Assembly (NCBI GenBank): GCA_902603095.1
Contig: CACKTS010000002.1
Location: 3,652 to 67,651, forward strand
DNA: 64,000 nucleotides
Source: an uncultured Alphaproteobacteria bacterium
GTDB lineage: Bacteria > Pseudomonadota > Alphaproteobacteria > HIMB59 > GCA-002718135
Direction: 5' to 3'
Numbering within the stretch: position 1 is the stretch's first letter; each line of letters begins with the position of its first letter. Below are positions 1 through 64,000 of this stretch, one piece after another. Below the pieces are notes generated by a model that saw nothing but the letters and a program-made list of their open reading frames with translations, was not told the origin of the DNA and searched no databases. The position numbers and the translations under genes were made by a program.

Positions 1-303
1 ATTGAATCACAAGATTGGTTTTGTGGTAAACAATCAACTGAAGAATTAAAAAAATTAATTAATAACCAAAAAGTTGAATGTAGAATCAATGATATTGATA
101 TTTACAACAGATATGTTGCTATTTGTTCTGTTAATAAGATTAATATTAATCAATGGATGGTAAAGAATGGTTGGGCTATTGCTTACAGATATTATTCAAC
201 GGATTATATTCTTGAAGAAAAGCATGCTCGCGATAATAAATTGGGAATATGGAAAAGTGAATTCTTAAAACCTTACCAGTATCGTAAAAACAACAAAAAA
301 TAA
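1..303 (+). CDS. thermonuclease (staphylococcal nuclease/SNase-like) family protein, C-terminal part; 5' end outside window
   Basis: Frame 1 is open from nt 1 to TAA 301-303. It is absent from the ORF track because no start lies in the window. My translation ...YVAICSVNKININQWMVKNGWAIAYRYYSTDYILEEKHARDNKLGIWKSEF... fits the SNase C-terminal pattern (G-W-A..Y......E..AR....G-I-W). Confidence 0.6.
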   Translation: MESQDWFCGKQSTEELKKLINNQKVECRINDIDIYNRYVAICSVNKININQWMVKNGWAIAYRYYSTDYILEEKHARDNKLGIWKSEFLKPYQYRKNNKK

Positions 304-394
304 GATAAAAGATACTATTATTATTATTAATTTCTAACAATATACGAATCTTAACAATAATTATATGAACAACATTTCATCTTAGGAGAATTAT

Positions 395-760
395 ATGAAT
401 TTAAGAACAATATTTAAGGCTCAAGCAATCGTGTTGCTAATAAATGCAATAGGAGGACTTTTTCTTACTAGTGCTTTTTTAGGTGCTGCAGGTTGGGAAA
501 TTACTGCTGATCTTGTTACTCTAGGTCAGTTTACTGGAATGACTTTTTTAGTATTTGCAATTTGGGCATGGAGATTACCAGATGTTGCAAGTGACTCAAT
601 AAAATCAATTGGTATGCTTTTTGCAATTGGAGGACTTTTGTTCACTATTATAATTGCATACCATATTATGATTGGAGCAGTTGCAGGAGCTACAGCATAT
701 GTAAATATTATTTTAACTGCTATATTTGCTTTAGCTTTTTATTTCTATAGCAGAGATTAG
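395..760 (+). CDS. hypothetical small integral membrane protein (about 4 TM helices)
   Basis: ORF track, 121 aa. The ATG is preceded by AGGAG (taggagaattatATG). The sequence is strongly hydrophobic and periodic. A strong hairpin terminator follows. No family recognised. Confidence 0.6.
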   Translation: MNLRTIFKAQAIVLLINAIGGLFLTSAFLGAAGWEITADLVTLGQFTGMTFLVFAIWAWRLPDVASDSIKSIGMLFAIGGLLFTIIIAYHIMIGAVAGATAYVNIILTAIFALAFYFYSRD

Positions 761-771
761 ATTTTAAAAAT

Positions 772-810
772 ATATAAACGCTTTTATTAAAGCGTTTATA
801 TTAGATTTTT
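772..810 (+). terminator. rho-independent terminator candidate downstream of the 395-760 gene
   Basis: Perfect 13-bp inverted repeat 772-784/789-801 (atataaacgcttt / aaagcgtttatat) with a 4-nt loop, followed by a T5 run at 806-810. Confidence 0.55.
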
Positions 811-836
811 CTCAAATTTAGTAATATTAGCATTAT

Positions 837-950
837 ATGCAAAATATTCTTAAATATATTTTTCCTTCCGGTTCTTGGTCTATTAAAAGAATAATTATTT
901 TATTTTTAATATTTGGAATTTTAGATCTTCTTTTTCTATATTTAAGATAA
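837..950 (+). CDS. candidate 37-aa upstream ORF (hydrophobic peptide MQNILKYIFPSGSWSIKRIIILFLIFGILDLLFLYLR) ending directly at the ABC-F start
   Basis: Hand translation: ATG 837, TAA 948-950, immediately followed by the ATG 951 of the ABC-F gene (agaTAAATG). No Shine-Dalgarno seen. An open frame of this length can arise by chance. Confidence 0.2.
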   Translation: MQNILKYIFPSGSWSIKRIIILFLIFGILDLLFLYLR

Positions 951-2771
951 ATGCCCAGTGATTTAATATTTTCATTAAGAGACGTTGATGTAAGGTATGG
1001 TAAAAAAGAAATTTTTAATAATTTAAATTTAAATATTCACAGAAATGATTTGATAGCCTTAGTTGGTAAAAATGGTGTTGGCAAAACAACATTAATGAAA
1101 ATAATTATGGGTAATCAAGAATTAGATAATGGTGAATTATGGAGTTATCCAAATTTGAAAATATCTTATTTTACTCAAAATTTTGAAATTGATTTTTCTA
1201 AAACTGTTGAGGAAGAAATTATGAAAGTTATTTTTAAAGAGGATGAAAAATACAAAATTGACATTTATTGTGAAAACCTAAATCTTAATAAAAAGGATAA
1301 AATTGAAAATTTATCTGGAGGACAAAAAAGAAGAATCGCTCTTTCTAAAAGCCTGATACCTGATTCTGATATAGTTTTACTTGATGAGCCTACAAACCAT
1401 TTAGATTTAGAATGTATTCAATGGTTAGAAAATCACTTGAAGGAGCTTAATAAAGTGATGATTTGTGTTAGTCATGATAGGACATTTTTAAGTAATTTTA
1501 CAAATAAAGTTTTTTGGTTGGATAGAGGTGACTTAAAAGTTAGTCCTAAAGGTTTTAAAAATTTTGACTCATGGTCGAAAGAACTATTGAATCAGGAGTA
1601 TAGAGAGTTAAAAAATAGAAAACAATTTGTTAATTTAGAAGTTGAGTGGGCTCATAAAGGTGTTAAGGCAAGAGTGAAGCGAAATATTAAAAGGCTGGAG
1701 AGAGCAAAGCAATTAAAAGAACAATTAGAAAAAGATGAATCATCTTATAGATTAGCAATAAAATCTATGAAACCTATTATTTTTAAACCTTCTTCTGATA
1801 ATTCTCGTTTTATAGCTGAATTTTCTAAAGCATCTATCAAATATGATAATTCTTCAAAAAAAATACTTAGAGACTTATCATTAAAAATAACAAAGAACGA
1901 CCGTATAGGGCTCCTGGGAAAAAACGGAACAGGCAAATCAACATTTCTAAAAACTTTAATTGGTGAATTAAATGCATCAAGCGGTAGTATTAAACTTAAA
2001 AAAAATTTAGACTTTTCTTATTTTGATCAATTAAGAAACGATTTAAAATCAAACAAATCTTTAAAAGAAATATTAGTTCCTAGTGGAGGAGATTATCTAT
2101 TAGTTCAAGGAAAAGAAAGGCATGTTTGCAGTTATTTAAAAGATTTTCAATTTGATCCAAAAAGAGTTAATGATACAATTTTATCTTTGTCAGGAGGTCA
2201 ACAAAACAGATTACTACTTTCTAAAGTATTGGCTAATCCAAAAACTGGATTAATTTTAGATGAACCCACAAATGATCTTGATTTGGAGACAATGGATTTA
2301 CTTACTGAAATGTTATCTAATTTTAAAGGCACCTTATTAATAGTCTCGCATGATAGAGACTTTTTAGATCAAACAGTAAATAAAATATTATATTTTGAAG
2401 GAGATGGTAAAGTTTCAATGTTTTTTGGAGGTTATACTGATTTTTTAAATCACAAATCAACAAAAGAAGAAATTAAAAGTCAAAAAAAGAAAATACTTAA
2501 TTTGAAAAAACAAAAAAATAATGAAAAACTTTCTTTTAAATTTAAATATGAATTAGATAATATTCCAAATGAAGCTGAAAAATTGAAAGAAGAAATTTTA
2601 ATCATCAAAAATGAATTGAAAGATAGCAATCTTTACATTAGCAATCCAGATAGATTTGAAGAAATAACTAAAAAATTAGAAATACTGGAGAAAAATTTAG
2701 ATATAAAAGAATCAAGATGGTTAGAGTTAATGGAAATGGAAGAAAGTATAAAAAAAATTAATGAGCAATAA
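951..2771 (+). CDS. uup: ABC-F family ATPase (two ABC cassettes plus a C-terminal coiled coil; Uup-like, no membrane domain)
   Basis: 606 aa. Walker A GKNGVGKT and GKNGTGKS. Signatures LSGGQKRR and LSGGQQNR. Walker B LLDEPTNHLD and ILDEPTNDLD. K/E-rich coiled-coil tail. Confidence 0.85.
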   Translation: MPSDLIFSLRDVDVRYGKKEIFNNLNLNIHRNDLIALVGKNGVGKTTLMKIIMGNQELDNGELWSYPNLKISYFTQNFEIDFSKTVEEEIMKVIFKEDEKYKIDIYCENLNLNKKDKIENLSGGQKRRIALSKSLIPDSDIVLLDEPTNHLDLECIQWLENHLKELNKVMICVSHDRTFLSNFTNKVFWLDRGDLKVSPKGFKNFDSWSKELLNQEYRELKNRKQFVNLEVEWAHKGVKARVKRNIKRLERAKQLKEQLEKDESSYRLAIKSMKPIIFKPSSDNSRFIAEFSKASIKYDNSSKKILRDLSLKITKNDRIGLLGKNGTGKSTFLKTLIGELNASSGSIKLKKNLDFSYFDQLRNDLKSNKSLKEILVPSGGDYLLVQGKERHVCSYLKDFQFDPKRVNDTILSLSGGQQNRLLLSKVLANPKTGLILDEPTNDLDLETMDLLTEMLSNFKGTLLIVSHDRDFLDQTVNKILYFEGDGKVSMFFGGYTDFLNHKSTKEEIKSQKKKILNLKKQKNNEKLSFKFKYELDNIPNEAEKLKEEILIIKNELKDSNLYISNPDRFEEITKKLEILEKNLDIKESRWLELMEMEESIKKINEQ

Positions 2772-2931
2772 AAAAATAAACTTAATTGGCTGGATACTAT
2801 TTATAATTTCTGCAATTGGTTTTATAATTTCAAGTATTGGAAGTTTTTGGGGCATGTTTGGGAGTATATTTTTCTTTATAGCATGCTTAATATTTTTAAT
2901 TCCTTTTTTTAGAAATAATAAAAAAGACTAA
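2761..2931 (+). CDS. hypothetical 56-aa two-TM membrane peptide (below the ORF-track size cut-off)
   Basis: Hand translation MSNKKINLIGWILFIISAIGFIISSIGSFWGMFGSIFFFIACLIFLIPFFRNNKKD. The ATG overlaps the uup stop (ATGAGCAATAA). Its TAA (2929-2931) overlaps the stop of the convergent aldolase gene. Confidence 0.35.
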   Translation: MSNKKINLIGWILFIISAIGFIISSIGSFWGMFGSIFFFIACLIFLIPFFRNNKKD

Positions 2932-3716
2932 TAAGTACTATTTTTATTTGATTTCTTATTTTTATCTTTCATTTCATCTATTACAGATTGCGCATGAGTT
3001 GATAAAAATCTAAAATCTGATGAAATAGTAACTAATTTAAAACCTAAATCTATCATCTCTTTAGCGTATTTAGTAGTTCCATTATGAATACCAGCAATTT
3101 TACCGTATTCATTTGTTTTTTTTGCAATTAACTTTATTTTTGAAAAAACAGGATCTTCTTTAACATCAAATTTAGGGGAAAGACCATAAGAGGAACTCAT
3201 ATCAGCTGGTCCAATGTACACTCCTGTTAAATTAGGTACAGATAGTATATCATCTAAATTATTAACTGCTTGTTCAGTTTCTATCATTGCAAAGCTTAGA
3301 ATATTATTATTTGCATTGGAGAAATAATCTGATCCATGAATTAGTTGAGCACGCATTGGCCCAAAACTTCTTTGTCCGATGGGAGGGTAATAACAATAAG
3401 AAACAAAATTTTCACAGTCTTTTTTTGAATTGATCATTGGGGCTATAATTCCCATAACTCCTAAATCAAGCATTCTCATAATAATACCAGGTTCAGACCA
3501 AGGAACTCTAACCATTGCTGTTGATTGACTTGAAGATAAACTTTGTAACATAGAAATACTTGTAGAGTAGTCTGTTTGCCCATGTTGCATATCTATAGTA
3601 ATGGAATCCCAGCCCATCTTACCAAAAGCTTCAGCAGTAAAAGAATTAGGTATAGACAACCATGCATTAATAACTGGTTTCTTCTCTTCCCATAGTTTAA
3701 TCAGTTGATTATTCAC
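2928..3716 (-). CDS. HpcH/HpaI family aldolase (2-keto-3-deoxy-acid aldolase type)
   Basis: 262 aa. GTG start. Family-typical segments ...WDSITIDMQHG..., ...AMVRVPW..., ...MIETEQAVNNLDDIL...GVYIGPADMS... Confidence 0.8.
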   Translation of the reverse strand: MNNQLIKLWEEKKPVINAWLSIPNSFTAEAFGKMGWDSITIDMQHGQTDYSTSISMLQSLSSSQSTAMVRVPWSEPGIIMRMLDLGVMGIIAPMINSKKDCENFVSYCYYPPIGQRSFGPMRAQLIHGSDYFSNANNNILSFAMIETEQAVNNLDDILSVPNLTGVYIGPADMSSSYGLSPKFDVKEDPVFSKIKLIAKKTNEYGKIAGIHNGTTKYAKEMIDLGFKLVTISSDFRFLSTHAQSVIDEMKDKNKKSNKNSTY

Positions 3717-3771
3717 AGATTTATAAATTATACTAAAAGATAAAAAATTATATAGTAATTTTAATAAAAAA

Positions 3772-4752
3772 ATGAATTTAAGAAAATTTGGAAAGATTGG
3801 TTGGAACGTAAGCGAGATAGGTCTTGGATGTTGGGCTATTGGTTCAGAGTGGGGCGATGTTTCTAGTGAAGATGCAAAAGAAGTGCTTAAAACATCTTTA
3901 GATCATGGTGTTAATTTTTTTGATACTGCTGATGTATATGGTGATGGAAGAAGTGAAAAATTTGTAGGACAATTATTAAATTCTACTAGTGAAAGAATAT
4001 ATGTAGCAACAAAATCAGGAAGAAGATTAAATCCACACACCGCAGAAGGATATAACTTAAAAAATATAGAAGATTTTATTGATAGATCTCTTATAAATAT
4101 AGGTGTTGATTGTATTGATCTCTTACAATTACATTGTCCACCATCTGAGATATGTTCCAAAAAAGAAACATATGATATGATGGATGAAATTGTAAAAAAA
4201 GGCAAGATAGCAAATTATGGTGTTAGTGTGGAGAAAGTATCTGAGGCAATGGAAGCTATCAAATACCCAAATGTTAAGAGTATTCAAATCATTTTTAATA
4301 TATTCAGACAAAAACCTTTAGAAGTTTTTTTTGCAGAAGCAGCAAAAAATAATGTTGCAATTATAGCAAGAGTACCGCTTGCTAGTGGTTTACTTACAGG
4401 AAAAATGCATAAATACTCTTCTTTTCCTAAAAATGATCATCGCAATTATAATATTAACGGAGATGCTTTTGATATTGGTGAAACTTTCTCAGGTGTTAAT
4501 TATGAAAGAGGTCTCGAAGTTGTTGAGATATTGAAGGAAATAGTTCCTGATGATTTTACTTTATCAGACCTTGCTTTAAAATGGATATTAATGCACGAAG
4601 AAGTTAGTGTAGTTATACCTGGTGCTAAAAATTCTGAACAGGTGATAAAAAACACATTATCTTCATCATTACCAAATATTAATGATTTAATGGAGAAAAT
4701 TGAAGGGATATATAACTCTTATCTAAAAAATAATATTCATTCACGCTGGTAA
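3772..4752 (+). CDS. aldo/keto reductase family oxidoreductase
   Basis: 326 aa. GLGCWAIG..., FFDTADVYGDGRSE (catalytic Tyr context), ...LQLHCP..., C-terminal VVIPGAKN. Confidence 0.85.
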   Translation: MNLRKFGKIGWNVSEIGLGCWAIGSEWGDVSSEDAKEVLKTSLDHGVNFFDTADVYGDGRSEKFVGQLLNSTSERIYVATKSGRRLNPHTAEGYNLKNIEDFIDRSLINIGVDCIDLLQLHCPPSEICSKKETYDMMDEIVKKGKIANYGVSVEKVSEAMEAIKYPNVKSIQIIFNIFRQKPLEVFFAEAAKNNVAIIARVPLASGLLTGKMHKYSSFPKNDHRNYNINGDAFDIGETFSGVNYERGLEVVEILKEIVPDDFTLSDLALKWILMHEEVSVVIPGAKNSEQVIKNTLSSSLPNINDLMEKIEGIYNSYLKNNIHSRW

Positions 4753-4785
4753 TTTAATAATTTTTAATATGATAGTATAATTTTC

Positions 4786-5853
4786 TTAAGGTGTAAGTTT
4801 ATATAAAGATGTTTTTGGCTCATCAGCAATTAAAAAAACTTCACCGGCTTCATTAATTTCTATATCTCGTATTCTTCCAATTTCATTTTTAAAGATAATT
4901 TTTTCTTTTCCAAAACCCTCATTTATTCTTGGTAGAATTGATAAGTATTGAAATTTAAGAGAGCCAATAAGTAAAGAATTTTTCCATTCAGGGAAAGCAT
5001 CCCCTGTGTAAAATTTTATACCACCTATGCCAATTGAAGGAACCCATATGTGATCCGGTTTTATTAAACCAGGTTCCCATGCATTTCCTTCTCCAACTTT
5101 TGTACCAGAATAGTTTTTTCCACCCCAAGCAACACGCTTCCAACCATAATTAGTTCCTTTTTTTACCTTCCCAATAAAGTCGCCTCCTTTAGGACCATGA
5201 TTTGAAATAAAAATTTCATTAGTTAAAGGATCTAAATCCATACCTTGTGGATTTCTCACTCCAATTTGGTAATTAGCTGGCAACCAATTATTGTTATTTA
5301 TATATGGGTTGTCATCAGGAATTGTTCCATCTTTTTTAATCCTTATTATGCTACCAATTGCATTAGTTGGATCTTGTGCGATCATTCCTTTGCCTCTTTC
5401 TCCAATACTAACAAATAAATTATCTCCTTTAATTTCTAATCTAGAACCAAAATGTCTACCATTTGTAATATATGGCAATGCCTCAAATATTAATTTTGAA
5501 TTAATTAGTTTATTATTTTTTAAACGAGCTTTGTATACAGCCGTAGTGTATCCAAAATTTTTTTTTATAGAACATGTTATCCAAATATTATCTCCTTCAC
5601 TAATTATATCTAATAATCCTCCTTGTTCTCTACCCTGAACTGGAATGCTATGTTCTATATTTGTGAAAACATTATTTACTGTATCAAAAAGTATTATTTG
5701 ATAAGATTTTTTTTCTGTAATTAGTAGTTTATCAGAATTAATCCAAGTCATTCCCCAAGGATAATTTAAATTTATATTGTATTTTGTTAACTTAAGAGCC
5801 TTGGCTTCAGTTGATATAATAAAGATAATAAAGATAAAATAAAATTTTTTCAT
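4786..5853 (-). CDS. PQQ-dependent sugar (glucose/sorbosone) dehydrogenase family protein, secreted
   Basis: 355 aa. N-terminal signal-like segment MKKFYFIFIIFIISTEAKA. Beta-propeller motifs ...GVRNPQGMDLDPLT...HGPKGGD...GTNYGW... Confidence 0.8.
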   Translation of the reverse strand: MKKFYFIFIIFIISTEAKALKLTKYNINLNYPWGMTWINSDKLLITEKKSYQIILFDTVNNVFTNIEHSIPVQGREQGGLLDIISEGDNIWITCSIKKNFGYTTAVYKARLKNNKLINSKLIFEALPYITNGRHFGSRLEIKGDNLFVSIGERGKGMIAQDPTNAIGSIIRIKKDGTIPDDNPYINNNNWLPANYQIGVRNPQGMDLDPLTNEIFISNHGPKGGDFIGKVKKGTNYGWKRVAWGGKNYSGTKVGEGNAWEPGLIKPDHIWVPSIGIGGIKFYTGDAFPEWKNSLLIGSLKFQYLSILPRINEGFGKEKIIFKNEIGRIRDIEINEAGEVFLIADEPKTSLYKLTP

Positions 5854-5907
5854 AGATTGAGTTATATTAATTTATAAGCTACCATAATCAAATAATTGAA
5901 AAAAAAA

Positions 5908-6714
5908 ATGAAAGAATTAAAAATATCACAAATTCAATTTGAAGCTAAATCAACTCCTATAAAAAATGCTAAATTATTAGAAAAATATTTTAAAAAAACT
6001 AAAATATTTGGACCTAATTTAATTTGTACTCCGGAGTGCTCAAATATAATAACTAATGATAAAAATTATCTAATAAAAAATTCAACATATGAATCTAATT
6101 GTCCAATAATAAGGATGGCAAAATTATATGCTGTAGAAAATATTGTAAACATTAATATAGGTTCACTTCTTCTAAGAGAAAAAAATAAAAAGAAATTAGT
6201 AAACAGATCAATTTTTATAAATACAAAAGGTAAAATTATAAAAAGATATGATAAAATTAACATGTTTGATGTAAATATAAGTAAAAAAGAAACTCATAGA
6301 GAGTCACATACTTTTAAGGCTGGAAAAAAAATTGAATTTTTAAAATTAAATAAAGTAAAAATAGGCTTTACTATTTGTTACGATTTAAGATTTCCGAATT
6401 TATTTAGAAAATTAGCAAAAAAGGGGTCTGAAATTATTTTAATGCCAGCAGCTTTTACTGTTCCTTCTGGAAAGGCACATTGGGAAATTTTATTGAGATC
6501 TAGAGCTATAGAAAATGGCCTTTTTGTTGTTGCAACTAATATGTGTGGGACACACCATGGTAATAGAAAAACTTACGGTCACTCTATGCTAATTAATCCT
6601 TGGGGAGATATAATATCTAAAGCTAAATCACACCCATTAATATTAAATACATCAATTGATTTGAGAGAAATTAAAAATATTAGAAATAAAATTCCATCAA
6701 TATTGAATGCCTAA
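5908..6714 (+). CDS. carbon-nitrogen hydrolase (Nit/nitrilase superfamily amidase)
   Basis: E-K-C triad contexts CTPE, RYDKINMF and GFTICYDLRFP. The track starts at TTG 5896; ATG 5908 (MKELKISQIQ...) looks the more likely start. Confidence 0.8.
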   Translation: MKELKISQIQFEAKSTPIKNAKLLEKYFKKTKIFGPNLICTPECSNIITNDKNYLIKNSTYESNCPIIRMAKLYAVENIVNINIGSLLLREKNKKKLVNRSIFINTKGKIIKRYDKINMFDVNISKKETHRESHTFKAGKKIEFLKLNKVKIGFTICYDLRFPNLFRKLAKKGSEIILMPAAFTVPSGKAHWEILLRSRAIENGLFVVATNMCGTHHGNRKTYGHSMLINPWGDIISKAKSHPLILNTSIDLREIKNIRNKIPSILNA

Positions 6715-7327
6715 AACTAAATCTTTATTAGATGGAATTGGTAATCAAAAAGAAACTGAGAGATATTATGATGATTGGGCAACAAATTATGATGAAACAC
6801 TCAAAAATTGGAACTATAACGCACCAAAAAAAGCAGTAGATATTTTATTTAATTTAAAAAAGAACATAATATTTAATTTAGACTTAGCTTGTGGTACAGG
6901 ATTGTTTGGTGAAGAGCTAATAAAAAAAAATAATAAGATAATTATTGATGGTTGTGACATTTCTTCACAGAGTCTTAAAATCACAAACAAAAAAAATTTA
7001 TATAGAAATTTATTTAAACAAAGTTTTGAAAAAAAAATTAAATTAAATCATAAATATGACTCAGTAAGTATGATCGGCTCAATGACTTATTGTAAAAAAC
7101 CTAATTTATTATTTCCAATTATTTTTAATTATCTAAAAAAAAATGGTATTTTTATTTTTACACACAGAGTTGATTTATGGATTAAACAAGATTTTGATTC
7201 ATTAATCCATAGTTATAATAAATTATTTAAATTTAATTATAAATCAAGACCATTGAATTATTTGCCAGAAAATATCGATTTTTCTAATAAAGTTAAAATT
7301 AGAATTGTGGGATTAAAAAAAATTTAA
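6707..7327 (+). CDS. class I SAM-dependent methyltransferase
   Basis: 206 aa. Motif I DLACGTGLFGEEL. The start overlaps the nit stop by 8 nt. Confidence 0.7.
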   Translation: MPKTKSLLDGIGNQKETERYYDDWATNYDETLKNWNYNAPKKAVDILFNLKKNIIFNLDLACGTGLFGEELIKKNNKIIIDGCDISSQSLKITNKKNLYRNLFKQSFEKKIKLNHKYDSVSMIGSMTYCKKPNLLFPIIFNYLKKNGIFIFTHRVDLWIKQDFDSLIHSYNKLFKFNYKSRPLNYLPENIDFSNKVKIRIVGLKKI

Positions 7328-7713
7328 TTTTTTTTATTAAATTTTTCCATTTTTTTTAATGTTTTATCGCTTACATGATGCTCAATTCCTTCCGCATCGG
7401 CTTCAGCAGTTTTTGAATCTAATCCAAGTTTTTTTAAAAATGTTAATACTATAATATGTTTTTTTTTAGATATACTAGCTAGTTCTTGCCCTTTTAAAGT
7501 TAGAAAAATTGATCGGTAAGGTTCTTTTTTAATATATCCCTGATATTGAAGTCTTCTTATAGTTTTATTTGCAGTAGCTTGGGCAATACCCAAGTGATTA
7601 GCAATGTCTACTATTCTTGCCTCACCTTTTGAGTTTAATAAATCAGCTATTATTTCTAAATAGTCTTCAGTATTCTCAGTTTTATGTGCATCTCTTACTT
7701 TTTTAAAGGACAT
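7324..7713 (-). CDS. mntR: DtxR/MntR-family metal-dependent transcriptional repressor (MntR-like)
   Basis: 129 aa. Winged HTH ARIVDIANHLGIAQATANKTIRRL followed by ...HIIVLTFLKKLGL...AEADAEGIEHHVS, typical of MntR. Divergent from a putative Mn transporter. Confidence 0.8.
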   Translation of the reverse strand: MSFKKVRDAHKTENTEDYLEIIADLLNSKGEARIVDIANHLGIAQATANKTIRRLQYQGYIKKEPYRSIFLTLKGQELASISKKKHIIVLTFLKKLGLDSKTAEADAEGIEHHVSDKTLKKMEKFNKKN

Positions 7714-7736
7714 TTGATTAAATATTTAAAATATAT

Positions 7737-7765
7737 CCATAGCATTATAATGTAGCCATAGCTAT
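7737..7765. promoter_or_regulatory. candidate MntR operator overlapping a TATAAT -10 box in the mntR / transporter divergent spacer
   Basis: CCATAGC (7737-7743) and CCATAGC (7756-7762) flank TATAAT (7746-7751). The second copy is part of the 8-bp palindrome ATAGCTAT (7758-7765). CATAGC resembles the half-site I recall for enterobacterial MntR boxes. Confidence 0.3.
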
Positions 7766-7790
7766 ACTTTTTAGTTATAAACATACCTAA

Positions 7791-8954
7791 ATGAATACAT
7801 TAATTTCAGCAATCAAAGATAAGCAAAAAATAATGTTGGCTAATGAGGGACGATTATTGAAAAAATCATTTTTTGGTTTGTTAATACTTTCTCTGGCTTT
7901 CCAAACTGGAAATTTTGGTAATATTGTTCGTCAATCAATGGTTGATGCGTATCTTGCTGTATCAGTTTTTGTAGGTTTTACATTAATTGTTTTTATAGGA
8001 TTAGATTCCTTAACAAAGTTTGATATAAATTTATTCTTAGAAAAAACCAAAAAATTGCATGTTCCCATTGCATCTTTTCTTGGTGCTATTCCTGGTTGTG
8101 GAGGTGCTATAATTGTAGTAACTCAATATATACAAGGCAGAATATCATTTGGTTCTTTAGTTGCTGTCTTAACTGCAACAATGGGAGATGCTGCTTTTTT
8201 AATTCTTGCTATGGAACCATCAACAGGAGTATTAATTTTTGTTTTAGGTATCTTTGTTGGAACAGTTTCCGGTTATATCGTTGATATTTTTCATGGTAAT
8301 AATTTTATGTTAGCTAATTCAAACATTGAATTAGAATTTCAAAAATTAAAAAAAACTTTTGTTTCTAAATTTAATGTTTTCTGGCTTATTTTATTTTTTC
8401 CCGGTTTTATCATTGGTATACTTCTTGCATTTCAAATAGATGTTAATAATTACCTTCAATTACCATCTAATATTAATATCGTTGTATTATTAGGATCTGC
8501 TGGAGCGATCTTATCTATTTTTATGTGGTCTCTTAATCCTTTAAGTGATTTTCAATGCTCTACAGATAAAAGTAGAGGATTTCTTTCAAGAGTAATTGAT
8601 ACTACGAACTTTGTTTCAACATGGGTTATTAGTGGTTTTCTAGTTTTTGAAATTTTTATGTATTTTACAAGTATTGATTTAAAGTTATTTTTTGATTTAT
8701 GGTTACCTTTCGTGCCTTTAGTAGCTATTGTATTTGGATTTTTACCAGGATGTGGACCTCAAATTGTCGTAGCTACTTTATATTTGAATGGTTACATTCC
8801 ATTATCAGCAGAGCTAGGTAATGCTATATCTAATGATGGTGATGCATTATTTCCTGCCATAGCTCTTGCTCCAAAAGCAGCAATCTTAGCAACAATTTAT
8901 AGTGCATTTCCAGCTATAATAGTAGCTTACAGTTATATGATTTTCTTTGAATAA
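7791..8954 (+). CDS. putative manganese transporter (MntX-like/ArsP_2-type polytopic membrane protein)
   Basis: 387 aa. Two homologous halves, each with a ...PGCG(G/P)..IVV... motif and a ...GDA(A/L)F... motif. Divergently paired with mntR. Confidence 0.6.
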   Translation: MNTLISAIKDKQKIMLANEGRLLKKSFFGLLILSLAFQTGNFGNIVRQSMVDAYLAVSVFVGFTLIVFIGLDSLTKFDINLFLEKTKKLHVPIASFLGAIPGCGGAIIVVTQYIQGRISFGSLVAVLTATMGDAAFLILAMEPSTGVLIFVLGIFVGTVSGYIVDIFHGNNFMLANSNIELEFQKLKKTFVSKFNVFWLILFFPGFIIGILLAFQIDVNNYLQLPSNINIVVLLGSAGAILSIFMWSLNPLSDFQCSTDKSRGFLSRVIDTTNFVSTWVISGFLVFEIFMYFTSIDLKLFFDLWLPFVPLVAIVFGFLPGCGPQIVVATLYLNGYIPLSAELGNAISNDGDALFPAIALAPKAAILATIYSAFPAIIVAYSYMIFFE

Positions 8955-9081
8955 TAAAAAATCAAATTTACCATCTAAAATTTGTAAAAGCTGTCAAAAA
9001 CCTTTTTCTTGGAGGAAGAAGTGGAAAAAAGAATGGGATAATATTGTTTACTGTTCAAAAAAATGTTCAAAGAATAAGTAG
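8947..9081 (+). CDS. DUF2256-type zinc-ribbon protein (44 aa, not in the ORF track)
   Basis: Hand translation (TTG start) ..NNKKSNLPSKICKSCQKPFSWRKKWKKEWDNIVYCSKKCSKNK. This matches the remembered DUF2256 pattern LPxKIC..C..PF.WRKKW...W..V.YCS..C. The frame is closed by TGA at 8938-8940, and TTG 8947 is the only start candidate. It overlaps the transporter stop by 8 nt. Confidence 0.6.
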   Translation: MNNKKSNLPSKICKSCQKPFSWRKKWKKEWDNIVYCSKKCSKNK

Positions 9082-9112
9082 AAATTTGAATTTTTTATCA
9101 TAATTATTATAA

Positions 9113-10606
9113 GTGGCTTCAAAATCTTTATTTATAATACTTGGAAATCAATTATTTCCAATTAATGAAATTAATGACTATAAAGATTCTTATTTTTTTA
9201 TGGCTGAAGATTATGATCTTTGTACATATGAAAAACATCATAAACATAAGTTAATCCTATTTTTATCATCTATGAGAAAATATGCGTTTGAACTGCAACG
9301 TAAAAAATTTTCTTTGAAATATCATAAAATAAATAAAGATAATTTAAAATTAACCTACGAGGATAAGATTCAAAATTTCATTAAAAGTAAAAAAATTTCA
9401 GAAATTAAAATGTTTGAAATTGAAGATAAATTCTTTGAAAAAAAAATTATAAAATTTTGTAAAAGAAATCAACTTAAAATTAAATTTTTAGAAAGTCCCA
9501 TGTTTTTAAACTCAAGAGACAATTTTAAGAAATATCTATCAAAAGTTAAAAAACCATTTATGGCATCATATTATAGGCAACAAAGAATAGAAAAAAATAT
9601 TCTTATTGCAAATAATAACCCAATTGGTAACAAATGGAGTTTTGATGAAGAAAATAGAAAAAAACTACCAAATGATTTACCGATACCAAACCAACTTAAA
9701 TTTAAAGATGATGATATTGTTAAAGAAGTAAAAAAAATTGTAAATGAGCTTTTTTTTCATCATCCAGGAAATACAAATAATTATTGGTTGGGCAGTTCCA
9801 GAAAAGATGCTTTAAAAACTGTTGAGTTGTTCATAAAAGATAAGATAAATAATTTTGGAGATTATGAAGATTCAGTAAAAAAAAATTCACCTTTTTTATT
9901 TCATAGTACTCTTAGTCCTTATTTAAATTTAGGCTTAATAACACCAAAAGAAATTATTACTAAAATATTAAATGCAAACAAACTAAAAAATATACCTATT
10001 AATAGTTTAGAGGGTTTTGTAAGACAAGTAATTGGTTGGAGAGAATTTATGAGAGGTATTTATCAAAATTATACCGATAAACTTGAGAAGACAAATTATT
10101 TTAATCATAAGAGAAAACTTTCAGATGATTGGTACATAGGTACTACTGGAATTGATCCGATTGACGATGCTATAAATGATCTTAATAGATATGGATATGC
10201 TCATCATATTGTAAGACTAATGCATTTAAGTAATGTCATGACATTATCTCAGTTGCATCCTAAGGAGATCTATAAATGGTTTATGGAAATGTTTGTCGAT
10301 TCATCTGATTGGGTAATGTCACCAAATGTATATGGAATGGGTACATTTAGTGACGGTGGTATTTTTTCAACTAAACCTTATATTTGTGGATCAAACTATA
10401 TAATTAAAATGAGTAATTATAAAAAAGGAAATTGGTCAAATATTGTTGACGGACTTTATTGGAATTTTATTCATAATAATAAAGAGGTTTTATCAAAAAA
10501 TCCAAGAATGGGTATGGTTATGATGTCTTATAGGAAATTAAAGGGAGAAAGAAAAGATTATTTGCTAAAAATAGCAAATGAATTTATTGCTACAAAAACT
10601 AAATAA
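9113..10606 (+). CDS. cryptochrome/photolyase family protein of the PhrB/CryB (FeS-BCP, bacterial (6-4) photolyase) type, lacking the Fe-S cysteines
   Basis: 497 aa. GTG start. N-terminus LFIILGNQLF...HKHKLILFLSSMRKYA, core ...FVRQVIGWREFMRGIY...YGYAHHIVRLM...DWVMSPNVYGMGTFSDGG...KPYICGSNYIIKMSNY...LYWNFI...NPRM. Only 3 Cys in the whole protein. Confidence 0.8.
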   Translation: MASKSLFIILGNQLFPINEINDYKDSYFFMAEDYDLCTYEKHHKHKLILFLSSMRKYAFELQRKKFSLKYHKINKDNLKLTYEDKIQNFIKSKKISEIKMFEIEDKFFEKKIIKFCKRNQLKIKFLESPMFLNSRDNFKKYLSKVKKPFMASYYRQQRIEKNILIANNNPIGNKWSFDEENRKKLPNDLPIPNQLKFKDDDIVKEVKKIVNELFFHHPGNTNNYWLGSSRKDALKTVELFIKDKINNFGDYEDSVKKNSPFLFHSTLSPYLNLGLITPKEIITKILNANKLKNIPINSLEGFVRQVIGWREFMRGIYQNYTDKLEKTNYFNHKRKLSDDWYIGTTGIDPIDDAINDLNRYGYAHHIVRLMHLSNVMTLSQLHPKEIYKWFMEMFVDSSDWVMSPNVYGMGTFSDGGIFSTKPYICGSNYIIKMSNYKKGNWSNIVDGLYWNFIHNNKEVLSKNPRMGMVMMSYRKLKGERKDYLLKIANEFIATKTK

Positions 10607-10620
10607 AAAAAATTTTTCCT

Positions 10621-10755
10621 ATGAAAGATAAGATTAATAAAAAAAGAACTGAGCATAAAAAAAAACTTAAAGAAGTAAGAATTTTAAGATTAGAAAAGCA
10701 ACTTAAATCTAATATTCTCAAACGAAAGCAAGCATCAAATAAAAAAAATGGATAG
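10621..10755 (+). CDS. hypothetical 44-aa lysine-rich basic peptide overlapping the murA start
   Basis: Hand translation MKDKINKKRTEHKKKLKEVRILRLEKQLKSNILKRKQASNKKNG. TAG 10753-10755 overlaps the murA ATG 10748 (ATGGATAG). No family recognised with confidence. Confidence 0.3.
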   Translation: MKDKINKKRTEHKKKLKEVRILRLEKQLKSNILKRKQASNKKNG

Positions 10756-12004
10756 ATTGATAATAAAAGGTGAGGCTGATTTAAGAGGATCAATAAGTAT
10801 TAAAGGATCAAAAAATTCTGCTTTACCAATTATGGTAAGTTCTCTTTTATCATTTAACACTTTAAGATTAAAAAATTTACCTAAACTGGATGATATAAAT
10901 AATATGTCAAAACTTCTTAGAAGCTATGGTGCAATTATAAAATGTAGAAAAGATAATTTGGAAATTAATTGTGAAAAGATCATCAATAAAGAAGCTAACT
11001 ATGACATAGTTAGAAAAATGAGAGCTTCAATTTTAATTTTAGGACCTTTATTAGCTAGATTTGGAGAAGCAAAAATTTCACTTCCAGGAGGTTGTGCAAT
11101 AGGGACAAGGCCTATTGATATTCATTTAGAAGGTCTAAAAAAATTAGGCGCAAGCTTTGTAGTTGAAAATGGTTATGTAATTGGTCAAGTAAGGGAACGT
11201 TTAATTGGAAATCAAATAACCCTTCCTTTTCCAAGTGTAGGAGCTACTGAAAATATAATGATGGCTGCAACAATCGCTAAAGGCAAGACAATTATTGAAA
11301 ATGCTGCAAAGGAACCTGAAATATTAGATTTAGCAAGCTGTTTGAATAAAATGGGTGCAAGAATAAAAATTGAAAAAAATGGAATGATTAAAATAATTGG
11401 TGTAACAAAGTTAACAAAAGCTAACCATAAAATAATGAGTGATAGAATAGTCGCTGGTACTTATGTGATTGCTGCAGTGATGTTAAATAAAAATTTTGAA
11501 GTAAAAGAAATAGAAAGTAAGCATTTAAAAGCTTTAACTTCTTCTTTGAAGCATATGGGAGCAAATCTAAAAATTAGAAAAAATTCGATTCAAATTTTAA
11601 AATCCACAAACTTAAATGGAATCAAAATTCAAACTGCCCCTTATCCAGGCTTTCCAACTGATTTGCAAGCTCAAATTATGGCTTTGATGAGTTTGGCAAA
11701 TGGTAATTCTCAAATAAAAGAAAATATATTTGAAAATAGATTTATGCATGTTCCTGAGCTAAATAGATTAGGTGCTAAGATAAAAGTAAAGAAAGATATA
11801 GCTTACATATCTGGTAATAGAAGATTAAAGGGAGCGCAAGTAATGGCAAGTGATTTAAGAGCAAGTGTAAGTTTAGTCTTAGCTGCTTTAAGTGCAGAGG
11901 GTCAAAGTGTAATTAACAGAGTTTATCACCTTGATAGAGGATATGAAAAAATTGAAAATACCCTTGGTAAGCTTGGTCCATCAATAAAAAGAGAAAAAAT
12001 TTAA
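10748..12004 (+). CDS. murA: UDP-N-acetylglucosamine 1-carboxyvinyltransferase
   Basis: 418 aa. Active-site loop ISLPGGCAIGTRPIDIHL. C-terminal ...HLDRGYEKIE..L..LG. Confidence 0.95.
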   Translation: MDRLIIKGEADLRGSISIKGSKNSALPIMVSSLLSFNTLRLKNLPKLDDINNMSKLLRSYGAIIKCRKDNLEINCEKIINKEANYDIVRKMRASILILGPLLARFGEAKISLPGGCAIGTRPIDIHLEGLKKLGASFVVENGYVIGQVRERLIGNQITLPFPSVGATENIMMAATIAKGKTIIENAAKEPEILDLASCLNKMGARIKIEKNGMIKIIGVTKLTKANHKIMSDRIVAGTYVIAAVMLNKNFEVKEIESKHLKALTSSLKHMGANLKIRKNSIQILKSTNLNGIKIQTAPYPGFPTDLQAQIMALMSLANGNSQIKENIFENRFMHVPELNRLGAKIKVKKDIAYISGNRRLKGAQVMASDLRASVSLVLAALSAEGQSVINRVYHLDRGYEKIENTLGKLGPSIKREKI

Positions 12005-12049
12005 TTTTTTATAGTTTTTTTTGACTTCCATATATAAAAGCCCAAAATT

Positions 12050-12697
12050 ATGTCTAAAATTATTATAGCTGTACCTAGGGGTAGAATAATTAAAGAGCTA
12101 AAAAAAATTTTAATTAAGACAAGTTTTGCTCCTGATAATGACATGTTTGATGATAAATCAAGAAAACTTACTTTTTCTTCAAAAAATAAAGAAATTAATT
12201 TTATTAAAGTTAGAGCTTTTGATGCCTGTACATTTGTGGCATTTGGAGCTGCTCAAATTGGTATTGCTGGAGAAGATGTTATAAAAGAGTTTGACTATTC
12301 AGAACTATATGCCCCTTTAGAACTAAATATTGGTCATTGTCGTTTGTCCGTCGCGGCTTTAAAAACATTATTAAAAAAAGAAGACCCAGTTACGTGGAGT
12401 AATATAAGATTGGCAACAAAATACCCTAATATAAGCAAAGAATATTTTGCCAAAAAGGGCATTCAAGTAGAAGCAATTAAATTAAATGGGTCAATGGAAC
12501 TAGCACCATCTTTAAACATGTGTAGAAGAATAGTTGATTTAGTTTCAACAGGAGCAACATTAAAGGCAAACGGACTTAAGGAGATTGATGAAATTATGAA
12601 AGTTCAATCCAAACTAATAATTAATAGATCTGCTTTTAAAACTAACAATAAAAAAATACAAAACATAATTGATGAAATTAAGTCATTAATAAAATGA
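12050..12697 (+). CDS. hisG: ATP phosphoribosyltransferase, short form
   Basis: 215 aa (HisG-S length). ...RLATKYPNI...DLVSTGATLKANGL... Confidence 0.9.
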   Translation: MSKIIIAVPRGRIIKELKKILIKTSFAPDNDMFDDKSRKLTFSSKNKEINFIKVRAFDACTFVAFGAAQIGIAGEDVIKEFDYSELYAPLELNIGHCRLSVAALKTLLKKEDPVTWSNIRLATKYPNISKEYFAKKGIQVEAIKLNGSMELAPSLNMCRRIVDLVSTGATLKANGLKEIDEIMKVQSKLIINRSAFKTNNKKIQNIIDEIKSLIK

Positions 12698-13986
12698 AAA
12701 CTTTAAATTATAATTCTCATAATTTTTGGAAACTTTTAGATAATCATCTTTCTTTAAGAGAATTAGAAACTAGTTCAAAAATAGATGCAGAAGTAAGATC
12801 TATTATTGAAAATGTAAAAAAATATGGGGATGATCAAATTATTCAATATTCAAAAGATTTTGATCGAATTTCATTAAAAATAAATGAAATAAAATTATCT
12901 GATATTAAAAAATTATATTCTCTCGAAAACTTAAATAAAGATATTATGGAAAGTTTTAGATTGGCAATCAAAAATCTAAAAATATTTCATGATAAGCAAT
13001 TTCCACAAGACTATGAAGTTGTTAATATGAATGCTACATTAAAATCAATATGGAAACCAATAGACTCAGTTGGAATTTATATACCAGGTGGTAATGCAAT
13101 TTATCCGTCTTCTCTAATAATGAGTGTAGTTCCAGCACAGATTGCAGGTGTTAAAAGAATTGTTTGTGTTACACCTCCATCAAATAATTTTAATCCCTAC
13201 ATAGCTTTTTTGTTAGATGAATTAGGTATTAATGAAGTTTACCAAGTTGGAGGAGCCCAGGCTATTGCAGCATTAACATTTGGTACTAATACGATCAAAC
13301 CAGTGAATAAAATTTTTGGACCAGGAAATGCCTATGTTGCAGCTGCTAAAAAACAAGTTTTTGGTAAAGTGGGCATAGATTTAGTTGCGGGTCCTTCAGA
13401 GATAATTGTGGTAGCTGATGAAACAAGTAATGCTGAATGGGTTGCAAGTGATCTTATGGCTCAAGCTGAGCATGATGAAGATGCACAATCAATACTTATT
13501 ACAAATAGCAAAAAATTTGGAGAACAAGTTTTGGAAAAGATTAATAATTTACTTAAACTTGTTATTAAAAAAGACATAATTAATTTAAGTTTAAAAAAAA
13601 ATGGATTAATTATTGTTATGGATGATTTGTTGTTATCTTATAAAGTAATAAATAAAATAGGTCCTGAGCATTTGCATCTACAATCAAAACAAAATGAAGA
13701 TATTTTAAAAAATATCAAAAATGCTGGAGGAATATTTTTAGGAAATTATTCAGCTGAAGCATTTGGAGATTATATCGTTGGAACTAACCATGTTTTACCT
13801 ACATCTGGAGCTTCAAAATTTTCTTCAGGTTTGGGTGTATTAGACTTTATGAAAAAAAGCTCACTTGTTCATATGAATGAATCAAGTTTTAATAATTTAT
13901 CAGAACATGTAAAGAATATTGCTGATGTTGAAAATTTAGATGCTCATAAATTGTCAGTTACAGTTAGACAAACAAAAAAAAATTAA
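12694..13986 (+). CDS. hisD: histidinol dehydrogenase
   Basis: 430 aa. ...IFGPGNAYVAAAKK..., ...AQAEHDEDAQ..., ...IGPEHLHL... ATGA overlap with hisG. Confidence 0.95.
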   Translation: MKTLNYNSHNFWKLLDNHLSLRELETSSKIDAEVRSIIENVKKYGDDQIIQYSKDFDRISLKINEIKLSDIKKLYSLENLNKDIMESFRLAIKNLKIFHDKQFPQDYEVVNMNATLKSIWKPIDSVGIYIPGGNAIYPSSLIMSVVPAQIAGVKRIVCVTPPSNNFNPYIAFLLDELGINEVYQVGGAQAIAALTFGTNTIKPVNKIFGPGNAYVAAAKKQVFGKVGIDLVAGPSEIIVVADETSNAEWVASDLMAQAEHDEDAQSILITNSKKFGEQVLEKINNLLKLVIKKDIINLSLKKNGLIIVMDDLLLSYKVINKIGPEHLHLQSKQNEDILKNIKNAGGIFLGNYSAEAFGDYIVGTNHVLPTSGASKFSSGLGVLDFMKKSSLVHMNESSFNNLSEHVKNIADVENLDAHKLSVTVRQTKKN

Positions 13987-14012
13987 TTATAAATTAAAAC
14001 AAAAGGAAACAA

Positions 14013-14231
14013 ATGCCAAAAGAAGGATCTATTGAATTTCAAGGTGTAGTGCTAGAACTTTTACCTAATGCTATGTTTAAAGTTAAATTAGAAAATGACC
14101 ATGAAATACTAGCTCATTCATCAGGAAAAATGAGAAAAAATAGAATTAGGGTTTTAGCTGGAGATAAAGTGACTGTTGAAATGACACCATATGATCTAAC
14201 CAAAGGTCGAATAACTTTTAGATGGAAGTAA
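14013..14231 (+). CDS. infA: translation initiation factor IF-1
   Basis: 72 aa. ...[67 protein letters not shown]-type RBS upstream. Confidence 0.95.
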
Positions 14232-14392
14232 ATAAAAAAAATAATATTTTTCAATTGAAAAAAAAAAAAATTAAGTGTCCAACTTGCAAAAAAAATGCCA
14301 AAGAAGCATTTAGTCCATTTTGTTCAAAAAAATGTGCTGAATTAGATTTAATGAAATGGCTTACTGATGAACATCAAATAAATATAAACTAA
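14222..14392 (+). CDS. yacG: DNA gyrase inhibitor YacG-like zinc-ribbon protein (56 aa, not in the ORF track)
   Basis: Hand translation [56 protein letters not shown]. This matches the YacG pattern CP.C......PFCS.RC...DL..W. The ATG overlaps the infA stop by 10 nt. Confidence 0.7.
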
Positions 14393-14456
14393 TAAGAATA
14401 TTTTTATAATATTTAATTGAATTCACACCTAAAACACTTTATCACAATTTTTCAAT

Positions 14457-14532
14457 GCCCAGGTAGCTCAGTTGGTAGAGCAGTGGACTGAAAATCCACG
14501 TGTCGGTGGTTCAATTCCGCCCCTGGGCACCA
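14457..14532 (+). tRNA. tRNA-Phe (anticodon GAA), CCA encoded
   Basis: Cloverleaf folded by hand: acceptor GCCCAGG/CCUGGGC, D arm GCUC-AGUUGGUA-GAGC, anticodon arm GUGGA-CUGAAAA-UCCAC, T arm GGUGG-UUCAAUU-CCGCC, then ACCA. Confidence 0.95.
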
Positions 14533-14612
14533 CTTTTTATATTAGATAATCAATTATAAATATTTTAGTAAAAAAATAGTATAATAAAAGTATTTCTAAA
14601 TTTTTGATTATA

Positions 14613-15509
14613 ATGAAAAAAAATAAAATTATTGTTAGTTCTTCAGATAGTAAATATTTTTTTTTACTAAAGGAACTTTTTATATCATTAAGTAAATCAG
14701 GTATTCTATCTGAATATCAATTTGCAGTTTTAGATACTGGATTAAATGAAGAACAAAAAAAATATTTTTTAGATAATTCTGTTTTAATTAAAGAGGCAAT
14801 TTGGAATACTCCAGTTCCTAAATACAAAATATTAGGAAGAGATAATTTAAAAACTCAAGTAGCTAGAGCTTATTTGCCAGACTATTTTGATAATTATAAA
14901 TTATATATTTGGTTAGATGCAGATATGTGGTTAAATGACATTAATAGTTTCTCTTTATATGAGAAAGGAGCTTTAAATAGCAAGTTAACAATTGTTCCAC
15001 AAACAGATCGTTCATATAAAAAAAATGCAAATGTTGAATGGTTTTTTGGAATTCCAAGAAAAATTAAAACTATAAATTATAAAAATATAAGTAAATCTAT
15101 ATCGAAAACTCTAGGTAGAAAATATGCTTTTTATAATACTTTAAATGCAGGTGCTTTTGCAATTAATGATAACTCTCATATTTGGGAAGCTTTTCAAAAA
15201 AATATAAAACTTGCTGCAAAAAAAGGAAGAATTTTTGGCACTGATCAAGTTGCTTTAGCATTAAGTATATATGAAGATAAAGTTCCAGCAGAATTTTTAC
15301 CTGCTTATTGTAATTGGATGTGTGAATTTCATATGCCCAAGTTTGACAATAATAACAATCAGTTTGTAGAACCTTATATTCCAAATCAAGCAATTGCTTT
15401 AGTTCATTTGGCTGGTTTAGACGATGTTAGACAAGATAAAAATATTTTAAGTGATGTAGAAACATTAGATGGTAAGCTTATTAAAAAATCCTTAAGATAC
15501 AATGTTTAA
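14613..15509 (+). CDS. glycosyltransferase family 8-like (nucleotide-diphospho-sugar transferase fold) protein
   Basis: About 298 aa (the track starts at TTG 14604; ATG 14613 is likelier). GT8-like landmarks: SSSDSKYF, DxD-type LYIWLDADMWL, LNAGAFAIN, GTDQVALAL, VHLAG. No signal peptide. The stop overlaps the start of the first permease by 8 nt. Confidence 0.55.
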   Translation: MKKNKIIVSSSDSKYFFLLKELFISLSKSGILSEYQFAVLDTGLNEEQKKYFLDNSVLIKEAIWNTPVPKYKILGRDNLKTQVARAYLPDYFDNYKLYIWLDADMWLNDINSFSLYEKGALNSKLTIVPQTDRSYKKNANVEWFFGIPRKIKTINYKNISKSISKTLGRKYAFYNTLNAGAFAINDNSHIWEAFQKNIKLAAKKGRIFGTDQVALALSIYEDKVPAEFLPAYCNWMCEFHMPKFDNNNNQFVEPYIPNQAIALVHLAGLDDVRQDKNILSDVETLDGKLIKKSLRYNV

Positions 15510-16206
15510 ATTTGAGAAATTAGTATTTGGAGACTTGGGTTGGGGTGATGAATTTTTATTTGCAACCTTAATGACAATAACTGTAAGCATTCTTTCTATG
15601 GGTCTCGGTTTGTGTTTAGCAATAATAACTGTTTGGGCAAAATTAATATCTAGTAGATTAACTCGTTTTATTGCTAACCTTTACACAACTGTTGTTCGTG
15701 GTGTACCTGAATTACTAGTTATATATTTAATTTTCTTTGGAGGTAATTCTGTTGTAATGGGTATTGCTAAACTTTTTGGATATGATGGATATATAGAATT
15801 AAATGCTTTAACAATTGGAACTATAGCTATCGCATTTATATCTGCTACTTATTCAAGTGAAGTTATTCGTGCAGCTTATTTATCAGTAAATAAAGGGCAA
15901 GTTGAAGCTGCAAAAGCTCTTGGACTTAAAAAATTTCATATATTTTTAAGGGTTATGGGACCTCAAATAATTAGACATGCTCTACCAGGTATAGGAAATG
16001 TTTGGCAAATAACTTTAAAAGATACCTCCTTAATTTCTGTTACTGGTCTTGTAGAAATAATGAGGCAATCAAGAATTGCTTCCAATGTTGAACATTCTCC
16101 TCTAACTTTTCTTGTTACTGCAGCTTTTTTGTATTTATTTCTCACTACTTTTTCTGGAAAATTTTTTAAAGTTTTAGAGTTAAATTATTCTAAAGGATTT
16201 AACTAA
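15502..16206 (+). CDS. ABC transporter permease, His/Glu/Gln/Arg/opine (polar amino acid) family
   Basis: 234 aa. EAA-loop region GQVEAAKALGLKKFHIFLRVMGPQIIRHALPGIGN. HisQ/OccQ-like size and topology. Confidence 0.85.
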   Translation: MFKFEKLVFGDLGWGDEFLFATLMTITVSILSMGLGLCLAIITVWAKLISSRLTRFIANLYTTVVRGVPELLVIYLIFFGGNSVVMGIAKLFGYDGYIELNALTIGTIAIAFISATYSSEVIRAAYLSVNKGQVEAAKALGLKKFHIFLRVMGPQIIRHALPGIGNVWQITLKDTSLISVTGLVEIMRQSRIASNVEHSPLTFLVTAAFLYLFLTTFSGKFFKVLELNYSKGFN

Positions 16207-16919
16207 TGGACAATTTTGTTAATTACTTAAATGAATCTTTGTTGTTTAGAAACTTTATAGAAGTATTAGGAGGTTTAGATAATACTTTGCTTCTTTTAGT
16301 AATATCACTTCCTATAGGTTTTGTGCTCTCTTTAGTATTTGCATTAGGAAGAGTGTCAAAAAATAAATTAATTTCAAAGACAATAGCTAGTTATATTTTT
16401 GTTATTCGAGGAACGCCCTTACTTGTTCAAATATATTTAATCTATTTTGGATTAGGTTCGATAAAATTTATTAGAGACAGCTTTTTATGGTATCTTTTAG
16501 AAGAGCCATTTTGGTGTGGTGTTCTAGCTCTTACAATAAATACTGTAGCGTATGGAAGTGAAATTTTCAGGGGAGGTATACAATCAATAACAAAAGGACA
16601 AATTGAGTCCGGCTTATCATTGGGTTTTAATAAATTATCGCTTTTAAGAAAAATAATTCTACCGATAGCACTTAGAAAAGTTTTACCTTCATATGGAAAT
16701 GAATTAATTTTAATGGTGAAAGCTACCTCATTAGTTAGTCTTACAACTTATATGGAGATGACTGGTATTGCTAGAAAAATAATGGCTAAAACTTTTGCCC
16801 CAGTTGAAGCATTCATTGCTGCTGGGATATTATATTTATTTTTAAACTTTTTAATGGTTCAGTTTGTTAAGTATTTAGAATGGAAATACAATCCTCACTT
16901 AAGATTAGTCGATTCTTAA
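16206..16919 (+). CDS. ABC transporter permease, His/Glu/Gln/Arg/opine (polar amino acid) family
   Basis: 237 aa. GQIESGLSLGFNKLSLLRKIILPIALRKVLPSYGNE. TAATG junction with the preceding permease. Confidence 0.85.
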   Translation: MDNFVNYLNESLLFRNFIEVLGGLDNTLLLLVISLPIGFVLSLVFALGRVSKNKLISKTIASYIFVIRGTPLLVQIYLIYFGLGSIKFIRDSFLWYLLEEPFWCGVLALTINTVAYGSEIFRGGIQSITKGQIESGLSLGFNKLSLLRKIILPIALRKVLPSYGNELILMVKATSLVSLTTYMEMTGIARKIMAKTFAPVEAFIAAGILYLFLNFLMVQFVKYLEWKYNPHLRLVDS

Positions 16920-17800
16920 TTTAAATTTGATAAGATTTTATTAAGATAATTAAATCCTATCTTTGCATATTCAAAAGGATTAGCTTTTATTGGGTCTTGT
17001 TCTGCTTCTATAATTAACCATTTATTATAATTGTTTTCATATAAAATTTTAAATAAAGGTTCATAATTAATACACCCATCTCCAGGGACAGTGAAAACTC
17101 CATCTAAAAAAGATTCTCTAAAGCTTAAATCATTTTTTAATGAATTTTCTAAAATGCTTCTTCTAATATCTTTACAGTGTACATGATTAATTTTTGCAAC
17201 ATAGTTTTTTAATACTCTTTCATAGTCCGCTTGAGCAAATAATAAGTGACCAGTGTCATAAAGTAAAAAAGTATTATCGTTTGTATTTTCCATGAATCTA
17301 TCAACATCATTTTCTGTTTGTATTATCGTACCCATGTGCTCGTGGTAGGACATTGGAATACCTTCATCATGTAGACGATTTGAGATTTCGTTAATTTTTT
17401 TACAGTACTCAAAAAAATCATTATTTTCCATAAAGGGACGCGATGATAATTTTCTTGATTGATCACCTTGAATTGATCCTGATACATCAGCAAAAACAAA
17501 TACTTCTGCTTTTACCATTTTCAGTAAGTTTAAATGATCTTGCATTTGTGCCCATTCTTCTTTTGCACTTCTGCCCCTTAAAAATGATCCATACCAACCT
17601 CCTGGCATTTTAAGATTATATTTCTTTAGTAAAAAATTAGTAATACCTGGATTTCTTGGAAATTTTCCACCAAGTTCAATTCCAGTGAAACCTGCTAAAG
17701 ATGCTTCTTCTAAACATTGTTCAATTGGAGTATCGCCTCCAAGTTCTGGCATATCATCATTACTCCAAGCGATAGGTGCAATTCCTAATTTAATTTTCAT
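16916..17800 (-). CDS. iolE: myo-inosose-2 dehydratase (IolE)-like sugar-phosphate isomerase/epimerase TIM-barrel protein
   Basis: 294 aa. N-terminus KLGIAPIAWSNDDMPELGGDTPIEQCLEEASLAGFTGIELG and C-terminus FTVPGDGCINYEPLF...WLIIEAEQDP..ANPFEYA closely follow the IolE pattern I recall from B. subtilis. Confidence 0.75.
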   Translation of the reverse strand: MKIKLGIAPIAWSNDDMPELGGDTPIEQCLEEASLAGFTGIELGGKFPRNPGITNFLLKKYNLKMPGGWYGSFLRGRSAKEEWAQMQDHLNLLKMVKAEVFVFADVSGSIQGDQSRKLSSRPFMENNDFFEYCKKINEISNRLHDEGIPMSYHEHMGTIIQTENDVDRFMENTNDNTFLLYDTGHLLFAQADYERVLKNYVAKINHVHCKDIRRSILENSLKNDLSFRESFLDGVFTVPGDGCINYEPLFKILYENNYNKWLIIEAEQDPIKANPFEYAKIGFNYLNKILSNLN

Positions 17801-17844
17801 TTTTTTTTATATTTCATGATATTATAAAAAAATAAAGAAATAAT

Positions 17845-18666
17845 ATGAATATTCTTATAGTTGACGGAAATGAGAGGCAAGCATCAGAAATGTATACTAA
17901 GATGGGCATGGATACCCAATATGAAGTATACAAAAAAGTATTAAAAAAATTTTGTCCAAATAACTATAATATTACTGTTCTTCATCCTGCTTTTAATCAG
18001 GACTATTTGCCTGAAGGTGTTAGTCTAGATGATTTTGATGGCGTTGCTTGGACAGGAAGTTTATTAAATATATATGACATGTCACCTTCTATAATTAACC
18101 AAATTGAACTTGCTAAAAATCTTTTTACAAAAACAAATAAAATATTTGGAAGTTGCTGGGGTTTACAAGTTTTAGTAACTGCTGCTGGTGGTAAAATTAG
18201 GAAAAATCCAAAGGGTTTAGAAGCGGTAGTAGCAAAAGAAATTACAATTAATGACGACGGTATTAATCATGCAATGTACAAAGGAAAAAATAAAGTATTT
18301 GATGCATTCTGCTGGCATTATGATGACACAGAAACTCTTCCATCAAATGCTAAATTATTAGCGTCTAATTCAAAGAGTGAAGTTCAGTCAATTAATTTTG
18401 ATATAAATAAGTCTAGTGTGTGGGCAGTTCAATATCATCCAGAATTTGATCCAATATGGATTGCCGGTTTAATGCAACAGCGTGAAGAAATACTTTTAAA
18501 AGAAAAAATTTTTTCTGAAAAAAGATATTTGAAAGAAGAGTTAGAATTTTTTTCAAATTTTAAAAATTCACAAAATAAAAAAAACGAAGACAAATATAAA
18601 GATTTAATAGATTTTAATAATCATACTTTGGAATTATCTAATTGGATAAAACAATTTAAGAATTAA
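17845..18666 (+). CDS. class I glutamine amidotransferase-like protein (stand-alone GATase1 domain with a C-terminal extension)
   Basis: 273 aa. Nucleophile elbow FGSCWGLQV and His/Glu segment VQYHPEF. An extra tail of about 70 aa has no recognisable family. Confidence 0.7.
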   Translation: MNILIVDGNERQASEMYTKMGMDTQYEVYKKVLKKFCPNNYNITVLHPAFNQDYLPEGVSLDDFDGVAWTGSLLNIYDMSPSIINQIELAKNLFTKTNKIFGSCWGLQVLVTAAGGKIRKNPKGLEAVVAKEITINDDGINHAMYKGKNKVFDAFCWHYDDTETLPSNAKLLASNSKSEVQSINFDINKSSVWAVQYHPEFDPIWIAGLMQQREEILLKEKIFSEKRYLKEELEFFSNFKNSQNKKNEDKYKDLIDFNNHTLELSNWIKQFKN

Positions 18667-20137
18667 GTTCTGTTAAATTTTTTATAGTTTTTTTCCAAGT
18701 AATTATTTCTTTTTGTATTATTTTTATTGAAATTTTTGGTTTCTTTTCTTTGTTTTTTTTCCAAAATTTTTTAACTTCGTTAATATTTTTAATTAAACCA
18801 GCATTAAGTGCTGCTAAATAAGCAACACCAAGTGATGTAGTTTCTATATTTTGTGGTTTTATTATTTTTACTTGAGTTATGTTAGATAAGCTTTGGAGAA
18901 AATTATCATTGCTTATCATTCCACCATCAACCTTTATTTCCGTAATCTTAGTTTTTGCATCTTTCTCCATTGATTCTACTAAATCTAATGTTTGAAAAGC
19001 AAGACTGTCTAATGTGGCTTTTATAATATCTGCTTGTGAAGTATTCCTAGTTAATCCAAAAATTGCACCTCTTGTATTTGGTTTCCAATGAGGAGCACCA
19101 AGTCCAGTTAATGCTGGTACTACTATAACTTTTTCATTTTTATTAGCTTTCGAGTAAATTTTATCAGTTTCTTTAGAGTCTTTAAAAAATAACATTTTAT
19201 CCCTAAGCCACTGAATTGCAGATCCTGCTACAAATATACTACCCTCATAACAAAACATTTTTTTTCCGTTAATTTTAAAAGCTACAGTTGTTAATAGTTT
19301 ATTATTAGAAAGTTTAAATTTTTCACCAATATTCATTAACATGAAGCATCCAGTTCCATAAGTGCTTTTTGATTGACCAGTTCTAAAACATGCTTGACCA
19401 ATAGTGGCGGCTTGTTGATCTCCAGCCATTCCACCTATTGTAATATTGCCACCAAATAATTTTGTTGTTCCAAAATGATATGAATTTTCTTTTACTTGAG
19501 GTAATAAACTTTTATTAATACCAAATAATTTTAATAGATCGTCTGACCATTTTTCTTTTTTCGGGTCATAAATCATAGTTCTTGATGCGTTTGTAATATC
19601 TGTAAAATGGGATCTTCCATTAGTTAATTTCCATAATAGCCATGTATCTATTGTCCCAAATAGAATGTTTTTTATTTGGCCTATATTTTTTTTTGGAATA
19701 TTATTAAGTATCCAGTTTATTTTAGTTGCTGAAAAGTAAGGGTCTAGCACTAGACCAGTTATTTTTTGTATCATCCTATCTTTTTTATTCGATTTAAGTT
19801 TGTCACAATAATTTGCCGTTCTTCTATCTTGCCATACAATAGCTTTATAGATTGGTTTTCCTGTTTTCTTATTCCACAATACTGTAGTTTCTCTTTGATT
19901 GGTAATACCAATAGAAATAATCTTCGATGGTTTGAGTTTATTTCTTTTTATAATTAAATTTATTAATTTTTTTACATCAAGCCAAATTTCTTCAGCATTA
20001 TGTTCTACCCAACCATCTTGAGGAAAATATTGTTTAAATTCTTTTTGAGCAATATCTTTTATTATAAATTTTTCGTCATATAACACAACTCTTGAACTCG
20101 TAGTTCCTTGATCAATAGAAAGAATAAATTTTTTCAT
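18656..20137 (-). CDS. glpK: glycerol kinase
   Basis: 493 aa. MKKFILSIDQGTTSSR..., ...GITNQRETTVLW..., ...VDGGMISN... (FGGY kinase family). Confidence 0.95.
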   Translation of the reverse strand: MKKFILSIDQGTTSSRVVLYDEKFIIKDIAQKEFKQYFPQDGWVEHNAEEIWLDVKKLINLIIKRNKLKPSKIISIGITNQRETTVLWNKKTGKPIYKAIVWQDRRTANYCDKLKSNKKDRMIQKITGLVLDPYFSATKINWILNNIPKKNIGQIKNILFGTIDTWLLWKLTNGRSHFTDITNASRTMIYDPKKEKWSDDLLKLFGINKSLLPQVKENSYHFGTTKLFGGNITIGGMAGDQQAATIGQACFRTGQSKSTYGTGCFMLMNIGEKFKLSNNKLLTTVAFKINGKKMFCYEGSIFVAGSAIQWLRDKMLFFKDSKETDKIYSKANKNEKVIVVPALTGLGAPHWKPNTRGAIFGLTRNTSQADIIKATLDSLAFQTLDLVESMEKDAKTKITEIKVDGGMISNDNFLQSLSNITQVKIIKPQNIETTSLGVAYLAALNAGLIKNINEVKKFWKKNKEKKPKISIKIIQKEIITWKKTIKNLTELNS

Positions 20138-20139
20138 TA

Positions 20140-22080
20140 TTATATATCAATTTGTTTAGTAAAATTTGCATTCTCTTGAATGAATTTAAATCTATATTCT
20201 GCCTTTTTTCCCATTAGAGATTCAAATAAATTTTCTGTTTCTTTCAATTCTTTTTTTCCTAAATTTATATTAACATTTAATAATTTTCTATTTTCTGGAT
20301 CCATTGTTGTTGATTTTAGTTGATTGGCAGGCATTTCTCCAAGTCCTTTATAACGACTTAAGGTGGGACTTATATTTTTTCCAAACTCTTTTTTTATAAT
20401 TTTATCTTTTTCTTCTTCATCGTATGCATAAAAATTTTTATCTTTATATTGTATTTTGAAAAGAGGAGGCATTGCCAAAAATAACCTATTATTATCAATT
20501 ATAGGTCTCATATATTTGTAAATGAAAGTTATTAGCAAGGTTGCAATATGTGATCCATCTACATCTGCATCAGTCATTAATATAATTTTTTCATATCGCA
20601 ATTTTGATAATTCAAAATTTTTGCCAATACCGCATCCAAGTGAATGAATAAGGTTTTGAATTTCATTATTATCTGCAATTTTCGATAAACTTACACTAAA
20701 AACATTTAATATTTTACCTCTTAAAGGAAGTATTGCTTGTAATTCTCTATTACGAGCTTGTTTTGCAGATCCTCCTGCACTGTCGCCCTCGACTATAAAT
20801 AATTCAGTGCCTTGAATATTTTTACTAGAGCAGTCAACTAATTTTCCAGGAAGTTTATTCCTTTCTTTAAATGATTTTCTCTCCAATTCTTTTATTTTAG
20901 TTAAATCTGTTCTTAAAAGTGATCTTTCGATTAGAGTTTCAATAAGAGTTTTAGAAATTTTTTTATTTGAATTCAACCACAATAAAAATTCATTTTGAAT
21001 TAATAATTCAAGTTGTTTTTGAAGTTTAGGCATAATAATTCTTTTCTTAGTTTGACCTTCAAAGCTTGGTTCGTTGATAAAAATTGAAATTACTATGTCT
21101 GAATAATCTAATAGATCATTAATATTTATATTTGATACTTTAGATACTTGGTTTTTTTTACCATATAATTTTAATGCTTTTAAGATTCCATTCTTAAAAC
21201 CACTTTCATGAGAACCTCCATCGGGCGTGCTTATTGTATTACAAAATGAAATTAATGAAGATTTTTCATTCTGATTAAAACTTACAAATATTTCACATTT
21301 TTCACTTTCATTAATATTTGTCTTTATTGAAAACTTTTTCTCAAATAATTTAGATATATTTTTATTTTTTATATCTAAAAAATCCCCAATTCCATTTTTA
21401 AAATGAAATTTTTCAAATTGTGGAGTATTGTCTTTTACTAGTTCTTTATCAATTTTAAATTCAATAGTTGTTTCTGATACTAGAACAGCTTTCATCATTA
21501 TAAAATCATATAATTTTTTTGGAGAAAATTGTATTGTTTCAAAAATAGTCTCATCTGGAATAAAACTTATTTCAGTACCTTTTTCATTTTTTTTACATTT
21601 TTCTATTTTAATTTTAGTTTTTGCTTTTCCTTTAGAATATAATTGTGAATACTTTTTACTATTTTTATATACAGTTACTTGTAAAGAAGAGCTAAGTGCA
21701 TTTACGACTGAAATCCCTACACCGTGCAACCCACCTGAAGTTTTATAAGAATTACTATCAAATTTTCCTCCAGCATGAAGAGTAGAAAGAACAATTTCTA
21801 ATGCTCTTTTATTTTTAAATTTTGGGTGAAAATCTATTGGAATACCTCTCCCATTATCTTTAATTTTTATGGAACTGTCCTTTTTGTAATGGAAAAATAC
21901 TTTAGATGCATGACCTGCTACTACTTCATCTATGCTGTTGTCCAATACTTCATTAACTAAGTGATGCAAACCTTGCTCATTAGTACTACCTATGTACATA
22001 CCTGGGCGCTTTCTTACTGGATCCAAACCCTCTAAAACTTCAATGTTTTTAGCTGTGTATGATGATTTTTTTTTAGACAT
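20140..22080 (-). CDS. parE: DNA topoisomerase IV subunit B
   Basis: GHKL ATPase (..EVLEGLDPVRKRPGMYIG.., HHLVNEVLDNSIDE) and TOPRIM (ELFIVEGDSAGGSAKQARNR, LMTDADVDGSHI). About 646 aa from ATG 22080 (the track starts at TTG 22095). The size fits ParE rather than GyrB. Confidence 0.85.
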   Translation of the reverse strand: MSKKKSSYTAKNIEVLEGLDPVRKRPGMYIGSTNEQGLHHLVNEVLDNSIDEVVAGHASKVFFHYKKDSSIKIKDNGRGIPIDFHPKFKNKRALEIVLSTLHAGGKFDSNSYKTSGGLHGVGISVVNALSSSLQVTVYKNSKKYSQLYSKGKAKTKIKIEKCKKNEKGTEISFIPDETIFETIQFSPKKLYDFIMMKAVLVSETTIEFKIDKELVKDNTPQFEKFHFKNGIGDFLDIKNKNISKLFEKKFSIKTNINESEKCEIFVSFNQNEKSSLISFCNTISTPDGGSHESGFKNGILKALKLYGKKNQVSKVSNININDLLDYSDIVISIFINEPSFEGQTKKRIIMPKLQKQLELLIQNEFLLWLNSNKKISKTLIETLIERSLLRTDLTKIKELERKSFKERNKLPGKLVDCSSKNIQGTELFIVEGDSAGGSAKQARNRELQAILPLRGKILNVFSVSLSKIADNNEIQNLIHSLGCGIGKNFELSKLRYEKIILMTDADVDGSHIATLLITFIYKYMRPIIDNNRLFLAMPPLFKIQYKDKNFYAYDEEEKDKIIKKEFGKNISPTLSRYKGLGEMPANQLKSTTMDPENRKLLNVNINLGKKELKETENLFESLMGKKAEYRFKFIQENANFTKQIDI

Positions 22081-22115
22081 GACTTTTTTTACCAAAAGTA
22101 TCAGAAGAATAACAT

Positions 22116-22146
22116 AAAAAAACCGCCTTTAAATAAGGCGGTTTTT
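22116..22146 (-). terminator. rho-independent terminator downstream of glnA
   Basis: GC-containing hairpin ccgcctt(22123-22129)/aaggcgg(22135-22141) with a 5-nt loop. It is flanked by A7 on the plus strand (a U-run on the minus strand) and by T5. It lies 21 nt past the glnA stop. Confidence 0.7.
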
Positions 22147-22166
22147 AAAAAATATTTTACAAGAAA

Positions 22167-23600
22167 TTAAACATCATAATAAAGATTAAATTCATGGGGA
22201 TGTGGTCTTAGATCCATTGGACTTACTTCATTTTCTCTTTTGTAAGCAATATAAGTTTCTATGTTATCTTTAGTAAATACATCACCTTTTAACAAATATT
22301 TATGATCTTTCTCTAATGCATCAAGAGATTCAGCAAGTGAACCAGGCGTAGAAGGGATTTTTGCAAGAACACTTTCAGGAGCTTCATAAATATTAATGTC
22401 TGTTGGTTTTCCTGGATTTATTTTATTTTTAACTCCATCTAGTCCTGCCATTAATATTGCTGAAAAAGCTAAATAAGGGTTTGATGAAGGGTCAGGACAT
22501 CTAAATTCAATTCTTTTAGCTTTTGGACTAGCAGTGTAATTATTTGGTATTCTCACTGAAGCAGTTCTGTTAGCAGCAGAATAAGCAATATTTACAGGTG
22601 CTTCAAATCCAGGTACCAATCGTTTATATGAATTTGTTGTAGGTGCGCAAAATGCCAATAAAGAAGGTGCATGTTTAAGTATCCCTCCAATATAATGTAA
22701 TGCAAAATCACTTAAATCTGCATAGTTACCTTTTTTATACATTAGTGTTTTATTTTTTTTCCAGATACTAGAATGAACATGCATGCCTGATCCATTATCT
22801 TCAAAAAGTGGTTTTGGCATAAATGTTGCAGTAAGACCATGAAGTTTAGCAACATTTTTAACAACATATTTATATCTCAATAAATCATCAGCCATTAACA
22901 AAAGTGGTGAGAATTCTAAATCAATCTCACATTGTCCACCTGTTGCAACTTCATGGTGAGAAGCTTCAACATTAATACCAATATCTTCCATTGTTAAAAC
23001 CATTTCAGTTCTTACATCTTGCAAACTATCAGATGGAGGTAATGGGAAGTAACCTCCTTTATGTCTTGGTTTATGACCTAAATTCGGGTTTTCATCTTTT
23101 CCTGTGTTCCATGCTCCTTCAGCAGAGTCTACTTCATGAAAAGCAAAATTAGAACCTGAATCATATTTAACATCATTAAATACAAAAAACTCAGCTTCAG
23201 GACCAAAATATGCTGTATCACCCATACCAGAAGATTTAAGATATTTTTCTGCTTTTTTTGCAATATATCTAGGATCTCTCGCATAACTTTCATAAGTAAT
23301 TGGATCAACAACATCACAAGTAAATGCAATTGTTTTTTCAGAGTAAAAAGGATCAATATATCCAGTAGTTACATCAGGAACCATTGCCATATCACTATTC
23401 TCTATTGATTGAAAACCTCTTACGGATGATCCGTCAAAACCAACACCATCTTTAAATAAATCTTCAGTTAAATACTTAACTGGAATAGAAATATGATGAG
23501 TCGATCCAGGCAAGTCTGTGAAACGAAGATCAACCATTTTAATTTCTTCATTTTTAATTTTTTTTAATAACTCTTTTGGAGTTTTACAGTTATATTTCAT
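22167..23600 (-). CDS. glnA: glutamine synthetase type I
   Basis: About 477 aa from ATG 23600 ([14 protein letters not shown]...), which has a GAGGT RBS 7 nt upstream. The track start at 23636 is an upstream extension. Motifs: ...GSGMHVHSS..., ...[13 protein letters not shown]..., adenylylation-loop NIYEAP. Confidence 0.95.
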
Positions 23601-23689
23601 AATTACCTCATGTCTAACATTGACTAATCTCACCAATTGAAATTAGTTTATTACTTATTCATGCTCTAGTTATGAAATCTGCTTTTAAT

Positions 23690-23737
23690 GCGTTCCTTCA
23701 GCTGAAGCTTACTTCCGACCCAAAAGGGTTGAACGAT
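23690..23737 (-). promoter_or_regulatory. glutamine riboswitch aptamer (glnA RNA motif), glnA-proximal copy
   Basis: Minus-strand RNA AUCGUUCA-ACCC-UUUU-GGGU-CGGAAGUA-AGCU-UC-AGCU-GAAGGAACGC. P1 is CGUUC/GAACG. The conserved CGGAAGUA and GAAGGAACGC cores match the glnA RNA motif as I recall it. Confidence 0.75.
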
Positions 23738-23752
23738 TTATAACTTTTGCAT

Positions 23753-23808
23753 GCGTTCCTTCGGTCAAAGACCTACTTCCGATTTAAGAAAATCTTAAAT
23801 TGAACGAT
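23753..23808 (-). promoter_or_regulatory. glutamine riboswitch aptamer (glnA RNA motif), glnA-distal copy
   Basis: Minus-strand RNA AUCGUUCA-AUUUAAG-AUUUU-CUUAAAU-CGGAAGUA-GGUC-UUU-GACC-GAAGGAACGC. It has the same 26 core nucleotides as the proximal copy. Both hairpins differ in sequence but remain fully paired. Confidence 0.75.
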
Positions 23809-23849
23809 TAAAAGCCTTTTATTAATTTTAATAAAAAAGTAAAGTTAAT

Positions 23850-24191
23850 TTAGACAGCATCACTGTCTTTTTCACCAGTTCTTATTCTTATAACTTGATC
23901 TATATTGTAAATGAATATCTTACCATCGCCAATTTTTCCTGAATATGCAGCATTTTTTATTGCATCTGTTACTTTTTCAGCGTCCTCATCTTCGACTATT
24001 ACTTCTAATTTCATTTTAACAAGAAATTCATCATCATATTCTTGATTATTTTCAATGCCACCGCTAGATCCTCTTTGTCTTCCAAAACCCTTAACATCAG
24101 TAACTGTCATACCTGATATACCAACCTCATGTAAGGCTTCTTTTACAACAGATAACTTAAATGGTTTTATTATTGCTTCAATTTTTTTCAT
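23850..24191 (-). CDS. glnB: nitrogen regulatory protein P-II
   Basis: 113 aa. MKKIEAIIKPFKL..., GFGRQ..., B-loop SGKIGDGKIF, C-terminal IRIRTGE. The T-loop apex is divergent (RGSSGGIENNQEYDDEF) but a Tyr is retained at the position equivalent to Tyr51. Confidence 0.9.
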   Translation of the reverse strand: MKKIEAIIKPFKLSVVKEALHEVGISGMTVTDVKGFGRQRGSSGGIENNQEYDDEFLVKMKLEVIVEDEDAEKVTDAIKNAAYSGKIGDGKIFIYNIDQVIRIRTGEKDSDAV

Positions 24192-25345
24192 ATAAATGAA
24201 AGTCTATAAATTGCTTCTTCTAAATTTTCCATTGAATTCGCATAACTTAATCTTATAAAATTTTCAGCTGTTTCTCCAAAACTTTTACCTGGAACTAGAG
24301 CAACTCCTTTTTCTTCAAGCGCTATATCAGAAAACCTCTGTCCATTTAGTCCAGATTTTGAAACATTAGGAAAAGCATAAAATGCACCTCCTGGTTTAAA
24401 GCATGTCATGTTATTAAGCTTATTTAATTCAAAATAAATAAATTCTTTTCTTTTTTGAAATTCTTTTTTTATTTTTTCAACTTCATTTTTAGGACCTTTC
24501 AATGCTTCAATTCCAGCATATTGAGAAATTGAATTTGGACATGAATGATCATTTACACAAAGTTTATTGGCATGCTCATACAACTTTTTAGGCCAAACAC
24601 TCCAGCCAAGTCTCCAACCTGTCATGCAAAATGTTTTGCTCCAACCTTCTAAAACTATTAATCTTTCTTTTAATATTTCATAATTTAAAAGAGACGGCAT
24701 TTTTTCATCTTCAAATATAATTTTACTATATATTTCATCAGATAAGACAAATACCTCAGGATACTTTTCTAACATTTTAACAATTTTTTCTATTTTAAAT
24801 TGATTCATAAATGCACCTGTTGGGTTATTAGGATTATTAATAATAATTAAGCTAGTTTTATTTGTTATTAGTTGCTCTAACTTTTCAATATTAATTTCAA
24901 AATTATCCTCTTCAGAAAGTTTTAGAGGAATACCTCTAGCGCCACTAAAATTGATCATCGAACGATAAATTGGAAATCCTGGATCAGGATAAATTATTTC
25001 ATTCTCCTCACCTCCTAAAATAAGACATGAATAAAAAATGGTTGGCTTACCTCCTGGTGTGATTAAAATTTGATCAGGGCTAACATTAACTTTATAATCT
25101 TTATTAATTTTTTCAGATACCGCTTCTCGTAAAGGTAGGATCCCATTTGACGGTGTGTATCCATGATGCCCATCTTTAATGGCTTTTATTGCAGCTTCTT
25201 GTATATTTGATGGAGTTGGAAAATCTGGTTGTCCTATACCTAGATTGATAATATCCCTACCTTCTGAAATAAGTTTTGTTGCTTTAGCAAGTATCGCAAA
25301 AGCTGATTCTGTCTCTAAATTAATTATTTTTTTTGAAACTTTCAT
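24188..25345 (-). CDS. pyridoxal-phosphate-dependent aminotransferase class I/II (aspartate aminotransferase-like)
   Basis: 385 aa. ...INLGIGQPDFPTP..., ...NNPNNPTG..., PLP-lysine context WSKTFCMTGWRLGW. ATGA overlap with glnB. Confidence 0.85.
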   Translation of the reverse strand: MKVSKKIINLETESAFAILAKATKLISEGRDIINLGIGQPDFPTPSNIQEAAIKAIKDGHHGYTPSNGILPLREAVSEKINKDYKVNVSPDQILITPGGKPTIFYSCLILGGEENEIIYPDPGFPIYRSMINFSGARGIPLKLSEEDNFEINIEKLEQLITNKTSLIIINNPNNPTGAFMNQFKIEKIVKMLEKYPEVFVLSDEIYSKIIFEDEKMPSLLNYEILKERLIVLEGWSKTFCMTGWRLGWSVWPKKLYEHANKLCVNDHSCPNSISQYAGIEALKGPKNEVEKIKKEFQKRKEFIYFELNKLNNMTCFKPGGAFYAFPNVSKSGLNGQRFSDIALEEKGVALVPGKSFGETAENFIRLSYANSMENLEEAIYRLSFI

Positions 25346-25400
25346 AATTTTGGTATAGCCAATAAATTTTATTAATAAAACTTAATTTTATCAATAAAAT

Positions 25401-25478
25401 GGCGAACGTAGCTCAGTTGGTTAGAGCGCGGCCTTGTGGTGGCCGATGTCGTGGGTTCGAATCCCATCGTTCGCCCCA
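25401..25478 (+). tRNA. tRNA-His (anticodon GUG) with genomically encoded G-1, discriminator C73 and CCA
   Basis: G(-1)+GCGAACG acceptor pairing with CGUUCGC. D arm GCUC-AGUUGGUUA-GAGC. Anticodon arm CGGCC-UUGUGGU-GGCCG. T arm GUGGG-UUCGAAU-CCCAU. Ends C-CCA. Confidence 0.95.
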
Positions 25479-25553
25479 AATTTTAAAAAAACCATTTTTA
25501 TTTAAATTCACTATTGTTTTTTATTGTAATCATCATAAAAGCGGCTGAATAAT

Positions 25554-25638
25554 GGGCCGATGGTGGAATTGGTAGACACGCTAGATTTAGGTTCTAGTGC
25601 CGCGAGGTGTGAAGGTTCAAGTCCTTTTCGGCCTACCA
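25554..25638 (+). tRNA. tRNA-Leu (anticodon UAG), long variable arm, CCA encoded
   Basis: Acceptor GGGCCGA/UCGGCCU (G1:U72). Anticodon arm CUAGA-UUUAGGU-UCUAG. Variable arm GCCGCGAGGUGU. T arm GAAGG-UUCAAGU-CCUUU. Ends ACCA. Confidence 0.95.
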
Positions 25639-25656
25639 TTTTAATGAGGTAATTTG

Positions 25657-27007
25657 ATGTCAATAAAAGAAATAAAATCAGGAACTTTATATAAAGAGTA
25701 TTCATTAGAAATTCCATATGAGGAAATAAATCAAATTATTGAATCTAAAATAAATGAAATTTTACCAACAGTATCAATGCCTGGTTTTAGAAAAGGAAAG
25801 GCCCCAGCCAATATTGTTAGAAAAAAATATGAAAGCTCAGTAATTTCTGAAGCTATTGAAAATTTAGTACAAACTAAAACAAAAGATTTACTTGATAAAA
25901 AAAATCTTAAACCATTTACTCAACCCAAAATAGATTTAAAAAAATATGAAAAAAATCAACCAATAGAGGTTGAAATAAAAATAGATCTTGAGCCAGAAAT
26001 TATACTTAAAGATTTTAAAAAAATTAATGTTAATAAATATGAAATTAAATTAGATAAATCAATTATAGAAAAAAATTATAAAGAATTTCTTAATTCTCAA
26101 AAACAATATTCAAAAATAGTAAATAACAGAGAAATTAAAATTTCTGATAAAGTATTAATTAATCTTTCTTCTAATGATGAGATTACTCCAGATTTTTTAA
26201 AATTACAAAAAAAACCTTCCAATAATAATTGATTCTGAGTATCAAATATTACCTGATATAGGCACTAAACTAAAAGAAAAAAAACTAAAAAAAGGTGACA
26301 AAACAAATATTAATTTGGATGTATCAAAATCATTAAAACTAAACGAAAAAAAAATGATAAATTTCGAAATAGAAGTTATTGAAATTGAAGAGTCAGTTCC
26401 TTTCGTTGTTGATAAAGAATTTTTAGAAAAAAACAGTTTAAAAAATGAAGAAGAATTGAAAAAAAATCTAGAAATTAATCTTAAATCTCAATTTGAAAAT
26501 GGATTAAAACAAATAGAAAAAAAAGAGCTCATGGATACATTGGATCTAGAGCATCAATTTGATTTACCTCAAGGTATTATAGATCAAGAATTTAATGATA
26601 TTTGGCATAGACTGGAGCATGCAAAAAAAGATGGAAAGTTAGATGATGATGATAAAAAACTAAATGATGATCAGCTAAAAAAAAGATATGAAAAAATTTC
26701 AAAAAGAAGAGTAAAGTTGGCGATCCTGCTACAGCACATTGCCAAAGAAAATAAAATATCTGTTGAAGAAAAAGAAATATCTAATGGAATGATGGCTTAT
26801 GCTTCTCAATATCCTGGTCAAGAGAAGCAAATAATTGAATATTTCAAAAATAATCCATCTTCTATAGAAACTATAAGAGGTCCAATTTTAGAAGAAAAAG
26901 TCATAGAAACTGTCATTTCAGGGGCAAAAGTAACTAAAAAAATAGTAAGTAAAGATGAATATGAAAAACTTGAGAAAAAAACTTTCGACGTTAAAAAGGG
27001 AAAATAA
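25657..27007 (+). pseudogene. tig: trigger factor, reading frame broken by a 1-nt homopolymer indel (possibly a sequencing artefact)
   Basis: Track ORFs 25654-26232 (frame 1; ...MPGFRKGKAPANIVRKKY...) and 26315-27007 (frame 2) are the N- and C-terminal parts of one ~450-aa trigger factor. Frame 2 is already open from 26201 and reads ...KKNLPIIIDSEYQILPDIGTKLKEKKLKKGD... The switch maps to the A8 run at 26207-26214. Confidence 0.85.
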
Positions 27008-27618
27008 TGAAAGATATTGAAAAAATTACTAATAATTTGATACCTATGGTTGTTGAACAATCTTCTCGTGGGGAAAGAGCATATGATATTTATTCACGAT
27101 TGCTGAAAGAAAGAATAATTTTTCTCACTGGACCAATTGATGATAACACTGCAAGTCTAATTTGTGCTCAACTATTATTTTTAGAGTCAGAAAATCCAAA
27201 AAAAGAAATTTCTTTTTATATCAATTCACCAGGTGGTATCGTTTGGTCAGGACTGGCCATTTATGATACTATGCAATACATTTCATCAGAAATTATGACA
27301 ATATGTATAGGGCAAGCTGCTTCTGCTGGTTCTTTGTTACTTACTGCAGGTTCAAAAGACATGAGATTCTCATTGCCTAATTCAAGAATTATGGTTCATC
27401 AACCAAGTGGAGGGTATCAAGGTCAAGTCACTGATATTGAAATTCAAACCACTGAAATAAAAAAAACAAAAGAAAAGTTAAATAAAATTTATGCTAAACA
27501 TACAGACAATAAAATTGAAGATGTTGAAAAAATTATGGAGAGAGATAAATATTTTTCTCCAGAAGAAGCAATAAAGTTTGGTTTGATTGATAAAATTGTG
27601 GAGAATAGAAAAAATTAA
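27007..27618 (+). CDS. clpP: ATP-dependent Clp protease proteolytic subunit
   Basis: 203 aa. ...[12 protein letters not shown]..., catalytic Ser context [11 protein letters not shown], ...MVHQPSGG... Confidence 0.95.
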
Positions 27619-28091
27619 TGACCAAGAAAGAGGAAAAAGAAACTTTATTTTGTTCCTTTTGCGGAAAAAGTCAAAAGGAAGTAAAAAAATTAATAGCAGG
27701 TCCAACTGTTTTTGTATGTGATGAGTGTGTTGAACTATGTATGGACATTATAAAAGAAGATACAAAAAATAGTAAATCAAAATTAAAAAAAGATACTCCA
27801 AAACCAAGAGAAATAAAAAAATTTTTGGATGATTTTGTTATTGGTCAAAATAATGCAAAAAAAATATTATCTGTAGCAGTATATAATCATTATAAAAGAT
27901 TAGCTCATTCTAGTTTTGAAGATGTTGAAATCTCTAAATCTAATATTTTATTAGTTGGTCCAACTGGCACAGGTAAGACTTTATTAGCTCAAACTTTAGC
28001 AAAAATTCTAGATGTCCCATTTACAGTTGCTGATGCTACTAGTTTAACCGAAGCAGGATATGTTGTAAAATTCAAATTAATCAAGTTATAA
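27618..28091 (+). pseudogene. clpX: clpX 5' fragment only (zinc-binding domain and Walker A), truncated at about nt 28065
   Basis: 157-aa [33 protein letters not shown], then ...[39 protein letters not shown], then unrelated VKFKLIKL*. Full-length ClpX is about 420 aa and continues ...EAGYVGEDVENI... Confidence 0.85.
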
Positions 28092-28538
28092 AAATTTGCT
28101 TTTGAAATAATTATTAAAACACCAATAATTGATAAAATTATACCAAAAAAATTGCATAAAGTAAGTTTGTGTTTTAAAAATTAACCAAGAAAAAAGAATT
28201 ATTAATAATGGAGTAATAGATGCCATTATTGAAGAGTTAATAACCATCGAAGTTTGGAGAGATAAATAAGTAAAAGAATTAAAAATAGTTACTCCAAGAA
28301 TTGAAGTAATTAAAATAAATGGAAGATTTTTTTTATATTTTTCAAAATCATCAACTATTTTTTTATATGTAAATGGAAGTAATAATAAAAAAGCTAAAGA
28401 CCATCTTAAAAAACTTAATTTAAATGGTGTTAGTTCATAAAGAGATGCAATTTTACCTGTAAAAAAATTACCTGACCAAAATAAAGATGAGGCTACTAAT
28501 AATATAAAAGCAAAATAAATACTTTTGGTATTAACCAT
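28069..28538 (-). pseudogene. EamA/DMT-family transporter gene, 5' half only, also carrying a 1-nt frameshift
   Basis: The track ORF (150 aa) is EamA-like up to ...IILFSWLIFK. A second frame then continues ...[35 protein letters not shown], and similarity stops where the antisense of clpX begins. The family is normally about 290 aa with 10 TM helices. Confidence 0.7.
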
Positions 28539-29403
28539 CTACTAATGTCATTAAAGATGAAGTATCATATCTTGATCCTCCATTTTTTTGAATCTCTTCA
28601 TAATATTTATCAATTAGTTTAGTAATTGGTAATGATGCACCATTCTTTTTAGCTTCATCAAAACAAATGGATAGGTCTTTTCGCATCCAATCTACCGCAA
28701 ATCCAAATTCAAATTTACCTTCTAGCATAGTTTTATAGCGATTTTCCATCTGCCATGATTGAGCGGCTCCCTTAGAGATAACTTGAAGAACTTTTTCCAT
28801 ATCTAAATTAGCTTTTTTACCAAAAGCCAATGCTTCAGATAACCCTTGAACAAGACCAGCTATACAAATTTGATTAATCATTTTTGCCATTTGACCTGAA
28901 CCTGCTGAACCTATTAATTCTATAGTTTTTCCATATGAACTCATAATAGGTTTTGCTAAGTTGAATTGATCTTCATCACCGCCAACCATTATGGAAAGAA
29001 TTCCTTTTTCCGCACCAGCCTGACCTCCAGAAACTGGCGCATCAAGAAAATGAAAATTATTATCTTTAGATATTTGATAATATTTTTTCGCAATATTTGA
29101 TGAGGCTGTTGTATGATCAATAATTATTGAATTATCTTTTATATTTTTAATAATTCCATCATCTCCTTCCATTACAGAAACTAAATCTTCATCTCTTCCA
29201 ACACAAATAAAAACTATATCCGCTTTTGAAACAGCTGTTCCAGGTGTTAATTGAGATGAACCAGAAAATTCTTTGACCCATTTTTCAGCAACAGTTGAAG
29301 TTCTGTTATATACAGTAGTGTTAAAATTATTTTTTATTAAATGTCCTGCCATATTATAACCCATCACACCAAGACCGATAAAAGTTACATTTTTTATTTC
29401 CAT
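28531..29403 (-). CDS. NAD(P)-dependent beta-hydroxyacid dehydrogenase (3-hydroxyisobutyrate dehydrogenase family)
   Basis: 290 aa. Rossmann motif VTFIGLGVMGYNMAGHL, then ...FLDAPVSGGQAGAEKG... Confidence 0.85.
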   Translation of the reverse strand: MEIKNVTFIGLGVMGYNMAGHLIKNNFNTTVYNRTSTVAEKWVKEFSGSSQLTPGTAVSKADIVFICVGRDEDLVSVMEGDDGIIKNIKDNSIIIDHTTASSNIAKKYYQISKDNNFHFLDAPVSGGQAGAEKGILSIMVGGDEDQFNLAKPIMSSYGKTIELIGSAGSGQMAKMINQICIAGLVQGLSEALAFGKKANLDMEKVLQVISKGAAQSWQMENRYKTMLEGKFEFGFAVDWMRKDLSICFDEAKKNGASLPITKLIDKYYEEIQKNGGSRYDTSSLMTLVDG

Positions 29404-30198
29404 TTATTCATCCTCCATCAAACTCAAAATTTTATAGTTAAGATTCTTAGAATTACTAACAACAAGATTATTTGAATGCTCATAAAATTTATATCCTAAT
29501 TTATCAAAATGACAATCATGTCCTCCAGCTTGACGGACAATAAAAACACCTGGAATATGGTCCCAGGGATATAATCTTGATAACAGCGCAAAATTTCTAA
29601 GTCCTAAAGCTATATCTAAATATTCACACCCTATCGATCCATAAGAATCTATTTTTTCAAAAAAATTTTTAATTTCTTTTATTTTTATTTTTTTAGTTTC
29701 ACTCCAATATTTAGAACTTACTGAACCAATTGCATTTTCAATTTGTGTTTCTTTTTTTAAAATTAATTTCTTATCATTAATAAAAGTACCGTTACTACCC
29801 GCATATATAAATTCTTCAGAAATAGGTTTATAAATAAAAGCTTGTTTTATTTTATTTTTTTTGGTTAAGCCCACCATTACTGCAAATCTTTCTTTTGAAT
29901 TAACAAAATTTTTCGTTCCATCTATAGGATCAACAGTCCAACAATAATTGTCTGATGAATAATTTTTTAATATCGAAGGATCTTTTGAAAAAGTTTCCTC
30001 TCCTATGAAATAGGTATTATTAAGTAATTTTGATAATTGTTTTTTTAATTCTAATTCAACTGCAATATCTACTTCGGTAACAATATCTAATCCATTTTTA
30101 AAAGAAATTTGATTTTCTTTTAAATTACCAAAACTTGGTATTATGATATTTTTACTTATATTGTATAATATTTCTTTTATTTGATTTTGATTTACCAC
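29404..30198 (-). CDS. inositol monophosphatase family protein
   Basis: 264 aa. ...YFIGEE..., metal-binding signature WTVDPIDGTKNF, ...WDHIPG... Confidence 0.8.
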   Translation of the reverse strand: MVNQNQIKEILYNISKNIIIPSFGNLKENQISFKNGLDIVTEVDIAVELELKKQLSKLLNNTYFIGEETFSKDPSILKNYSSDNYCWTVDPIDGTKNFVNSKERFAVMVGLTKKNKIKQAFIYKPISEEFIYAGSNGTFINDKKLILKKETQIENAIGSVSSKYWSETKKIKIKEIKNFFEKIDSYGSIGCEYLDIALGLRNFALLSRLYPWDHIPGVFIVRQAGGHDCHFDKLGYKFYEHSNNLVVSNSKNLNYKILSLMEDE

Positions 30199-30200
30199 AA

Positions 30201-31043
30201 CTATTTAATAATAGATTTATATAAATTTAAAGCCAAAGTTTTTGTTATAATTCCTATTTTTCCATTATTGATTTTATATTTATCAACCTGAATTATTGGA
30301 GTAATAAGGCTACCTGAACTAGTAATAAAAACTTCATCAGCATTATATAATTCTTTTTTTGTAAATTTTTTCTCTTTTAAAATTAATCCATTTGAATAAA
30401 TTATTTTTATTAATACTGTTCTCGTTACTCCTTTTAAAATTTCTTTATTAGCAGGATGAGTAATAATTTTATTTTTTTTTATTACCCATACATTGGAATG
30501 TGCAGCTTCCGTAATTGTATTACCTTTAAAAAAAATTGCTTCATAAGCACCTTTATTACTTGCATGTGTGGCAGCCAATATATTTGCCAAAAGAGAAGTT
30601 GTTTTAATATCAGGTCTGGCCCACCTGATATCCGGATAAGTAATTGCTTTAAATCCTTTATAATTTTTATTTGGTAAATTAAAATTCTTATTATTGGTGT
30701 AAATAATTATATTGGGCTTTAGATTTTTATTATAAGCATGTTCCCGATTTTGTACTCCTCTAGTTATTTGAAGATAAATAGTTCCATTATTTAAATTGTT
30801 TTTTTTAATCAAATTTATAAAAATTCTATGCAATTTTTTCTTATCTAATTTAAAATTAAAATCTAATTCTTTAGTGGAATATTTTAATCTTCTAATATGA
30901 AAATTATAATCGAGTATTTTTTTTTGAATTACTTTAATAACTTCATAAACACTATCTGAAAATTGAAAACCTCTATCTTCAATATGAATATTTGCATCTT
31001 TATAATTTACATATTTATTATTTAAATAGACATACCTTGACAT
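30201..31043 (-). CDS. class IV aminotransferase (D-amino-acid/branched-chain aminotransferase family)
   Basis: 280 aa. ...IEDRGFQFSDSVYEVI..., ...TSLLANILA..., ...ILKGVTR... Confidence 0.8.
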   Translation of the reverse strand: MSRYVYLNNKYVNYKDANIHIEDRGFQFSDSVYEVIKVIQKKILDYNFHIRRLKYSTKELDFNFKLDKKKLHRIFINLIKKNNLNNGTIYLQITRGVQNREHAYNKNLKPNIIIYTNNKNFNLPNKNYKGFKAITYPDIRWARPDIKTTSLLANILAATHASNKGAYEAIFFKGNTITEAAHSNVWVIKKNKIITHPANKEILKGVTRTVLIKIIYSNGLILKEKKFTKKELYNADEVFITSSGSLITPIIQVDKYKINNGKIGIITKTLALNLYKSIIK

Positions 31044-31046
31044 ATG

Positions 31047-32411
31047 CTAATAAAATGAGAGTAATGACTCTAATTTCTTAATATAATTTGTTTCAGCAAA
31101 AAAAACAACGTCATCATTTTCTTTAAAAACTGTTGTGCTATTAGGAATTATAATTTTATCATTTCTAAAAATTGAAGCAATTCTTATTCCTTTAGGTAAA
31201 CTTAAATCTTTTAAGTTTTTATTACACAAAGCAGTCTGTTTCTTTATTACAGCTTCAATAACCTCACCAAAACCATCGCCAATTGAATAATCACTCATGA
31301 TTCCCCCTCCTCTAACCTTTTCCAAAATTTTTGAAATAGTTATAAGTTTAGGATCTATAGTAATATCTATACCTATATTAGATAACAAAGAGGTGTATGA
31401 GCTATTGTTAATTAATGTTATACACTGATCAGCACCTGCTCTCTTTGCTAACAATGAAGCAAGTATATTAACCTCATCATCTTCAGTTACAGCCACAAAA
31501 TAATCTGCATCGGAAATATTAACTTCATCCAAAATTTGATTATCAAGACCATCTCCATTTGTTACAGTTACATTTTTTAAATTAGATGCTAAAAATTCAG
31601 ATCTATCTTTACTATTTTCAATTAATTCTGTTGATATTCCAGAGTCATATTGTTCAATTAATTCTGATAATGAAAAACCAATATTACCTCCTCCAATAAT
31701 TACTATTTTCTTTGCTTGAATTTCTTTGTGACCAAATTCCATTAGGACGTCTTTTAAATTCTGTGTCTCCACAACCATATAAATTAAATCATTAGCTTCA
31801 ATTTTAGTATAAGAATTAACAATAAATTTTTTGTCTCCTCTAAAAATAAATAAAATATTAGCAAGATAGTCTGGAAATTTAGCTGAAAGTTCTCTTACAG
31901 TTAGGCCTAAATGATCACATATTGGTTCACATTTAAAACCTATTAATTTTAATTTTTTTTCAGATAATTCAACCATATCAATTGTACCAGGTGATATAAT
32001 TCTTCTATGAAAGGCGCTTGCTACTTCTTGTTCAGGAGATATTATTGCATCAATTGGTAAATTGTTTTTTGTATATAAATTTTGCCATTCACCTTTTAAA
32101 TAATCTTGCTGTCTTATACGTGCTATTTTTTTTGGTATATCAAATAAAGAATGTCCAATTTGACATGCAATCATATTTGTTTCGTCACTTTTTGTAACTG
32201 CGATTAAAATCTCACAATCATTTGCACCAGCATTTAATAAAACACTTGGTAAGCTTGGTTGACCTGAAATTACTTTAACATCAAGATTTTCAGAAATTTT
32301 ATTTAATTTTGCTGAAGGCTCATCAACGACTGTAACTTCAAAATTTTCTTTAGATAATTTATCAGCTATGCTGTATCCTACATCTCCTGATCCACAAATT
32401 ATAGTTTTCAT
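31047..32411 (-). CDS. trkA: Trk system potassium uptake protein TrkA (two RCK/NAD-binding repeats)
   Basis: 454 aa. MKTIICGSGDVGYSIA... and a second Rossmann motif IVIIGGGNIGFSL. Confidence 0.9.
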   Translation of the reverse strand: MKTIICGSGDVGYSIADKLSKENFEVTVVDEPSAKLNKISENLDVKVISGQPSLPSVLLNAGANDCEILIAVTKSDETNMIACQIGHSLFDIPKKIARIRQQDYLKGEWQNLYTKNNLPIDAIISPEQEVASAFHRRIISPGTIDMVELSEKKLKLIGFKCEPICDHLGLTVRELSAKFPDYLANILFIFRGDKKFIVNSYTKIEANDLIYMVVETQNLKDVLMEFGHKEIQAKKIVIIGGGNIGFSLSELIEQYDSGISTELIENSKDRSEFLASNLKNVTVTNGDGLDNQILDEVNISDADYFVAVTEDDEVNILASLLAKRAGADQCITLINNSSYTSLLSNIGIDITIDPKLITISKILEKVRGGGIMSDYSIGDGFGEVIEAVIKKQTALCNKNLKDLSLPKGIRIASIFRNDKIIIPNSTTVFKENDDVVFFAETNYIKKLESLLSFY

Positions 32412-32417
32412 TTTATT

Positions 32418-33752
32418 TTAATTAACCGAAATATTTAATGATTTTAGTTTTCGATAAAGTGCTGTTCTTTCCATACCAGTAAATTCTGATACTTTAGATA
32501 TATTACCACTAAACCTTTTTATTTGCGATAATAAATATTCTTTTTCAAACTCTAGTCTAGCTTCTTTGAGAGATAAGTCAAAATTATTAGAAGTATTTTG
32601 TTCTTTGTTGTAATCGCCCATTTCTAAAGCTAAATTATCAACATCAAGTATCAAATCTTTGGAAGAAGATTGATTAAGTATGACAGTTTTTTCTACATAA
32701 TTTACTAATTGAGCTATATTTCCAGGCCAATCAAACATTTCTAATTTTGAAATAGCTGATTTAGAAAAAGTAAGTTTGATATTTCTGTTATTAAATTTTA
32801 AAATATAATAATTTAGTATAGGTAATATATCAGCTACTCTTTCAGATAAACTTGGGCAAATTAAATGATCTACCTTTATTCTTTCATATAATCTTTTCAT
32901 AAAATTACCATTCAATATCTCATCCTCTATTTTTTTTTCAGAAATAGATATAATTTTTTGATCAAGTGTTACTTTAGAATTTTGAAAAAAGTCTTTGGAT
33001 TCAATAAAGAACAAAAACTGTTTTTGAAATTTAAGTGGTATTTGATCAATATTAAGAAGAATTAAAGTATTATTATTTGACCTTACAAAAATATTTTCAT
33101 TCAAATTTTTTATATTTTCAGAAAAAAGAACCTCTAGATTTTTTTCATTTAAATTTGAAAAATCAATTAAAATTGGTATTTTTTCTTTATACTTTGAATT
33201 CTTATGAATATTATTAGCTATTAATTTTTTTCCAACACCAAATGGCCCTTCTATCAATAACCTTGATTTAGATTTAGAAAATTCAATAATTTTTTTATTT
33301 ACTTGAGTATTAAAAACAGAGCTTCCTACTAAATTTTCATCATCCGAAATTAATTCTTTTAAATCTTTATTTTCATTATGAAGTTTAGAGCTTTCAATAG
33401 CTCGTTTAGCTAAAATGATTAATTTATCACTATTAAAAGGTTTTTCTAAAAAATCATAAGCTCCATTTTTTATTGCACTTACAGCTAAATCAACTGTTCC
33501 ATGACCACTAATTATTATTATAGGTATTTCTTTTTTAATTTTTTTGAATTCTTTTAAAAGTTCAATTCCATCTAGTTTACTATTTGAAAGCCAAACATCT
33601 AAAATAATAAGATTAGGGTTATACTTATTATAATTTGATAATGCTTCTTCTGAATTTAAAGCAGAATAAGTTAAATATTGTTCATCTTTTAATATTTCTG
33701 ATATAAGAAAACAAATATCTTTTTCATCATCAATAATTAATACTTTATACAT
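32418..33752 (-). CDS. ntrX: response regulator NtrX (receiver, degenerate AAA+ domain and Fis-type HTH)
   Basis: 444 aa. Receiver VLIIDDE...LIILDVWL...EKPF. AAA+ with GPFGVGKK but no GAFTGA. C-terminal HTH ISKVSEFTGMERTALYRKLK. Overlaps the ntrY stop by 8 nt. Confidence 0.8.
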   Translation of the reverse strand: MYKVLIIDDEKDICFLISEILKDEQYLTYSALNSEEALSNYNKYNPNLIILDVWLSNSKLDGIELLKEFKKIKKEIPIIIISGHGTVDLAVSAIKNGAYDFLEKPFNSDKLIILAKRAIESSKLHNENKDLKELISDDENLVGSSVFNTQVNKKIIEFSKSKSRLLIEGPFGVGKKLIANNIHKNSKYKEKIPILIDFSNLNEKNLEVLFSENIKNLNENIFVRSNNNTLILLNIDQIPLKFQKQFLFFIESKDFFQNSKVTLDQKIISISEKKIEDEILNGNFMKRLYERIKVDHLICPSLSERVADILPILNYYILKFNNRNIKLTFSKSAISKLEMFDWPGNIAQLVNYVEKTVILNQSSSKDLILDVDNLALEMGDYNKEQNTSNNFDLSLKEARLEFEKEYLLSQIKRFSGNISKVSEFTGMERTALYRKLKSLNISVN

Positions 33753-35892
33753 TTAAATTTTCAAATATTATTATGCTTGTTGTTCCGGCCATTTGTTTGT
33801 TTTTTTCTATTCTAATTTTTCCATTATGATCTTCAATAATTTTTTTAACTATTGAGAGTCCTAGCCCTGTTCCTTTATTTTTTGTAGTAAAATATGGCTC
33901 AAAAATTTTACTAGCAGTTTCTTTTGATATACCAACCCCATTATCTACAAACTCTATAAAAATCTTGTTATTTTCAATTCTTAAACTAACACTAATTGAT
34001 GGATTTGGAATTTTTTCAACAGATTCAACAGCATTTTTAATTAAATTATTAAAACTTTGAGTAAGTTGGAATTTATCAAATTGAAAATATATCTCTTTAT
34101 CTTCTAAATCAATTTTAAATTTAATATTTTTATGTGAATTAGAAAATAAAATATATGACTCATGTAAACATTTAGATAGATTATCTAGTTTGATTTCAGG
34201 TTCAGGCATTCTTGCAAAAGATGAAAATTCATCTATCAGTTTGCCGATATCATCTACTTGTCTTGATATTGTGTTTGTTAAAGTTTTAATATCATCATTT
34301 TCAAAATCATTATTTTTATATTTTTTTTCAATTCTTTCTGCTGATAATTTTATAGGTGTTAAAGGATTTTTAACTTCATGTGCTATTTTTCTTGCAATAT
34401 CAGACCAAGCTGCATGTTTTTCTGCTAAAATAAATGATGTGGTGTCATCTATTGCAACAACATAACCATTTATTTTCTCTTCTTTAAACTCTTTAATTAT
34501 CCTAACATTAAAATTTCTAAGATCATCATTAACCAATATTTCTACCTGAAAATTTTCAAGTATTTTTTTTGATTTTTTAAAGCTATTAAATATATTTTGC
34601 CACTCGGGAAAAATTATTAAAAAACTTTCATTTTCCTTTAACTTTTTTGCACCTTTAAAAAGTTTTTTTGCAGTTTGATTATAAAAAATAATATTAAAAT
34701 TATTATCTAATGAGATAACCCCTATTGTTAATAAGCTTAAAATAGCTTCGATAAATAATCTTTTTTCTTCATCTTCATTGCTCTTCTTAATTAGTTGATT
34801 TTGCTGGTTTTCAATTTCTACTATCATCTTGTTATAAGATGAAATTAATACTTTTATTTCTTCAAATTGATCTATTTCAGATACTTTAGCTTCAAAATTC
34901 CCTTTAGAGATTTCATTTGCTGATTCAATTAAATTAGATATGGGCTTTGACAGTTTTCTAGCTAAATTAAAACCAATTAAAATTGCTATTAAAATAAAAC
35001 CTATAGAAAAAAGAACAAATATCATCGAGTAAGTTATTTGTATGCCTGCACTTTCACTTTCTTTAGTGGTATATATTTTATAAGCATCTTTAGTTGCAGA
35101 AATATGATCCCAAATATTAGTATTTAATTCTCTATTAACTTGCATAAAGACATCATTTAAAAAATTAATTCTTTTATAAGCTGAAATTGAATTTTTATTT
35201 ACTTGAAAAATAAATACTCTATTTTGATCTAAAATTTTAAATATGTCCTCTGAAGGAAATAAAAAATTTTTATTTTCTTTATCCTTAAAATTTAAATAAA
35301 TTTCTCCAGATTTGTTAAATAAATAAATATTTGAAATAGTTCTTAAATTAATAAATTCGCTCAAACCTTGATTAATGGAATTAATATTTACTTCATTGTT
35401 CTTAGAAACCTTAAATATTTCTCTAGTAATTAATTGAGTATCTGAAATTATTTCAGCTTGTATTTCATTTTCATAATCTCTTGCAACGATATTAGAATTG
35501 ACTACAACCTCTCTTACTGCTCCCCCATACCAAGTTCTAAATTCTAAATTAAAAAAAAGTGAAGTTATAATCACAAGACCTATAGCTGGACCAACTGCCA
35601 TTGCTGCAAATAAATTAACAAATTTTATATATAATTTAGACTCATCCTTCTTATTTCTTCTGTAAATAAAAATTAAAATTACTTGTCTTAAAATTAAAGC
35701 TAAAAGTAATATTACAAGGAAGACATCTGCTAATAGAAAATATTGTAATTGCAGTGGATTTTTAACTAAATTGTTATTTGGCAACATTAAATAAAAAGTG
35801 ATTGAAAAACTGAGAAGTATTAGGCTGAGTAATAGATAAAACGAAAACTTTGTTAGATATAGTTTATTTAATATTTTTGTTAAACTGATCAC
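33745..35892 (-). CDS. ntrY: sensor histidine kinase NtrY (TM, HAMP, PAS, HisKA and HATPase domains)
   Basis: 715 aa. GTG start. N-terminal TM helices. H-box IARKIAHEVKNPLTPI. ATP-lid ...NAVES..., ...DNGVGI..., ...GTGLGLSIVKKIIEDH... Confidence 0.8.
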   Translation of the reverse strand: MISLTKILNKLYLTKFSFYLLLSLILLSFSITFYLMLPNNNLVKNPLQLQYFLLADVFLVILLLALILRQVILIFIYRRNKKDESKLYIKFVNLFAAMAVGPAIGLVIITSLFFNLEFRTWYGGAVREVVVNSNIVARDYENEIQAEIISDTQLITREIFKVSKNNEVNINSINQGLSEFINLRTISNIYLFNKSGEIYLNFKDKENKNFLFPSEDIFKILDQNRVFIFQVNKNSISAYKRINFLNDVFMQVNRELNTNIWDHISATKDAYKIYTTKESESAGIQITYSMIFVLFSIGFILIAILIGFNLARKLSKPISNLIESANEISKGNFEAKVSEIDQFEEIKVLISSYNKMIVEIENQQNQLIKKSNEDEEKRLFIEAILSLLTIGVISLDNNFNIIFYNQTAKKLFKGAKKLKENESFLIIFPEWQNIFNSFKKSKKILENFQVEILVNDDLRNFNVRIIKEFKEEKINGYVVAIDDTTSFILAEKHAAWSDIARKIAHEVKNPLTPIKLSAERIEKKYKNNDFENDDIKTLTNTISRQVDDIGKLIDEFSSFARMPEPEIKLDNLSKCLHESYILFSNSHKNIKFKIDLEDKEIYFQFDKFQLTQSFNNLIKNAVESVEKIPNPSISVSLRIENNKIFIEFVDNGVGISKETASKIFEPYFTTKNKGTGLGLSIVKKIIEDHNGKIRIEKNKQMAGTTSIIIFENLNV

Positions 35893-35957
35893 TATGGTAG
35901 ACTTTATTTATTATTTTTATGCTATAGTAAACTTATATAATATAATTTACCCTATAA

Positions 35958-37098
35958 ATGAAAAAGATAAAAAATGCACTTGTTATCCTAGCTGGAGGTA
36001 CAGGCAAAAGATTTGGTAAAAATTTACCAAAGCAATTTAATGAAATTAATGGTGAAAATCTAATACATTTTTTTTTAAAACGTGTAGACACAAGGAATTT
36101 CGATAAAATTTTGATTGTTCTTAAGCATTCTCATTTTAAATATATTAAAAATCTAAAATTTGATTTTCCTTCAGTAGATTTTCTTTTTACTAATGCAGGA
36201 AAAAGTAGACAAATTTCTTCTTTAAATGCTCTAAAAAAATTGAAACCATTTGAACCAAGAAATATTTTAATTCATGATGCAGCAAGACCATTCTGTACAA
36301 ATAATTTGATATTAAAAATACTTAAACAGCTAAAAAAAAATTATTCTGCAATACCATATGTTTTGAATCCTGATAAAAAAGTTTTAGGATACAAAGAATT
36401 TAATCAAAACTTAAAATTTGTACAAACCCCTCAAGGGTTTAAATTTAAAACAATTTTTGAAGCACATCATAAAAGTTTAATTAATAATGCAAAAGATGAC
36501 TCTATATTATTACCAAAAGAAAAAATAAATTTTATAAAAGGTGAAAAATTAAATTTTAAAATAACATATCCAGATGATTTTAATTACTTTAAACTATTTT
36601 TAAAACCTATATTCAAAACAGGTATTGGTTATGATATTCATCGAATTGATACTAAAACAAAAAATGGTTTGAAACTTTGTGGTATAAAAATAAATCATAG
36701 TAAGCTAATAGGTCATTCTGATGCTGATGTTGGTATACATGCAATATGTGATAGCATCTTTGGAGCACTATCTATGAAAGATATTGGATATTATTTTTCT
36801 AATAAAAATTCAAAGTGGAAAAACAAAAATTCTCTTCATTTTATAAATTTTGCAAAAGAAAAAACTTAAAGAGAAAAAATTCTTTATAGTTAATCTTGAT
36901 ATTAATATTATATGTGAAAAACCTAATATAAGTAAATATAGAAAAAAAATGATTGAAAATTTATCTTCTATATTAAAAATACCTGATAAAATTATTTCAA
37001 TTAAAGCAACTTCAAATGAAAAAATAGGCTTTATAGGAGATGGCTTGGGTATTGCCGCAGAATCAATAATCCAAATTTCAAATGAAAAACTTTACTAA
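35958..37098 (+). pseudogene. ispDF: bifunctional IspD/IspF (MEP cytidylyltransferase / MEcPP synthase), frame broken by a 1-nt homopolymer indel (probably a sequencing artefact)
   Basis: Track ORF 35958-36869 holds IspD (ILAGGTGKRFG...) and the start of IspF (GIGYDIHR...GHSDADVGIHAICDS...). ORF 36850-37098 holds the rest of IspF (...NLDINIICEKP...KATSNEKIGFIGDGLGIAAE). Removing one A from the A6 run at 36859-36864 restores ...FAKEKLKEKKFFIVNLD... Confidence 0.85.
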
Positions 37099-37555
37099 AT
37101 TCTTTCTATCAATTTTTTTTGTTGGTTATATAAATTTTGCACCTGGGACGTGGGGAAGTTTAGTATCTATTATAATTTTGTTTCCAATATTTAAATTTTC
37201 AACATTAACTATACAAATTTTAATTATTATTTTTATTTTTTTATTTTTTATATCAAATTACTTAATTAATTATTTTTCATTATTTACTAATTCACAAGAT
37301 TCTAAACATATTGTTGTTGATGAATTTTTAGGTATCTTTACCATTTTTTTATTTTATGATTTTTTATTTATCTATAATGATTTTTTTACTTTAATTTTGA
37401 TATTTTTGATTTTTAGATTATTTGATATAATAAAAATTTTTCCAGCTAACTTTATAGATAAAAAACTCAAAAATGGTTACGGTGTTATTCTTGATGATAT
37501 TGTTGCCGGGTTATATACAGTTTTAACTTTAGTAATTTTAAATGCCTTTATATAA
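37082..37555 (+). CDS. pgpA: phosphatidylglycerophosphatase A
   Basis: 157 aa. ...APGTWGSL..., ...VVDEFLG..., ...GVILDDIVAGLYT... Confidence 0.8.
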   Translation: MKNFTKFFLSIFFVGYINFAPGTWGSLVSIIILFPIFKFSTLTIQILIIIFIFLFFISNYLINYFSLFTNSQDSKHIVVDEFLGIFTIFLFYDFLFIYNDFFTLILIFLIFRLFDIIKIFPANFIDKKLKNGYGVILDDIVAGLYTVLTLVILNAFI

Positions 37556-38006
37556 AAAAATTTTAAATAAATTGCTTTATAGGGGGTTTTCTGTTTCAAC
37601 AGCTGAGTCATGTACTGGTGGATTATTGGCTTATAGTTTTACAAAAAATAAAGACTCTTCAAAAGTTTTCAAAGGCGGGTATATAACTTACTCAAATGAA
37701 TTAAAAATAAATGATCTTAATGTAAAAAAAATAAACTTAAAAAAATATGGGGCTGTTAGTCGAGAAATAGCTAAAGAAATGACAATTGGATTATATTTAA
37801 AAAATAAAACTCAAATATGTATAATAACAACTGGAATAGCTGGGCCTGGAGGTGCTAGCAAAAATAAACCAATAGGACTAGTGTATATAGGTATACGTAT
37901 TTATGGTAAAATAAACATTATAAAGAAGAATTTTAAAGGAACAAGAATACAAATACAAAAAAAATGTGTGAAATTTATTTTTAAATATTTAGATAAATCA
38001 ATCTGA
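37542..38006 (+). CDS. CinA C-terminal domain protein (nicotinamide-nucleotide amidohydrolase PncC-like)
   Basis: 154 aa. ...STAESCTGGLLA..., ...GAVS.E.A.EM..., ...TGIAGPGG... Confidence 0.8.
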   Translation: MPLYKKILNKLLYRGFSVSTAESCTGGLLAYSFTKNKDSSKVFKGGYITYSNELKINDLNVKKINLKKYGAVSREIAKEMTIGLYLKNKTQICIITTGIAGPGGASKNKPIGLVYIGIRIYGKINIIKKNFKGTRIQIQKKCVKFIFKYLDKSI

Positions 38007-38435
38007 GATACTATCTGCTCTTTGTTTAAATGAATTAATCATTTTATTTTCAATGAGTGGATAAAAAGTTTCTGCGAGTTTCTGATGAATAAAATTTTTA
38101 AATTCAAAATTAACATCAAATTTAATTTTTGATTTTTTACTATCTATTGTTTCAAATTTCCATTTTGTGGTTAAGTCTTTTAAAGGGCCTTCTAAATACT
38201 TAGTCTCTATTTTTAATTCATTTCTGTTAAATATTACACGAGATCCAAATTTTTGAGCTAAAATTAATTTATACTGAACATACATATCAGCATAAATTTC
38301 ATTATCTGTTCTTTCATTAACAACCATTCTTGTGCACCATGGTATATATTGAGGATAACTTTCAATATCTATAACGATATCAAATAATTTTTTTGCTGAA
38401 TGGCAAACTATTTCTTCTCTTTGAGAATTTTTCAT
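37998..38435 (-). CDS. SRPBCC-fold protein (RatA/COQ10-like polyketide-cyclase family)
   Basis: 145 aa. ...DIESYPQYIPWC... Conserved position next to lipA, as in other alphaproteobacteria. Confidence 0.7.
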   Translation of the reverse strand: MKNSQREEIVCHSAKKLFDIVIDIESYPQYIPWCTRMVVNERTDNEIYADMYVQYKLILAQKFGSRVIFNRNELKIETKYLEGPLKDLTTKWKFETIDSKKSKIKFDVNFEFKNFIHQKLAETFYPLIENKMINSFKQRADSISD

Positions 38436-39361
38436 TAGATTTTTTTATAGACTCTATTTTCTTGCATAACTTTAAAATCTTCAGATGCGTGATAACTAGA
38501 GCGCGTTAGTGGTGAAGAAGCAACCATTAAAAATCCTTTTGCAATTGCCATCTGTTTATATTCATCAAACTCCTTAGGTGTAATAAATTTTTCAAGTTTT
38601 GCATGTTTTGGTGTTGGTGGTAAATATTGACCAATAGTAATAAAATCAACATCTGCTGATCTTAAATCATCCATTACTTGGTATATTTCTTCTTTTGTTT
38701 CTCCCAATCCAACCATTAGTCCAGATTTTGTAAAAATATTAGGATTAAGTTTTTTAATATCAGCTAATAATTTTAAACTTACAAAATACCTAGATCCCGG
38801 TCTTATACTAAGATACAAGCGAGGAACTGTTTCTAGATTATGATTAAAGACATCAGGTAAGTCAGAAGATAGTATATTTAATGCCTCAGGTTTTTTATGA
38901 AAATCGGGTGTCAAAACTTCTATAGTACAATTTTTATTCAATTTTCGGATTGATCTTATAACATTTGTAAAATGATCTGCTCCACCATCGATTAAATCAT
39001 CTCTATCAACGCTTGTTATAACTACATGTTCTAGGCCCAATTCAAATACTGCTTCAGCTATTTTTTGAGGTTCTTTTAAATCAATTAAGCCAGGTTTACC
39101 TGTTTTAATATTACAAAATGCACAGGCTCTAGTACAAATATCTCCAAGTATCATAAAGGTTGCATGTTTTTTTTGCCAACATTCAGAAATATTTGGACAA
39201 GCTGCTTCTTCACAAACTGTTACAATTTTTTTATCTTTGATAATTTTATTTGTTGATTGAAAATATTTTGAAGTTGGAGCCTTGACTCTAATCCAAGATG
39301 GTTTTTTTGGTATAGGGTTTGAGACTCTATTTATTTTTTCAGGATGCCTTACTTCACTCAT
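38435..39361 (-). CDS. lipA: lipoyl synthase
   Basis: 308 aa. Cys clusters [14 protein letters not shown] and [10 protein letters not shown] (radical SAM). Confidence 0.95.
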
Positions 39362-39363
39362 TT

Positions 39364-40593
39364 TTAAATAACTTCCATATCAACACTTTGAATCCAAATT
39401 TCAAATGGTTCTTCAATGATATTATTAAAATCTTTTAACAACTTAGCAGCTACAGCACCATCTAAAACCCTATGATCAGCTGATAGAGTAGATTTTAAAG
39501 TGCTGCCTACGCAAATTTCATTATTTTTAACTATAGGTTTTTGGTTAATGTTACCAATTGCTAAAATTGATGCTTGTGGTGGACTTATGATGGCAGCAAA
39601 CTCACTTATTCCAAACATTCCAAGATTTGATACTGTTATTGAACCGCCTGTATATTGATCAGGTTTTAAGGAATTTGTCTTTGCCAATTTAGCTAATTTT
39701 CTTATTTCATCTGAAATCTGAAAAATTCCTTTAGAATTAACTCCTTTTATAATTGGTGTAATAAGTCCATCATCGATAGCTACTGCTACGGATACATCAA
39801 TATCTTTTAATTTAATGATTTTATCATTATGCCAATATACATTTGTATTAGGATTTTTCTTCATGGCTAAACCTATAGCTTTAACAATAAGATCATTAAT
39901 TGAAATTTTAATTGAATTATTTTCATTAATTTTTTTTCTTAATTCTATTAATTTGTCTACGTTGGATTCAACTGTTAAATAAAAATGTGGAATTTGCTGC
40001 TTAGCTTCTAGAGTTCGTTTCGCAATCACTTTACGCATAGTACTTGGTTCAATTACTTCTCCTTCAATTTTATGATTAACATTTTTTGGAACTATATTAT
40101 TTGAATCTATATCTCTTTTAATAATTCTTCCATTAGGACCAGAGCCATGGAAATTACTCAAATTAAGATTTTGCTCTTTCGCAATCTTTTTTACTAATGG
40201 TGAAGCTTTTAATCTATCATTAGTTTCATTTTTTGTTGTGCTTTTTATAGATCCAATATTTTTATTTATACTAGATTGATCTTTTGCTATTGTATTTTTT
40301 TGATCATTAGAAGTTTCTATTTGATTCCTATTACTTTCTAGTGTTTCATTTTTGTCTCCATCAATAATAGCTATGATACTATTAACTGGTACTTGAGTAT
40401 TTGGTTTTTCTTCTAAAAGATGAGTGATTTTTCCTTCATCAACAGCCTCTACTTCCATCGTCGCTTTATCAGTTTCTATTTCTGCTATAATGTCACCTGC
40501 TTTGACATTATCACCAATTTTAACTAACCATTTATTAATTACTCCTTCAGTCATGGTAGGCGATAAAGCCGGCATTAATATTTTTGATGACAT
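39364..40593 (-). CDS. pdhC: pyruvate dehydrogenase complex E2 (dihydrolipoamide acetyltransferase)
   Basis: 409 aa. Lipoyl domain ...[13 protein letters not shown]..., E3-binding segment [11 protein letters not shown], catalytic ...[10 protein letters not shown]... Confidence 0.9.
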
Positions 40594-40596
40594 AAT

Positions 40597-41937
40597 TTAT
40601 ATATAATTAACTTCTTTAACTGCTTTTACTATATCTTCTATTTGTGGAAGATATAATTTTTCTAACTCACTTGAATAAGGCATTGGAACATCGGCGCTAT
40701 TTACTTTTATTATTGGCGCATCTAAATAATCAAATGCATTTTTTTGAACTATATTAACAATTTCTGATCCAATACTAGCAAATGGCCAAGATTCTTCTAC
40801 TGTAATAATTCTATTTGTTTTTTTTAAAGAATTGATAATAGTTTCAGAATCTATGGGTCTTAGACTCTGTAGATCAATTACTTCAATATCTAAGTCGAAT
40901 TCATTTTTTAAAAATTTTGCAGCCTCTAATGATTTGTGCAGCATAATAGAATAGGTTACAATAGTTGTGTCTTTTCCTTCTTTTGCAATATTTGCCTTAC
41001 CAAATGGAATTTCAAAATCATCATTTGATGACACTTTTCCCTTGAAACTATAAAGAATTTCATTTTCAAGAAATATAACTGGATTTGGGTCTCTAATCGC
41101 TGATCGCAATAGTCCTTTTGCATTTAATGGTGTAGAGGGTGCTGCAACTTTTAGTCCAGGTACATGTGAATACCATGATGAGAAATCTTGACTATGCTGT
41201 GCAGCAACTTGAGAGGCTGCACCATTTGGCCCTCTAAAAACAATAGGACAATTAATTTGTCCTCCAGACATATATAAAGTCTTTGCAGCTGAATTAATAA
41301 TTTGATCTATGGCTTGCATTGAAAAATTAAAAGTCATAAATTCAACAATAGGTTTTAAACCTTTAAAAGCAGCACCTACTCCTAAACCAGTAAAGCCTTG
41401 CTCAGAAATAGGTGTATCGATAACTCTTTTATTGCCAAACTCTTCTAGAAGACCTTGTGTAACCTTGTAAGCCCCTTGATATTCCGCTACCTCTTCACCA
41501 AGTATAAATACTTTTTTATCTTTTCGCATTTCTTCAGCAATAGTATCTCTAATTGCCTGTCTCATTGTAATTTCTTCTTTATCAATGGATTTTTCTTGAA
41601 ATTTAGTTTCATAGGTTTTGTCTTCTTTGATTTCTTGACTTTTTATATTTTCAGAATGCTCTTTTTGATTATCATCTTCTAATGATTTGGAAGATTGTTT
41701 ATCTGAAATTAATGCAATTGGTTTATTAACAGGGATATTATTATCGCCTTCTTTATAAAGTAATTTTTCAACAAAACCTTCATCAACAGCCTCTACTTCC
41801 ATTGTCGCTTTATCAGTTTCTATTTCTGCTATAACGTCTCCAGCTTTAACTTCTTGACCCTCGCTAACTAACCATTTAGATAAATTTCCCTCTGTCATCG
41901 TAGGTGATAAAGCTGGCATTAAAATTTCAATACTCAT
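40597..41937 (-). CDS. pdhB: pyruvate dehydrogenase E1 beta subunit with N-terminal lipoyl domain
   Basis: 446 aa. N-terminal lipoyl domain ([11 protein letters not shown]...[13 protein letters not shown]) fused to the transketolase-like E1 beta core (...[13 protein letters not shown]...). Confidence 0.9.
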
Positions 41938-42900
41938 TTACAAATAAACATCGGTATATAATTCTTCACTAGATGGAAATTTGCTTTTTAGTGCAAAATC
42001 TACAGCAGATTTAACTTCTTCAATAATTTCTTTATTTAAATTTTCTAACTCAACTTTTGAAGCAATTTTATTTTTCATTATTTCTTCTTTTACGATTTCA
42101 ATTGGATCAGAATTTTTATATTCTTCAAGTTCTGCTTTAGTTCTATACTTTGCTGGATCAGACATTGAATGTCCTCTATAACGATATGTTTGTACTTCTA
42201 GAATATATGGTCCCTTACCTGATCTTACAAATTCACCAGCTTTATGTGCAGCTTTAATAACTGAATACACATTCATTCCATTAATTATTTCACCTTTTAT
42301 ACCAAATGCTTCTCCTCGCTTGTAAAGATCAGAGCCTGCAGCAGCCCTATCGACAGCTGTTCCCATACCATACTTATTATTTTCTATTATATATAAAACC
42401 GGTAATTTCCACAGAGCTGCTAGATTAAATGCTTCAAAAACCTGACCATTATTCATTGCTCCATCTCCAATGTATGTACGACAAATATTATTATCACCAT
42501 TATATTTATGAGTAAAAGCTATACCTGTACCGATAGGAACTTGCGCCCCAACAATCCCGTGCCCTCCATAGAAATTATTTTTTTTTGAAAACATATGCAT
42601 TGAACCGCCTTTTCCAGCAGAGTAGCCATCAACTCTTCCAGTTAATTCAGACATAATTCTTTTTAGTTCCAAACCTCTCGCTATCATATGTCCATGATCT
42701 CTGTATGTTGTAACAACTGAGTCATTTTTTTTAATAGTCATTAAGACCCCGACCACAACTGCTTCCTGACCAATATATAAATGGCAAAAACCACCAATTT
42801 CTCCCATGCCATATAATTGAGCTGATCTTTCTTCAAATCTTCTAATTTTAACCATGTAAGAATAAATCTTTAAATGATCATTTTTTAATAGTTTTTTCAT
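41938..42900 (-). CDS. pdhA: pyruvate dehydrogenase E1 alpha subunit
   Basis: 320 aa. ThDP motif ...IGDGAMNNGQVFEAFNLAALWKLPVLYIIENNKYGMGT..., ...YRYRGHSMSDP... Confidence 0.9.
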   Translation of the reverse strand: MKKLLKNDHLKIYSYMVKIRRFEERSAQLYGMGEIGGFCHLYIGQEAVVVGVLMTIKKNDSVVTTYRDHGHMIARGLELKRIMSELTGRVDGYSAGKGGSMHMFSKKNNFYGGHGIVGAQVPIGTGIAFTHKYNGDNNICRTYIGDGAMNNGQVFEAFNLAALWKLPVLYIIENNKYGMGTAVDRAAAGSDLYKRGEAFGIKGEIINGMNVYSVIKAAHKAGEFVRSGKGPYILEVQTYRYRGHSMSDPAKYRTKAELEEYKNSDPIEIVKEEIMKNKIASKVELENLNKEIIEEVKSAVDFALKSKFPSSEELYTDVYL

Positions 42901-42920
42901 TTGTAAATTTTTGTAAATTT
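42901..42920. repeat. exact tandem 10-mer (ttgtaaattt x2) between a candidate pdhA promoter and the pdhA start
   Basis: ttgtaaattt occurs at 42901-42910 and 42911-42920, with a third ttgtaaa at 42933-42939. On the minus strand these sit around a TTGACA (42949-42944)-N16-TATTAA (42927-42922) candidate promoter. Confidence 0.4.
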
Positions 42921-42953
42921 TTTAATATTAATTTGTAAAGTTTTGTCAATAAG

Positions 42954-43268
42954 TTATTTATTTAAAATAATAACTCGTTCATCTTTGTCAATAAAACCTA
43001 GGTTTTTTCTAACATTCTCATCTAAAAAATCTAAATCTATAGTATTAGGTTGTAAGCGTTTTACTCGATCAGAATAATGATTATTTTCAATTTGAAGATT
43101 ATGTAAAGTTTTACTATATTCTAGATTTTGCTTGGTTAAATAAAAATACTTTAGCAAACCTCTTTGACCGTTAATTAAAAAATAAATTAAATAAATAGAT
43201 AAAAAAAAAGTAAGTAAAAAAGAGAAATATAAAATAATCTTATTTTTTAAAATAACTGATTTATTCAT
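42954..43268 (-). CDS. ftsB: septum formation initiator (FtsB/DivIC family)
   Basis: 104 aa. One N-terminal TM helix followed by a coiled coil. Conserved eno-ftsB-pdhA neighbourhood. Confidence 0.7.
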   Translation of the reverse strand: MNKSVILKNKIILYFSFLLTFFLSIYLIYFLINGQRGLLKYFYLTKQNLEYSKTLHNLQIENNHYSDRVKRLQPNTIDLDFLDENVRKNLGFIDKDERVIILNK

Positions 43269-43303
43269 TATAGAATTAACTAATCAAATTTTAGACGTTT
43301 ATG

Positions 43304-44581
43304 TCAATATTTTAGAATAGATTTTCCAGCAAATTTAGCGTTGTCTCCAAGTTTTTCCTCAATTCTTATAAGTTGATTATATTTTGCTGTTCTATCTGTT
43401 CTTGATAAAGAACCTGTTTTAATTTGACCAGCTGATACAGCAACAGATAAGTCTGATATTGTTGTGTCTTCAGTTTCTCCAGATCTATGAGATATTATTG
43501 ATGAATAATTGTTATCTTTTCCAAGATTTATAGTATCAATTGTTTCAGATAAAGAACCTATTTGGTTTAACTTAACTAAAATTGCATTTGCCGCATTTTT
43601 TTCAATACCAATTTTTAATCTTTTGATATTTGTTACAAAAAGATCATCTCCTACTAGTTGAACCTTATTGCCAATTCTCTCTGTTAATTTTACCCAACCA
43701 TTCCAATCGTCTTCAGACATTCCATCTTCAATAGAATATATTGGAAAATTATTTGATAAATTTTCTAAATAATTGACCATTTGATCAGAAGATAAAATTT
43801 TGTCCTCACCTTTTAATTCATATTTATTATTTTTATAGAATTCAGTAGAAGCAACATCCAATGATAAAAGAATATCATCATTTATTTTTAAACCTGTCTT
43901 TTCAATAGCCTTCAAAATAATTTCAATTACTTCAGCTGAATTTTTGATATTTGGCGCAAATCCTCCTTCGTCACCCACATTAGTATTTAAGTTTTTTAAT
44001 TTTAAAATTGATTTTAAAGAATGAAAAACTTCGCAACCATAACGTAATGCCTCTGAAAAAGTTGGCGCTCCTACAGGTGCTATCATAAATTCCTGAATAT
44101 CAACATTATTATCAGCATGTGCTCCACCATTTATAATATTCATCATCGGCACTGGTAATATAAATTCTTCAGTTTCAGCAATATATAAGAAAAAATCTTT
44201 AGAAGATTGATTAGCTAAGCTTTTAGCAAAAGCCAAACTAACAGCAAGAGAGGTATTAGCACCTAATTTAGATTTATTTTCAGTTCCATCTAGATCCAAT
44301 ACAGATTTATCAAAAGTCCTGTAATTATTAAATTCTTTATTAATTAAATTATCTCTGATTATTTCATTAATATTTCTGACAGCTTTTTTAACACCTTTAC
44401 CTAGATATCTTTTTTTATCGCCATCCCTTAATTCTAGAGCTTCATGAACTCCAGTCGATGCTCCACTTGGTACAGAAGCTCTTCCAAAAGATCCATCTTC
44501 TAATAATATGTCACATTCTACAGTTGGGTTCCCTCGACTATCTAAGATTTCTCTACCATGAATATTTTTTATTTTTCCCAT
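43304..44581 (-). CDS. eno: enolase
   Basis: 425 aa. ...[16 protein letters not shown]..., ...[10 protein letters not shown]... Confidence 0.95.
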
Positions 44582-44610
44582 CCTTACCTTTCTAAATCAT
44601 AAAATTAATT

Positions 44611-45435
44611 TTACTTTTTTGAAATTCTATCAAATTCAATCAATTTAGAAATTAAATCTTCTAAATTTTCTATGTTCAACATATTTGGACCATCGCTGAG
44701 TGCTTTATCTGGATTATCATGTGTTTCTATAAAAATTCCTGCTACTCCAATTGCTGCCGCAGCCTTTGAAAGAGTAGTTACAAACTCTCTTTTCCCGCCA
44801 CTCTTTTCACCTAATCCACCAGGTTCTTGAACTGAATGTGTAGAGTCAAAAATCACAGGATATGAATATTTTTTCATAATTTCTAATGCTTTAAAATCAT
44901 TAACTAAATTATTATATCCAAATGAAGTACCTCTTTCAGTAATCATAATCTTTGTATTTCCAGTGCTCTCTATTTTTTTAAAAATATTTGGAACCTCATA
45001 AGGTGATAAAAATTGACCTTTTTTTATATTTATAATTTTATTTGTTTTTGCCGCAGATATTAATAAATCTGTTTGTCTACATAAAAATGCAGGAATTTGT
45101 AAAATATCTACACTCTCAGATTTTGAAAAGTACTCACATTGACTTTCATTATGTATATCTGTTAATATAGGACAATTAAAAGTAGTTTTAATTTTATCGA
45201 AAATTTTTTCAGCCTTTTCAATACTAACTCCTCTACTGCTATTAATGCTGGATCTATTTGCTTTATCAAAACTTGATTTAAAAACAAAGTTGATCTTTGT
45301 TTTTAGACATATTTCTGCAATTTTTTCTGCCATCATTAAACAATGATTTTCACTTTCAATTACACATGGGCCTAAAATTAATATTAATTCATTTGTGTTT
45401 GAGATTTCAAAGTTTTTTAATTTAATTTTATTCAT
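44611..45435 (-). CDS. kdsA: 3-deoxy-8-phosphooctulonate (KDO-8-P) synthase
   Basis: 274 aa. ...[10 protein letters not shown]..., ...[12 protein letters not shown]..., ...IFDSTHSVQ... Confidence 0.9.
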
Positions 45436-47042
45436 TTTTTACAATTTTTAATGAAAGATGAAAATAAAGGATGTGGCGACAAAGGTCTAGATTTTAATTC
45501 GGGGTGAAACTGAACACCAATAAACCACTTATGTTTTTTACTTTCCAAAACCTCAGGAAGAACATTATCTGGAGACATACCTGAGAACTCAAATCCTTTA
45601 TCTTTGAAACCATTAGTATAAGTCAGGTCTACCTCATATCTGTGTCTATGTCTCTCTGAAATTTCAGTTGAATTATAAATTTCACTAATTTTAGAATTAG
45701 GATGCAAGATTGCCTTATATAATCCAAGTCTCATTGTTCCCCCCTTATCACTATCTTGATTCCTTTTTTCAATCTTCTTTTCATTATTCCATTCTGTCAT
45801 TAAGCTAACTACTGGATTTTTAGTTGATTTAAATTCAGTAGAATTTGAGTCATTTAATCCAATTACATTTCTAGCAATTTCTATAACGCTTAATTGCATA
45901 CCTAAACATATTCCAAAAAATGGTATATCATTCTCTCTTGCATATTTTATTGCTTCGATTTTACCCTCAACACCTCTATAACCAAAACCTCCAGGTATCA
46001 AAATTCCATCAACACAACTTAATTCTTTAACTAATTGATTAGTTTCAATTTTTTCTGCATCCATCCAGTGAATTTCAACTTTAACATCATTTTCTAAGCC
46101 ACCATGTGTTAAAGCCTCTATTAGAGATTTATAACTATCTTTTAAATTAGTATATTTACCAACTACTCCAATTCTTACTGTTTGCTTTAAATTATCAATT
46201 TTATTAATCAAATTTTCCCATGCTTTTAAATCTAGAGAATATTTTGAATTATCAAAACCTAAATGTTCTAGCAAAACTCTATCAAGACCTGCTTTGGAAT
46301 AGGTGGATGGTACTTCATAAATAGAATTTGCATTTAATGCAGGTATAACAGAATCTTTTTTAACATTACAAAACTGTGAAATTTTTTCGAGAGAATCATC
46401 GTTGATTTCTTTTTCACATCTACACATAATTATATCTGGTTGAATTCCTGAGTTTAATAACTCTTTTACAGAATGTTGTGTTGGTTTAGTTTTTAATTCT
46501 CCTGCAGAACTAAGATAAGGCACATATGTCATGTGAATTAAAGCTGAATGATAATTTTTATCATTTCTTATTTGTCTAATTGCTTCTAAAAAAGGAAGCG
46601 ACTCAATATCGCCTACAGTCCCACCAATTTCATAAATTATAATATCTTCATCTTCAATATTACTATTAATGAATAATTTAATTTCATCAGTTACGTGAGG
46701 TATAACTTGAATTGTAGCTCCAAGATAATCTCCCTTTCTTTCTTTTTTTAAAACATTTGAATATATTTTTCCTGAAGATGTGCTGTCAGATTTTTTAGCA
46801 GATATATTTGTAAACCTTTCATAATGACCTAGATCAAGATCAGTCTCTGCCCCATCATCTGTAACAAATACTTCTCCATGTTGATATGGACTCATAGTTC
46901 CAGGGTCTACATTGAGATAAGGATCTAATTTTCTTATTCTAACTTTAAAGTTTCTTAACTGTAGGAGAGATGCAAGTGCTGCAGATGCAATACCTTTTCC
47001 AAGTGATGAGGCAACTCCTCCCGTAATAAATACATATTGCAT
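45432..47042 (-). CDS. pyrG: CTP synthase
   Basis: 536 aa. ...[14 protein letters not shown]..., GATase part ...[10 protein letters not shown]..., ...VQFHPE... ATGA-type overlap with kdsA. Confidence 0.95.
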
Positions 47043-47092
47043 TACGGATAACCCTGATACAGAATTGAGTTATCTAGATCAAGATAATAATA

Positions 47093-47404
47093 TTAATTGT
47101 TTTCTGGAATTACTGGTTCTTCTGGGCTTTCTGCCTCAGAATTAATAGAAGGAAGTGACTCTAAGATATTTTTTTCTGATCCTACTGACGCAAAAATAGT
47201 CAATATTACACTCATAACCATAAATAAAGTTGCAGTTAAGGCTGTTAGTCTCGATAGTAAATTAGCAGAGCCTCTTGCAGACATCATTCCTCCAATACCT
47301 CCACCTCCTCCAAGTCCGAGACCTTCATTGTCGGTACCTTGAAGCAATACTAATATAACTAGAAGGATTGCTAATATTAGTTGAATAATTATTAGTGTTA
47401 TCAT
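47093..47404 (-). CDS. secG: preprotein translocase subunit SecG
   Basis: 103 aa. Two TM helices separated by the Gly-rich loop GLGLGGGGGIGG. Confidence 0.85.
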   Translation of the reverse strand: MITLIIIQLILAILLVILVLLQGTDNEGLGLGGGGGIGGMMSARGSANLLSRLTALTATLFMVMSVILTIFASVGSEKNILESLPSINSEAESPEEPVIPENN

Positions 47405-47442
47405 GCGGTACTTATATTTATTAAGTATTATAAATCAAGTTA

Positions 47443-48171
47443 TTAATCTTCTATTATTTTTTTAAATTCCTCTAAATTAATTGAGGAACCACCTATTAAT
47501 GCTCCATCAACATTAGGTAAAGCAACTATTTCTTTTGCATTAGATGACTTAACAGATCCACCATATAAAATTTTAAAATTATTAAATTTTTTATTATTTT
47601 TTCTTATAAATTTATGAGTAGATTCAATTTCTTCATATGATGGAGTCAATCCAGTTCCGATAGCCCATACCGGCTCATAGGCGATTATAGTATTTGATGC
47701 ATTAGATGAGTCAGAAATAGATTCTTTTAATTGATTTTCTAAAACTTCATTTGTTTTACCATTCTCTTTTTCTTCTAATGTTTCACCAACACAAACAATT
47801 GGTATAATTCCATCTTTTATCAATTGAAAAGATTTTAAGTTTATTTCACCATTTTTTTCATAAAAAATTTGTCTTCTTTCTGAATGACCAACTATACAAA
47901 AATCAATTTTAAAATCACGAAGAGAGTTAGATGAAATTTCACCAGTATAAGCTCCATCTTCATATTGTGAAACATTTTGAGCACCAATGAAAAATTTGTT
48001 TTTTTTCTGAGATAAAGTATCCAAATAAATTGAGGTAGGACATATCACTATGCATTTTGATGTATCTTTTGGTATTTGTATTTGATCAAAAAATTGATCA
48101 ATAAAGTTTAAATTTCCGTGTAATTTCCAATTTGCTACAAAAAATGAAGAAAAACTATCTAATTTGATCAT
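47443..48171 (-). CDS. tpiA: triose-phosphate isomerase
   Basis: About 242 aa from ATG 48171 (MIKLDSFSSFFVANWKLHGN...). ...VGHSERR..., ...AYEPVWAIGTG..., ...YGGSV... The track ORF (319 aa) carries a spurious N-terminal extension. Confidence 0.9.
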   Translation of the reverse strand: MIKLDSFSSFFVANWKLHGNLNFIDQFFDQIQIPKDTSKCIVICPTSIYLDTLSQKKNKFFIGAQNVSQYEDGAYTGEISSNSLRDFKIDFCIVGHSERRQIFYEKNGEINLKSFQLIKDGIIPIVCVGETLEEKENGKTNEVLENQLKESISDSSNASNTIIAYEPVWAIGTGLTPSYEEIESTHKFIRKNNKKFNNFKILYGGSVKSSNAKEIVALPNVDGALIGGSSINLEEFKKIIED

Positions 48172-48217
48172 AATTATTTCCCTTATAGAAACTATTATTA
48201 TAGAAGCAACAATATTT

Positions 48218-50104
48218 ATGTTTAGAAGTCTAGGAAAATCAAAAATAGCTTTTGTATTGGCTATACTTTTTGGAATAAGCCTATTTTTTTTTAGAGGCGG
48301 TGAAAGATACTCAAATTTATTTAATTCAGATAATATTGTAGCTTCAGTCTCTGGAACCACTATTTCTACTTCTAAGTTTCTTAGAGTTATGCAAATTAAC
48401 ATTAATCAGTATAGTCAAATGTTAGGTAGGCCCCTTACTAATGAAGAAATTAAGGCATTCCAAATTCATTCAACGGCACTTGGTAATTTGATAAACGGAG
48501 CAGTATATGAAAATGAATTTGATATTCAAAATTTTATTATTGATGAAACAGTTGTTGCTTCAGAAACAAAGAAAAGGTTTCCCAATTTATACAATAAAAA
48601 TAATAAACTTGATGAACTAGCTCTAAACTCATTTCTAAAACAACAAAATTTAAAAATTGATGATTTTGTAAAAATTATTGATTTTGAGACCAGAGCGAGG
48701 GTTTTTGATAAACTTTTTTTTCAGGTTGATTATCCAAAAGAAATGGAGGAAGTTATAAACAAACATAACAATCATACAAGAAATGTTAATTTAATTAAAT
48801 TTAATATTAATGATTTTGAATTAAAAAATTATAAAGAATTAAATATATCTGAAAATAATAACGAAATTATAGATTACTATAACAAAAATATTAATTCATA
48901 TATTGATCCTGAAAAAAGAAATATATCTTACGTTGTAATCAATAAAGATGATTATAAAAATGAATTTATACCTTCTGAAAGTCAGATTTTAAATTATTAT
49001 AATGATAATGAAAATTTATTTTTAAATCCTGAAAAAAGAGATTTTATTCAATTTAATTTTAAAAGTTCAGAGGAGGCAGATAATTTTAAAAAAAATATTA
49101 GTACTTTAAATAATGAAAATATTATTAAATTTGCTAAAGAAAATAATGTTTTCTTTAATGAATTTTCAAATGTTTCACAAAATGAAGTTTTAGAAGAATT
49201 ATCAAATGTTATATTCCGTTTAGAAGAAAATGAGGTTTCTAAAGTTGTTGAAACTGTAATTGCAAAACATGTAGTAATTGTTAATAAAATATATCCAGAA
49301 TTTCAAAAAAATATTGATGAGTCGAAAGAAGAAATTTCAAAAAATTTACTTGAAGTTGAACTTGATGGATATTTATTAGATTTAAAAAATAGAATTAATC
49401 AACAAATTCTTGATGGATTTTCATTAAATGAGATAGCCTCAGATAATTCTCTAACTATCAAAACTATAAATAATGCTGAAAAATTTGGTGATGAAATTGA
49501 AAATGACTTGGTTAGAAATGAGGTTATATCTAAAGGATTTTCAACTAATAAAGATTTTGTAAGTGATATGGTTGATGTTGATGATAGCAGATCTATTATT
49601 ATCAACGTAGATAAAATTGAAAACTCAAAACCTTATGATTTTAAAGAAGTTTTTGAAATAGTATCAAATGATTGGATGAAATCTCTTAAAATTTTAGAGA
49701 TAGAAGAAAAAATTGATGTGCTTTATACAAAAAACCAAACTGTTGAAAATGTTTATGATGATGAATTAGTTAATGAAATGTCTAAAAGAAATTTTGAACT
49801 CGTTTTTAGTTCAATTGATGCAGAAATCTTAAATATTGATATTAGATTAGATAATATTGACTACCCATCTAGCTTAAAAAATAAATTATTTTCAAATGAT
49901 ATTAATGAAATATCTCTAAGCATTGAAGGTGATGATATTTATATAGCAAAAGTTAATAATATTTCTTTTTCTGATGAAAATGAAAATTTTCAACAAATTT
50001 TTATGTTATCTGAACTAAGAGGTAATTTTGGTGCTGAGATATTTAAAGATAAAAAAATATCAACAAATGATAATTTAATTGAGGCTTTAATCAGCCAATA
50101 TTAA
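48218..50104 (+). CDS. periplasmic chaperone PpiD-like protein (SurA N-terminal domain family), membrane anchored
   Basis: About 628 aa from ATG 48218 (MFRSLGKSKIAFVLAILFG... TM anchor). A long N/E/K-rich periplasmic part follows. Its position upstream of trpE matches other alphaproteobacteria. Confidence 0.6.
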   Translation: MFRSLGKSKIAFVLAILFGISLFFFRGGERYSNLFNSDNIVASVSGTTISTSKFLRVMQININQYSQMLGRPLTNEEIKAFQIHSTALGNLINGAVYENEFDIQNFIIDETVVASETKKRFPNLYNKNNKLDELALNSFLKQQNLKIDDFVKIIDFETRARVFDKLFFQVDYPKEMEEVINKHNNHTRNVNLIKFNINDFELKNYKELNISENNNEIIDYYNKNINSYIDPEKRNISYVVINKDDYKNEFIPSESQILNYYNDNENLFLNPEKRDFIQFNFKSSEEADNFKKNISTLNNENIIKFAKENNVFFNEFSNVSQNEVLEELSNVIFRLEENEVSKVVETVIAKHVVIVNKIYPEFQKNIDESKEEISKNLLEVELDGYLLDLKNRINQQILDGFSLNEIASDNSLTIKTINNAEKFGDEIENDLVRNEVISKGFSTNKDFVSDMVDVDDSRSIIINVDKIENSKPYDFKEVFEIVSNDWMKSLKILEIEEKIDVLYTKNQTVENVYDDELVNEMSKRNFELVFSSIDAEILNIDIRLDNIDYPSSLKNKLFSNDINEISLSIEGDDIYIAKVNNISFSDENENFQQIFMLSELRGNFGAEIFKDKKISTNDNLIEALISQY

Positions 50105-51579
50105 TGGATGAGTTTAAAAAAAATTTTATTGAAGGTCTAAAACAAAAAAAACCTCAGTTATTAACTAATAATTTAATTGCTGATGTTGAAACACCTATTT
50201 CTTGTCTGCTTAAAATACAAAAAAATCAAAAGTATTCTTTTTTATTAGAGTCAGTCGAAGGTGGTAGTCTTAGAGGGAGATACTCGCTTTTAGGTTGTGA
50301 CCCAGATATAATATGGAAAGTAGAAAATAACTCAGCTGAAATCATATATAATTATGAGAATTACAATTATGATATCTCTGAAAAACCAATTGATTCACTT
50401 AAAAATTTAATAGATTTGTCAAAATTTGATCGAGGTAAAATAGAAGTGCCTTATCCTATATTAGTTGGATATTTAGGCTATCCAATGATCAAATATATGG
50501 AGCAAATAAAATTAAAAAATCCAGATAATATTAATATACCTGATTCCGTTTTAATTCGACCAAAAGTTGTAACTGTTTTTGATAATATAAAAGACAGCAT
50601 AACAGTCATGACAATAGTGTATCCAAGTAATAACATTAATTATGAAAATATTTATGATGACGCTAAAAAATTATTAGAAACTAAAGTCAGTAAACTTAAA
50701 GAAAGTCTTGTTCAAGAATCTTATGGTAATATTAAGTCAAAACTTAATTTTAAATCTAACTATTCAAAAAATGAATATTTTTCAATAATTTCAAAAGCAA
50801 AAAAATATATAACTGATGGTGATATTTTTCAGGTAGTTACTTCTCAAAGATTTGAAACAGATTACGATTTAAAAGCTACCAGCTTGTATAGATCTTTAAG
50901 AAGATTAAACCCTTCTCCCTATTTAGTAAATTTGAATTTTGATAAATTTGGTTTAGTTGCTTCTAGCCCTGAACTCCTTGTTCAATTAAGGAATGAGAAA
51001 ATTACTATTAGACCTATAGCTGGCACAAGAAAAAGAGGCAAAAATGCAAATGAAGATCTTAAATTATCTAAAGACTTGCTTGAAGATAAAAAAGAACTAG
51101 CTGAACATTTAATGCTACTTGATCTGGGAAGGAATGATGTTGGGAGAGTTGCAAAAAATAATTCAGTAAAAGTGACAGAAAAAATGATCATTGAATACTA
51201 TTCTCATGTTATGCATATAGTATCAAATGTTGAAGGAATGATTGAAAAACAATATGATGCTGTAGATGCGCTAAAAGCTGGTTTTCCTGCTGGAACAGTA
51301 TCTGGGGCACCCAAAATCCGTGCAATGCAAATTATTGAAGAGCTTGAAAATTTAAATAGAAGTTTCTATGCTGGGTGTATGGGCTATTTTGATTCTAACG
51401 GCGATATGGACACATGTATAAGTTTAAGAAGTGGGTTAGTAAAAGATGGTAAATTGTATATTCAAGCTGGCGGAGGTGTAGTTTATGATTCAAATCCAGA
51501 GGATGAATATCAAGAAACAATTAACAAAGCTGGAGCATTGATGGCAGCCGCTGAAGATTCCTATAAATACAACCAATGA
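50104..51579 (+). CDS. trpE: anthranilate synthase component I
   Basis: 491 aa. ...LLESVEGG..., ...NPSPYL..., ...GTVSGAPKIRAMQII... TAATG junction with the upstream gene. Confidence 0.9.
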   Translation: MDEFKKNFIEGLKQKKPQLLTNNLIADVETPISCLLKIQKNQKYSFLLESVEGGSLRGRYSLLGCDPDIIWKVENNSAEIIYNYENYNYDISEKPIDSLKNLIDLSKFDRGKIEVPYPILVGYLGYPMIKYMEQIKLKNPDNINIPDSVLIRPKVVTVFDNIKDSITVMTIVYPSNNINYENIYDDAKKLLETKVSKLKESLVQESYGNIKSKLNFKSNYSKNEYFSIISKAKKYITDGDIFQVVTSQRFETDYDLKATSLYRSLRRLNPSPYLVNLNFDKFGLVASSPELLVQLRNEKITIRPIAGTRKRGKNANEDLKLSKDLLEDKKELAEHLMLLDLGRNDVGRVAKNNSVKVTEKMIIEYYSHVMHIVSNVEGMIEKQYDAVDALKAGFPAGTVSGAPKIRAMQIIEELENLNRSFYAGCMGYFDSNGDMDTCISLRSGLVKDGKLYIQAGGGVVYDSNPEDEYQETINKAGALMAAAEDSYKYNQ

Positions 51580-52154
51580 TAATTTTAATAGATAATTATG
51601 ATAGTTTTACATACAATGTAAAACATTATTTAAATGAGATTGGTGCAAAAGTTGAAACTTTTAGAAATGATAAGATAACATTAAATGAAATAGAGAAAAT
51701 AAATCCTAAAGCCATAGTGCTTTCTCCTGGACCTTGTACTCCTAATGAAGCAGGTATTTCACTTAATCTAATAAATAAATTTAAAGATAAGTTTCCTCTT
51801 TTGGGTATTTGTCTAGGACATCAATCTATTGGACAAGCTTTTGGAGCAAAAATAATTAAATGTGAAGAAATCATGCATGGTAAAATTGATTCAATGATGC
51901 ATTACAATCATGCAATATTTAAAGATATTGATAAAAAATTTTTTGCAACAAGATATCACTCCTTGGTTATAGACAGAAATACATTATCAGATAATTTTAT
52001 AATAACTGCAGAAACTGAAAAAAAAATTATTATGGGCATTGCTCACATTAACTTACCTATTTATGGCTTTCAATTTCATCCAGAAAGTATTGGTACTGAA
52101 TTTGGAAAAAAATTATTAAAAAACTTTTTAAATATTATAAATTATGGAAATTAA
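51576..52154 (+). CDS. trpG: anthranilate synthase component II (glutamine amidotransferase TrpG/PabA)
   Basis: 192 aa. ...IDNYDSFTYN..., GICLGHQ, ...FQFHPES... Confidence 0.9.
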   Translation: MIILIDNYDSFTYNVKHYLNEIGAKVETFRNDKITLNEIEKINPKAIVLSPGPCTPNEAGISLNLINKFKDKFPLLGICLGHQSIGQAFGAKIIKCEEIMHGKIDSMMHYNHAIFKDIDKKFFATRYHSLVIDRNTLSDNFIITAETEKKIIMGIAHINLPIYGFQFHPESIGTEFGKKLLKNFLNIINYGN

Positions 52155-53145
52155 AAAAATAAAAGAAAAATTATTTTCATTAAATCATTTAACTAATGAT
52201 GATTCATTGTTTCTTTTTGATGAAATTATGAATGGAAGGTTAAGCGAAATTGATATTTCTGCAATTTTAATATTATTAAAAATTAAAGGTGAAACAAAAG
52301 AAGAAATTTTAGGAGCAGCAAAGATTATGCGATCCAAATCACTCAAAATTCACTCATCTGAGAATACGGTTGATACCTGTGGCACTGGCGGGGACATGTC
52401 CGATACACTAAACATATCTACTGCAGCTTCCTTAGTTGCTGCGAGTTGTGGAGTTAAAATTGCTAAGCATGGTAATAAATCTGTAAGTTCAAAATCTGGG
52501 TCAGCAGATATGCTTGAAAAAATTGGATATAAATTTTCAGATGATACAAAGATATTAAAGGAACAATTAGAAAATAATAATTTTTGTTTTATGTTTGCTC
52601 AATACCATCACTCAGCTATGAAACATGTAATTAAAGTAAGGCAAGCACTTGGGACTAGAACTATATTTAATCTTCTAGGCCCTTTGACAAATCCAGCAAA
52701 TGCAAAAAACCAAATATTAGGAGTTTACGATAAAAAATGGCTTAATACTCATTGTGAAGTATTAAAAGAATTAGGTTCAAAAAATGTTTTAGTAGTTCAT
52801 GGCTTAGATGGGTTAGATGAAATATCTCTAAGTGCAAATACACATATATGTGAGTTAAAAGATAATAAAATTCAAAATTATATATTTGATCCTCGTGAAA
52901 TAGGTTATGATTATATTTCTCTTGATGCAATTAAAGGTGGAAACCCTAAATATAATGCAGACAGTTTTAACAAAATGATAAATGGCGACTTTCCACAATT
53001 CCAAAGCATTGTAGAGATTAATGCTGGTGCAGCTTTATATGTTGCTGGGAAAGCTTCAAATATAAAAGAGGGTTCTATAATTGCTGCTAAATCAATAGTT
53101 GAAGGTAAATCAAAAGATTTTATATCAAAAATAATAAGTGAATAA
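52144..53145 (+). CDS. trpD: anthranilate phosphoribosyltransferase
   Basis: 333 aa. ...VDTCGTGGD..., ...KHGN.SVSSKSGSAD... Confidence 0.9.
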   Translation: MEIKKIKEKLFSLNHLTNDDSLFLFDEIMNGRLSEIDISAILILLKIKGETKEEILGAAKIMRSKSLKIHSSENTVDTCGTGGDMSDTLNISTAASLVAASCGVKIAKHGNKSVSSKSGSADMLEKIGYKFSDDTKILKEQLENNNFCFMFAQYHHSAMKHVIKVRQALGTRTIFNLLGPLTNPANAKNQILGVYDKKWLNTHCEVLKELGSKNVLVVHGLDGLDEISLSANTHICELKDNKIQNYIFDPREIGYDYISLDAIKGGNPKYNADSFNKMINGDFPQFQSIVEINAGAALYVAGKASNIKEGSIIAAKSIVEGKSKDFISKIISE

Positions 53146-53932
53146 TATTTTAAAAAAAATTTGTGACGATAAAAAGATAGAAGTTGAAAAAGCTAAAAAA
53201 AAATGCTCATTAAACTCTTTAAAAAAACTTATATCAGAAAAAATTATTAAAAGAGATTTTAAGAATCAAGCAATTGAATATTCTAAAAATAAAAAAAATT
53301 TTTTAATTGGTGAAATAAAAAAAGCTAGTCCAAGTGCAGGAGAAATTATTAAAAACTATGATCCTTTAGATATTGCAAGAATATATGAAAAATCAGGAGT
53401 TAAGGCAATTTCTATTTTAACTGAAGAGAAATATTTTAAAGGTGAAATTGATCATTTATCACTTTTAAAACAAAATACAAATATTCCAATATTGAGAAAA
53501 GATTTTATAATTGACGAATATCAATTATATGAAAGTAAAGTATACCAAGCAGATGTTGTTTTGTTAATTGTATCTATTTTAAATGATGATCAATTAATAA
53601 AATTTATTGAAATATCAAATGAATTAAATTTAGATTGTATTATTGAAGCTCATAATGAAGAAGAAATTAAAAGAGCTTTAAAATTAAAATATCCTATTAT
53701 AGGTATTAACAACAGAAATTTAAAAAATCTTAAAACTGATGTAAAAAATACTATAAATTTATTTACAAATATTAGTAAGGATTATACTGTAATTGCTGAA
53801 AGCGGTATTAAATCATCTTTAGATATAAAAATGTACAATGATTTAGGTATTTTTAATTTTCTTATTGGAGAGTCTATATTAAAATCAAAAAATTATTCCT
53901 CTTTTATTAATAAAATTTTAAATAATGGTTAA
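53138..53932 (+). CDS. trpC: indole-3-glycerol-phosphate synthase
   Basis: 264 aa. GTG start overlapping the trpD stop. ...IGEIKKASPS.G..., ...LRKDFIID.YQ..., ...IGINNRNL... Confidence 0.9.
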   Translation: MNNILKKICDDKKIEVEKAKKKCSLNSLKKLISEKIIKRDFKNQAIEYSKNKKNFLIGEIKKASPSAGEIIKNYDPLDIARIYEKSGVKAISILTEEKYFKGEIDHLSLLKQNTNIPILRKDFIIDEYQLYESKVYQADVVLLIVSILNDDQLIKFIEISNELNLDCIIEAHNEEEIKRALKLKYPIIGINNRNLKNLKTDVKNTINLFTNISKDYTVIAESGIKSSLDIKMYNDLGIFNFLIGESILKSKNYSSFINKILNNG

Positions 53933-54392
53933 CCACTTAGATAAATCAAATAATCCAATCATGGTAGATGTAAGTAATAAAAAAATTACTGAAAGAACAG
54001 CTATTGCCGAAGGAGAGATAATTTTTGATAAAAAAACTTTTAAAAAAATTGATAGCTTTAAATCAAAAAAAGGAAGCATTAATAATATAGCAATTATTGC
54101 AGGAATTATGGGAGCAAAAGAAACATCTAGATTAATTCCGCTTAGTCATAACATCCCAATAGAATCTGTTGAAATTGATATATCAAGAAATAATAAAAAG
54201 AATTTAATTAAAGTCATAGCTAAAGTTAAAACAAGTGCTAAAACTGGAGTTGAGATAGAAGCATTAACAGCTGTTTCAATTAGCTGCCTTACAATTTATG
54301 ATATGTGTAAATATTTAAATAAATCTATAAAAATAAGTAATTTAAGATTAGTATTAAAAAAAGGCGGAAAATCAACGAATTTTAAAAGATAA
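53925..54392 (+). CDS. moaC: cyclic pyranopterin monophosphate synthase accessory protein MoaC
   Basis: 155 aa. ...MVDVS.K..TER.A.A..., ...IPLSHNI..., ...TGVEIEALTA... Overlaps trpC by 8 nt. Confidence 0.9.
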   Translation: MVNHLDKSNNPIMVDVSNKKITERTAIAEGEIIFDKKTFKKIDSFKSKKGSINNIAIIAGIMGAKETSRLIPLSHNIPIESVEIDISRNNKKNLIKVIAKVKTSAKTGVEIEALTAVSISCLTIYDMCKYLNKSIKISNLRLVLKKGGKSTNFKR

Positions 54393-54428
54393 AATTTTTA
54401 AAAAAAATTATTGTTTTTTCTCAAAAGA

Positions 54429-54443
54429 GAACATATATAGAAC
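54429..54443 (+). promoter_or_regulatory. alphaproteobacterial SOS (LexA) box, GAAC-N7-GAAC
   Basis: GAACatatataGAAC ends 4 nt before the lexA ATG (54448). This is the direct-repeat LexA operator type described for Rhodobacter/Rhizobium-group alphaproteobacteria. Confidence 0.7.
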
Positions 54444-54447
54444 ATAT

Positions 54448-55092
54448 ATGCTTACAAAAAAACAAAAAGAGCTGTTTATCTATTTAAAAACTTTCATTTC
54501 AAATAATGAAATATCACCTTCTTTTGAAGAAATGAAAAATGCAGTTAATTTAAAATCAAAATCTGGAATTCATAGATTAATTACTAGTTTAGAACAAAGA
54601 GGTTATATTAAGCGCTTAAAGCATAAAGCTAGGGCAATGGAAATTATAAAGGATTTTCCTAATAAAAATAATAATGAAGTTATTAGCAATAATAATGATG
54701 ATAGTTATATAAAAATACCTTTGGTAGGATTAATCGCAGCTGGAGAGGCTATTGAGGCAATAAATTCATCAGAATCAATGATTTCAGTACCTAAATCCCT
54801 TGTTACAAAAAACTCTACATATTTTGGATTAAAAGTTAAGGGGCTTTCAATGATTGATGAAGGTATTTTTGATGGAGATATTGCAATTATAAAAAAAACT
54901 AGTTCTGCTCAAAATGGTAAAATTGCAGCAGTTCTAACATTAGATAATGAAATAACTCTTAAAAAAATAAAAATTACTAGTCAAAAGATTTATTTGATTC
55001 CTGCAAATAAAGCATACAATATCAAAGAGCATAATTTAGGAGATGTTCAAATTCAGGGTACTTTATCTGGCATTATAAGAAAATATAATTAA
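54448..55092 (+). CDS. lexA: LexA repressor
   Basis: 214 aa. N-terminal wHTH ...PSFEEMKNAVNLKSKSGIHRLITSLEQRGYI... Ala-Gly cleavage site LIAAGEA. S24 peptidase Ser (GLSMIDEGI) and Lys (ITLKKI). Confidence 0.9.
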   Translation: MLTKKQKELFIYLKTFISNNEISPSFEEMKNAVNLKSKSGIHRLITSLEQRGYIKRLKHKARAMEIIKDFPNKNNNEVISNNNDDSYIKIPLVGLIAAGEAIEAINSSESMISVPKSLVTKNSTYFGLKVKGLSMIDEGIFDGDIAIIKKTSSAQNGKIAAVLTLDNEITLKKIKITSQKIYLIPANKAYNIKEHNLGDVQIQGTLSGIIRKYN

Positions 55093-55106
55093 TAGTCATT
55101 TTATAA

Positions 55107-56513
55107 ATGACTGAATTAGTAACTAGATTTGCACCATCGCCTACTGGTAATCTTCATATAGGAAGTGCTAGAACAGCTTTAATTAATTTTATTTTAAAAT
55201 CTCAATATCCAAATTCAAAATTATATTTACGTATCGAAGATACAGACAAACAAAGATCAAAAGAAGAATACATAAATAATATTTTAAATGGACTAAAGTG
55301 GCTAGGAATAAGTTGGGATAATGAACCACAAATACAATCTAAAAATATTAATAGACATCTCGAAATAGCAAATGAACTCTTAAAAATTAAAAAAGCATAT
55401 AAATGTGCATGTACAGAAAACGAACTAAGCGAAAGAAGAAGAAAAATAAACTCTGGGGAAATTAGTTCAAAAAAGATTTGTATTAATTGTGAATCAAATA
55501 AAGATGTACAATCACTAAATAAAGGTTTTGTAATTAGAATTAAAATTCCAGAAGAAGGTAAAGAAATTTTACATGATGTTATTCAAGGTAAGGTTGAAGT
55601 TAACAAAAATGAATTAGACGACTTTGTTTTAATCAGACAAAATAATACACCTACTTACATGTTATCAGTTGTAGTAGACGATCATGATTTAGGAGTTAAT
55701 TATATTATTAGAGGAGACGATCATTTAAATAATTATTTTAGACAAAAATTTATTTATGAATTTTTGAGCTGGGAAATTCCTCGATATGCTCATATTCCTT
55801 TAATTAACGGCGAAGATGGCAAAAAATTATCAAAAAGACATGGTGCTGTAAGCATAACAGATTTAAAAAAACAAGGTTTTCTTGCTGAAGCAATAATAAA
55901 TAATCTAATTTTACTTGGTTGGGCTCCAAATAATCAAAAAAATGAAATAATTAATCTTGAGAACATTATCAATGAATTTAAAATTAATAATTTATCAAAA
56001 TCTTCTAGCATTTTTAGTTATAAAAAATTAAATTTTTTCAATAATCACTACATAAAACAAGATGATAATTTAAATAAATTTTATGAATATTGTAAATCTA
56101 ATGAATTTTTAAATAAATATTTGCAATCAGATAAAAATAAAATTACCAGAATTTTTAAAACTTATAAAAAAAATATATTAAAATACGAAGAAATGATCAA
56201 TATTTCGAAAATTTATTTTGATGAATATTTTAAAATTATTTTGGATAAAAATTTTGATATTCAGTTTGATAATTTATTTAAGGAATTCTTAAAGTTAATA
56301 AATAATATTAATACTTGGGAGCATGATTACATAAATTTAAAAATAAATGAATTTTTAAATCAAAATAACATTAAATTCCCAGTTTTAGGTAAACCAGTAA
56401 GGTATTTGCTAACTAATAATTATAATGGACCTTCTATTACAGATATATTTATGATATTAGGAAAAAATAAATCTTTAGAAAGATTAAATAATTACAAAAT
56501 ATTAAATGGCTGA
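55107..56513 (+). CDS. gltX: glutamate--tRNA ligase
   Basis: 468 aa. HIGH motif [19 protein letters not shown]-like KLSKRHG. Confidence 0.9.
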
Positions 56514-57855
56514 TTACGAAGAAAATAAACAAAAAAACTCATTTACACTTTTTAGCAATGAAACAGGTAAGTCTTATGATTTACCAGTTATAAAAGGTAC
56601 AGAAGGGCCTGATGTTTTAGATATTAGAAAACTTTATGAAGAAACAGGAATGTTTACCTATGATCCAGGTTTTACTTCTACTGCCTCATGTGACTCATCC
56701 ATTACTTTTATAGATGGAAATAAAGGTATTCTTAGACATAGAGGCTATGATATTCATGAGCTTGCAACAAATAGTGATTTTTTAGAAGTATGTTATTTAT
56801 TGTTACATGGTGACCTTCCATCTTCTGAAGATAAAAATAAATTCAAAGAAGTTATAAGAAATCATACAATGTTACATGAACAGCTTGTATACTTATATAG
56901 AGGTTTTAGACGTGATGCTCATCCAATGGCAATAATGGTGGGAGTTGTTGGGGCCTTATCTGCATTCTATCATGATAGTACTGATTTTTCAGATATTAAG
57001 CAAAGAATGATTGCATGTCATAGATTAATTGCAAAAATACCAACTATAGGTGCTATGGCTTATAAATATTCTATAGGACAGCCATTTGTCTATCCTAGAA
57101 ATGATTTGTCTTATACTGAAAATTTTTTGTATATGACATTCTCAGTTCCTACTAGAGAATTTAAAATCAGTAAAAAAATTGTTCAAGCAATGGATCGTTT
57201 CTTTATTTTACATGCAGATCACGAACAGAATGCATCAACTTCAACAGTAAGATTAGCAGGATCTTCAGGAGCCAATCCATTTGCATGCATAGCAGCTGGA
57301 ATAGCATCATTATGGGGTCCAGCACATGGTGGAGCTAATGAGGCAGTTATAAAAATGCTTGAAGAGATTGGAGATGTTAAAAATATTCCTGAATATATAA
57401 ATAAAGCAAAAAATAAAAATGACTCATTTAGGTTGATGGGCTTTGGTCATAGAGTATACAAAAATTATGATCCAAGAGCCATAGTTATGAAAGAAAGTGC
57501 TTATGAAGTTTTAGAAGAGTTAAATAAACTTGATGATCCTTTATTGAAAATTGCTATAGAATTAGAAAAAATTGCAATGAAAGATGAGTATTTTATTGAA
57601 AAAAAATTATTTCCCAATGTGGACTTTTATTCAGGAATTATATTGAAAGCACTTGGATTTCCAACAAGTATGTTTACAGTTTTGTTTGCTATTGGACGAA
57701 CCGTAGGTTGGATATCTCAATGGAAAGAAATGATTGAGGACCCAATTAATAAAATAGGAAGACCTAGACAATTATATTTAGGTAAAAAAACAAGAGAATT
57801 TCAAAAAGAATCAACGAGAGAGAAAAAATCAATATTTAAGTGGCTTTGGAAATAA
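56506..57855 (+). CDS. gltA: citrate synthase (type II)
   Basis: 449 aa. ...[14 protein letters not shown]..., ...[14 protein letters not shown]..., ...RPRQLY... Confidence 0.95.
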
Positions 57856-59032
57856 TTTCTTTTATTCTTTGCTCACAAATTTCATAAGGATCCGCAAAAC
57901 TATCAATTTCTTGTAAATTTTTTTTAACATTCAAAATTTGAGTATCGCGAAATTTTTGATCATTAATTAACTTTTTAAAAGATATTAATAAATTATTTTT
58001 ATTTAGTTTTCTATTTACTACTTCTTCAATTATCATTTTATTATTAATTATATTAATAATATTAGCAAATCTAATTTTTATTAAAAAAGAAAAAATAAAG
58101 TATGTTAATTTATTTAGTTTATATAATATAATTTGAGGAATAAGCCTTTTAGATATTTCTAATGAAGCTGTTCCAGAACAAGTTACACTTACAAAAACCT
58201 TTTCATAAATTTTTTCGTTTTGCTCTGTATCATCTGAAACAATAGTTTTAACTTTCCAATTTTTAGTTAGTTTTCTAATTTTGTTAATCAAATGTGGTAA
58301 AGTAGGAATAAATATTGAAAACCTATTTGAATTTAATTCAAGAATATAATTATAAATGTGCTCATAATAAGGAAACAGTTTATTTATTTCATTTTCTCTA
58401 CTTCCTGGTAAAAAAGCAATTAAATTTTTTTCATTATTAGTATTATAATTAGTTGCTTTTATTGAAGCTATTGGGTGACCAATAAAAGTTGTTTTTAAAC
58501 CCTCTGCTTCAAAGTATTTTTTTTCAAAACTAAATAATGTAAATATTTCATTATAAAATTTAGCAAATTTTTTTGCTCTTTTTTTTCTCCAAGCCCAAAC
58601 AGTGGGGGCGACTATCTGGATGATATTGCTTTTAAAGCCATTTTTTTTTAGTTTTTTAGCAAGTTGATAATTAAAGTCTGGAGAATCAATACAAATTACT
58701 AAATCATAATTATTTTTAATTATTTCCTTTGATAAATTATTAATTATTTTTAAAAATTTAGGAATTGAAAAAAAAATTTCTACAAGTCCTAAAGATTTGA
58801 ATATACTTATGTCATAATATTTATTAGTAAAATAATTTTTAGAAAGATTGCCACCTACACCATCGATTTGATAATTATATTTACTAAGTTTTTTACATAT
58901 ATTAAATGATATATTTTCTCCAGATTGTTCTGTACAACAAATAAATATTTTAGTTTTTTTATTCAATTTTATCACAGGTAGAAATAAATATTTTATTTTG
59001 GTTAGCAAGATCAATAGTTTTTGTTTTATCAA
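57836..59032 (-). CDS. lpxB: lipid-A-disaccharide synthase
   Basis: Track ORF of 398 aa. ...[11 protein letters not shown]..., ...VAPTVWAWR..., ...LPGSR.NEI... The ATG at 59032 overlaps lpxI by 74 nt. A downstream TTG at 58966 ([10 protein letters not shown]...) or a nearby GTG is a more plausible start. Confidence 0.85.
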
Positions 59033-59777
59033 TAATTAAACAATTATTTTTTTCTATAAAAATACCCTCATAATTATTTTTTTTTAATAATAAGATAGTT
59101 TGCTCCCCTATTGTTGGTATATCTAATATTTTACTTTGGTTATATTTTGAAAATTTTACTAAAATTCCTTTATCACCTTTCTTTTTTAATTCATTACATC
59201 GTATAATTAATCTATCAGTTCCTTCAACTGCCTCTAGACCAAGAATAATTTGATTCTGCACAATAATACTTTGGCCAATATCTAATTTGCCATAAACTTT
59301 AAAAGTATCAAGAGCCTTTTTTAAATTTTTTTGTGCATTAGTTGAAGGTTTAGTCAGTGTAAGATGTTTATCATTTACAAATAAATCTGAGCAATATGTT
59401 GTCCAATCAAAATACTCAAAACCATTTTTATTTAAAAATAATTTAATTGATTCTAATAATTGATTATCTCCATGATTATTTAACAACAAATCTTTAGCTA
59501 ATTTTATTGTTTGAAAATCAAAACTAATATCTGAAACACTTGGTCTGTTGATACTGCCTGCAAGTAAAATTTTATCTATATTATTTAATTTTAAAAGATC
59601 AATAATTTTTTTAATTGATTTTAAATTAATTTTAATAAAATCTAAATCTTTATAATGCTCACAATCTACATTTTCTTCTAATAAAAAAAATACAACTTCA
59701 AAATTTTTATTTATCAAATTTTTTCCAATAATATATGGTAATTTACCACCTCCAGAAATAATACCAATTTTAGTCAT
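58959..59777 (-). CDS. lpxI: UDP-2,3-diacylglucosamine pyrophosphatase LpxI (DUF1009)
   Basis: 272 aa. MTKIGIISGGGKLP..., ...DIGQSIIV...LGLEAVEGTD... It lies between lpxA and lpxB, as is typical in alphaproteobacteria. Confidence 0.8.
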   Translation of the reverse strand: MTKIGIISGGGKLPYIIGKNLINKNFEVVFFLLEENVDCEHYKDLDFIKINLKSIKKIIDLLKLNNIDKILLAGSINRPSVSDISFDFQTIKLAKDLLLNNHGDNQLLESIKLFLNKNGFEYFDWTTYCSDLFVNDKHLTLTKPSTNAQKNLKKALDTFKVYGKLDIGQSIIVQNQIILGLEAVEGTDRLIIRCNELKKKGDKGILVKFSKYNQSKILDIPTIGEQTILLLKKNNYEGIFIEKNNCLIIDKTKTIDLANQNKIFISTCDKIE

Positions 59778-60555
59778 TGCTAAAGCTTGCTATACCTCTT
59801 TTATTAGATGAGTTTATAAATTTAATAATCTCTTTAATCTCTATAGAAGAAGAATATTCTTTTTCTAAATTTTTTAAGTTTAATTCGATAGAAGATTTTT
59901 TATTAAAAATTTTAGTTAAAAATTCCAAAATATTTTTAATATTTTTGTTTGTTGAATTTTTTCTTTTTAAACCAATAATGTTTAAACCTTTTAAATTAGT
60001 TCTTATCCCTATATACAAGCAATAAGGTAATATATTTTTTTCAACTCCACTCATTCCTCCTATCATAGCAAATTTACCAATTTTAACAAATTGATGTATA
60101 GCAGAATTGCCTCCAATAATTGCATTTTCACCTATTTCTACATGTCCTGCTAAAGTTGCATTATTAGCCAGAATAACATTTGATTCAATTTTACAATCAT
60201 GGGCTATATGTGAACCGACCATAAAAAGACAATTGTCTTTTATAATAGTATTTAATCCACCTCCAAGTGTGCCTGGATTTACTGTTACATTTTCGCGAAA
60301 TGTATTTCTATTACCAATTTTTAAATAACTTTTTTCATTTTTGAACTTTAAATCTTGCGGATCAGATCCTATAGAGCAAAAAGGATAAAAAATATTATTA
60401 CTTCCTATAGTAGTATTTCCCAATATTGATACGTGTGATTTAAGATTGCAATTTTCTTCAATAACTACACCTTCACCTATATAACAAAAGGGTCCGATTT
60501 TAACACTTTGATGTATTTTTGCTTTTGGAGAAATAAAGGAGGAATTTTTAATCAT
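59770..60555 (-). CDS. lpxA: acyl-ACP--UDP-N-acetylglucosamine O-acyltransferase
   Basis: 261 aa. Left-handed beta-helix hexapeptide repeats. ...VGSHIAHDC..., ...AIHQFVKIG... Confidence 0.9.
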   Translation of the reverse strand: MIKNSSFISPKAKIHQSVKIGPFCYIGEGVVIEENCNLKSHVSILGNTTIGSNNIFYPFCSIGSDPQDLKFKNEKSYLKIGNRNTFRENVTVNPGTLGGGLNTIIKDNCLFMVGSHIAHDCKIESNVILANNATLAGHVEIGENAIIGGNSAIHQFVKIGKFAMIGGMSGVEKNILPYCLYIGIRTNLKGLNIIGLKRKNSTNKNIKNILEFLTKIFNKKSSIELNLKNLEKEYSSSIEIKEIIKFINSSNKRGIASFSND

Positions 60556-60600
60556 TATAGATAAATAAAATAAATCAAAAATTAAAAAACTAAATTTTTA

Positions 60601-61044
60601 TTACAAAATATTACTCTGAGTTATCATAGCAGAAAATTCTGATTCAGATACTAATGTTTCTTCATGAAATGCTTGGCCAAGAAACTTATAAACATTTCTT
60701 TTTTTATTTAACATTTGTACGAAAAATCTTATCTTAAAATTTGGAAAAACTGGTTTTCTAAATTTTGCTTTATTAATGCTCATAAAAAGAACAGATTTAT
60801 TTTTATCTTTTGTTAAGCTATTTGAAACAACTACTCCTGCTGTTTGGGCCATAGCCTCTATAATTACAACTCCTGGAACGATTGGATTATTAGGAAAATG
60901 ACCTTCAAAAAAATATTCATCCTCATAAAATGTTCTAAAAGATTCTCCTATGATTCCATTTTCAATAATTTTACATTCTTCAATAAATAAAAATGGTTTC
61001 CTATGTGGAATTAATTTTTTTATATCTTCTATATTTAAGTTCAT
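60601..61044 (-). CDS. fabZ: 3-hydroxyacyl-ACP dehydratase
   Basis: 147 aa. ...LIPHRKPFLFIE..., ...FFEGHFPNNPIVPGV... Confidence 0.9.
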   Translation of the reverse strand: MNLNIEDIKKLIPHRKPFLFIEECKIIENGIIGESFRTFYEDEYFFEGHFPNNPIVPGVVIIEAMAQTAGVVVSNSLTKDKNKSVLFMSINKAKFRKPVFPNFKIRFFVQMLNKKRNVYKFLGQAFHEETLVSESEFSAMITQSNIL

Positions 61045-62033
61045 TATAAATTATTAAATTTTATAGTTGCGATTTTCCATTTTTTAAGATCGATTGCTGG
61101 GAAGCCTGCAACTATTGAGTTATCTGCTATATTTTTAGTTACTCCACTTTTGGCAGCAATTTTAACATTATCACCAATAATTAAATGTCCAGATATACCA
61201 GCCTGTCCACCTATTGTAACATTTTTACCTATAACAGTACTACCAGCGATACCTGTTTGAGATGCAATAATAGTTCCAGAGCCTAAAATAACATTATGTG
61301 CAATTTGAACCAAATTATCAATAAAACAATTATCTGAAATAATTGTAGAATCAAATACAGCTCTATCAATAGTAGTATTAGAGCCTATATTACAATTATT
61401 TTTAATAATCACATTTCCAAAATGTTGGATATTTATTTTAGACTTAGGATCAAATCCGAAACCTGTACCTCCAATAACAGCTCCTGATTTAATAATACAA
61501 TTTTCTCCAATTATACTATTTGTAACAACTGAATTTGATTTTATAACAGTATTTTTTTTAATATTGACATTTGGACCAATAGTACAATTAGATTCAATTA
61601 TTACATTATCTTCTATTTCACAATTTTCTTGAATATTAACAAAATTATCAATTTGAATATTATTACCTAACTTTGATGTTTTACTAATATTTATTAAATC
61701 TGCTATTATCCCCGAAGAAACATTTTTTTGATTAAATAAATTCGAGATTAAAGCAAAAGCTTTATATGGATTTTCAACTATTATTGCAGATGTATATTTT
61801 GGTAAATTTTCTGAATTTTTTTTATCAATTAAACAGGCTTTTGCTTTTGTCTTATTTAAAGAATTTAAAGAAGATGAACCTGAAAAAAAGGTCAGATCAT
61901 CTTGTAAAGAATTATTTAAGGAATTCAAATTATAAAAAATTACATCTTCAGAAATAGATGATTCAACACTTAAATTATTTTTAGTTAGATGATTTCTAAT
62001 AGTAAGGAAAGATATATTATTTAAACTTTTCAA
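61044..62033 (-). CDS. lpxD: UDP-3-O-acylglucosamine N-acyltransferase
   Basis: 329 aa. Long run of hexapeptide repeats. ...VQIAHNV..., ...GFPA... Confidence 0.9.
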   Translation of the reverse strand: MKSLNNISFLTIRNHLTKNNLSVESSISEDVIFYNLNSLNNSLQDDLTFFSGSSSLNSLNKTKAKACLIDKKNSENLPKYTSAIIVENPYKAFALISNLFNQKNVSSGIIADLINISKTSKLGNNIQIDNFVNIQENCEIEDNVIIESNCTIGPNVNIKKNTVIKSNSVVTNSIIGENCIIKSGAVIGGTGFGFDPKSKINIQHFGNVIIKNNCNIGSNTTIDRAVFDSTIISDNCFIDNLVQIAHNVILGSGTIIASQTGIAGSTVIGKNVTIGGQAGISGHLIIGDNVKIAAKSGVTKNIADNSIVAGFPAIDLKKWKIATIKFNNL

Positions 62034-62541
62034 GGTCTATACCAATACTAATTTTATCTAATTTTTCAAAAATATTATTTGTTATGTTAATTGAATTATC
62101 AGATATAATATAACTTTTAGTATCCAATATCAAATCAATTTTATTACTTGATGAATATTCCTTTAATAAATCTAAAATTATTCGCAGAATCTCATTTTTA
62201 AATAAATTTAATTGATTTTCGTAATGAATATTAAACTTATCAATTTGACTATTAAAAACATTAAAATTTTTATTATATTCGTTTATTACATTTTGAATTT
62301 CATTATCACTAAGAATTAATCTTAATTCCTCAATTTCTTCTAACTGAGATTTTAAATTTGCCTCTTCTTTTGCATATTCTTGCCTATGTTTCTTTTGATC
62401 AGTTTCAATTTTTTTAATAAATTTTTTTAATTCTGAGTTCTGATTGATCAAAAAATCTAAATCAACAACTCTTATATTTGTTGCATTTGAATTAAGAGAA
62501 AAAAATATTAATATAAATATTATTAATATTCTTGTTATCAA
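62017..62541 (-). CDS. OmpH/Skp family periplasmic chaperone
   Basis: 174 aa. Signal peptide followed by a coiled-coil K/E/Q-rich body. It lies between bamA and lpxD. Confidence 0.75.
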   Translation of the reverse strand: MITRILIIFILIFFSLNSNATNIRVVDLDFLINQNSELKKFIKKIETDQKKHRQEYAKEEANLKSQLEEIEELRLILSDNEIQNVINEYNKNFNVFNSQIDKFNIHYENQLNLFKNEILRIILDLLKEYSSSNKIDLILDTKSYIISDNSINITNNIFEKLDKISIGIDLEKFK

Positions 62542-64000
62542 TTTAAATTACCAATTGTAAAAGAGAACATTCTTTTAATATCGTAATCTTTGTCAGATAA
62601 AGGAAAACCCCAACTAAAGCCTATTGGGCCAATTGGTGAATAATAATTTATACCAAAACCATATGAAGCTCTAATTGATTCATCTGAAAATGTAGTTGTA
62701 TTTTTGTTATCCCATACCATTCCATAATCATTAAATAAGTTAAAATAAATAGGGTTTTGATCATTTAGATTGATTGGTCGCGAATAGTCTAATTTAGCTA
62801 CAGCTAAATTGTTTCCTCCAACATATGCTGTTCTTGAGTTTCTTGGACCTGCGCCGAAATTATCAAATCCTCTTAACCATCTTCCACCTAGAGAAAATTT
62901 ATCATCAGATAATATTTCACTATCATTTAAAGAGTAAATATTACCCAATCTAGCTTGTATAGAATAAATGTTTTTTTTATTTTCTATATATTTTTTTGCT
63001 GTCAAAATATTTTTAATATATCCATTAGAAGAACTTGATGGTGTCTGAAGATAGTTTGAAAATTTAAAAAAATTTCCTTTAGTTGGTCTTATGAATGAAT
63101 TGAGTGTATTAAAAACTAAATCATTATTAATGTTAAAACTAATACTCTCACCAGATGATTTAGCAATACTATCTGAAACAGTTGATGAATTTGTAATTAT
63201 GTAATCTTTTAATTGATATCCAAGTCCAAAAGTGTGATAAAAATCTTTAGACAATTCATATGAAAGATCAGAATCTAAAGTTAACGTATTTAATTTATAA
63301 GATTTAGACTTAGTGAAGTCATTTTCTTTATAAATAGTAGAATATCTATGATTTACATCATTATTTAAGAAAAACTTTTCAGTTGTACTTAAAGTAAAGG
63401 CTTGATTATTGTCACTGGTATTAATTAAAAATTCAAGAGATCTACCTGTTCCATTTATATTTTTTTCTTTTAATCCACTAACAAAACTGATTCCATCCAA
63501 AGTTCCAACTGATAAACCTACATTAAAAGATCCAGTTTGTGTTTCTTTAACATCAATATTTATATCGGCTGTTTCATCAGAAATTGAAGATTGGTTTACA
63601 TCAACATTTTCAAAAATATACAATTGGTTTAATTTTTTTGTTATTTGCTTAATTCTTGTATCATTAACTGGATCACCTTCAGCTAGGTCTAATTCTCTTC
63701 TTAAAACATATTCAAATGTTCTTGTATTACCTGAAACATTTATTTGATTAATATAAACAGGTTTAGCAGATAAAATTTCTAATAATATTTTTGCTTTATT
63801 TTCTTCTAATTTATCATAAATTTTAATTTCAAAAAATTGCTCACCAGATAACTCTAATATGTTAGCTATTTTAAATTCAAGTTCATCTAGTTTGTTTCTA
63901 TCATAAGGTTTTGAATTTAATGTAATTTCATCTAAAAATATATCTAACTTTTCTTTTAATGCATCACTATCATTTAAATTATTTTTAATATCTACAGTAT
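62538..64000 (-). CDS. bamA: outer membrane protein assembly factor BamA, C-terminal part (5' end beyond window)
   Basis: I checked codon by codon that the frame of track ORF 62538-63623 stays open to nt 64000. Upstream of the TTG the translation reads ...RTFEYVLRRELDLAEGDPVNDTRIKQITKKLNQLYIFENVDV (POTRA-5-like). The C-terminal beta-barrel ends ...RMFSFTIGNLN. Confidence 0.85.
   Translation of the reverse strand, partial: TVDIKNNLNDSDALKEKLDIFLDEITLNSKPYDRNKLDELEFKIANILELSGEQFFEIKIYDKLEENKAKILLEILSAKPVYINQINVSGNTRTFEYVLRRELDLAEGDPVNDTRIKQITKKLNQLYIFENVDVNQSSISDETADINIDVKETQTGSFNVGLSVGTLDGISFVSGLKEKNINGTGRSLEFLINTSDNNQAFTLSTTEKFFLNNDVNHRYSTIYKENDFTKSKSYKLNTLTLDSDLSYELSKDFYHTFGLGYQLKDYIITNSSTVSDSIAKSSGESISFNINNDLVFNTLNSFIRPTKGNFFKFSNYLQTPSSSSNGYIKNILTAKKYIENKKNIYSIQARLGNIYSLNDSEILSDDKFSLGGRWLRGFDNFGAGPRNSRTAYVGGNNLAVAKLDYSRPINLNDQNPIYFNLFNDYGMVWDNKNTTTFSDESIRASYGFGINYYSPIGPIGFSWGFPLSDKDYDIKRMFSFTIGNLN

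Follow-up and report, generated by a model that had tools for sequence, protein, structure and literature searches.

Prokaryotic (6-4) photolyases related to PhrB fall into forms with and without the four cysteines that ligate a [4Fe-4S] cluster. Roughly 30% of proteins belonging to the FeS-BCP clade lack these four cysteines and form one clade, and ocean iron limitation has been raised as a possible driver of cluster loss (Ma et al., bioRxiv 10.1101/366252). One classification sorts 110 prokaryotic (6-4) photolyases among seven subgroups, of which only subgroup M lacks the cysteines (its 20 sequences, PromaPL included, come from multiple lineages), and the authors proposed to keep the name FeS-BCP for the subgroups other than M (PMC9178010). 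With PromaPL of Prochlorococcus marinus CCMP1986, repair of a (6-4) substrate in vitro occurred only in the presence of Mg2+ and with very low activity (0.012 versus 405 min-1 for PhrB), measured in an impure preparation (10.1101/366252). The cyanobacterial Phr2 has been equated with PromaPL; disruption of the cluster-free phr2 gene of Synechococcus RS9916 lowered UV-B survival ~1000-fold, Phr2 was needed for survival of both UV-B and UV-C, and phr2 gave E. coli light-dependent rescue (PMC9426592). We found nothing relevant on this photolyase type in SAR11 or Pelagibacter in the literature searched.

The window analyzed here, a 64-kb stretch of DNA with a GC content of ~23-32% across its whole length (~27%), contains a single photolyase-family gene; no second one was found within it.

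9113..10606, + strand: photolyase homolog gene of subgroup M / PromaPL-Phr2 type (open reading frame, Pfam, PDB homologs, AlphaFold2 model and Foldseek)

This open reading frame has a GTG start and encodes a product of 497 amino acids. The choice of start codon is supported by a conserved N-terminal strand that begins at residue 5 (LFIILGNQLF, matching LVLILGDQLS of PhrB) and by the length of most close relatives, which is also 497 amino acids. A promoter and terminator scan of this AT-rich DNA gave 21 matches where 27 were expected.

The protein consists of a DPRP domain (PF04244, E=5e-59, residues 8-223) followed by a photolyase FAD-binding domain (FAD_binding_7, 5e-09), which is the domain order of prokaryotic (6-4) photolyases and the architecture of PromaPL (Q7V2P7 / WP_011132061) and Phr2. 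When we compared it with PDB chains using phmmer, the top match was PhrB of Agrobacterium fabrum (4dja, 3.7e-77, residues 5-479; also 5kcm and 5lfa), other matches were CryB of Rhodobacter sphaeroides (3zxs, 2.5e-74), the Caulobacter (6-4) photolyase 9hnk, SePhrB of Synechococcus elongatus (8ijy) and the Vibrio cholerae (6-4) photolyase 7ykn, and the next photolyase class was far weaker (2.8e-4). Homology to PhrB (4DJA), CryB (3ZXS), Caulobacter 9HNK, SePhrB 8IJY and Vibrio cholerae 7YKN/8A1H is full-length, with E values of ~1e-77 to 1e-58, so the Pfam and phmmer results exceed chance homology to PhrB and CryB by far. The protein passed no NCBIfam model and had weak, sub-threshold matches to the DASH and CPD photolyase models. 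An earlier reading made from the sequence alone (the sequence-only reading) had called this a PhrB/CryB-type protein and had quoted a series of motifs, every one of which is present in the translation; the profile and structure-database searches agree with that assignment. We conclude that the 497-amino acid protein belongs to the family of prokaryotic (6-4) photolyases (Pro6-4; the FeS-BCP/CryPro clade in the broad sense).

An AlphaFold2 model of the protein, built from a 41-sequence alignment, had a mean pLDDT of 96.2 and a pTM of 0.94. When this model was compared with known structures using Foldseek, it matched PhrB (4dja) with a TM-score of 0.94 and an rmsd of 2.2 Å, and 9hnk, 3zxs, 8ijy and 8a1h with TM-scores of 0.92-0.93 (family structures overall: TM 0.89-0.94, rmsd 2.2-2.8 Å), and the TM-score was ~0.6 against class II, class III and eukaryotic (6-4) enzymes. 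The predicted fold is therefore confidently PhrB-like, and the similarity to PhrB and CryB runs from end to end and is closer than that to other photolyase classes. Every solved structure of the family in the PDB copy that we searched has the four cysteines, and none represents the cluster-free type; for cluster-free members, neither a solved structure nor clean kinetics is available. The high-confidence model suggests a compact, cysteine-poor protein, which could help to reveal the contribution of the Fe-S cluster in PhrB.

To compare the protein with its relatives, which number in the thousands, we used two samples. The first was drawn from the 150 best sequences of a 50%-identity library, 135 of which were full-length representatives; of these 135, 10 had the four cysteines and ~125 had none, with proline at the position of PhrB C350 as the rule among the latter. 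The second added 78 homologs from one-genome-per-species contigs for a total of 215 relatives, a sample biased towards the protein studied here, in which 203 are cysteine-less and 12 have four cysteines (PhrB included). The cysteine-less signature is thus found in 203 of 215 sampled relatives. Marine metagenomes, as well as metagenome-assembled genomes (MAGs) named Pelagibacteraceae or Alphaproteobacteria, contain intact 497-amino acid orthologs (58-99% identity) in abundance, which indicates purifying selection. The abundant full-length orthologs and the confident model lead us to reject a pseudogene or decaying gene.

We mapped the [4Fe-4S] ligands of PhrB (C350, C438, C441 and C454) onto the protein with a MAFFT alignment, and none of the four is present.

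PhrB C350: Pro349
PhrB C438: deleted
PhrB C441: deleted
PhrB A453: Ser442
PhrB C454: Asn443
10157..10159, + strand: Pro349, at the position of the PhrB Fe-S ligand Cys350 (HMMER and MAFFT alignments)
10418..10441, + strand: shortened loop Y436-KKGNWS-N443, in place of the PhrB loop with C438, C441 and C454 (10-residue deletion)

In the HMMER alignment, IDPI of the protein lies opposite MNCM of PhrB (C350), and MSNY----------KKGNWSNIVDGLYWNF lies opposite the ligand-bearing segment of PhrB, with a 10-residue gap. Alignments to 7ykn, 8ijy and 9hnk, all of which contain the C...CxxC...C pattern, give an identical 10-residue gap and the same absence of cysteines. The protein therefore differs from the FeS-BCP/CryPro structures in having no [4Fe-4S] ligands and a loop that is 10 residues shorter, and it resembles PromaPL and Phr2, which likewise lack the four cysteines, have proline at the C350 position and have a shortened loop. 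Proline occupies this position in 185 of the 203 cysteine-less relatives and in all 115 close relatives. The segment equivalent to PhrB residues 434-460 is 17 amino acids long in the protein and in 161/203 cysteine-less relatives, compared with 27 amino acids in 12/12 four-cysteine sequences. In the model, helices 427-433 and 440-455 are linked by the shortened loop as a tight turn (pLDDT ~96-98), and this KKGNW turn holds a near-invariant tryptophan. The earlier claims that the four ligand cysteines are absent and that the loop is shorter by several residues are thus upheld by the alignments, as is its count of three cysteines in 497 amino acids, which is exact (C37, C116 and C425). From the missing ligands, we infer that the protein lacks a [4Fe-4S] cluster. 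An alternative cluster site built from the protein's own cysteines is ruled out, as C37, C116 and C425 are scattered and C116 is not conserved (24 of the 115 close relatives have S, G, I, L or A instead).

We also observed that 98 of the 203 cluster-free clade members contain a single cysteine in a G-x-W-C motif, one position from the C454 position. This cysteine is thus present in about half of the clade, the Prochlorococcus sequences among them, whereas the residue at the same column in the protein studied here is Ser442 (window positions 10436-10438); most close relatives have serine or asparagine there. The single cysteine of G-x-W-C could be what is left of the fourth ligand, C454.

The residues associated with repair in PhrB are retained.

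9644..9646, + strand: Asp178, equivalent to PhrB Asp179, Mg2+-linked (alignment; role from 10.1101/366252)
9869..9871, + strand: Asp253, equivalent to PhrB Asp254, the second Mg2+-linked aspartate (alignment; role from 10.1101/366252)
10202..10207, + strand: His364-His365, equivalent to the PhrB active-site dyad His365-His366 (HMMER and MAFFT alignments)
10379..10381, + strand: Tyr423, equivalent to PhrB Tyr424 (alignment; impaired repair of Y424F according to the title of PDB 5lfa)

In PhrB, Asp179 and Asp254 have been linked to the Mg2+ stimulation of repair (Ma et al., 10.1101/366252), and a Y424F mutant is impaired in repair (title of PDB 5lfa). H364, H365, Y423, D178 and D253, together with W389 (PhrB W390), are each kept in 95-99% of the 203 cluster-free relatives (~97-99% for the catalytic and Mg2+-linked residues), with histidine found at the two dyad positions in 197 and 201 of them; the retention of the His-His catalytic motif noted in the sequence-only reading is thus confirmed by its alignment with the PhrB dyad. 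The protein shares the His-His dyad, the Mg2+-linked aspartate pair and the equivalents of Tyr424 and Trp390 with the FeS-BCP/CryPro structures, and PromaPL and Phr2 also conserve the His-His, Asp-Asp and Tyr residues. At two electron-transfer positions the protein departs from PhrB (W342 to Tyr341 and Y391 to Phe390), and both replacements are the norm in the cluster-free clade. The best-conserved residues of the lumazine pocket are L8, G9, D10, E33, K47 and M55 of AfPhrB (PMC9178010). Five of these six antenna-pocket residues, those equivalent to L8, G9, E33, K47 and M55 of the FeS-BCP/CryPro proteins, are kept (L10, G11, E32, K46 and M54), and the sixth, D10, is replaced by Asn12. According to the authors of that classification, members of subgroup M probably differ in the antenna that they use (PMC9178010).

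We consider it likely, from the conserved residues, the model and the analogy to its relatives, that the protein is a functional cluster-free prokaryotic (6-4) photolyase of subgroup M, of the PromaPL/Phr2 type. Its substrate and cofactor content are predicted to be those of the family, and the earlier view that it is possibly still repair-competent has indirect support from the (6-4) repair by PromaPL (10.1101/366252) and the genetics of Synechococcus Phr2 (PMC9426592). In the mechanism we propose, the C-terminal domain would bind FAD, blue or near-UV light would excite FADH-, and the excited FADH- would donate an electron to a flipped-out (6-4) pyrimidine-pyrimidone lesion, with the His364-His365 dyad and Tyr423 helping the rearrangement. 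Asp178 and Asp253 would act in Mg2+-dependent lesion binding and charge stabilization, as described for PhrB, and the N-terminal pocket would probably hold an antenna chromophore. Pro349 and the short, tryptophan-containing KKGNW turn are predicted to fill the former cluster site, with the flanking helices joined directly.

For the cluster-free forms of Phr2, it has been suggested that they "likely act as CPD photolyase" (PMC9426592), and the UV-B defect of the phr2 mutant (~1000-fold) exceeds what one might expect from (6-4) lesions, which are a minor class (PMC9426592). By this reasoning, the protein would be a CPD or bifunctional CPD/(6-4) photolyase, with cluster loss accompanying a change of substrate. 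However, that suggestion was made from the missing cysteines alone, PromaPL, a member of the same clade, repaired a (6-4) substrate (10.1101/366252), and the (6-4)-typical His-His dyad and the equivalents of D179, D254 and Y424 are conserved, so we regard a CPD or bifunctional activity as unlikely. We view it as more improbable still that the protein is mainly a light sensor or regulator, cryptochrome-like as reported for Rhodobacter CryB. Its homology to CryB is strong, but the repair-site residues are strictly conserved, clade members (PromaPL and Phr2) have repair phenotypes, and no regulator-type partner lies beside the gene, as the nearby DtxR-type repressor is paired divergently with a metal exporter.

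In a neighbor-joining tree rooted on PhrB, the 203 cysteine-less tips formed a single clade and all 12 four-cysteine sequences fell outside it, a result from a simple tree and a sample biased towards the protein studied here that agrees with the published statement of one clade (10.1101/366252). The nearest neighbors in the tree were Pelagibacterales sequences, with 55-57% identity. The same cysteine-less clade takes in the two Prochlorococcus loci (L049 and L050), whose sequences have 40-42% identity to the protein, and PromaPL and Phr2 share this clade with it. The protein thus lacks the four cysteines, groups with the cysteine-less sequences that include Prochlorococcus, as subgroup M does, and has the shared derived characters of this group: the proline at the C350 position, the loop shorter by ~10 residues and the G-x-W turn. 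It differs from PromaPL and Phr2 in sequence (~40-42% identity) and in host, which appears, from the GC content of ~27% and from relatives named Pelagibacteraceae, to be a SAR11-like alphaproteobacterium instead of a cyanobacterium. The sequence-only reading had hedged its novelty by pointing to possible cluster-free relatives in Prochlorococcus, and this caution was well placed, as such relatives are published, both as ~30% of the family (10.1101/366252) and as subgroup M (PMC9178010). We conclude that the protein is a typical SAR11-lineage member of an already published and experimentally sampled cluster-free clade. By itself it changes little, since cluster-free PhrB-type photolyases have already been described. 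SAR11-type orthologs are, at the same time, extremely abundant in surface-ocean metagenomes, from which we propose that an enzyme of this type is probably a major marine route of (6-4) photorepair.

Hosts of the clade include Pelagibacterales, SAR86, Puniceispirillales, Actinomarina, Prochlorococcus, Cyanobium, Bacteroidota (Dyadobacter, Chitinophaga, Sediminibacterium and Flavobacteriaceae), Planctomycetota, Verrucomicrobiota, Bdellovibrionota and Leptospira. Because members from freshwater and soil, and from Leptospira, also fall in the clade, the loss must be much older than SAR11, and we conclude from the sequence comparisons that cluster loss is an old, clade-wide event that the SAR11-like genome inherited and not a local adaptation. 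It had been proposed that the loss is consistent with iron economy in an oligotrophic ocean bacterium. This is weak as a SAR11-specific explanation, because the signature occurs in 203 of the 215 relatives, non-marine taxa among them. Since the loss is clade-wide, extends to Leptospira, Dyadobacter, Chitinophaga, Sediminibacterium, Planctomycetota and Verrucomicrobiota, and occurs in soil, freshwater and host-associated taxa, iron economy as an adaptation specific to SAR11 is ruled out. Iron economy may nonetheless be a reason for the success of the clade in the ocean.

Three genes were identified upstream of the photolyase gene.

7324-7713, - strand: DtxR/MntR-type metal-dependent repressor (Fe_dep_repress N- and C-terminal domains)
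7791-8954, + strand: ArsP_2 "putative 10TM heavy-metal exporter" (E=5.6e-121)
8947..9081, + strand: 44-amino acid DUF2256 gene with a CxxC...CxxxC motif and a TTG start (Pfam PF10013, E=1.7e-18)

The repressor and exporter genes form a divergent pair directly upstream of the DUF2256 and photolyase genes, and murA, hisG and hisD lie downstream of the latter. The DUF2256 gene overlaps the ArsP_2 stop codon and stops 31 nt short of the photolyase start, and is a probable co-transcribed companion of the photolyase gene; as the exporter stop overlaps the DUF2256 start, the ArsP_2, DUF2256 and photolyase genes may form one transcript. DUF2256 belongs to the Pfam TRASH clan of cysteine-coordinated metal-binding domains (PMC4047054). 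It also lies directly upstream of the photolyase gene at the Prochlorococcus loci L049 and L050, as it does in the window.

The position of a four-cysteine DUF2256 gene next to a photolyase gene that has lost four cysteines raises the alternative that the protein still carries a metal cluster, either through non-canonical ligands or through the cysteines of DUF2256 acting in trans. Of 80 genomes, 21 have a DUF2256 motif within 4 kb of a cluster-free photolyase gene, and in 20 of these the two share a strand. We therefore looked at the linkage from the other side, in a sample of 80 DUF2256 loci from metagenomes. A photolyase-family gene was present in the available flank of 40 of these 80 loci. 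Where each side extended for 2 kb or more (40 loci), such a gene lay within 400 bp in 25 loci, on the same strand in 23 of the 25. PhrB-type neighbors of DUF2256 in the 80 loci more often had four cysteines (18) than none (6), and DUF2256 also adjoins PF00875-type photolyase genes. In one Flavobacteriaceae MAG (L081, 3702-7646), for example, genes for a short-chain dehydrogenase (SDR), a PF00875 photolyase, DUF2256, a second PF00875 photolyase and a 410-amino acid DPRP (PhrB-like) protein are tightly spaced on one strand. DUF2256 is thus no substitute for the cluster, and a supply of the lost cysteines in trans is rejected on the basis of the 18 four-cysteine and 6 cysteine-less neighbors. Given also that the three cysteines of the protein are scattered, with C116 not conserved, and that the site-forming loop is deleted and confidently modeled as a tight turn, we consider retention of a metal cluster by any route very improbable, and we favor the cluster-free reading of the protein.

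From these linkage data, we conclude that DUF2256 is a general companion of photolyase genes, strongly linked to several classes of them and independent of Fe-S loss. We found no mention of a connection between DUF2256 and photolyases in the literature searched, a PDB profile search with DUF2256 gave nothing significant, and a homology search with the 44-amino acid peptide returned only 3 matches. We tentatively suggest, as a possibility with less than even chances, that DUF2256 is a dedicated and unrecognized photolyase partner, such as a zinc-ribbon DNA- or lesion-binding protein or an assembly factor. If this were true, the SAR11 DUF2256 and cluster-free photolyase would constitute a minimal two-gene photorepair module. 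The linkage gives work on this functionally uncharacterized protein family a testable starting point.

In Prochlorococcus loci and in those of other Pelagibacterales, we observed a short-chain dehydrogenase-like open reading frame and a small CxxC open reading frame on the flanks of the cluster-free photolyase gene (L001 5466-5846; L049 3214-3624; L001/L008 about 3253-3982, - strand). The small CxxC product resembles the DCC/DUF393 thiol-disulfide oxidoreductase family. Together, the dehydrogenase-like and CxxC reading frames would form a recurring photolyase neighborhood that is unlike the one in this window.

Follow-up and report, generated by a model that had tools for sequence, protein, structure and literature searches.

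The locus analysed here, in a 64,000-nt stretch of DNA from an uncultured alphaproteobacterium of the HIMB59 lineage (contig CACKTS010000002.1; hereafter the window), raises the question of why a gene resembling those for GT8 glycosyltransferases should run directly into a pair of ABC permease genes that are accompanied in the window by neither a substrate-binding protein (SBP) nor an importer ATPase. The original prediction for this locus offered two answers: either the missing importer parts are supplied in trans, or the enzyme and the permeases form a non-canonical module in which the enzyme is functionally tied to transport.

The anatomy behind that prediction was confirmed. A tRNA-Phe (GAA) gene (positions 14457-14532, forward strand; ARAGORN) is followed on its 3' side by the GT8-like gene (forward strand), whose open reading frame begins at 14604 or, counting from the ATG that gives a cytoplasmic-type protein of 298 aa, at 14613 and ends at 15509. 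Two permease genes on the same strand follow, permQ (15502-16206) and permM (16206-16919). The glycosyltransferase gene and permQ overlap by 8 nt (junction sequence ACAATGTTTAAA), permQ and permM are joined by TAATG, and permM overlaps by 4 nt the convergent iolE gene (16916-17800), which was identified with TIGR04379 (2e-110, 368.9 bits against a cut-off of 290). Of the 70 ORFs in the window that reach 100 aa, 64 were scanned against Pfam (the other six being shadow or edge ORFs), and the scan yielded no match to an SBP family and no importer ATPase, as had been predicted; the sole ABC ATPase among these 64 ORFs is a 606-aa two-domain protein of the ABC-F type (951-2771).

The 298-aa protein lies at the margin of recognised family models. 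The Pfam GT8 model (PF01501) matches residues 7-108, the N-terminal half only, at 17.2 bits (E = 0.004), which is below its curated threshold of 24.3 bits, and no NCBIfam model matches. A single-sequence search against solved structures returned one chance-level match only (E = 0.038, to an RNA acetyltransferase). Among 61 homologs, 28 match the GT8 model at E ≤ 0.01 (best 2.2e-9), and a profile built from all 61 matches, in a search of solved structures, LgtC of Neisseria meningitidis (1g9r, 1.5e-6) and WbbM (6u4b, 1.9e-5). The match to LgtC falls on the half that binds the nucleotide, at the N-terminus, and takes in the DxD motif, where WLDADMW is aligned with YLDIDVL of LgtC by HMMER. The translation also contains SSDSKYFF, LNAGAFAIN, GTDQVALAL and LVHLAG, so that the motifs occur in the order DxD, NxG, DQ and HxxG, which is the order expected for LgtC, to whose catalytic residues they may correspond. 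D102 is invariant across the 61 sequences, and D104, N178, G180, Q212 and H265 are each conserved in at least 90% of them.

The predicted structure points in the same direction. An AF2 model of the protein (pLDDT 96.5, pTM 0.93) adopts a GT-A fold that is closest to those of solved GT8 and GT24 enzymes: Foldseek placed LgtC and WbbM at ranks 1 to 3, followed by glycogenin (E down to 4e-9), and the VIA structural matches comprised the catalytic domain of UGGT (GT24), glycogenin, LgtC, LARGE1, WbbM, 3tzt and GlyE, with Z scores from 16.8 to 19.3. These VIA alignments spanned 208 to 247 residues at rmsd values of 3.0 to 3.8 and covered residues 1-298; the fold is shared with LgtC at Z = 18.1 over 235 residues (1g9r) and with the GT8 domain of WbbM at Z = 17.5 (6u4b). 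Identity to LgtC, WbbM and GlyE is nevertheless just 15-17%, and the C-terminal third differs from that of LgtC-type enzymes in having conserved residues of its own (LPxxCNW and P257). Because the profile matches, the conserved motifs and the predicted fold agree, we conclude that the protein is, as modelled, a divergent GT8-type glycosyltransferase, a relative of the family rather than a model-level member of it, which bears out the earlier 'GT8-like' assignment. By family likeness it would be a cytoplasmic, metal-dependent enzyme of the retaining type, and it would most likely add a sugar to a glycan of the cell envelope, either of the LOS/LPS type or a related surface polysaccharide.

Comparison with 116 genomes of the family indicates that this gene is an accessory one. 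It occurs in 19 of the 116 genomes (two of the 11 high-quality ones), a GT9 heptosyltransferase-like gene (PF01075, 1e-14 to 1e-16) occurs in 71 (eight of the 11), and no genome carries both. When the window was aligned by blastn with two GT9-type loci (L049 and L050), homology stopped at 14544 and 14539, respectively, and resumed at 15501, one base 5' of the permQ ATG. These breaks define a variable slot (14545-15500, forward strand) that holds the GT8-like gene in the window and a GT9-like gene in most relatives. The tRNA-Phe gene is its conserved left flank and lies 5' of the slot in all seven related loci scanned. In some species the GT8-like gene shares the slot with two others, one for a Methyltransf_24 protein and one for a PQQ dehydrogenase. 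One genome (G005) has neither a GT8-like nor a GT9-like gene, but its contig stops at the start of permQ and thus reveals no third type of cassette.

The distribution of the two gene types does not follow the history of the flanks. A tree of the concatenated flanking genes (permQ, permM, iolE, GATase and glpK) from 28 loci, namely all 18 usable GT8 loci and 10 hand-chosen loci of the 71 with GT9, requires at least five to six switches between GT8 and GT9, and one GT8 locus (L027) is sister to the GT9 locus L049 with a support of 99. GT8 alleles are only 54-77% identical between genomes with flanks that are 96-97% identical, and identity of the GT8 proteins correlates with that of the flanks at r = 0.40 over 153 pairs. 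This interleaving on the flank tree, together with the divergence of the GT8 alleles between conserved flanks, fits a flexible island of the replacement type for a surface glycan, of which the GT8-like gene would be one allele. The slot shows neither an integrase nor an IS element, and homologous recombination within the flanking conserved DNA is the probable route by which its alleles have been exchanged.

Glycotype islands exchanged by homologous recombination have been described in streamlined marine alphaproteobacteria, and hypervariability uncoupled from the flanks is among the patterns reported there for surface-glycan islands (PMC10734472). The slot resembles glycotype islands of marine bacteria in its fixed position between conserved flanks, in the alternative, non-homologous glycosyltransferase cassettes that occupy it and in the lack of fit between cassette distribution and flank phylogeny. 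It differs from a large O-chain cluster in being very small (about 1-5.4 kb, with one to four genes), and from the known islands in lying directly against a tRNA gene and leading without a break into a transporter operon. A literature search found no paper describing the slot between tRNA-Phe and permQ, which is not proof that none exists.

The product of the glycosyltransferase might lie outside the envelope, for instance a glycolipid, a soluble glycoside or compatible solute, or a glycosylated protein, and thus be equally unrelated to the transporter. Some members of the wider family are compatible with such roles: in G230 and G503, both of them small complete genomes (loci L080 and L087), the homolog lies between ftsJ and the phospholipid genes pssA-psd, long fused forms and GT41/TPR neighbours suggest protein glycosylation in others, and GT8 includes enzymes that do not act on LPS, among them glycogenin, which is one of the top fold matches here. 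At the slot itself, by contrast, the mutual exclusivity with a GT9 heptosyltransferase-like gene suggests that both serve one envelope pathway, the hypervariability is of the kind noted above for surface-glycan islands, and close homologs carry the source annotation 'lipopolysaccharide biosynthesis glycosyltransferase', a name assigned automatically. We therefore regard a product outside the envelope as unlikely, though it is the alternative that survives best.

The permeases are of a different character. Both match BPD_transp_1 in Pfam (permQ 2e-17, permM 1.6e-20), and both contain the HEQRo 3-TM domain (TIGR01726) at 51.3 and 77.4 bits against a cut-off of 42.2. The best NCBIfam matches are HisQ (5.7e-48) and ArtQ (1.1e-47) for permQ and HisM (2e-55) and ArtM (1.1e-54) for permM, all below the equivalog cut-offs, and we therefore describe the two simply as HisQ/ArtQ/OccQ-like and HisM/ArtM/OccM-like permeases of the polar amino acid type. 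Both are core genes, permM being present in 91 of the 116 genomes and in all 11 high-quality ones. Judged by sequence, they are the predicted membrane subunits of a conserved ABC importer for polar amino acids (of the arginine/opine type), with arginine as the putative substrate. Two permeases that carry this domain are likewise part of the HisJQMP, ArtPIQM and OccQMPT importers, but the parts of the importer considered here are dispersed, with the SBP gene between ccm and folD, the permeases between tRNA-Phe and iolE, and no dedicated ATPase.

The binding protein that is missing from the window is encoded elsewhere in the relatives. A single-copy SBP ortholog is present in 96 of the 116 family genomes, including all 11 high-quality ones and 16 of the 19 with the GT8-like gene. 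In three genomes (G079, G052 and G112) it is located between ccmH and folD, unlinked to the permeases, and in G079 the two lie 488 kb apart on the same contig. Among solved structures this SBP_bac_3 protein is best matched by 8HQR (6.5e-62) and then by octopine- and nopaline-binding proteins. 8HQR is SAR11_1210 (OccT) of Ca. Pelagibacter ubique, reported as an L-arginine binder with a Kd of 32 pM, and the same source reports that in strain HTCC1062 the genes for ABC SBPs lie together with those for permeases or ATPases (PMC11485210).

Linked arrangements also occur in the family. Gene order is ccmEFGH-SBP-permQ-permM in G108 and G106 and ATPase-SBP-permQ-permM in G001, and in all the SBP gene, or the ATPase and SBP genes, are found directly 5' of orthologous permeases in three other genera. 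The original prediction had named as refuting evidence a complete set adjacent to the permeases in other strains, which would imply simple local gene loss; such adjacency does exist in the three genera, but the separation is better explained by relocation of the permease pair, because the position of the SBP gene in these genera indicates that the permeases moved and that the SBP acts in trans. In the ancestor of the genus, the pair would have moved away from the SBP gene, which stayed at ccm-folD, and would have landed 3' of the glycosyltransferase slot. G001 has infA, tRNA-Phe and a GT9 gene in that order without permeases on their 3' side, which makes a glycosyltransferase the older tenant of the site. 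The SBP is absent from the window's own genome assembly (67.5% complete), from which the entire argG-folD-SBP-ccm neighbourhood is missing (none of its eight proteins was found). Supply of the SBP in trans, one of the two answers originally proposed, is thus supported, on the evidence of the relatives and not of the window's own genome.

For the ATPase the same answer is plausible. In G079, which is 96% complete, there are four permease genes of the polar amino acid type, corresponding to two systems, and one ATPase of this type (52% identical), which adjoins yhdW as part of the yhdW operon; no ATPase dedicated to permQ and permM was found in this genome. An ATPase gene stands next to orthologous permeases only in G001, and the window's own genome has two candidates, each within another operon. 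The importer would probably share its ATPase with the YhdWXYZ-type general amino acid system, a suggestion that is drawn from absence and from gene counts in genomes that are drafts or incomplete. ABC ATPases that are shared between importers ('multitask' ATPases, for example MsmX and MsiK) are known, and the principle of one ATPase for more than one permease pair would be the same here, although those ATPases serve sugar importers, whereas the present system is of the polar amino acid type and the sharing is deduced from gene counts.

These comparisons bear directly on the second answer, namely that the glycosyltransferase acts together with the two permeases (it might, for instance, glycosylate or trap an imported inositol- or opine-like glycoside) and takes the place of the missing SBP or ATPase. 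In its favour, neither of these parts is encoded in the window. The conservation of the junction is also in its favour: permQ lies 3' of the GT8-like gene in all 17 loci with downstream DNA, on the same strand and with the 8-nt overlap kept in 16, and no terminator-like site separates the glycosyltransferase gene from the permeases. Moreover, a same-strand glycosyltransferase gene stands directly 5' of the permeases in every locus fetched from the genus. Against it, the permeases belong to the core (91 of 116 genomes), unlike the accessory GT8-like gene, which 19 of the 116 carry and whose place is taken in 71 genomes by a GT9-like gene of an unrelated sequence family. GT8 alleles fall to 54% identity where the flanking proteins, permeases included, remain at 96-97%, and a conserved cognate SBP is encoded in trans. 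In G115, an opposite-strand TauD gene parts the GT9 gene from permQ, and at 26 distant loci of the glycosyltransferase family, elsewhere in the class, the neighbours include GT2, GT41/TPR, methyltransferase and acyltransferase genes, with no part of an ABC transporter among 77 neighbouring ORFs. The proposed inositol connection is weak as well, since iolE is convergent to the permeases, from which a cytochrome c' gene separates it in most relatives; nothing beyond this convergent neighbour speaks for a substrate suggested by the galactinol synthases. Since the gene is accessory, alternates with another in its slot and evolves independently of the permeases, a functional module of this kind is not supported, and we consider it very improbable.

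The 8-nt overlap had been read as translational coupling. The overlap itself is real, but with start positions taken mechanically from the ORF list, 23 of the 49 neighbouring same-strand ORF pairs in the window overlap, eight of them by exactly 8 nt, and these include functionally unrelated genes such as trpC/moaC and gltX/citrate synthase. The median gap between same-strand ORFs is 0. The 8-nt overlap is therefore no special sign of coupling between the glycosyltransferase gene and permQ. Scans of positions 14200-17900 were uninformative for both promoters (18 promoter-like sites, where shuffled sequences would give 22.3) and terminators (none, with 1.1 expected). Only two RNA runs matched 5-7% of the sampled words, and their reads yielded short contigs around the tRNA gene as well as a single piece of 241 nt within permM; no read contig covered the glycosyltransferase gene or its junction with permQ, so that these runs are silent on co-transcription. 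We infer that the glycosyltransferase gene and the permeases may be co-transcribed, with a possible regulatory tie. We consider very improbable the reading that they constitute one transcription unit in which the envelope-glycan cassette, whichever the cell carries, is co-expressed with a nitrogen-scavenging importer that depends on a distant SBP and a borrowed ATPase or, in a stronger form, in which the enzyme acts on the imported solute. If it were true, this would be a streamlining solution undocumented for this class of transporter, as far as the literature that came up (in no targeted search) is concerned.

That the permeases are an orphaned, decaying remnant of no working importer is hardly credible, even though no SBP or ATPase gene adjoins them in the genus and no dedicated one was found for the ATPase in the 96%-complete G079, because both are intact genes that show 80-96% identity within the genus, are retained in all 11 high-quality genomes together with an SBP ortholog that is as conserved as they are, and belong to genomes of 1.0-1.6 Mb in which, given the median ORF gap of 0 in the window, dead genes would be unlikely to be kept.

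We therefore favour, with a probability of roughly three in four, the reading that two unrelated elements are merely neighbours in the window: an allele of an envelope-glycan glycosyltransferase cassette, and the permeases of a conserved importer with its SBP in trans. As the SBP is encoded elsewhere in the relatives and the glycosyltransferase gene is swappable, the arrangement is an ordinary one. The main value of this result is as a correction, since genes that adjoin and overlap in a highly compact genome had been read as a functional module; seen across 116 related genomes, the same DNA is a core transporter pair beside a swappable glycosyltransferase cassette. It also provides a clear example of an ABC importer with parts scattered by rearrangement, in which the SBP gene stayed, the permease genes moved and an ATPase of its own is missing, and it cautions that local gene context in streamlined genomes is a poor guide to the loss or novelty of transporters. 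For the organisms themselves, the interval from tRNA-Phe to permQ is a compact and precisely bounded site of glycosyltransferase replacement, and its alleles, which are old and highly divergent, could act as markers for the type of surface glycan in an abundant marine lineage.

The locus lies on contig C2 of an assembly of 1.09 Mb in 59 contigs (67.5% complete), and the G+C content of the window is 26.8%. Downstream of tRNA-Phe (14457-14532), an ORF for a 298-aa protein (GT) runs from an ATG at 14613 to 15509 and is followed by two genes with BPD_transp_1 domains, permQ (15502-16206) and permM (16206-16919), which score best in NCBIfam against HisQ/ArtQ and HisM/ArtM, respectively, below the equivalog cut-offs in both cases. 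The convergent iolE (16916-17800) is a clear TIGR04379 member. These coordinates bear out the junctions of the original prediction: GT and permQ overlap by 8 nt, TAATG joins permQ to permM, and permM overlaps iolE by 4 nt. The GT/permQ overlap is nevertheless no evidence of coupling, because overlaps are common in the window (23 of 49 same-strand neighbouring ORF pairs), those of exactly 8 nt included (8 of the 49, with trpC/moaC and gltX/citrate synthase as examples). A cytochrome c' gene (PF01322) that separates permM from iolE in most relatives is absent from the window, so permM abuts iolE only here and in a few relatives. That gene encodes 147-149 aa with a signal-peptide-like N-terminus (window 16909-16943 compared with 10652-11128 of the related locus L049) and is also missing from, for example, loci L022, L025, L030 and L036.

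Several observations concern other parts of the window. Trigger factor appears split at 25654-27007 into ORFs for Trigger_N (192 aa) and, 82 nt away, Trigger_C (230 aa), perhaps through a genuine disruption, a frameshift or an error in sequencing. The ClpX ORF (27618-28538) comprises only 157 aa, with the zinc finger and the start of the AAA domain, and meets a convergent 150-aa EamA half-transporter ORF at ~28090; the truncated look of the two ORFs points to a deletion, rearrangement or assembly join there. An IspD/IspF fusion ORF (35958-37081) breaks off ~80 positions into the 155-position YgbB model, 212 nt short of pgpA, making an ispF frameshift possible. A P-II gene adjoins glnA, and NtrY/NtrX are present (23850-24191 and 32418-35892); since most Pelagibacterales lack P-II, according to the available text of PMC3870248, nitrogen regulation would be unlike that of Ca. 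P. ubique.

Pfam GT8 gave a weak match to residues 7-108 of the 298-aa protein (E = 0.004; score 17.2 bits, cut-off 24.3), leaving it outside strict GT8 membership; no NCBIfam model matched it, and a plain-sequence search of solved structures returned no meaningful match. Its family comprises 958 cluster representatives at E<=1e-3 (561 at E<=1e-10), of which 61 full-length members with 25-48% identity were aligned. D102 and G180 are invariant in this alignment, D104, N178, Q212, N234, W235, P257 and H265 are at least 90% conserved, and the motifs run DxD, NxG, DQ, HxxG as in GT8, which is presumably also the order of the catalytic residues in LgtC. Pfam GT8 matched 28 of the 61 members (best 2.2e-9), and a profile of the family found LgtC (1.5e-6) and the GT8 domain of WbbM (1.9e-5) among solved structures, aligning WLDADMW of the 298-aa protein with YLDIDVL of LgtC. 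AlphaFold modelled the protein with high confidence (pLDDT 96.5, pTM 0.93); the top Foldseek matches of the model were LgtC, WbbM and glycogenin, and VIA-align gave Z scores of 16.8-19.3 over 208-247 residues with the UGGT catalytic domain (GT24), glycogenin, LgtC, LARGE1, WbbM and GlyE. Profile, motif order and fold matches thus agree with the GT8 call made earlier, and the assignment of the protein as a GT8-like enzyme of GT-A fold and predicted retaining type is well supported.

The linkage to the permeases proved less general. GT, permQ and permM followed by convergent iolE occur in 17 of 18 related loci fetched (the 18th stops within GT), and the 8-nt overlap is kept, by coordinates, in 16 of 17 GT8 loci. 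The GT8-like gene is present in only 19 of the 116 family genomes compared (own genome included; 2 of 11 high-quality), all from one genus. Since permM is found in 91 of the 116 genomes, in all 11 high-quality ones and in all 8 genera, the permeases are core and GT is accessory. Genomes of the genus without GT instead have, between tRNA-Phe and permQ, a gene for a 324-330-aa GT9 heptosyltransferase-like protein (PF01075, 1e-14 and 1e-16). Comparison of the two genome surveys showed this gene in 71 of 116 family genomes (8 of 11 high-quality) and in none of the 19 with GT8. Compared with GT9-type loci, the DNA of the window is homologous through infA and tRNA-Phe up to 14539-14544 and again from 15501, the base immediately preceding the permQ ATG; tRNA-Phe lay upstream of this slot in all seven loci scanned. 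With core permeases, an accessory GT and another gene in the same slot, the functional GT-permease module originally proposed is unsupported.

Longer GT8 cassettes also occur. In seven loci (L028:2994-7999 and equivalents in L030, L031, L033, L035, L037 and L039) a Methyltransf_24 gene directly precedes GT, six of these carry a PQQ dehydrogenase gene (733-739 aa), and two loci with a GT8 cassette (L028, L034) carry an OYE-type flavoprotein gene (OYE/FMN oxidoreductase), the Pfam identities being those of the L028 copies. The Methyltransf_24 gene (225-230 aa) overlaps or abuts GT, and the L028 PQQ dehydrogenase combines a hydrophobic segment at its N-terminus with a heme-c-like motif (CSSCH). 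Genome G001, which belongs to another genus, has the arrangement murA-hisG-hisD-infA-tRNA-Phe-GT9 and carries the permeases on a separate contig; therefore, a glycosyltransferase is the older tenant of the slot.

We built a maximum-likelihood tree from permQ, permM, iolE, GATase and glpK of the window, 17 GT8 loci and the 10 fetched of 71 GT9 loci. Six GT8/GT9 state changes are needed on this tree, at least five of them forced by well-supported branches. For instance, L027 and L049, which carry GT8 and GT9, respectively, are sisters (support 99), and the GT8 locus L034 falls within a group of the GT9 loci L053, L042 and L043. GT8 alleles are 54-77% identical where the five flanking proteins are 96-97% identical, and the correlation between GT8 and flank identity is 0.40 (153 pairs). 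Several draft contigs break in or at the edge of the slot (end of G005:C43; starts of G058:C8, G023:C19, G076:C8, G105:C59 and G011:C17), which fits a population-variable site. The slot fits a flexible island of the replacement type that serves surface glycans and is probably exchanged through homologous recombination of its flanks. Islands exchanged in this way are described for streamlined marine bacteria in the available text of PMC10734472, and reportedly also treated in PMC4898812 and PMC11898729.

Across the class, a member of the GT family is present in 28 of 401 sampled genomes. Among 77 ORFs neighbouring these members at 26 loci (from 102 listed, setting aside GT ORFs and three multi-copy loci), none encoded a BPD permease, an SBP or an ABC ATPase; neighbours included GT2, GT41/TPR, EryCIII-like GT, Methyltransf_24, FkbM, C-methyltransferase and acyltransferase_3 genes. 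In a different family, two complete genomes of small size (G503, locus L080; G230, locus L087) carry a GT8-like homolog between ftsJ and pssA-psd (phospholipid synthesis). Both homologs adjoin IMP dehydrogenase, a conserved context unlike that of the window. The GT-ABC permease linkage is confined to the window's genus.

As first noted, the window holds no SBP or transporter-type ATPase: a Pfam scan that covered 64 of 70 ORFs with lengths of 100 aa or more (the other six being shadow or edge ORFs) found no SBP, and the sole ABC ATPase was a 606-aa ABC-F-type protein (951-2771). Orthologous permeases are canonical in three other genera of the family, with SBP directly beside them in genomes G108 and G106 (ccmEFGH-SBP-permQ-permM) and both partners in G001 (ATPase-SBP-permQ-permM), the arrangement named beforehand as counting against a non-canonical module. 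In these genera with linked SBP, the gene immediately downstream of permM encodes a DAO-type FAD oxidoreductase (L047:10731-11963 in G001, identified by Pfam; L048:8673-9941 in G106), which could be an opine or D-amino-acid oxidase and would then hint at the transported substrate.

An SBP ortholog (~70% identical) occurs as one copy in 96 of 116 family genomes, in 11 of 11 high-quality ones and in 16 of the 19 GT8 genomes, so the suggestion that missing parts are supplied in trans was right for the SBP. In all three loci inspected (G079 and G052 of the window's genus, G112 of genus g6) its neighbours are still ccmH and folD and no permease genes adjoin it; in G079, where one contig carries both, 488 kb separate the SBP gene from the permeases. 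The permease pair was therefore relocated, and the SBP stayed in place. We did not find the ortholog in the window's own genome, whose two SBP_bac_3 genes each belong to other complete operons. Because none of eight neighbourhood proteins (argG-like, folD, SBP, ccmH, G, F, E, C) is in that assembly, its absence reflects an assembly gap rather than loss. An adjacent ATPase was seen in G001 only. G079 (96% complete) has two permease systems of the polar-amino-acid type, made up of four genes, and only one ATPase more than 40% identical to that of G001, located in the yhdW operon; the window's genome has two such ATPases, each within another operon. permQ and permM probably share a YhdZ-type ATPase.

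The best solved match of the SBP is 8HQR (6.5e-62), followed by octopine- and nopaline-binding proteins. 8HQR is SAR11_1210, which binds L-arginine with a Kd of 32 pM (available text of PMC11485210), and its product OccT is up under nitrogen limitation in HTCC1062 (PMC3870248, in the part available). The locus combines elements of known kinds: a divergent member of the GT8 enzymes occupies a small island of the replacement type, and beside it permQ and permM, together with the unlinked SBP, would constitute a dispersed arginine/opine-type ABC importer.

Follow-up and report, generated by a model that had tools for sequence, protein, structure and literature searches.

The DNA that we analysed, referred to below as the window, is a stretch of 64,000 nucleotides (64 kb) from a marine alphaproteobacterium related to HIMB59, with a G+C content of 27%. 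On its minus strand, the gene for a P-II nitrogen regulatory protein (glnB) precedes the gene for glutamine synthetase (glnA), and a spacer of 249 nt (23849..23601) separates the glnB stop codon from the glnA ATG. The two genes and the elements next to them are as follows.

23850..24191, minus: glnB, P-II nitrogen regulatory protein, 113 aa; ORF with a Pfam P-II match (PF00543, E = 8.5e-33); the upstream gene
23853..23867, minus: hairpin GACAG-UGAUG-CUGUC at the 3' end of glnB, directly before the UAA stop; read from the sequence and kept in relatives
23816..23843, minus: promoter-like element for glnA; -35-like TTTACT (23843..23838), 16-nt spacer, -10-like TAAAAG (23821..23816)
22167..23600, minus: glnA, glutamine synthetase type I, 477 aa; ORF with Pfam matches to Gln-synt_C (E = 1.7e-133) and Gln-synt_N (E = 1.8e-30); the putative regulated gene

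A first-pass annotation had described a 249-nt spacer with two repeated units as the longest non-coding stretch in a window with about 3% noncoding DNA. Reading the minus strand confirmed the spacer and the units, and the remaining statement was roughly right. With the gaps at the window ends set aside, three larger internal gaps in our ORF cover turned out to hold ORFs (infA-like, small zinc-finger-like, and two of 272 and 319 aa), and the spacer is the longest internal gap, but the crude cover left 7% of the window uncovered.

The hairpin at the 3' end of glnB is possibly the stem of a glnB terminator. It is followed by UAAUUUUUC in most relatives and has one apparent compensatory variant (GAUAG/CUAUC in L185); the terminator scan made no call on it in the window. 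The promoter-like element scored under the threshold of the consensus scan, and CTTTAC(T/A) is kept at constant spacing in almost all of 55 leaders, even at some loci that have a gene other than glnB upstream. The predicted glnA transcript start would fall at about 23810..23808, at the first aptamer.

Both units in the spacer run from AUCGUUCA to GAAGGAACGC, unit 1 from 23808..23801 to 23762..23753 and unit 2 from 23737..23730 to 23699..23690. The minus-strand sequence bore out that they lie 15 nt apart (23752..23738) and share 26 identical core nucleotides (8 + 8 + 10), and a further 89 nt, from 23689 to the ATG at 23600, lead to glnA. A covariance-model search with the Rfam glutamine riboswitch, RF01739, matched both units on the minus strand over the full length of the model (positions 1-53 of 53), with 59.9 bits at 23808..23750 and 66.5 bits at 23737..23687, far over the gathering score of 35 bits; the E values were 1.6e-12 and 1e-10, with the whole 64-kb window as the search space. 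The earlier assignment to the glnA RNA motif therefore stands. The Glutamine-II (Downstream-peptide) model, RF01704, stayed below threshold on aptamer 2 (19.1 bits versus 33, on 23738..23696) and gave nothing on unit 1.

23750..23808, minus: glutamine-I aptamer 1 (RF01739); P1 pairs 23806..23802 with 23758..23754
23800..23794 with 23788..23782, minus: hairpin P2 of aptamer 1
23773..23770 with 23766..23763, minus: hairpin P3 of aptamer 1
23753, minus: 'linchpin' C of aptamer 1, 3' of P1
23687..23737, minus: glutamine-I aptamer 2 (RF01739); P1 pairs 23735..23731 with 23695..23691; P2 is ACCC/GGGU and P3 is AGC/GCU

In each unit an invariant P1 (CGUUC/GAACG) encloses two hairpins, and the RNAalifold consensus fold agrees. 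The hairpin pairings described earlier were correct for AUUUAAG/CUUAAAU and GGUC/GACC in unit 1 and for ACCC/GGGU in unit 2, and the 4-bp AGCU/AGCU of unit 2 needs a minor adjustment: AGCU-UC-AGCU would leave a 2-nt loop, so this P3 is realistically 3 bp (AGC/GCU) with a UUCA loop. Across 52 orthologous leaders, aptamer 1 showed compensatory changes in 7/7 pairs of P2 and 4/4 pairs of P3. In aptamer 2 such changes reached three of the four P2 pairs and two of the three P3 pairs. The argument from covariation between the two units thus holds in orthologous leaders as well, where every hairpin pair that varies in either aptamer has compensatory changes. The junction strings CGGAAGUA and GAAG (loop E), the linchpin G, and the C after P1 were invariant in both units in 52/52 leaders. 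Over all of the tested helices, 94.2% of cells could pair in these leaders, versus 86.4% in shuffles and 29-40% with slid partner columns. Judged from these matches and alignments, the spacer units are almost certainly two tandem glutamine-I riboswitch aptamers in the 5' leader of the glnA mRNA.

Linker, block, and leader hairpin

The 89 nt after aptamer 2 had been described as free of an intrinsic terminator, leaving the expression platform unexplained. Our consensus scan of 23400..24300 agrees on the first point, with no intrinsic terminator found there, including between aptamer 2 and glnA. On the second point, this stretch contains a conserved block and a covarying hairpin that together are a plausible candidate platform. 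The elements of the leader are listed here.

23735..23753, minus: linker with its flanking C residues, CAUGCAAAAGUUAUAAAUC; 5' strand of the proposed helix P0
23659..23679, minus: conserved block GAUUUCAUAACUAGAGCAUGA; 3' strand of P0 and proposed anti-start-codon element
23678..23670, minus: 5' part of the block, AUUUCAUAA, complementary to the glnA start region
23624..23646, minus: hairpin P4, CUAAUUUCA-AUUGG-UGAGAUUAG, between the block and the Shine-Dalgarno sequence
23594..23609, minus: glnA initiation region; Shine-Dalgarno sequence GAGG(U) at 23609..23605, AUG at 23600..23598
23602..23594, minus: start stretch UUAUGAAAU, able to pair with the block (from the sequence and the minimum-free-energy fold)

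The segment CAUGCAAAAGUUAUAAAUC spans from the nucleotide after P1 of aptamer 1 to the first nucleotide of P1 of aptamer 2, and P0 adjoins both P1 helices with zero intervening nucleotides on the continuous strand. In the 52 aligned leaders the linker is nearly invariant, the block columns are invariant or nearly so, and pairing is possible in 100% of cells for P0a and 95% for P0b/c. RNAalifold found P0 independently. The duplex energy of P0 lies between -9.0 and -12.8 kcal/mol in all 32 of the 32 distinct linker/block combinations, and cognate pairs are more stable than swapped ones (permutation p = 0.0011). The distance from linker to block, 44-56 nt, depends on how long aptamer 2 is. Two variants of the linker, GUUAG and GUUUG, tend to co-occur with the block variant GAACUUUC, a correlation that is suggestive and not strict; L159 has this block variant with the common linker.

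Within CAUGCAAAAGUUAUAAAUC, GUUAU-AAAU mimics the glnA start region UUAUGAAAU, and the minimum-free-energy fold of the leader pairs the 9 nt of UUAUGAAAU with the block. Pairing between block and start region is possible in 94.9% of cells, versus 31-52% with slid partner columns. Of about 100 upstream windows, the linker is the one that pairs best with the block in 63/72 leaders, and the best downstream complement of the block lies on the translation initiation region in 79% of the 72, figures that amount to only a handful of independent observations because the leaders are phylogenetically related. The position of the complement differs by leader type. In glnA-type leaders it falls on the start codon. 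In several amt-type leaders and at the glnA loci L155 and L178, UUCCAU in the block complements the Shine-Dalgarno sequence AUGGAG(G). In the ATP-grasp type, the complement of CCAUAG falls on GUUAUAACUAUGGU, which, read by eye, appears to be the start (CUAUGG) of a short upstream ORF. Some amt-type leaders have the 3' strand of P4 as the best block partner.

Tests for compensatory change in the 52 leaders gave no such support to P0 or to the block:start pairing, whose columns are invariant. Since P0a, most of P0b/c, and the block:start pairing do not vary, their support is conserved complementarity and not compensatory change. A pair that never varies argues neither for nor against a structure. 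Part of the block:start complementarity could be kept for other reasons, because coding constraints (AUG AAA) act on the start region. P4 showed compensatory changes in 9/9 pairs across the same leaders and was predicted by RNAalifold; its place in the masked fold is that of the apical hairpin.

We folded the leaders with nearest-neighbor models, which ignore tertiary structure, ligand, and ribosomes. When the nascent window RNA was 156 or 192 nt long, P0 had a probability of about 1.0, and in the full 241-nt leader, block:start pairing had a probability of 1.0. With the aptamers forced, P0 and the masked state of the window leader are 2.7 kcal/mol apart. Over 65 leaders, P0 had a median probability of 0.997 in nascent RNA, which fell to 0.11 for the full leader. 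The two folds differed by a median of 1.3 kcal/mol, and forcing P0 raised the unpaired fraction of the initiation region from 0.39 to 0.55. P0 was still the equilibrium fold of the full leader in several amt-type leaders.

Two other candidate elements were discarded. The working idea of a conserved mini-ORF at the AUG of the block (GCAUGA; MNK* in the window, MK* or MI* in relatives) was dropped: there is no Shine-Dalgarno sequence, neither length nor sequence is conserved, and stops are frequent in A+T-rich DNA. A 9-bp pairing in the minimum-free-energy fold, between GCUUUUAAU just upstream of aptamer 1 and AUUAAAAGC in the tail after aptamer 2, is kept in the closest relative only and probably sits at or upstream of the transcript start.

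A candidate platform and its alternatives

The binding site for glutamine is the base of P1, and G23 and C60 form a pair (PMC11477058, PMC6698751). In Synechocystis, the equivalent C68 and the next nucleotides pair with the ribosome binding site (PMC6212724), and glutamine binding "melts a short helix attached to P1" according to the same paper. By analogy, we propose one translational platform common to both aptamers, which would consist of three mutually complementary elements: the linker as a mimic of the start region, the block after aptamer 2 as an anti-start element, and the glnA start region itself. During synthesis the block would pair with the linker first, forming P0, and the ribosome binding site would be open and glnA translated. 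One end of P0 would be capped by the C after P1 of aptamer 1 (the linchpin C, C60 in crystal-structure numbering) and the other by the first C of P1 of aptamer 2 (C1), which is part of a glutamine-contacting base pair. Glutamine binding would take these C nucleotides for the aptamers and melt the helix attached to P1, and the freed block could then pair with UUAUGAAAU over the AUG and turn glnA translation off. The outcome would be negative feedback of glutamine on glutamine synthetase, in which the melting step proposed for the cyanobacterial ON switch is inverted by one extra element.

We infer that glutamine frees the block and turns translation off because, in the published structural work as cited by later papers, glutamine melts the helix attached to P1; the OFF direction is thus drawn by analogy. 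Negative control of glnA has been termed "reasonable" (PMC6212724), and the genes found behind this design (glnA, amt, and the ATP-grasp gene) are all nitrogen-assimilation genes. Resting on folding models and this analogy, the shared-platform OFF mechanism as a whole has, in our estimate, slightly better than even prospects of being right. The broader reading is evenly poised between true and false: the tandem would be one device and not two switches, with aptamers that clamp both ends of the linker:block helix, a linker that serves as a decoy of the initiation region, and glutamine at either or both ends releasing an anti-initiation block. The cyanobacterial ON logic would thereby become OFF logic for glnA, amt, and other assimilation genes in genomes labelled uncultured Alphaproteobacteria, Pelagibacteraceae, MarineAlpha5, and SAR116.

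Transcription attenuation is one alternative, which we consider unlikely. P4 and a U-rich tract would form a terminator, the block, when free of P0, would pair with the 3' strand of P4 as an antiterminator (or the reverse), and glutamine would set the read-through into glnA. P4 is indeed the best-supported new helix, with 9/9 pairs covarying, and in many relatives 5-7 of the 8 nt after it are U (UCUUUUUAAC in L124-L137, UUUUGUUG in the L046 group). However, the scan found no terminator in the window, where the tail 3' of P4, UCAAUGUU, has just 4 U in 8. The tails of the relatives range from 2 to 7 U in 8, with just 2-3 in L140, L158, L161, L162, L174, and L178, and therefore the U-tract is not conserved though the hairpin is. 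The 3' strand of P4 is the best downstream complement of the block in L130, L136, L133, L140, L159, and L174, but this complementarity is not kept across clades, as in the L046-group P4 (GGGUA/UACCC). P4 also fits the translational model, as the apical hairpin joining the block and the start region.

The same architecture could also work with the opposite sign, an arrangement to which we likewise assign a low probability. Bound aptamers would stabilize P1 and, by stacking, P0, and the block would be sequestered and glnA translation raised at high glutamine, as in the gifB ON switch. The only experimentally characterized glutamine riboswitches are ON switches (PMC6212724, PMC6698751). The full leader at equilibrium favors the masked state, and therefore a ligand that locks P0 would have a target; the direct abutment of P0 on both P1 helices, with no nucleotide between them on the continuous strand, also suits such stacking. 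On the other hand, glutamine would then switch on its own production and the uptake of ammonium, a physiologically perverse outcome for glnA and amt. In the bound state, moreover, the linchpin pair requires C60 (23753) and the glutamine-contacting pair requires C1 (23735) (PMC11477058, PMC6698751); both residues also belong to the end pairs of P0. The melting upon binding of the helix attached to P1, as described in PMC6212724, also argues against an ON switch.

A third alternative, which we regard as doubtful, is that P0 serves as a folding scaffold only, keeping the aptamers in register, with regulation elsewhere (mRNA stability, Rho, or independent aptamers) and a fortuitous complementarity between block and start codon. 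The aptamers can mispair with each other because their P1 strands are identical, and the unconstrained minimum-free-energy fold of the window leader does swap them, joining a 5' strand from aptamer 1 to a 3' strand from aptamer 2, which makes mispairing a genuine hazard. P0 forms with the P1 helices either allowed or disallowed, the block:start pairing lacks compensatory change, and a review lists tandem glutamine riboswitches as pseudocooperative, with multiple expression platforms (PMC9481103). Against a mere scaffold, the block complement follows the initiation region where that region is different (UUCCAU/AUGGAG in several amt-type leaders, L155, and L178; CCAUAG/CUAUGG in the ATP-grasp type). 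The 15-nt linker is too short for a separate platform of aptamer 1, a point also made in PMC5066625, and in most glnA leaders the two folds are nearly isoenergetic (the median gap of 1.3 kcal/mol), which is what a switch would be expected to show. Finally, two copies with the same 26 core nucleotides, separated by 15 nt, might suggest a recent DNA duplication or protein-binding DNA sites and no functional RNA, but this is effectively refuted by the covariance-model matches (E values of 1e-10 to 1e-12) and the leader covariation, given hairpins that differ wholly in sequence between the copies while keeping their pairing, an arrangement kept with covariation in relatives down to 65% GlnA identity, and a linker-block distance (44-56 nt) ill-suited to a fixed DNA-binding dimer.

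Relatives and known systems

The tandem, linker, block, and P4 occur together upstream of marine GlnA relatives of 97% to 65% identity, wherever there is sufficient upstream sequence. They are absent upstream of the two G+C-rich GlnA relatives inspected, L179 and L180, which are 57-59% identical. A look-up with the exact sequence of the window GlnA matched no recorded protein. A pattern scan of genome contigs for the tandem junction returned at least 120 stretches, and a regex filter found the full aptamer in 31 of those listed; we take the remaining listed stretches to be chance matches, with several hundred estimated for an 18-base pattern with a variable gap. Among the matches listed, tandems of this design come from marine genomes, single-cell or metagenome-assembled, with the labels uncultured Alphaproteobacteria, Pelagibacteraceae, MarineAlpha5, and SAR116, a taxonomic list that is a sample and not a census. 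By Pfam, the genes behind related arrays are glnA, amt, and the ATP-grasp gene. Gammaproteobacterial tandems and triplets (SAR86, TMED104, and others) have other linkers and no block, so the linker/block model is not general to all tandem glutamine riboswitches.

The annotation alone is ordinary, as a riboswitch of a textbook class in an arrangement published more than 10 years ago. Reports from 2010-2011 already cover the glnA RNA class, its occurrence in tandem, and its location ahead of glnA in marine metagenomes, as well as doublets and triplets associated with glnA, P-II, GOGAT, and amt (PMC2864571; also PMC5066625 and PMC9481103, citing Ames and Breaker 2011). The statement in the first-pass annotation that the motif precedes nitrogen genes, sometimes in tandem, was correct (PMC2864571). 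For tandem glutamine riboswitches, no expression platform had been identified (PMC5066625), and according to a 2018 study neither the effect on glnA nor the taxonomy of the marine glnA-associated examples was known (PMC6212724). A shared linker/block platform has no description in the accessible literature, in which Ames and Breaker 2011, like Ren et al. 2015, is represented by the papers that cite it.

What is new here is thus the host groups of the tandem arrays and a candidate platform common to both aptamers. The window and its relatives assign the hosts of the marine glnA-associated riboswitches, called unknown in 2018, to HIMB59-like alphaproteobacteria, with the same tandem design in Pelagibacteraceae- and SAR116-labelled genomes. 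The complementarities among linker, block, and start codon provide a specific model open to mutational tests. If true, it would supply the missing expression platform and a structural reason for the tandem layout, and it would mean direct glutamine feedback on the translation of glutamine synthetase in some of the ocean's most abundant bacteria. Streamlined bacteria of this kind have few regulatory proteins. Direct RNA feedback from glutamine to glutamine synthetase and ammonium transporters would be central to their nitrogen control.

At the level of the aptamer, we found no difference from Glutamine-I (RF01739): the P1 (CGUUC/GAACG), the junction strings, the linchpin G and C, and the position 5' of a nitrogen-assimilation gene are all the same. 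Glutamine-II (RF01704) has a related ligand pocket and common core strings (PMC6698751), but it is a pseudoknot and not a three-way junction, and the window aptamers are not members. The Synechocystis gifB riboswitch belongs to the same class, with a single aptamer, a post-P1 C68 (= C60) in a helix proposed to melt, and control of initiation in a translational ON switch (PMC6212724). In gifB, the ribosome binding site is the immediate partner of the post-P1 strand, an arrangement that gives ON control of a glutamine synthetase-inactivating factor. Here, in contrast, a block is interposed: the post-P1 linker would pair with it, and the block in turn is complementary to the start codon. The predicted direction is OFF, the target is glnA, and two aptamers flank the helix.

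As in the tandem glycine riboswitch, a gap of a few nucleotides separates two aptamers for one amino acid in the window leader, and, as proposed here, the two share one platform. The glycine aptamers make tertiary contacts with each other, whereas we propose coupling only via the two ends of one shared helix. The earlier suggestion that the tandem may sharpen the response as in glycine riboswitches finds no support in the literature, where tandem glutamine aptamers showed no cooperativity in vitro (PMC5066625, citing Ames and Breaker 2011). The SAM-II/SAM-V tandem of 'Candidatus Pelagibacter ubique' likewise comes from a marine alphaproteobacterium that is streamlined and depends on regulation by RNA (PMC5066625, PMC11508383). 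It joins two aptamer classes with a platform each, one transcriptional and one translational, whereas the glnA leader has one aptamer class and one proposed shared platform.

Two glutamine-riboswitch aptamers between glnB and glnA

The spacer between glnB and glnA spans 249 nt, with the glnA ATG at 23600 on the minus strand. It contains two units of the same form, separated by 15 nt, and unit 2 ends 89 nt before the ATG.

24191..23850, minus strand: glnB (P-II), from the open reading frame (ORF) and Pfam
23808..23753, minus strand: unit 1 (aptamer 1), AUCGUUCA-hairpin-CGGAAGUA-hairpin-GAAGGAACGC
23737..23690, minus strand: unit 2 (aptamer 2), AUCGUUCA-hairpin-CGGAAGUA-hairpin-GAAGGAACGC

Rereading the minus strand reproduced exactly the form and both distances given in the first-pass annotation, together with the 26 core nucleotides shared by the units and the hairpins that differ in sequence yet remain paired. 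The AGCU/AGCU hairpin of unit 2 does pair, but it must have 3 bp and a 4-nt loop rather than the 4 bp originally assigned.

We compared the whole window with Rfam 15 and obtained two full-length matches to RF01739 (glutamine riboswitch, glnA leader), with scores of 59.9 and 66.5 bits (gathering score, 35 bits); the Downstream-peptide (Glutamine-II) model stayed below its cutoff in the covariance-model check (19.1 bits versus a threshold of 33). In an alignment of 52 distinct orthologous glnA leaders, every variable pair of helices P2 and P3 in both aptamers showed compensatory changes. For the complete structure tested, pairing was kept in 94.2% of cells, versus 86.4% in shuffles and 29 to 40% with partner columns slid. 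Because the scores exceed the threshold and P2 and P3 covary, the earlier assignment to the glutamine riboswitch is correct; its observation is confirmed and its interpretation supported. Both units are almost certainly glutamine-I riboswitch aptamers.

Neither the riboswitch class nor its arrangement is new here, since the motif, its tandems, and its position before glnA in marine metagenomes have all been published. A 2010 report described the glnA RNA motif, associated it with P-II, glutamine synthetase, GOGAT, and amt genes, and noted that it sometimes occurs in tandem (PMC2864571); a 2022 review tallied 157 doublets and 4 triplets (PMC9481103). A marine-metagenome riboswitch before glnA was noted in 2018, when the effect of glutamine on glnA and the taxonomic affiliation were not known (PMC6212724). 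To this, our analysis adds an assigned host group and, for the expression platform that earlier work had not identified, a specific model open to testing.

Conserved elements downstream of the aptamers

The first-pass annotation had found neither an intrinsic terminator nor an anti-Shine-Dalgarno sequence in the 89 nt between aptamer 2 and the glnA ATG, which left the expression platform unexplained. This stretch contains a conserved block, complementarity to the start region, and a hairpin, P4. Besides the aptamer cores, three elements were conserved in all 52 aligned leaders: the linker between the aptamers with the block, the pairing of the block with the glnA start region (block:start), and P4.

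23753..23735, minus strand: linker with flanking C residues, CAUGCAAAAGUUAUAAAUC
23679..23660, minus strand: block, GAUUUCAUAACUAGAGCAUG, complementary to the linker
23646..23624, minus strand: hairpin P4, between the block and the Shine-Dalgarno sequence

The proposed linker:block helix, P0, has three segments (P0a to P0c): CAUGC/GCAUG, GUUAU/AUAAC, and AAAUC/GAUUU. Among about 100 upstream windows, the linker was the best partner of the block in 63 of 72 unique tandem leaders, a count that, like our other leader counts, overstates independence because the sequences are related. For each of the 32 distinct linker/block combinations, the duplex energy lay between −9.0 and −12.8 kcal/mol; cognate pairings outscored swapped ones (p = 0.0011), and RNAalifold found P0 without being supplied with it. 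The same linker and block precede amt and ATP-grasp genes in SAR116 and in genomes labelled uncultured Alphaproteobacteria and Pelagibacteraceae; this alphaproteobacterial type was not found in the gammaproteobacterial tandems listed.

At its 5' side, the block contains AUUUCAUAA (23678..23670), the perfect complement of UUAUGAAAU (23602..23594), which spans the glnA start codon. This pairing was present in 94.9% of cells across the 52 leaders, versus 31 to 52% with partner columns slid, and in 79% of 72 leaders the block's best downstream complement coincided with the initiation region. The block varies along with the initiation region, reading UUCCAU where the Shine-Dalgarno sequence is AUGGAG(G) (several amt-type leaders and the glnA loci L155 and L178). 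Since the block is complementary to both the linker and the start region, the linker (GUUAU-AAAU, compared with UUAUGAAAU) looks like a decoy of the start region. One C of the block, a bulge in P0, is paired to the G of AUG when the alternative fold forms.

The best complement of the block in ATP-grasp leaders is GUUAUAACUAUGGU, which, read by eye, appears to place CCAUAG against CUAUGG, where a short upstream ORF begins. In four such leaders, from marine single-cell genomes labelled uncultured Alphaproteobacteria (L004, L089, L094, and L107), this ORF (about 19 codons, some 35 to 95 nt after the block) separates the block from the circularly permuted ATP-grasp gene. At its start, CUAUGG complements the block, and at its end the stop codon overlaps the start codon of the main gene (UGAUG), an arrangement that suggests translational coupling of the ORF and the gene.

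P4 showed covariation in 9 of 9 pairs. Termination control is possible in relatives where a U-rich tract follows P4, and many relatives have such a tract; in the window the tail after P4 is UCAAUGUU, and a terminator scan of 23400..24300 found no site, in agreement with the first-pass annotation. P0a, most of P0b and P0c, and block:start showed no variation in the glnA set, so their support consists of conserved complementarity and class-to-class tracking, not compensatory substitutions. A three-way constraint among start codon, block, and linker would freeze these columns, an argument that is circular.

Folding of the leader and a candidate switch

With the aptamers forced, the P0 fold of the 241-nt window leader had −42.6 kcal/mol versus −45.3 kcal/mol for the start-masked fold. 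The probability of P0 was about 1.0 in 156-nt and 192-nt transcripts, which end after the block and after P4, respectively; when the start region was included, the ensemble turned to block:start (probability 1.0). Across 65 leaders, P0 had a median probability of 0.997 in nascent RNA, falling to 0.11 in the full leader, and the P0 and masked folds differed by a median of 1.3 kcal/mol. When P0 was forced, the share of the initiation region left unpaired increased from 0.39 to 0.55. In these models, which leave aside tertiary structure, ligand, and ribosomes, the leader would behave as expected of a kinetically controlled switch. P0 stayed the equilibrium fold in several amt-type leaders, and the block of amt-type leaders sometimes paired best with the P4 3' strand.

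The P1 strands are identical in both aptamers, and for this reason the unconstrained minimum-free-energy fold of the leader (23811..23571) swaps them: the aptamer 1 5' strand pairs with the aptamer 2 3' strand, and the linker becomes the loop of a hairpin formed by the inner strands. As modelled, this fold would destroy both binding pockets, and P0 would exclude it.

Glutamine sits at the base of P1, touching the C1:G59 pair, and a junction G inserts and pairs with C60, the nucleotide directly after P1 (PMC11477058, PMC6698751). The first nucleotide of P0 in the window is C60 of aptamer 1 (23753) and the last is C1 of aptamer 2 (23735); both aptamers would therefore compete for its two closing G-C pairs. 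Were glutamine to melt P0, the block would be released to mask the start codon, and high glutamine would turn glnA OFF. The tandem layout might then be explained by a single helix held at its two ends. In the model proposed for Synechocystis, the post-P1 strand pairs with the ribosome binding site and glutamine thereby switches gifB on (PMC6212724); our model is the same mechanism with one inverter added, predicting OFF where that system is ON. For glnA and amt, OFF is also the sign that physiology would lead one to expect. We somewhat favor the linker/block/start platform as proposed and, given this platform, consider the OFF direction reasonably likely.

Neighboring features, host, and distribution

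23816..23843, minus strand: promoter-like element, −35-like CTTTAC(T/A), 16 nt, then a −10-like hexamer (TAAAAG- or TAATTA-like)
23853..23867, minus strand: hairpin GACAG-UGAUG-CUGUC, closing the glnB coding sequence directly before the UAA stop

The promoter-like element, between glnB and aptamer 1, was conserved in nearly all of 55 leaders and was kept also at some loci where the upstream gene is not glnB (L096, L151, L155, and L159). We read it as a putative promoter of glnA's own, with a predicted transcript start near 23809. The glnB-end hairpin is conserved in relatives, with an apparent compensatory change (GAUAG/CUAUC) in L185, and is followed by UAAUUUUUC in most of them. It may be the glnB terminator, and glnA would then be a separate transcript. 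The T-loop region of the window P-II (23850..24191) reads GRQRGSSGGIENNQEYDDEF; that of Escherichia coli GlnB is GRQKGHTELYRGAEYMVDF, uridylylated at Tyr51. The window P-II apparently has no Tyr aligned with Tyr51, so canonical GlnD modification presumably may not apply. Two tRNA genes (25402..25475 and 25554..25635) lie near upstream of the locus. L006, L073, L096, and L155 contain a comparable pair, similar in spacing (about 80 nt) and in scores; in the last two it adjoins the riboswitch and glnB is absent.

The window has a G+C content of 24 to 30%. Among the matches listed, the closest genome by GlnA is "Alphaproteobacteria bacterium MarineAlpha5_Bin12" (L096; 88% identity). MarineAlpha5 is related to HIMB59 (PMC8879329), a SAR11-like lineage reported to have the glnB-glnA arrangement, which Pelagibacter ubique lacks (PMC3870248).

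A tandem-junction pattern scan of the genome collection returned at least 120 stretches; among the matches listed, a regular expression recovered the full aptamer in 31, and about 30 were true doublets or triplets. Hosts among these matches were marine single-cell genomes labelled uncultured Alphaproteobacteria, a Pelagibacteraceae metagenome-assembled genome, SAR116, MarineAlpha5, SAR86, and other Gammaproteobacteria. The genes that followed, again among the matches listed, include glnA and genes for ammonium transporters, for a circularly permuted ATP-grasp protein, for divergent homologues of glutamine synthetase (23 to 26% identical to GlnA), and for a 201-aa protein whose N terminus resembles a signal peptide. 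Arrays in SAR86 and other Gammaproteobacteria (L052, 2171..2345; L086, 7360..7528; L103; L118) have three aptamers, or two with a different, 24-nt linker that folds into a hairpin, CGUUAGUCGGAUAACG; the alphaproteobacterial block is absent from these four. They precede either a divergent glutamine-synthetase homologue or the 201-aa protein, which we take to be possibly an outer membrane protein.

A metagenome scan with the first 160 GlnA residues gave 80 loci. The same tandem occurred in marine GlnA relatives from 97% down to 65% identity wherever the contig reaches far enough upstream, and it was absent from the inspected upstream regions of two G+C-rich relatives with 58 to 59% GlnA identity (L179 and L180). 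In the glnA leader of L171 (metagenome contig LUMB01001714.1), the linker runs straight into the 3' part of aptamer 2; about 50 nt are missing, and one intact aptamer and the block are kept. This reflects either a natural deletion or an artifact of assembly between the two repeats.

Follow-up and report, generated by a model that had tools for sequence, protein, structure and literature searches.

Of all the surfaces of PII, itself among the most widespread of signalling proteins, the T-loop is normally the best conserved. In the parts of Smith et al. (2013, PMC3870248) on which we draw, canonical nitrogen-regulation genes are near-universal among 266 alphaproteobacterial genomes; the gene content given there for HIMB59 ('subclade V') matches that of the sister family discussed below, and the same parts agree with the statement, in an initial annotation of the present locus, that SAR11 Ia is without glnB, glnK, glnD and ntrBC. 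A PII gene without glnD has been described in SAR11 IIIa/LD12, likewise streamlined aquatic alphaproteobacteria, and its role was called unclear in the portion of that paper used here for a comparison by description (Lanclos et al. 2023, PMC10030771). According to the sections drawn from Merrick (2015, PMC4285133), covalent modification is not required for PII sensing, and Bacillus GlnK, archaeal GlnK and plant PII, which are never modified, signal by effector-driven movement of the loop. Cyanobacteria combine PII with a glutamine riboswitch acting on glutamine synthetase (GS) through IF17 (Klaehn et al. 2018, PMC6212724, in part), and the glnA RNA motif has been placed near PII, GS, GOGAT and amt genes (Weinberg et al. 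2010, PMC2864571, in part); neither tandem glutamine aptamers nor their occurrence with nitrogen genes is new.

We analysed a stretch of 64,000 nucleotides (the window) in which an aminotransferase gene is followed by PII, two glutamine aptamers and glnA (Table 1). This order, with a translationally coupled aminotransferase-glnB pair and a riboswitch spacer, had been proposed in the initial annotation and is borne out by the open reading frames and by Pfam, Rfam and TIGR00653 matches: the stop of the aminotransferase and the start of PII have the four bases ATGA in common, and both aptamers cover positions 1-53 of the 53 in the RF01739 model in a covariance-model search. Canonical alphaproteobacterial GlnB, as in the sister family and HIMB59, resembles the PII in fold, in ATP/2-oxoglutarate residues and in lying between tig and glnA, but the present PII has a T-loop one residue longer, with an unrelated, acidic and variable apex; it occurs in a family in which GlnD, GlnE and GlnK were not found, and its operon has an additional aminotransferase upstream and a tandem riboswitch downstream. 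The likeness to cyanobacteria, as far as the cited sources describe them, lies in one organism having both PII as a protein sensor and an RNA that senses glutamine; in contrast, the aptamers here sit in front of glnA and amtB themselves, PII is upstream of the aptamers and not downstream, and the organism is a heterotrophic alphaproteobacterium with GlnD and GlnE presumably lost. With a probability of about 0.6, we read this locus as encoding an unmodified 2-oxoglutarate/ATP sensor in a family that has dismantled the classical nitrogen cascade and shifted its glutamine input to RNA.

Table 1. Features of the PII-glnA locus and of the NtrY/NtrX pair in the window.
Feature	Position	Strand	Evidence
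Class I (aspartate/aromatic-type) PLP aminotransferase, 385 aa	24188-25345	minus	ORF; Pfam PF00155 Aminotran_1_2, 209 bits
PII signal protein, 113 aa, glnB positional orthologue	23850-24191	minus	Pfam PF00543 P-II, 113.2 bits
Rewritten T-loop codons, residues 37-56 (GRQRG, variable apex, YDDEF)	24024-24083	minus	sequence, pattern match
Glutamine riboswitch aptamer 1, RF01739	23750-23808	minus	59.9 bits, gathering score 35
Glutamine riboswitch aptamer 2, RF01739	23687-23737	minus	66.5 bits, gathering score 35
glnA, type I glutamine synthetase, adenylylation loop diverged	22167-23600	minus	TIGR00653, 648.9 bits
Terminator-like hairpin, 12-pair stem, then T run, 3' of glnA	22118-22146	minus	consensus scan, pattern match only
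Promoter-like site TTGATA-17-TAAAAT, upstream of aminotransferase	25366-25394	minus	consensus scan, 10/12 positions, weak evidence
NtrY-like histidine kinase	33745-35892	minus	part of 32418-35892 pair
NtrX	32418-33752	minus	best match NF051870, 403 bits

The region upstream of the aminotransferase is not richer in promoter-like sites than shuffled sequence in the consensus scan. Among public RNA runs, 20 contain at most 0.18 of the words sampled.

The initial annotation had described a PII with intact core motifs and a T-loop carrying one extra residue, in which only the Tyr is kept, and we arrive at the same description: GFGRQ, GKIGDGKIF and RIRTGE are present in the translation, and in HMMER alignments to the solved PIIs 2eg1, 1hwu and 1pil the canonical loop is one residue shorter, with no identity to any of the three between the RQ-basic-G base and the Tyr. 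The loop is acidic, and its pattern was matched in the window's genome at G000:C2:27675-27734. Every position between Gly41 and the Tyr departs from the pattern around Tyr51 that we take to be the uridylylation-site signature of the canonical apex, a pattern found by regular expression in 143 of 150 cluster representatives. Tyr46, Arg47 and Gly48, present in all 76 ordinary GlnB/GlnK sequences, are absent from the rewritten loop; Arg fills the Arg47 column in 76/76 ordinary PIIs compared with 0/24 PIIs of the window's GTDB family (hereafter the family; the sister family belongs to the same order). Within the family pairwise identity is 0.43 in the apex vs. 0.83 outside the loop (24 sequences), compared with 0.94 in the apex vs. 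0.72 elsewhere in the 76 ordinary PIIs; the apex is thus the most variable part of PII in the family and the most conserved in ordinary PIIs. The net charge of the loop is -4.1 vs. -1.0, respectively. The initial annotation had allowed that such a loop might prove common in characterised GlnB proteins; it is absent from the 76 ordinary GlnB/GlnK sequences and was recovered in only 1 of the best 150 among 1.84 billion cluster representatives, which suggests that the PII loops of SAR11 IIIa/LD12 differ from it as well. The apex also sets this PII apart from the unmodified PIIs described in the sections of Merrick (2015) cited above, as the three best-aligned solved PIIs are of canonical type. 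Tyr52 is retained in 23 of the 24 family sequences, which could mean that another modifying enzyme still acts there. Ser/Thr 42-43 was considered as a phosphorylation site and rejected, these residues not being conserved beyond genus g1 of the family. That the loop change implies different partner proteins, as had been proposed, is plausible.

The protein is a true PII. It spans positions 1-102 of the 102 in profile PF00543 (cut-off 25) and falls under the cut-offs of both NCBIfam equivalogs (GlnB NF008111, 133.3 bits vs. 202; GlnK NF007946, 128.4 bits vs. 181); its identity to canonical GlnB is 55-65%, its first 13 residues are those of GlnB in the sister family, and its ESM Atlas neighbours are generic PII clusters (0.90-0.91). 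The AF2 model (mean pLDDT 87.7, about 51 across residues 41-50) predicts the order strand-helix-strand-strand-helix-strand, with elements E2-8, H10-22, E29-39, the loop, E53-66, H68-82 and E90-96. Invariant in 23/23 family PIIs are G27, M28, T29, G35, F36, G37, R38, Q39, K59, G88, D89, G90, K91, R102 and R104, which we presume, from published PII structures, to make up the ATP/ADP and Mg-2-oxoglutarate binding site. In a tree of PIIs with the loop masked the family forms one clade (SH-aLRT 94) and supports of 44, 57 and 33 do not single out its sister, so that orthology to glnB is drawn from synteny; by position, directly upstream of glnA, we take the gene to be the glnB orthologue, and none of the partners of a GlnB circuit (GlnD, GlnE, NtrB/NtrC) was found in the incomplete MAGs searched.

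Recognizing that no part of PII is less conserved than the apex and that PII is missing from two to three genera of the family, one might regard the protein as a relic whose partners were lost, whose loop is decaying and whose signalling is gone. We consider this highly improbable: dN/dS, drawn from 69 of 210 sequence pairs, is 0.06 in the remainder of the protein, 0.00 in the loop base and merely 0.19 in the apex, all ligand-site residues are invariant, and no stop codon occurs in the listed PII matches of the family, five of which are partial, three at contig starts. Furthermore, a new acidic motif has become fixed at the loop base (D53 in 22/24, D54 in 24/24 and E55 in 23/24 sequences).

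Since the window's genome is 67.5% complete and its relatives are mostly represented by incomplete MAGs, we base our claims of absence on family tallies. Searches of the window's genome for GlnD, GlnE and AmtB gave no matches. Across the family, PII is present in 77 of 101 genomes, invariably in single copy, and AmtB in 88 of 101, often as two tandem copies, while GlnD and GlnE were each found in 0/101 genomes and neither in the 11 that are at least 90% complete; among 151 genomes of the order, none had an NtrC match over the cut-off. The only NtrC-family pair in the window's genome is NtrY/NtrX and not NtrB/NtrC, with NtrX scoring 185 bits against NtrC TIGR01818 (cut-off 558.6). These tallies agree with the different nitrogen-control architecture that the initial annotation had suggested, and they speak against the standard GlnD/GlnE/NtrBC set that it had named as the ordinary outcome. 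In the sister family, GlnD occurs in 60/71 genomes (vs. 0/79 in the family), GlnE in 4/5 and PII in 5/5, with two copies in four of these; its canonical-loop GlnB and GlnK are encoded in glnB-glnA, whose genes lie about 40 nt apart, and in glnK-amtB. The SAR11-like background assumed in the initial annotation is not supported: with glnB-glnA, glnK-amtB, GlnD and GlnE, the gene set of the sister family matches that published for HIMB59, so the presence of a PII gene need not surprise by itself, and judging from published gene content the organism probably belongs to the HIMB59/AEGEAN-169 group, the order to which we assign the family, and not to core SAR11.

Glutamine aptamers are distributed in a complementary manner. 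RF01739 matches were obtained in 76 of 78 genomes of the family (up to 8 per genome, a single match in one genome) and in 0 of 71 of the sister family. PII and tandem aptamers stand together at a single locus, both in the window and in 8/8 retrieved family loci having PII as well as glnA, in accord with the joint protein-based and RNA-based sensing that had been proposed for the window. In genome G008 a tandem pair lies at each of two amtB copies and at a CP-ATP-grasp operon, and in at least 16 further genomes of the family an aptamer lies 200-330 nt upstream of amtB. The two families thus form a natural before-and-after pair, the one with GlnB, GlnK, GlnD and GlnE but without glutamine riboswitches, the other with one remodelled PII, without those enzymes, and with riboswitches in almost all genomes. 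The family PII occupies the glnB slot of the sister family, between tig/tRNAs and glnA, and the order clpX-clpP-tig-tRNAs followed by aminotransferase, PII, aptamers and glnA is shared by five genera.

We therefore have to ask what the single PII might bind. No PII target is more widespread than AmtB, and with GlnK lost and AmtB so frequent in the family, the sole PII could have taken over from GlnK and plug AmtB at high nitrogen through a co-evolved loop. We find this unlikely, albeit worth serious thought, for PII adjoins amtB in 0/12 loci of the family, the loop is missing Tyr46, Arg47 and Gly48 and has its apex as the fastest-evolving part of PII, G003 (93% complete) has PII and no AmtB match, and the amtB genes just mentioned carry aptamers of their own.

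Our preferred reading, that of an unmodified sensor beside an RNA glutamine sensor, may be put together as follows. These streamlined marine alphaproteobacteria would have dismantled the classical nitrogen cascade, with loss of GlnD (uridylyltransferase), GlnE (GS adenylyltransferase), GlnK and NtrB/C; loss within the family is the parsimonious direction because the canonical genes are near-universal in the 266 alphaproteobacterial genomes cited above. With these proteins gone, the loop would no longer be covalently modified or bound to fit partners, and its apex would have been replaced by a longer, acidic, fast-evolving stretch, the loop base ending in Y-D-D-E-F being under very strong selection. 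As the modelled protein is predicted to fold as a trimer subunit with all ATP/ADP and Mg-2-oxoglutarate residues kept, it most likely reports the carbon/nitrogen and energy state via ligand-driven movement of the T-loop. Where GlnD would pass the glutamine signal to PII in the classical system, in the family tandem riboswitches in the leaders of glnA, amtB and one further operon would read glutamine directly, and the locus would thus join the sensing of 2-oxoglutarate and energy by a protein to the sensing of glutamine by RNA. The T-loop, then, has turned into the most variable part of PII in a lineage that is also without any of the classical loop partners. The family renders testable a question that the literature has raised for SAR11 IIIa/LD12, how PII functions without GlnD, and offers a natural test of PII alone; our data also suggest that streamlined ocean bacteria can swap a protein glutamine sensor for RNA. 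According to one published study, several percent of the cells in oligotrophic gyres belong to this group, and the circuit would therefore bear on marine nitrogen use.

The aminotransferase deserves separate mention. It scores 209.2 bits against PF00155 (cut-off 19.7), its PLP-lysine stretch S236, K237 and T238 is invariant in 17/17 sequences, and among solved structures it is closest to 1dju and 1gd9; the best NCBIfam matches are aspartate aminotransferases, all under equivalog cut-offs, so that the substrate class is putative. PII genes often adjoin the genes of their targets, and PII might tune this neighbouring enzyme, a putative consumer or producer of 2-oxoglutarate, to the level of 2-oxoglutarate, which would make it a new class of PII target. 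Orthologues (70-83% identity) hold the same position in 12 loci of the family, with an ATGA overlap or a gap of 3-9 nt before PII in all five PII-bearing genera; the sister family has no orthologue (best matches 34-35% identical in 3/3 genomes), and genomes G001 and G004 are without both PII and the orthologue. Of 79 other loci, however, four have an aminotransferase of 46-51% identity immediately before glnB-glnA and a fifth has one about 2.4 kb upstream, and since the PIIs at these ordinary loci carry the canonical loop, the pairing occurs independently of the loop rewrite; in addition, G006 has a 59% identical aminotransferase elsewhere in its genome and no PII, and a search of the literature gave no precedent for a PII-aminotransferase interaction. 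Taken together, we regard such tuning as quite unlikely. Equally doubtful is a broader proposal, in which the acidic T-loop base would be the interface for a target outside the known PII targets (lead candidate the co-translated aminotransferase, with 2-oxoglutarate gating its own transamination) and in which, within one order, the GlnD/GlnE/GlnK glutamine cascade would have been replaced by aptamers before glnA, amtB and a circularly permuted ATP-grasp operon.

Only for G004 and G006, from two genera of the family, do we accept a genuine loss of PII itself: there the aptamer-glnA locus is intact with PII and the aminotransferase missing from it and no PII gene elsewhere in the genome; PII is therefore dispensable in some relatives. 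Loss in the PII-less MAGs of genus g1 was rejected, as these look like assembly gaps: the aminotransferase is also missing in 4/5 and cut by a contig end in the fifth, and the aptamer pair examined in G020, G023 and G042 belongs to another operon. These intact loci bear on whether PII could bind GS directly, as a fast protein-level brake or activator in place of adenylylation control. Direct effects of GlnK on GS have been reported in archaea, PII adjoins glnA here, GlnE has presumably been lost, and the adenylylation loop of GS is remodelled: in our alignment the Tyr is retained in the family, window included, with altered flanks, compared with one common motif around this Tyr in the sister family and other alphaproteobacteria. 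Nevertheless, G004 and G006 retain the aptamer-glnA unit without any PII, and a GS match was present in 46/79 ordinary loci, in most just downstream of glnB; being ancestral and widespread, glnB-glnA adjacency does not imply direct binding, and we hold this reading to be distinctly improbable. As to the glnA gene of the window, its open reading frame opens at TTG 23636, and ATG 23600 is the likelier start as judged from relatives of 476-477 aa.

The gene arrangement proposed in the initial annotation, with an aminotransferase ORF sharing the four bases ATGA with the PII ORF, followed by a riboswitch spacer and glnA, was confirmed by the ORFs and by matches to Pfam, RF01739 and TIGR00653; the glnA start shown in the table is probable because relatives of the protein comprise 476-477 aa. 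The closest solved structures to the aminotransferase are 1dju and 1gd9 (Pyrococcus aromatic/aspartate enzymes), and each of its NCBIfam equivalog matches fell under the respective cut-off. The PII also scored under both the GlnB (133 vs. a cut-off of 202) and the GlnK (128 vs. 181) equivalogs.

Features of the PII locus and of other genes in the window
Feature	Position	Strand	Evidence or remark
Aminotransferase ORF, 385 aa	24188-25345	minus	class I/II PLP aminotransferase, Pfam 209 bits
PII ORF, 113 aa	23850-24191	minus	Pfam 113.2 bits vs. cut-off 25
Two full-length glutamine aptamers	213-nt spacer PII/glnA		RF01739, 59.9 and 66.5 bits vs. 35
glnA	after aptamer spacer; probable ATG start 23600		TIGR00653, 648.9 bits
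Terminator-like hairpin	22118-22146		3' of glnA; pattern match only
Trigger factor gene (tig), split	25654-27007		ORFs 25654-26232 and 26315-27007; frame shift at ~26207-26211
clpX, truncated	27618-28091		match ends 28064
NtrY-like kinase, NtrX and TrkA cluster	31047-35892		no ntrB/ntrC upstream

Alignments to solved PIIs bore out a T-loop (residues 37-56) with one extra residue and its Tyr kept, and revealed no identity between Gly41 and this Tyr. The conservation pattern of the loop is inverted in the GTDB family of the window (f1) vs. ordinary PIIs: the apex (residues 42-51) of 24 distinct f1 sequences has a mean pairwise identity of 0.43, vs. 0.83 outside the loop, as compared with 0.94 vs. 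0.72 for 76 ordinary GlnB/GlnK sequences drawn from many phyla. Nothing in the f1 PII corresponds to Glu44, Tyr46, Arg47, Gly48 and Glu50, which are present in 76/76 ordinary PIIs. The base of the loop is fixed in f1 (R40, G41, D54 and F56 in 24/24, E55 in 23/24 and D53 in 22/24), and the net charge of the loop is -4.1 vs. -1.0 in ordinary PIIs. Tyr52 is present in 23/24 f1 PIIs; the PII of the genus represented by genome G005 (locus L102, 5951-6289) carries Phe where the Tyr51 equivalent is expected, a substitution consistent with a loop no longer modified there. A rough Nei-Gojobori count on 69 of 210 pairs (pS below 0.5), which are non-independent, gave dN/dS values of 0.19 (apex), 0.00 (loop base) and 0.06 (remainder); the apex is relaxed, yet not neutral. 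Every position to which PII structures assign a role in ATP or 2-oxoglutarate binding is invariant among f1 PIIs. The AF2 model (pLDDT 87.7) has the usual form of a PII subunit, its apex being unstructured (pLDDT ~51) and the acidic motif lying where strand 3 begins.

PII was found in 77 of 101 sampled f1 genomes, in single copy every time, and AmtB in 88; neither GlnD nor GlnE was detected in any of the 101, which, together with the aptamers beside PII, upheld this part of the early proposal, a different nitrogen-control architecture in which protein-based and RNA-based sensing share a locus. NtrC above the cut-off was detected in none of 151 genomes of the order, and the NtrC-like gene of the window is NtrX, adjoining an NtrY-like kinase; no other sigma-54-type regulator pair was found in the window's genome, a MAG of 1.09 Mb with 67.5% completeness. 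Five genera keep the order clpX-clpP-tig-tRNAs / aminotransferase-PII-two aptamers-glnA-topoisomerase B-like gene-glpK, and PII relatives with 88-96% identity number in the thousands in marine metagenomes. Among the MAGs of one genus (g1) without PII, the adjoining aminotransferase is also missing in 4/5 and is cut by the contig end in the fifth, while the aptamer pair examined in G020, G023 and G042, all PII-less MAGs of g1, is part of another operon; most PII absences in this genus look like assembly gaps. The rewritten PII characterises a lineage rather than a single aberrant gene.

The second family of the order (f2, one genus) probably represents the "before" picture of this circuit. GlnD was found in 60/71 f2 vs. 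0/79 f1 genomes and, among five good f2 genomes, PII was present in all (two copies in 4/5) and GlnE in 4/5. The f2 GlnB, with a canonical loop, lies between tig and glnA, with a spacer of ~40 nt and no aminotransferase; GlnE is convergent, downstream of glnB-glnA, and GlnK adjoins amtB. Since the f1 PII occupies the same slot as glnB in f2, we regard it as the positional orthologue of glnB. The gene content of strain HIMB59, as reported by Smith et al. 2013 (PMC3870248), is that of f2, and the genome sizes of 1.4-1.6 Mb and ~27% GC seen here fit the AEGEAN-169/HIMB59 group as described by Getz et al. 2023. Because of this fit in gene content, genome size and GC, the order is probably that group; the SAR11-like background first suggested did not hold up, and the organism probably belongs to the HIMB59/AEGEAN-169 order rather than to core SAR11. 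The window PII is thus best described as a GlnB orthologue whose loop is remodelled and whose cascade partners are gone.

GS may bear a further trace of the cascade's loss. One motif around the adenylylation Tyr is common to f2 and three other alphaproteobacteria; in all nine f1 sequences this Tyr is kept and its flanks are changed, which would be consistent with loss of GlnE. The f1 GS sequences are of two types, ~76% or ~92-94% identical to that of the window, and the split (loci L102, L106 and L016 vs. L101, L103, L105 and L108) does not track genus labels, hinting at exchange of glnA alleles within f1.

Classically, glutamine is sensed by GlnD, which modifies the PII loop accordingly. Of 78 f1 genomes, 76 have RF01739 aptamers, with a maximum of eight in a genome, as against 0/71 in f2; the families complement each other, since f2 has GlnD, GlnE and GlnK while f1 has aptamers. 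The eight aptamers of G008 (96% complete) are arranged as four tandem pairs, one 5' of glnA, one 5' of each of the two amtB copies and one 5' of an ATP-grasp operon, and in at least 16 more genomes an aptamer lies, by coordinates, 200-330 nt upstream of amtB. In f1, the glutamine input has probably been lost from the PII protein and now resides on mRNAs. GlnD as a glutamine sensor acting on PII is covered in the introduction of Smith et al. 2013 (PMC3870248), and the occurrence of glnA RNAs in tandem, and close to PII, GS, GOGAT and amt genes, was already described by Weinberg et al. 2010 (PMC2864571). The tandem amtB copies of G008, each with its own tandem aptamer pair, are at L140 1234-3395, an arrangement judged from coordinates to recur in many f1 genomes; the ATP-grasp operon (L139 235-3674 in G008; also L141, L142 and L143), 5' of which a tandem aptamer pair lies, encodes a circularly permuted ATP-grasp protein, an Alpha-E protein and a transglutaminase-like protein.

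The different partner proteins suggested in the initial annotation are plausible. As to what the f1 PII may bind, AmtB is common in f1, but we consider it an unlikely target: the f1 loop is without the apex common to ordinary PIIs, the PII gene adjoins amtB in none of the examined loci, and G003 (93% complete) has PII with no AmtB match. The co-encoded aminotransferase is a somewhat more doubtful candidate. Its stop and the PII start overlap or are separated by 3-9 nt in all PII-bearing genera, f2 is without an orthologue, and both genes are absent from G001 and G004; however, 4/79 other loci combine the aminotransferase-glnB-glnA order with canonical loops (in a fifth, the aminotransferase is farther upstream), and G006 has a 59% identical aminotransferase elsewhere in its genome but no PII. 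Direct action on GS is improbable, as G004 and G006 keep the aptamer-glnA unit with no PII gene in the genome, so PII is not required for this unit. That PII is a mere relic we deem very improbable. The remaining probability goes to targets that are not encoded nearby.

By pattern and profile searches, the loop variant looks confined to the f1 lineage. Among 401 alphaproteobacterial genomes (208 families), the in-frame loop DNA pattern occurred only in the two f1 genomes included, with a single further match out of frame. From 1.84 billion cluster representatives, a profile built on f1 sequences retrieved one f1-type protein (214.7 bits), then two multi-domain PIIs (204.6 and 172.5 bits), one with two canonical loops and the other with divergent tandem PII domains, with single-domain canonical PIIs starting at 153.5 bits; the canonical signature was present in 143 of the best 150 matches, and six others were minor variants or tandem PIIs. 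We found no description of this loop type in print, supplementary tables aside; the terms glnB, PII and P-II do not occur in Getz et al. 2023. SAR11 IIIa/LD12 have a PII and, according to Lanclos et al. 2023 (PMC10030771), are likewise without glnD.

Several gene arrangements were noted in addition. A 698-aa ammonium transporter with a C-terminal SpoIIE/PP2C phosphatase domain is encoded in 3/101 f1 genomes (G022, at L097 619-2715; G057; G099) and could be an ammonium-sensing "transceptor". At L109 3563-6885 in G099 (a MAG 61% complete), a PII ORF of only 103 aa is followed by a bactofilin gene and this Amt-SpoIIE fusion, with no aptamers or glnA there, which may reflect rearrangement or misassembly. 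In the window, the trigger factor gene, a single ORF of ~450 aa in relatives, is split by a shift within a run of eight A; either an error in sequencing or assembly or a genuine frameshift may account for it. The clpX gene ends after ~150 of ~420 residues; unrelated minus-strand genes lie beyond it, the rest of clpX is absent from the window, and the break may stem from rearrangement or from chimeric joining within the MAG.
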